A DNA stretch of 11,473 nt, the filler included, from an uncultured bacterium (GTDB lineage: Bacteria; B130-G9), in NCBI GenBank assembly GCA_965372715.1. It is 5 parts of 5 records of this genome, joined end to end, with 100 filler letters (N's around TTAATTAATTAA, not from the genome) between each part and the next. Parts side by side here need not be neighbours in the genome. Positions count along the whole stretch, not along the records: positions 7,568 to 9,775 come from CBDVDH010000110.1; 4 more parts are not named here. One strand, written 5' to 3'. This document shows positions 1 through 11,473 of the stretch, piece by piece. The notes beneath the pieces were generated by a model, which saw nothing but the letters and a program-made list of their open reading frames with translations, had not been told where the DNA came from and did not search any database. How positions within the stretch are numbered: position 1 is the first letter of the stretch; each line of letters begins with the position of its first letter. The position numbers and the translations under genes were made by a program.

Positions 1-55
1 GGAAAGCCCGCCCCACACCTCATGGCATCGCGAGTTTATGAATAATACGGATTAA
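1..55. mobile_element. MITE-like family A, right end (partial REP arm plus terminus GTTTATGAATAATACGGA, then TTAA)
   Basis: 1-48 aligns ungapped to 7702-7749 at 40/48 identity. 1-19 is the exact reverse complement of sequence around 11439-11457. Cut by the window start. Confidence 0.75.
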
Positions 56-253
56 CCGAGTCTTGGGAGCGTATCAGAAACGAAGTCAGCGAATCGAGCT
101 GAGCGAGATGAGCAAATGATGTGTTCTAAGCGTAGATAGGGCAGACTTCGCCATAGTAGCCTGTGGCTACGTCGGCTGAAAAGGAGTTCGAGGTTTGAGG
201 GTAATCCCCGAAACCACTGTCGTCGAAGGCGCCGATGCCACGGTCGCGGCCGC

Positions 254-386
254 AGGCAATTCACCGCGCGGCGAACAGAGATTGCCTATGCAGTTGGGGC
301 CTTCCGGGGCCATTTGCTCACATCGAGTCTCCAGGGGCGACCACGGAACAGGAGAGACGAAAGAGGCAATTCGCCATGCGGCGAAT
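254..386. repeat. Two degenerate copies of a hairpin-forming 22-mer
   Basis: 254-275 AGGCAATTCACCGCGCGGCGAA vs 364-385 AGGCAATTCGCCATGCGGCGAA (19/22). The second folds ATTCGCC-ATGC-GGCGAAT; the first is enclosed by AGGCAAT(254-260)/ATTGCCT(281-287). Confidence 0.55.
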
Positions 387-397
387 CGCGGCGAGCC

Positions 398-426
398 AAA
401 GCGGCGTCAAGCCGCCGCAGTCCAAA
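398..426 (-). repeat. REP-like palindrome TTTGGACTGCGGCGGCTTGACGCCGCTTT
   Basis: Short GC stem GCGGC(401-405)/GCCGC(411-415) in intergenic DNA downstream of the TPR gene. It resembles, from memory, GGAGTGCGGCGGC-type extragenic palindromes. Single copy in this window. Confidence 0.55.
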
Positions 427-506
427 TCAGGCGCTCGTTGTGCGCAATCTGATCATTGGTCAGCACGAGGCCCGCGGCGATGACATTTGACAGGAACGTC
501 CCGGGT

Positions 507-1169
507 TCACATGCCGAGGCGCTCTCCTGCTTCATCCGAAAACTCCCCGTTGGGGTCGTTGTCGAGATACGCTCGCCATTGGTCGTTCGCCTCAGCGCGG
601 CGTCCCATGCGATCAAGGAGCAAGGCATATCCGCGATATGCTTTAGGGAATTGGGGGTTCAATATGCGCCGGAAGCACTGCTCCGCCTCATTGAAGTATC
701 CCAGTTCGGTGCAAACCATCCCCAGCTCATAAGTAACGCTAACTCTTCGGCTGCCGCCAAGCCGGCCCTTCAGCGCGTGGCGGAACTCAATCCTGGCATC
801 CTCTGGCATGTCCAAGTCCCAGTAGCACTCGCCAGCTGCGGCCACAACCTCATACAACGGCCCCAGTTTGGATTCAGCGGCCCTAAGCGCGGCCTGCGAG
901 GCGCCTTGGTTCCCCAGCTCGTCGTGTATATCGCTAATGCAGTAGCGGGCAAACGCTTCCCACTTGTCTGCTGAGGTCAGCTCCCCGGCTCGCTTGAAGG
1001 CCGATATGGCCCCATGAAGGTCGCCGTTCTGCCACAGGTCCATCGCGTAGCCGAACGCCACTCTGGCCTTGGGGCTCAGATAGTCAGCCTCGTGAAAACA
1101 GCCGACCCAAAAGCACATTAGGACCAGAGCGCCAGAAATCACGACAGCACTTCTCAAAGAACGTTCCAT
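507..1169 (-). CDS. Tetratricopeptide-repeat protein, probable exported lipoprotein (220 aa)
   Basis: TPR-like helices (AYCISDIHDELGN-type, GECYWDLDMPEDARIEFRHAL, YELGMVCTELGYFNEAEQCFRRIL, YRGYALLLDRMGRRAEANDQWRAYLDNDPNG). Start re-called at ATG 1169 (MERSLRS) because GGAG lies just upstream and the radical SAM stop is 4 nt away. Basic N-terminus, hydrophobic stretch and lipobox-like WVG-C. Confidence 0.8.
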   Translation of the reverse strand: MERSLRSAVVISGALVLMCFWVGCFHEADYLSPKARVAFGYAMDLWQNGDLHGAISAFKRAGELTSADKWEAFARYCISDIHDELGNQGASQAALRAAESKLGPLYEVVAAAGECYWDLDMPEDARIEFRHALKGRLGGSRRVSVTYELGMVCTELGYFNEAEQCFRRILNPQFPKAYRGYALLLDRMGRRAEANDQWRAYLDNDPNGEFSDEAGERLGM

Positions 1170-1173
1170 CAAA

Positions 1174-2124
1174 TCACTCCCAATCTTTGCACGTTTTGCA
1201 CAAGGGGATTTCGTCGAGGGCGCCACGAAGGTGAGCCTCTCTAAGCTCTGCGAGTTTCGACCCTTGCCAGATATCCCTCAAGCTATTCTCATTTATGTTA
1301 CCCACCGAAAGCTGGAAATCATAATCAAGACAACAGGGGGTTACGTCTCGGTTCAGCCCAATGGTCAACGAATGCCACAGGCGCCGACATGCGAGCCGCC
1401 TCTTGGTGGAAGGTGCGCTCGATTGTCCGCTCGCGGCACGGGGCCCCACACCTGATTGCGTCCAGGCCACTGTGCAATTCACCCCGATACTGTCCCCGTC
1501 CGAGAGCATACGCCCCCATTTCTTATGGAGCAGCGCGACAACAGATTCTTCATCTTGCAGCGCGACGCCGCGGAGCAGCAGAGTAGGCGTTGTCTCATTG
1601 TGGATGCGCCGTTGCTCGATGAGATCATTGATGTTGCTGTCCAACTGGTCGAAATCGCCCTTTACCCGGATCTTCTCGTAGTCCTCCTTGCAGCCAGTCT
1701 CAACGCTGATCACGATCCCGTCAGCTAAGCGCCGCTTTATTATCTCCCGCGACACCTCCTTGCGGAGGAGAGTCCCATTTGTAATAAGGATAATGCGATT
1801 AGAAATCACTGATCTTGCATAGCCCAGGATGTCCAAGAAATCCGGGTGGAGCAGCGACTCGCCGAATCCTTGAGGCAGAAAGAGCGACCGCGGAAAGTTC
1901 TTTACGTGATCGATCGCGCGCCTCGCCTCGGCCACGCCCATAAACCCCTTGGGGCGCGTCATCCTCGTCCGAAAGCACATCACGCAGCTCAAGTTGCACG
2001 CATTGGTCAGTTCCAGTGCAATCTCGACGGGGCGCCGGAGCAAGCGGCTTAACCGGAACAGCCTTAGCCCCGGGTCTATGGCGGCTCGCAGCAGAATGCG
2101 CCTGTAGAAGAATGGCAGGTTCAT
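1174..2124 (-). CDS. Radical SAM protein with C-terminal SPASM/twitch Fe-S domain (316 aa)
   Basis: CxxxCxxC motif ELTNACNLSCVMC, GFGESLLHP (GGEP-like), ITNGTLL, and C-terminal CRRLW...VTPCCLD...VGNINENSLRDIW...LCKTC. Confidence 0.93.
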   Translation of the reverse strand: MNLPFFYRRILLRAAIDPGLRLFRLSRLLRRPVEIALELTNACNLSCVMCFRTRMTRPKGFMGVAEARRAIDHVKNFPRSLFLPQGFGESLLHPDFLDILGYARSVISNRIILITNGTLLRKEVSREIIKRRLADGIVISVETGCKEDYEKIRVKGDFDQLDSNINDLIEQRRIHNETTPTLLLRGVALQDEESVVALLHKKWGRMLSDGDSIGVNCTVAWTQSGVGPRAASGQSSAPSTKRRLACRRLWHSLTIGLNRDVTPCCLDYDFQLSVGNINENSLRDIWQGSKLAELREAHLRGALDEIPLCKTCKDWE

Positions 2125-2166
2125 ATAGCGCTCGAGTGTGATTGGAAGTCTTATATCGTCGATAGC

Positions 2167-2194
2167 ATAATACAGGCAGTGTCTCCCGGTTCAA
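2167..2194 (-). promoter_or_regulatory. Candidate sigma70 promoter for the radical SAM-TPR operon
   Basis: Minus strand TTGAAC-16 nt-TATTAT, with the -10 about 40 nt upstream of the ATG at 2124. Confidence 0.4.
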
Positions 2195-2276
2195 GATCAC
2201 GCAGGCGGCGGTTCGGTCGAAAGATTGTGGGCACATTACCGGAATGCCTTTGGGGCGATACGTCCGTAAACGCTCT

Positions 2277-2293
2277 GTAGGGACGGGTCTGAG
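2277..2293 (+). repeat. Left half of a GTAG-type REP hairpin (GTAGGGACGGGTCTGAG), interrupted at its loop
   Basis: GTAG tetranucleotide, GC arm and CTGAG loop. The expected complementary arm (ACCCGTCC) is replaced by the family B terminus at 2294. Confidence 0.6.
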
Positions 2294-2416
2294 GAGGCTG
2301 GGACATAAGTCGTTGCGGATGTGTAGTGGCGTGGTCTCAGACCCGCCCTCTCGAATTGATGGTCGCATAAGATGCCTCGTATCCGGAGGGATTCATGTAG
2401 GCGGGCGGGTCTGAGA
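2294..2416. mobile_element. MITE-like family B copy: terminus GAGGCTGGGACATAAGTC, REP, spacer, truncated inverted REP
   Basis: 2294-2348 matches the reverse complement of 7568-7622 at 52/55. 2321-2385 matches 9711-9775 at 63/65. 2403-2416 GGGCGGGTCTGAGA is inverted to 2335-2348. Confidence 0.8.
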
Positions 2417-2505
2417 GCTAACAATTATACGCATATTCGTGGAGTTCGTTTTCTCTGAATCACTACGTTTCAACGCTGTGATATGAATGGCTCTTATTAT
2501 TCTAG

Positions 2506-2525
2506 CACCCGAATTCATTCGGGTG
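2506..2525. repeat. Perfect 9-bp inverted repeat CACCCGAAT-TC-ATTCGGGTG (REP-like) at the contig end
   Basis: Directly visible; preceded by CTAG and 7 nt from the contig break. Confidence 0.6.
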
Positions 2526-2532
2526 ACCTGAG

Positions 2533-2632
2533 NNNNNNNNNNNNNNNNNNNNNNNNNNNNNNNNNNNNNNNNNNNNTTAATTAATTAANNNNNNNNNNNN
2601 NNNNNNNNNNNNNNNNNNNNNNNNNNNNNNNN
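2533..2632. other. Artificial contig spacer
   Basis: N44-TTAATTAATTAA-N44, with stops in all six frames; identical in four places. Confidence 0.99.
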
Positions 2633-4511
2633 CAGGGTTCTCGTATGTCAGCGCGACCGTCATCGTGTCGCCCGCGTGATAGAGCTCTGCGTCCGTCGTG
2701 ATAGCTATCGAGGGCCTCGCCGGCTGGAGGCCCGACTCCTGGCATACCAGGCCGGTCGGCGTTGCGAACCAGACGTCAGCGTTGGGCGCTATCGAGATGT
2801 CGCGTATCTTGTTGACGGGCAGCCCGCTGTCGATGTCCCACATGGTCCACTCGTTCCGGTCGAAATAACCAAGCCCGTCGTCTGTGCCGACCCAGATATG
2901 GTTCGCCCCGTCGCACTCGATGCAGTTGATCCGATTTGACGGCAGGCCGTCATCGACCGTGTACCAAGCGAGTTCATTCTCGCCGTCGAACTGTAGGACA
3001 CCCATCTGACTGACATCAAAACCTATCCAGAGCAGGCCGTCGCTGTCGCAGGCGATTGTGCTTACGTTAGGATACTCAGGCCGCCAATCAACGAGTGCGT
3101 CGTTTTGCAGCACAGCAAGGCCCTGATCGGTGCCGACCCACACCTTTCCCTCCAAATCGGAAGCGATGCACCGAGGGTCGATAGGCGGTGATGCGCCCTG
3201 AACGCTCCACGACTGCCAGGTGTAATCCCCCTCGTATTTGGCCACGCCAGTGCCGCAACATATCCACATATTGTCGTTCATATCCCGGCAAATGTCCTTG
3301 CAAGAGCCAAGTCCTATGCCACCGGTACCTGCTCTGCGATAGTCGATCATCGTGCCTCGCCACACCTTTAGATTCGAGCTGCAGGCCAGCCAGATTGACT
3401 CGCCGGGGCCGAACTCGATGTCGCGAACCTCGTCGCCAAATGTGAGCTCGGGTTGATATATCACCTGCCATTGGGAGCCGTCGTAGTAGCCGAGCTGACC
3501 GCTGCCCGTCCCGTAGAAGAGCTGGCCCCGATCGTTTACCGCCACCGATGATATATCATTGTTAATGACCGAGCTCTCAGCGCCCGTGTAGCAGCTCCAT
3601 AGGCCATTCTTGTATCGAGCGAGCCCTGCGGTGGTCGTGAAATAGACGGAGCCATCCGCTCCTGAGGCTATCCCACCGATTCCGTTGGAGGGCAGGCCGC
3701 TGTTGACCGTGTTAAAGACGGTCCAATTCTCACCATCGAACATCGAGACTCCCGCATCAAAGCCGTCCGCGACCCATACCCGGCCTAACGTGTCAACGTC
3801 CAGGTATTTCGGGTAATTGCCTGCAAGGCCGTCTGACATGCCATACGACCGCACAAACTCCCCATCCTGGAACACACTCACGTCGCCCATCCAGCCCGTG
3901 AGCCACACCTCCCCCGGCAGCCGGGCCGCCATATCGTCGGCCGACATATCGCGATACTCGTCAAACAGGGTCCACTCTCCGTCGCGGTATCTGGCCAGGC
4001 CTTCACGAAAGACGAACCAGCCGGTCCCGTCAGCCTCAAAGCAGATTTCGCTGGCTCCCCTCGTTGATGGGTAGTCGTATATCTCATCCCATAACCCATC
4101 CTCAAAGCGCATCAGCACCCCAAGCTGAACGTCTGTTCGGAACTTGCTGGCCCAGACGGTCCCGTCAGGCGAGACTGCCAGTTCGTGCCCGGGGCCCGTT
4201 GGGAACAAGTACATCTCCACCTCGCCCTGATAGAGGCGCCAGGGCCTCCCCGCGTAGAACCAGACGGCGTCGGATGCATCTACCGCGACGCTCCCGGAGG
4301 CGGACGTTGGCAGGTTGTAGCTCACTATATCCTCTGTGGCAGGGTCGAAACCTTTCATATCCGACCCCAGCCGATACCAGACCACCCCCTGCGAATCTAC
4401 GTCCATCTCCGCTCCACCCGCGAACGAATTCTGGTAGAGTACGAAGTCCTGGGCGAACGCAATTGACAGAACAAGCAAAGCAGTAAATAGAAAACATGCA
4501 GCAATTCTCAT
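2633..4511 (-). CDS. Secreted beta-propeller repeat protein (two-component-regulator-propeller-like repeats), 3' truncated
   Basis: Signal peptide MRIAACFLFTALLVLSIAFA-Q. Many repeats of type GLPSN-I--I--D--G-VWVGT--GL--FDG--W. A different beta-rich domain (PSIAITTDAELYHAGDTMTVALTYENP) begins at the contig end. ATG 4511 is preferred over 4520 because AAGGAG (4521-4526) abuts 4520 but is 9 nt from 4511. Confidence 0.88.
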
Positions 4512-4543
4512 CTTAAGCATCTCCTTGTTTTAGTGTGATGTTA

Positions 4544-4569
4544 GGGGGACCGGCAAGGGCCGGCCCCCC
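4544..4569 (-). terminator. GC-rich intergenic stem-loop without U-tract (terminator, pause or stability hairpin)
   Basis: Minus strand GGGGGGCCGGC-CCTT-GCCGGTCCCCC: 11-bp stem with one G-U pair that works only on the minus strand; 14 nt after the stop at 4584. Confidence 0.55.
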
Positions 4570-4583
4570 CGAGTTAGCTTTCT

Positions 4584-5000
4584 CTAGCTTCCGCAGGCTC
4601 CGGTGTTGAAATGTTGAGTCATGGTCCGCTCATCGTCGCAATCTGCGCAGCCGAAGTAATAGAGATACACGGTGTTCGGCTCCAGCTCGAGCGTCCCGCC
4701 ATACAGCATACAGACCGGATACGGCGGCCCCACCGTCTCCAGGGTCAAGAGGAACGCTGTGTACTCGTCTTCTCCCTCCTGCGCCCTGAAATACAGGTAA
4801 ACGTCGTGGCCCATCCCACAATCCCGCGAGTGGTCCACGGTGAAGTGCCACCAACAGGTCTCAACGACCTGAAGTGCATTGCCATTGCAGATGCAATGGT
4901 CTTCTCCACAGCAGTCGGACGCCCAGACATAGGCCACGATCCCAGCAGCAATGACCAAACAGATTGACAAGACTATCAGAGACTTTTGATTGATTTGTAT
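4584..5000 (-). CDS. Small cysteine-rich secreted hypothetical protein, probably 5' truncated
   Basis: The frame stays open from the TTG at 4970 to the contig end (IQINQKSLIVLSICLVIAAGIVAYVWA-S, signal-peptide-like). 10 Cys in the ~111-aa mature part. Followed by a hairpin and co-oriented with the propeller gene. Confidence 0.72.
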   Translation of the reverse strand: MQINQKSLIVLSICLVIAAGIVAYVWASDCCGEDHCICNGNALQVVETCWWHFTVDHSRDCGMGHDVYLYFRAQEGEDEYTAFLLTLETVGPPYPVCMLYGGTLELEPNTVYLYYFGCADCDDERTMTQHFNTGACGS

Positions 5001-5100
5001 NNNNNNNNNNNNNNNNNNNNNNNNNNNNNNNNNNNNNNNNNNNNTTAATTAATTAANNNNNNNNNNNNNNNNNNNNNNNNNNNNNNNNNNNNNNNNNNNN
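5001..5100. other. Artificial contig spacer
   Basis: N44-TTAATTAATTAA-N44. Confidence 0.99.
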
Positions 5101-5101
5101 A

Positions 5102-6115
5102 AAGGGGCTGCGGCTTGAGCATACCGGGCCCCCAGACCTTCCAATAACTGGCGTCGCAGCGATTGAATCCGCCGCTGAGGGCGACATCTCGTTCGTTACA
5201 GACCGCAAGCATCTGGCGGAGCTTGAGCAAACTCGGGCGAGCGCGGTTATCGTCTTTGAAGGGTGCGACGACTGCCGGCTGCCGCATATAACCTCGCCCA
5301 ATCCCTACCTGTCGTTCGTGGAAGTCGTGAACGTATTTCATCCTGAGCCGAGACCCGCCCCGGGCGTATCAGGCAGCGCAAGCGTCAGCCCCGAGGCGCA
5401 GGTCGCAAGCAGCGCAAGCGTCGGCGCCTTCAGCGTTATCGAAGCCGGCGCCTCAATCACTGCTGACTGCGTCATCTATGCGCAGGTCTATGTTGGCCGA
5501 AACGTCAAGATAGGGCCGGGTACGATCATCAAACCGCAGGTCTCGATACTGGATGACACGTCGATCGGCAAGAGGTGCATCATCCATTCGGGGACCGTCA
5601 TCGGCAGCGACGGTTATGGGTTCATAGATGACAAGGGCCGGCATGTGAAAATACCGCAAATCGGCAACGTTGAAATCGGCGACGACGTCGAGATCGGAGC
5701 GTGCGTCGCTATCGACCGGGGCACGTTCGGAAGCACTGTAATCGGCTCAGGCTGCAAAATCGACAACCTGGTGCACATCGCCCATAACGTTACGGTTGGA
5801 GAGAACACGCTGCTAGTGGCTCAGGTGGGGATAGCTGGCAGTTCCAGCATTGGAAAGCACTGCATCCTGGCGGGTCAGGTCGGTGTTGCGGGGCACATAT
5901 CAATCGGGGACAACGTAATTGCCGCGAGCAAAGCAGGCATACCTCGCGACCTCAAAGAAGGCTCCGTAGTCGGGGGCATACCGGCGGTTCCGGTCGAGGT
6001 CTGGCGGAGGCAGGTTGCGACCATGCTCAGGTTGCCGAACCTGATGAAAGAACTGAAAGAGCTGAAAAAACAGGTCGAGGTCCTTAACGAGCGTCTTAGC
6101 GAAAGCGAGTCATAA
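5102..6115 (+). CDS. lpxD: UDP-3-O-(3-hydroxyacyl)glucosamine N-acyltransferase, 5' truncated
   Basis: Hexapeptide repeats with IGSDGYGF, KIPQIGNVEIGDDVEIGA, IDRG, KIDNLVHIAHN. The frame is open upstream of 5318 to the contig start and encodes the LpxD N-domain (ITGVAAIESAAEGDISFV...ASAVIV...NPYLSF). Confidence 0.96.
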   Translation, partial: KGLRLEHTGPPDLPITGVAAIESAAEGDISFVTDRKHLAELEQTRASAVIVFEGCDDCRLPHITSPNPYLSFVEVVNVFHPEPRPAPGVSGSASVSPEAQVASSASVGAFSVIEAGASITADCVIYAQVYVGRNVKIGPGTIIKPQVSILDDTSIGKRCIIHSGTVIGSDGYGFIDDKGRHVKIPQIGNVEIGDDVEIGACVAIDRGTFGSTVIGSGCKIDNLVHIAHNVTVGENTLLVAQVGIAGSSSIGKHCILAGQVGVAGHISIGDNVIAASKAGIPRDLKEGSVVGGIPAVPVEVWRRQVATMLRLPNLMKELKELKKQVEVLNERLSESES

Positions 6116-6138
6116 CAAGCTATTCTGGGGTGTAGCAC

Positions 6139-6591
6139 GTGGACGAGATGATAAACGTCGAGGGGATCATGCGGTTCCTGCCGCATAGGTTCCCGTTCTT
6201 GATGGTTGACAGGATAATAGAGATGGACACGGAGAAAGGTACCATTGTGGGGCTCAAGAACGTATCGGTAAACGAGTGGTTTTTTCAGGGCCATTTCCCC
6301 GAACAGAAGGTCATGCCCGGCGTCTTGCTGATTGAGGCGCTTGCCCAGACCGGCGGGGTACTTTTGATGAACCAGCTCGAGGACCCCGAGAACAAGCTCC
6401 TGGTGTTCATGACGATCGACAAGGCCAAGTTCCGCAAGCCTGTTGTCCCGGGCGATCAGGCGCGGCTCGAGCTGACTCAAACTGGACTGCGGGCGGGTTA
6501 TTGCAGGATGCAGGGGAAAGCGATTGTCGATGGGAAGGTAGTGGCCGAGGCCGTCATGAGCACAGCAATCGTCGAGAAAGACAGGAAATGA
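6139..6591 (+). CDS. fabZ: 3-hydroxyacyl-ACP dehydratase
   Basis: LPHRFPFLMVDRI, KNVSVNEWFFQGHFP, MPGVLLIEALAQ, KFRKPVVPGD; lies between lpxD and lpxA. The start may be ATG 6148. Confidence 0.97.
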   Translation: MDEMINVEGIMRFLPHRFPFLMVDRIIEMDTEKGTIVGLKNVSVNEWFFQGHFPEQKVMPGVLLIEALAQTGGVLLMNQLEDPENKLLVFMTIDKAKFRKPVVPGDQARLELTQTGLRAGYCRMQGKAIVDGKVVAEAVMSTAIVEKDRK

Positions 6592-7367
6592 AAGCGCATG
6601 AGACCGCGATAGTCTCGCCCGGGGCGGAGATCGCCGCCGACGTCGTGATTGGCCCTCGGTGCGTCATAGACGACGGTGTCAAGATCGGTCGCGGCACGCA
6701 GATTCAGCTGGGGGCGCACATAACCGGGACGACAACGATCGGTGAGAACTGCCAGATATTCCCTTACGCGATCATCGGCGTTGTGCCTCAGGACTTGAAG
6801 TTCGGGGGTGAGGAGACTTCGGTCGTCATCGGCGACAACAACGTTATCCGAGAGTTTGTGACTGTCCATCGCGGCACAATGGATGGCGGCGGGGTGACCC
6901 GCATCGGCAGCAACAACCTCATCATGGCGTATAGCCACGTTGCCCACGACTGCCGGATCGGCAATCACGTAATCCTAGCGAACGCGGCGTCGTTTGCCGG
7001 CCACATCATTGTCGAAGACCACGCGGTCATCGGCGGCTTGGTCGGCGTGCACCAATTCACACAAATCGGCGCCTACTCAATGACGGGAGGGTGCTCCGGT
7101 GTCGATAGGGATGTTCTGCCTTACACACAGGTCGCCGGCAACAGGGCAAAGCACTTCGCGCCCAACCTCGTCGGGCTGCGGCGCGCAGGGTTCTCGTCCG
7201 AGAAGATTCGGATGCTCAAAGAGGTCTATCGACTCATATTCAAGGCCGACCTGAAACGCGAGGCCGCGCTCAAGCGCATTGAGGAGCAGTTCGGCGAGTT
7301 CGACGAGGCAATACACATTCTCGAATTCATCAGACACTCAAGGCGCGGCCTGTGTCCGGCACAATAG
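6588..7367 (+). CDS. lpxA: Acyl-ACP--UDP-N-acetylglucosamine O-acyltransferase
   Basis: PQDLKF, IREFVTVHRGT, HVAHDC, AGH, VHQF, NLVGLRRAGF. Start re-called at ATG 6588 (MKAHETAIV), overlapping the fabZ stop as ATGA. Confidence 0.97.
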   Translation: MKAHETAIVSPGAEIAADVVIGPRCVIDDGVKIGRGTQIQLGAHITGTTTIGENCQIFPYAIIGVVPQDLKFGGEETSVVIGDNNVIREFVTVHRGTMDGGGVTRIGSNNLIMAYSHVAHDCRIGNHVILANAASFAGHIIVEDHAVIGGLVGVHQFTQIGAYSMTGGCSGVDRDVLPYTQVAGNRAKHFAPNLVGLRRAGFSSEKIRMLKEVYRLIFKADLKREAALKRIEEQFGEFDEAIHILEFIRHSRRGLCPAQ

Positions 7368-7467
7368 CATCTCAGAACCATGTGTTGTCATCCTTCCATA
7401 CGCAAATCAACCCAACGACGCAATAAATGCAATTGCCGCGTGGATGGTCAAAAGGATCCCGTAGGGG

Positions 7468-7567
7468 NNNNNNNNNNNNNNNNNNNNNNNNNNNNNNNNN
7501 NNNNNNNNNNNTTAATTAATTAANNNNNNNNNNNNNNNNNNNNNNNNNNNNNNNNNNNNNNNNNNNN
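7468..7567. other. Artificial contig spacer
   Basis: N44-TTAATTAATTAA-N44. Confidence 0.99.
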
Positions 7568-7622
7568 GGGCGGGTCTGAGACCACGCCCCTACACAACCG
7601 CAACGACTTATGACCCAGCCTC
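7568..7622. mobile_element. MITE-like family B, right arm (inverted REP plus terminus ...GACTTATGACCCAGCCTC)
   Basis: Reverse complement is 52/55 identical to 2294-2348; contains the REP GTAGGGGCGTGGTCTCAGACCCGCCC on the minus strand. Confidence 0.8.
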
Positions 7623-7756
7623 TTCCAGCCTGCCAAAGTCAGGTCTCGCGCGACAGAGTGTTCCATGTGAGGGATGCAGCAATCACTACAAAAGGCAGGC
7701 TGGAAAGCCTGCCCCACATCCCATCCCATCTGCAGTTTATGAATAATACCTGCTAG
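7623..7756. mobile_element. MITE-like family A copy, interrupted in its left REP by family B
   Basis: TTCCAGCCTGCCAAAGTCAG (7623-7642) matches 11454-11473 at 19/20. Inverted REP GGCAGGCTGGAAAGCCTGCCCCAC at 7694-7717. Terminus GTTTATGAATAATACCTG then CTAG (7753-7756), homologous to 34-55. Confidence 0.78.
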
Positions 7757-7903
7757 ATCTAGGCGACACGGTCGGCGACCTTTGCCGGCCCATGTCCCAG
7801 GAGCAAGAAGCGCTCGGATTCCGGATCCTGCGCTCGATTCTCGAGCGCCTCGCCTGGCTCTCAACAAGTGCCGTCCTGTTCATCCGTAGGAGGCACTCCC
7901 GTA

Positions 7904-7981
7904 ATGCGGCTATACAAGGCCATTCAAGACCGAAAAGAGTCTGTCCGGAGAATGGCCCGCAACCTGCTTACCCATTACTAA
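7904..7981 (+). CDS. Possible small ORF, 25 aa (MRLYKAIQDRKESVRRMARNLLTHY)
   Basis: AGGAGG at 7888-7893, 10 nt before the ATG; no recognisable homology. Confidence 0.3.
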   Translation: MRLYKAIQDRKESVRRMARNLLTHY

Positions 7982-7997
7982 ATGGAGGAAATATCAG

Positions 7998-8042
7998 ATG
8001 TCTAACTTTGGACCAGCAACAAGAAAGGAGTGGGAAAGATGA
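7998..8042 (+). CDS. Possible 14-aa leader ORF (MSNFGPATRKEWER) coupled to the sigma gene
   Basis: GGAGG at 7984-7988, 9 nt before the ATG; stop TGA 8040-8042 overlaps the sigma ATG 8039 (ATGA). Confidence 0.35.
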   Translation: MSNFGPATRKEWER

Positions 8043-9619
8043 GAGAAGCAAAGAGGTCCAGGAAGCAACGGGCTAAGCGCAAGGATGCTGCGAAGCAGGT
8101 CTTCAGCCCGGCGCTTGCTGTGGAAGTCATTTCTGATGACTTTTGTCTGGACGAACCCGGGTCTTGTATAGCGGGCGAGGCGCCCGAGCCGGGTGCGCTT
8201 AAAGATTTCGGCGAGCATGATCGAAATGTTGTTCGCCAAACGGAAAGCGGAACATTTGGGAGGGATGGTTTCGTGCGCTACTTAGCGAGCCTGGCTGGTG
8301 AGTCCCTTCTGACTCAGGAGGACGAGGTTGAGCTGGGCAAAGAGATGGCGTTTGGCCGAGAGGCCGTTCGCCAGGCCATTCTCGAGAACGGCATTGAGCT
8401 AATCCCGCTCTGCGATGCCATCAATCGGCTTCGAGCAGGCGAGATGACTATCCGTCAGATCGTCGATCTCGACAGCTTCGAGTGCGGGGACGAGCTGGCC
8501 GACCGCAATCTCGCGCTGCTTGAGCTCTTGAAGGAGTTCAATGTCGAGGCAACGCGATACGTCCGTCTAATGGAGGCCTATCTGGACGGGTCATTCGACG
8601 ACGGGAGGCTCGAGTCTGTTGAAAGCCTGCGCGATACCATTCATGAGCTCGGAACACGGATACCTTTGCAGGACTCGTTCCTCACGCAGATAGCCGACGA
8701 CGTCGTCGGTTTCGCCGACTCAGGTCAGCAGGATGACGACGGTGCCGTAACTGAGGCGAACTGCGAGTGCTCTGGAGAGGTCAGCAATCCCGACAGAGTC
8801 TTAGAGGCTGAACGAACTGCTTATGAGACGTTCGGTTTGTGCCTTTGTGTGCTCATGCCGATTGCGGACCAGATTCGCGACGGGCTGGGGCTGTGGCGCA
8901 GAGCGCAATCGCAGCTTGTCCGCTCGAACCTTCGGCTCGTCGTCTGCATTGCGAAGCACTACATGAACGCCGGCGTTCCGTTTGAGGACATGGTGCAGGA
9001 AGGCAACATGGGCCTGATGCGGGCCACGGAGAAGTTTGAGTATCAGCGAGGCACCAGATTCTCGACCTATTCGGCGTTTTGGATCAGACACTCCATAATC
9101 AAGTCGATTGAGCGTCAGTCAAGGACAATCCGCCTGCCGGGCCACGTTTTTGAGTTCTCAAACCGCATCTCCACCACGGCTGTTGCGTTTCAGCAGAAGC
9201 TCGGCCGGCCGCCGACGGAGTCTGAGATAGCCGACATACTCGGCGTCAGCGAGCAGAAAGTCGAAGAGGTGACGGGCTACTCCCACTACTCGGTTGTTCC
9301 CCTATTCACGGACAGGGACGGCGAGGACGAGTTGAACCTGATCGACGTCTTGCCCAACAAGTCCTGCAAACAGCCTGAACACTATATCGAAGAGTGTGAG
9401 ATAGCGAACGGATTGGATAAGGCCCTCGACGTCCTCAGCGAAAAAGAGCGGCTGGTCGTAGAGCTTAGAAACGGGCTCAAGGATGGGCATCCGCACTCGC
9501 TGCGCGAGGTTGGGGATGCGCTTTGCTTGACCCGAGAGCGAATCAGGCAAATAGAGAAGGCCGCACTTGACAAGATGCGCGTTTCGGGGCTGGCGGACAC
9601 GCTGGTAGCATACGTCTAG
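8039..9619 (+). CDS. Sigma70-family (RpoD/SigA-like, divergent, probably alternative) RNA polymerase sigma factor, 526 aa
   Basis: Region 1.2 (RYLASLAGESLLTQEDEVELG), long non-conserved region, region 2 (NLRLVVCIAKHY...DMVQEGNMGLMRATEKFEYQRGTRFSTY), region 3 (KLGRPPTESEIA) and region 4 (SLREVG...TRERIRQIE). ATG 8039 is chosen for AAGGAG at 8025-8030. Too divergent to name rpoD. Confidence 0.93.
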   Translation: MREAKRSRKQRAKRKDAAKQVFSPALAVEVISDDFCLDEPGSCIAGEAPEPGALKDFGEHDRNVVRQTESGTFGRDGFVRYLASLAGESLLTQEDEVELGKEMAFGREAVRQAILENGIELIPLCDAINRLRAGEMTIRQIVDLDSFECGDELADRNLALLELLKEFNVEATRYVRLMEAYLDGSFDDGRLESVESLRDTIHELGTRIPLQDSFLTQIADDVVGFADSGQQDDDGAVTEANCECSGEVSNPDRVLEAERTAYETFGLCLCVLMPIADQIRDGLGLWRRAQSQLVRSNLRLVVCIAKHYMNAGVPFEDMVQEGNMGLMRATEKFEYQRGTRFSTYSAFWIRHSIIKSIERQSRTIRLPGHVFEFSNRISTTAVAFQQKLGRPPTESEIADILGVSEQKVEEVTGYSHYSVVPLFTDRDGEDELNLIDVLPNKSCKQPEHYIEECEIANGLDKALDVLSEKERLVVELRNGLKDGHPHSLREVGDALCLTRERIRQIEKAALDKMRVSGLADTLVAYV

Positions 9620-9665
9620 TTCCTTAGTGTTTCACTCGAATCGTCCAGAAGAAGGACGGGCCAGC

Positions 9666-9680
9666 GTGGCGCGGGCTTTT
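9666..9680 (+). repeat. Left half of a GTGG-type REP hairpin, interrupted at its loop
   Basis: GTGGCGCGGGCTTTT vs the intact REP GTGGGGCGGGCTTTCCAGCCTGCC at 11442-11465; followed directly by a family B terminus. Confidence 0.6.
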
Positions 9681-9775
9681 CAGCCTGGGTCATAATTCGA
9701 ATCTGGGGTTGTGTAGGGGCGTGGTCTCAGACCCGCCCTCTCTAATTGATGGTCGCATAAGATGCCTCGTATCCG
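9681..9775. mobile_element. MITE-like family B, left part (terminus CAGCCTGGGTCATAA, REP, spacer), cut by contig end
   Basis: 9711-9775 is 63/65 identical to 2321-2385; the terminal 15 nt match GAGGCTGGGTCATAA at 13/15. Confidence 0.8.
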
Positions 9776-9875
9776 NNNNNNNNNNNNNNNNNNNNNNNNN
9801 NNNNNNNNNNNNNNNNNNNTTAATTAATTAANNNNNNNNNNNNNNNNNNNNNNNNNNNNNNNNNNNNNNNNNNNN
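9776..9875. other. Artificial contig spacer
   Basis: N44-TTAATTAATTAA-N44. Confidence 0.99.
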
Positions 9876-9936
9876 CCTTCATATCCGCCTTTGGCGAGAC
9901 TGCGCCTGCCGGCGAGCGTTCGGTCGCATCAGACAA

Positions 9937-9960
9937 GGGCGGGGCAAGCACCGCCCCTAC
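9937..9960 (-). repeat. GTAG-type REP hairpin GTAGGGGCGGTGCTTGCCCCGCCC
   Basis: GTAG plus imperfect GC palindrome (GGGCGG...CCGCCC); shares GTAGGGGCG and CCCGCCC with the family B REP. Confidence 0.7.
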
Positions 9961-10029
9961 ACCATCTATCACGCTTCCTGCAGCCACATTCTGCACATCG
10001 CCCCACAATCGAACATCGTCACCTTGATC

Positions 10030-10058
10030 TTGACAATCGGCCTGATTTCCAGTATCAT
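10030..10058 (+). promoter_or_regulatory. Near-consensus sigma70 promoter TTGACA-17 nt-TATCAT
   Basis: -35 at 10030-10035 (6/6), 17-nt spacer, -10 at 10053-10058 (5/6). No convincing sense gene downstream. Confidence 0.55.
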
Positions 10059-10093
10059 CTTTCTGCAAATCGACGAAGAAACCTCCAGGGCCT

Positions 10094-10111
10094 GACTTAT
10101 CGGACAGCCTC
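10094..10111 (-). mobile_element. IS/MITE-like terminus related to family B (GAGGCTGTCCGATAAGTC)
   Basis: 14/18 identical to GAGGCTGGGACATAAGTC (2294-2311), with the first 7 and last 7 nt identical; oriented as a right end downstream of an inverted REP. Confidence 0.5.
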
Positions 10112-10127
10112 TCAAACGCGCTGATGC

Positions 10128-11258
10128 CTAGGTCCCGTCGATCGCTATGACCTCATAGTCTTTGCGGCCCAGGCCGAGTCGCTGCGCCTCATCGAGGCAG
10201 ACCTGCGGGTCGGGCCTGTGCAGGTCGGCTAGGAGCTTGCCGCGGGGCTTGAGGCCCAGGTCTGAGGCGAAAGAGTTTGGCAGCGGGTCCTGCGCGTTCA
10301 CCATGTCGAGCGAGGCCTGGTCAATTGCGACGGGGTCGTCCCCGATGAGGATGCCGATGTCCTGCGCGATGGCGACGTCGGCGCCGGGCATGCAGTCGCA
10401 CTCGGGTTGGATGTCGAGCATGAGGTTGACGTAGATGATCTTGCGCTTCTTGAACGTCGAGAGGACGGCTTTCGCACCCTCCATTAGCCTGAGCTGAAAC
10501 TCTGTCACGTCAATCGGATCGAACAATGCGCCGGTCGGGCACACTCTGGCGCAACGGCCGCACGCCCAGCAGAGCCGCGCGTCGATCTTGAGCTTCGTTT
10601 TCTCGATGCTGAGTGCCTTTCTGGGGCAGACCTCGACGCATGCCATGCAGAACGTGCATTTCGTCTTGTCCCAACTCATCCGCTCGGGCGTCGAGAGGTG
10701 TATCCCGCCTCGGCCTTTGCCCTTGCAGGACCGGTGGCGAGCGCTGACGCCGCCCATCGAAAGATGTTTCAAAGCGCCTCCAAAGCCGGACTGGACGTGG
10801 CCCTTGAAGTGCGACAGAACGACCATTGCCGGGACATCGTGTATCACCGAGGCAACCGCCAGCTTGTCAATGAGGGGGCCGGAGTCCATCAGAATGTTGT
10901 CGGCGCCAAAGAGCCCGTCGGCGAGCACGAGAGGCGCGCCGCACGTCTCTTGACTGATGCCGTTGTAGTTGGCCACGCGGAGGTAATCGAGGCCCGGGAT
11001 GCGGACAGTCTCCGTAATGAACGGATCGCCGCCGGCGGCTCTGATTCGATCTACCGTCTTCCGGATGAAAGTCGTCCTGATTGGCCTGAATGCGCCCTCC
11101 GAGCCCCAGTGGACTTTGACCGCGACCCACTCGTCTCTGTCAATGCAGCCCTCGAAGTCGAACCCCTTGAGCATCCGCTCGTATTTGCCGGGCAGACTGT
11201 CCTGATACAGCCATTTTGTGTTTCTCGCTGATACGAAATAGAGTTTCGATTTAGTCAT
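10128..11258 (-). CDS. DUF362-domain Fe-S protein with 2x[4Fe-4S] ferredoxin insert (COG2768-like), 376 aa
   Basis: VAVKVHWGSEG, GGDPFITE, LSHFKGH..SGFGGALKHLSMG, CTFCMACVEVCP and CWACGRCARVCP, PECDC, DIGIL...DPVAIDQASLD. Start re-called at ATG 11258 (MTKSKLYF) after GAGAGG. Confidence 0.9.
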   Translation of the reverse strand: MTKSKLYFVSARNTKWLYQDSLPGKYERMLKGFDFEGCIDRDEWVAVKVHWGSEGAFRPIRTTFIRKTVDRIRAAGGDPFITETVRIPGLDYLRVANYNGISQETCGAPLVLADGLFGADNILMDSGPLIDKLAVASVIHDVPAMVVLSHFKGHVQSGFGGALKHLSMGGVSARHRSCKGKGRGGIHLSTPERMSWDKTKCTFCMACVEVCPRKALSIEKTKLKIDARLCWACGRCARVCPTGALFDPIDVTEFQLRLMEGAKAVLSTFKKRKIIYVNLMLDIQPECDCMPGADVAIAQDIGILIGDDPVAIDQASLDMVNAQDPLPNSFASDLGLKPRGKLLADLHRPDPQVCLDEAQRLGLGRKDYEVIAIDGT

Positions 11259-11329
11259 CTGTCCTCTCACGTTCTTAGCCTTACAAGCCGACGGCCACCG
11301 GCTCAAGATATGATCTCAATTCTCTCAGA

Positions 11330-11358
11330 ATTGTATTGCGCCGCCCGATGTGGTGCAA
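11330..11358 (-). promoter_or_regulatory. Candidate sigma70 promoter of the DUF362 gene
   Basis: Minus strand TTGCAC-17 nt-TACAAT, about 70 nt upstream of ATG 11258. Confidence 0.55.
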
Positions 11359-11404
11359 GAGTCGAAAGTCGAGAGTCCGATGTCAAGCCTATTGCTAGAG
11401 TGGG

Positions 11405-11473
11405 CTAGCCCGAATAACTCAAGGGCATGACTCTCGTCGGTGTGGGGCGGGCTTTCCAGCCTGCCAAAGACAG
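11405..11473. mobile_element. MITE-like family A, left end (CTAG, terminus CCCGAATAACTCA, intact REP), cut by window end
   Basis: REP GTGGGGCGGGCTTTCCAGCCTGCC at 11442-11465 continues into AAAGACAG as at 7635-7642. The terminus matches the reverse complement of the 39-51 terminus (TCCGTATTATTCA) at 9/13, at nearly the same distance from the REP. Confidence 0.75.

Follow-up and report, generated by a model that had tools for sequence, protein, structure and literature searches.

The window, by which we mean the whole stretch of DNA analyzed here (11,473 bases), consists of five contigs in roughly descending length (1-2532, 2633-5000, 5101-7467, 7568-9775, and 9876-11473), separated by N..TTAATTAATTAA..N linkers at 2533-2632, 5001-5100, 7468-7567, and 9776-9875. 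The order of the contigs across the linkers is uninformative, and neighbors in the window are not neighbors in the genome. A conserved end motif, GSCTGGGWCATAAKTCG, is found at 2296-2312(+), 7604-7620(-), and 9683-9699(+), three matches against 0.01 expected from shuffled sequence. The repeat copies bounded by these ends, designated family B, are 94% identical between 2314-2385 and 9704-9775 and 93% complementary between 2291-2348 and 7568-7625; two of the three are truncated because the window contigs stop inside repeats. Read in its own orientation, each end is preceded directly by a G-rich half-hairpin and a 3-4-nt loop, namely, GTAGGGACGGGTCTGAG, GGCAGGCTGGAA (the reverse complement of window 7623-7634), and GTGGCGCGGGCTTTT. 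The initial annotation of this DNA had placed all three family B junctions beside REP halves, and all three are indeed present in the sequence, each next to half of a GC-rich hairpin. They represent one kind of end, a terminal inverted repeat (TIR), and the other end of the element is not among them.

At junction 1, the left arm and loop of a type-1-like GTAG hairpin (GTAGGGACGGGTCTGAG, 2277-2293, +) lead into the left part of a MITE (2294-2416, +), which comprises the TIR (2294-2312), a first REP (2323-2348), a 48-nt spacer, and the left half of an inverted second REP (2398-2416). The two REPs form a REPIN-like doublet whose pairing is worth -25.5 kcal/mol (z = -3.5). The tip of the second REP is in turn occupied by the left end of another MITE, family C (2417-2532, +), with a boundary uncertain by 2 nt and a right side cut by the contig end. 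At junction 3, a hairpin-half-like flank (GTGGCGCGGGCTTTT, 9666-9680, +), of which only GTGGCGCG is common to relatives, precedes a MITE left end (9681-9775, +) with a variant TIR (9681-9699) and a first REP (9713-9738), again cut by the contig end. Since similarity to an intact hairpin extends to 9687, this junction is ambiguous by up to 7 nt.

At junction 2, the contig begins inside a reversed copy (7568-7622, -; REP 7568-7593, TIR 7604-7622), the end of which abuts the loop of the left REP of family A at 7622/7623. Self-alignment, folding, and intact paralogues (C49:7271-7436 and C20:1-159 of the related genome G001, and also L233) define family A (7623-7749, +) as a REPIN-like doublet of type-2 hairpins, made up here of the loop TTCC and right arm AGCCTGCC of the left REP (7623-7634), a spacer of ~59 nt, and an intact right REP (7694-7718) whose tail extends to 7749. 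An unoccupied paralogue of the 7622/7623 target is provided by the type-2 hairpin GTGGGGCGGGCT TTCC AGCCTGCC, intact at 11442-11465(+): its loop and right arm, at 11454-11473, match 7623-7642 with 95% identity. The two intact hairpins, 11442-11465 and 7694-7718, fold with -7.9 and -10.1 kcal/mol, respectively. A further family A copy is represented at 1-48(+) by its right REP half and tail; this segment is 83% identical to 7702-7749, and 1-19 is 100% complementary to 11439-11457.

A fourth end of the same family (10094-10111, -), overlooked in the initial annotation and flanked by non-palindromic TCAAACGCG..., belongs to a further, partial element bounded by this kind of end (9876-10111, -), which holds an internal type-3 hairpin at ~9939-9962. 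Two copies of a separate palindrome class (AATTCGCC..GGCGAA) are present at 254-275 and 364-385. At the gathering score, no Rfam family is found in the window, with four loci giving only two sub-threshold chance matches, and a literature text search for the end sequence returned five matches, all unrelated. None of the Logan contigs of runs X1-X4 crosses 7622/7623 with at least 31 nt to its left and right, nor do any of them show an empty site; they represent a G001-like strain rather than the window's own (65 differences over 7800-9673) and neither confirm nor refute the window junctions. They do contain the joint 9775->7568, such that in some copies the second REP of B runs directly into an inverted end. 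Summed depth over the repeat in these runs is ~22-73x that of the single-copy part, a figure not to be taken as a copy number.

A scan of species-representative genomes for the end motif yielded at least 101 stretches, at least 10 of them from the metagenome-assembled genome (MAG) G001 and at least 2 from G002, while the rest of the matches listed look like chance or unrelated repeats. G001 is 92-97% identical to the window over four gene loci. Genome-wide counts were taken from it, with 1.18 of about 3.4 Mb examined; the count of ends given below comes from a pattern search of the whole genome. A family B query gave 65 matches in G001 with a typical span corresponding to window 2294-2416. Among 27 copies inspected, the left flanks vary and include at least three hairpin types, whereas the right end is nearly constant, ...GTCTGAGAC(A/C)(C/A)CGCCCCTAC. 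The limits that the initial annotation gave to the element need revision: inverted 19-mer pairs reveal an element of ~265 nt, bounded by 19-bp TIRs (GAGGCTGGGWCATAAKTCG), of which family B makes up no more than the left 136 nt. As the reference full copy we use C1:59018-59283 of G001 (266 nt). In the 266-nt copy, the ends are paired (-69.3 kcal/mol, z = -8.9), and the two internal type-1 hairpins pair as a REPIN-like doublet.

At up to three mismatches, G001 contains 98 ends (50 forward and 48 reverse), compared to 3 for a reversed-pattern control. They divide into left (10) and right (13) ends of full copies, 136-nt (19), 55-nt (7), and other (16) partials, ends of copies cut at contig ends (10), and ends of other short families that share the motif (23). 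There are 15 inverted end pairs with the 3-mismatch pattern and 14 near-full copies of the 266-nt reference by BLAST. Across the family, the end motif occurs in five of six genomes, 74 times in G001 and 4 to 7 times in each of the others (at most two mismatches). Elements range from ~160 to 270 nt, are present in many copies, and are of a length that leaves no space for a transposase gene. Together with TIRs, target-site duplication, and full-length insertion sequences (ISs) with the same ends, this is what identifies the element as a MITE, and the description of B as non-autonomous stands. The right half of the MITE also holds TTGACA-17-TATCGT/TATCAT, a putative sigma-70-like promoter reading outward; by sequence, candidates at window 10030-10058(+) and L123:1685-1713 would point out through the TIR into flanking DNA.

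The relationship of the element to hairpins is clearest in the full copies. Among the 14 in G001, 5 have an exact 4-nt duplication (TTCC, CTTG, ACCG, GGGA, and GGCA), versus 1.1% in mismatched-pair controls, and 7 match at 3 or more of the 4 nt, versus 11.5%; in the rest, the duplication is absent or inverted. Flanking arms are complementary at 7 or more of 8 positions in 8/14, against 28% of controls. When the flanks were joined in silico, five gave a hairpin whose apical loop contained the junction or bordered on it (z of -3 or below), and the other nine folded not clearly better than shuffles. Loop duplication, which had been put forward together with a tabulation of flanks, is thus seen in 5 of the full copies. 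The ends abut hairpin halves of at least three REP types, and 68 of the 98 are unpaired.

Viewed from the side of the targets, the REPs are abundant. Types 1 to 3 fit a GT(A/G)G head plus imperfect palindrome, with fold z scores of -2.0 to -4.0 (criterion from PMC2817692), and 1.18 Mb of G001 plus the window contain 145 type-1 matches as well as half-plus-loop matches to type 2 (36, and 30 reversed) and type 3 (39, and 14 reversed). An end follows directly after the half-plus-loop in 11/36 type 2, 5/30 type 2 reversed, 11/39 type 3, and 3/14 type 3 reversed cases, so that 30 of 119 are occupied, while most others run into the right arm. A GT[AG]G head is present in the flank of 38/98 ends and in 10/98 control windows. 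Under a strict paralogue test, in which the flank arm must equal the 5' arm of an intact hairpin elsewhere, only 12/98 ends qualify, versus 1/98 controls. In four other species, most ends, among the matches listed, also adjoin hairpin halves. The targets are without exception G+C-rich REPs whose arms resemble one another, so it may be sequence and not structure that is recognized.

In a further set of cases, the loop is inverted rather than directly duplicated, with TTCC on one side and GGAA on the other between complementary arms: C4:31609-31876, C78:9444-10126, and C113:1867-2133 in G001 and a full IS in G006 (L275:183-1983). Recombination between copies in different REPs, or a replaced interior of a REP doublet, would in principle yield such an arrangement. 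A search for loop-less perfect palindromes as unoccupied targets for these cases found none.

Full ISs with the same termini, found in the two sister species G005 and G006, indicate the origin of the element. One, in G005 (L274:208-1987), is 1,780 bp long, has 15 identical terminal nucleotides, and lies in a REP loop with TTCG on both sides, between the arms GGGTGGGCT and AGCCCGCC; its left flank ends in ...GTAGGGTGGGCTTTCG and its right flank begins with TTCGAGCCCGCC. The other, the G006 element named above, is 1,801 bp long, with a left flank ending in ...GTAGCCGCAGGCGGAA and a right flank beginning with TTCCGCCTACGGCTAC. Both ISs and the MITE share GAGGCTGT..ATAA termini. The IS products, of 486 and 493 amino acids, match the IS1182 family transposase model NF033551 with 312.3 and 302.8 bits, against a cut-off of 270; both contain DUF772, DDE_Tnp_1_6, and DDE_Tnp_1 domains. 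In G001, which is an incomplete genome, there is no intact transposase gene with MITE ends, zero rve matches, and two DDE_Tnp_1 matches with other ends; only a truncated IS1182 remnant with one such end is found (L276, C22:14014-17223, ~1500-1950 on the minus strand). The remnant has a 150-codon open frame with an in-frame 18-nt palindrome of the 'TTCGCC..GGCGAA' type and breaks off beside a putative tRNA gene.

The same 17-mer also begins small repeats in distant phyla, with examples in Staphylococcus rostri (L013, L038, and L064), Lentilactobacillus raoultii (L015, L056, and L089), and Shapirobacteria (L036, L040, and L092). In L. raoultii, it bounds a ~135-nt element whose opposite end carries the inverted motif; the flanks of one copy are complementary. 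A comparison of the S. rostri repeat end with plasmids gave no match. Judged by sequence, these repeats may be IS1182-family ends conserved across phyla, the matches having been selected by the motif itself.

Taken together, we consider it likely that family B is the end of a gene-less MITE that derives from an IS1182-family IS and lands in the tips of REP hairpins. Such a non-autonomous derivative would be mobilized in trans by the DDE transposase of that family, which would favor extruded or palindromic stem-loops. The element ends would be joined across the hairpin tip with a 4-nt stagger, so that one flank would consist of the left arm and the loop and the opposite flank of a second copy of the loop and the right arm, and REPs, as the commonest intergenic hairpins, would receive most insertions. 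Later recombination among similar REPs or MITE copies would truncate elements at internal REPs, swap flanks, and invert loops, giving many one-ended copies such as those at the window contig ends.

The partial copies and orthologous sites raise a different reading, namely, that element and half-hairpin move together. Modules composed of a half-REP, the end, and internal REPs would then spread by recombination, gene conversion, or template switching, using shared REP heads and tails as short homology in place of loop transposition, or would do so alongside transposition. Several observations fit this. At the G001 orthologue of junction 1, the element is present in both genomes and the head GTAGGGAC is kept, whereas the adjacent 8-9 nt, that is, the distal arm and loop, have been swapped (GGGTCTGAG in the window and GCTGCTTG in G001). 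At junction 3, the orthologous sites of G001, L230 (96% protein identity), and L231 (84%) have GTGGCGCG followed by the palindrome TTCGCCGCGCGGCGAA without a MITE, whereas the window has GTGGCGCG, GGCTTTT, and the element, so that the palindrome of the relatives is replaced and not interrupted. In these three relatives, the palindrome class AATTCGCC..GGCGAA comes after rpoD, at the place that the MITE takes up in the window; the site may have arisen either through REP-mediated recombination or through replacement of a stem-loop in the manner of IS1272. At 10111, window and G001 share the end but have different interiors. Junction 2 is without an orthologous comparison, as the window and G001 are unrelated upstream of 7800. 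The proposal that B inserts into hairpins is upheld by ends that abut hairpin halves and by loop duplication in full copies, but two orthologous sites show a swapped or replaced half-hairpin and not a plain interruption.

Partial copies, too, are compatible with module spread, as they stop exactly at internal REPs: 19 at the end of the second and 7 at that of the first. Those of 136 nt end in ...CCCCTAC, the outer edge of the second REP, and in the 27 inspected G001 copies, no arm complementary to the left half was seen after a partial copy. In a tree (137 columns, poorly resolved), partial copies are scattered among the full ones: the label changes 9 times, compared with a mean of 8.7 after shuffling. 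Having no clade apart from full copies, the partial copies look like repeated secondary truncations, and such independent truncation would suit the module reading as well. A specific deletion model for the 136-nt copies, in which slippage runs from the right arm of the internal REP to the right arm of the target, was tried and rejected, as three informative flanks mismatched the expected arm. The target bias of this model, an excess of GTAG-type targets in partial copies, was likewise not significant (11:2 versus 4:2; Fisher p = 0.56), and the same result speaks against module spread, which predicts this excess. Matching right arms and loop duplications in the full copies far above control, the likewise hairpin-bound placement of full ISs, and left halves that come from at least three REP types, mostly intact elsewhere, are also hard to reconcile with it. 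We therefore regard spread of preformed modules as unlikely to be the main explanation.

Less probable still is mobilization of B by a REP-associated tyrosine (Y1/HUH) transposase, in which case B would be a REPIN-like unit and its conserved end no more than a REP extension. The element does contain two inverted type-1 GTAG REPs, the 136-nt partials do end at the outer edge of the second, and G001 does have five Y1_Tnp (IS200/RAYT-like) matches, at C4:13590-13934, C17:37684-38028, C26:4610-4924, C29:8987-9331, and C40:16611-16970. The last of these, a weak Pfam match (E = 2e-5), lies between inverted type-1 GTAG REPs, but the conserved MITE end is absent beside them. The other four are flanked by other hairpin classes (e.g., CCGTAGGCGGAAGCCTACGG and TCACCGCGTTTCAACGCGGTGA), which are also found inside family C, and no Y1 gene flanked by type-2 or type-3 REPs was found in G001. 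Paired inverted ends with 4-nt duplications are hallmarks of DDE transposition, and the same ends bound IS1182 transposase genes. Moreover, the junctions TTCC/GAGG and CTTG/GAGG do not fall at the C/T step described for Escherichia coli TnpA-REP in the part of PMC3333891 available to us. We hold out very little prospect for a Y1-driven origin of the B copies. As for assembly artefacts at repeat breaks of short-read contigs, the window contigs, of ~2.2-2.5 kb, do end inside these repeats, and 7622/7623 is unbridged in the X1-X4 contigs, but the same junction types lie deep in long contigs of the independent G001 assembly (C1:59018-59283 and C3:62958-63222) and in four other species, and junction 1 recurs at its orthologous G001 site, so that this explanation is scarcely credible.

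Family C is represented by seven complete copies of 309-409 nt with a 22-bp TIR in the examined part of G001 (C2:53736-54099, C8:16738-17046, C27:17412-17773, and copies on C47, C58, C78, and C125), with an interior that carries hairpins of other classes. Six of the seven occupy the tips of type-1 REPs and have TCTNAGA at either side. Because one copy is at a non-hairpin TCTAAG site, the family C target may be sequence specific, possibly with a 3-nt TNA duplication and longer ends. In 1.18 Mb of G001 plus the window, none of the 145 type-1 REP matches is followed by a family B end under the pattern used, while 8 are followed by a family C end, and window 2416/2417 is a family C insertion in the tip of B's own second hairpin. 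Nesting is therefore real, but between families, and these type-1 matches give no case of self-nesting in the window lineage. The sister species G005 differs: there, a 161-nt relative with a duplicated CTTG occupies the loop of a hairpin belonging to an older copy of the same element (identity at 123 of 164 aligned columns). The self-nesting that the initial annotation had envisaged thus has a counterpart in G005, but not among the type-1 matches of G001. In G005 (L269, C363:2490-2950), ends at 87, 220, and 303 lie in one orientation within ~220 nt, the last two each after a hairpin half, in the manner of a head-to-tail array of short units.

A broader scenario can be sketched, though we hold it only tentatively and think it less probable than not. 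An IS1182-type transposase would read the shape of a hairpin and not its sequence, cutting 4 nt apart across the tip, and its MITEs would carry REP doublets and an outward promoter. MITEs moved by the DDE enzyme and REPs moved by Y1 enzymes would then feed each other, each insertion seeding new targets (its own in G005 and those of family C in the window lineage) and building nested intergenic arrays that re-wire the flanks.

With these findings, an IS1182-derived MITE from an uncultured lineage joins the elements that target REPs and hairpins, and natural examples become available of a loop-duplicating mode of structure-dependent transposition. The findings also bear on genome assembly and comparison, as short-read assemblies of the window lineage break up at repeats between genes, and genomes that are 92-97% identical differ from each other in their orthologous intergenic regions. 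The transposase, short substrates, and varied hairpins could be used to test DNA-shape recognition by a DDE enzyme.

Among known systems, several ISs use REPs as preferred targets. IS1397, for example, enters the REP loop with a 3-4-bp duplication. REP-targeting ISs of five families have been compiled, comprising IS1397, ISKpn1, and ISPsy8 (IS3), IS621, ISPpu9, and ISPpu10 (IS110), and members of IS4, IS256, and IS5; in the available part of that compilation, IS1182 is not among the families and MITEs are unmentioned (Tobes and Pareja 2006, PMC1525189). The preference for REPs is common to those ISs and to the element described here, which differs from the IS3 members IS1397 and ISKpn1 in that the transposases are of the IS1182 family and the incomplete G001 genome has no rve match. 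ISPpu9 is similar in that its non-autonomous modules are also found in REPs, but it belongs to the IS110 family, relies on RNA-guided sequence-specific recombination, and has neither TIR nor target-site duplication (PMC12288879). A GT(A/G)G head characterizes the REPs themselves, and inverted REPs flank the RAYT genes, according to the part of Nunvar et al. (2010, PMC2817692) at hand. Both the targets and the cargo of the MITE resemble the GT(A/G)G palindromes, often inverted doublets, of REP/REPIN/BIME and RAYT systems, as far as the portions of PMC2817692 and of Ton-Hoang et al. (2012, PMC3333891) at hand describe them. The MITE differs from a REPIN in its DDE-type inverted ends and duplications: it carries and occupies REPs and is not itself a REPIN.

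The closest likeness is to the IS1182 family member IS1272. The initial annotation had held the arrangement to be undescribed, and a limited literature search of main texts likewise found no description of a MITE in REP loops; the parent family, however, includes IS1272, which, in the part of Wan et al. (2017, PMC5678879) available to us, inserts at inverted-repeat structures varying in size and sequence. The autonomous relatives of our element encode IS1182-family transposases, have ~15-17-bp identical termini, and likewise target stem-loops of differing sequence. IS1272 itself removes the stem-loop and leaves no duplication, and the model in that same part of PMC5678879 includes an alternative in which only the loop is duplicated. 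In the clear cases here, the arms remain and the 4 nt of the loop are present twice, which corresponds to the pathway that PMC5678879, in the part seen, draws but does not document. Window site 3, of which the right side is missing, is the only candidate for IS1272-type removal. The present element differs further in being abundant as a non-autonomous derivative of 265 bp, in having REPs as its targets, and in its uncultured host. The MITE is thus a variant of the hairpin targeting already described for the IS1182 family and not a new kind of element.
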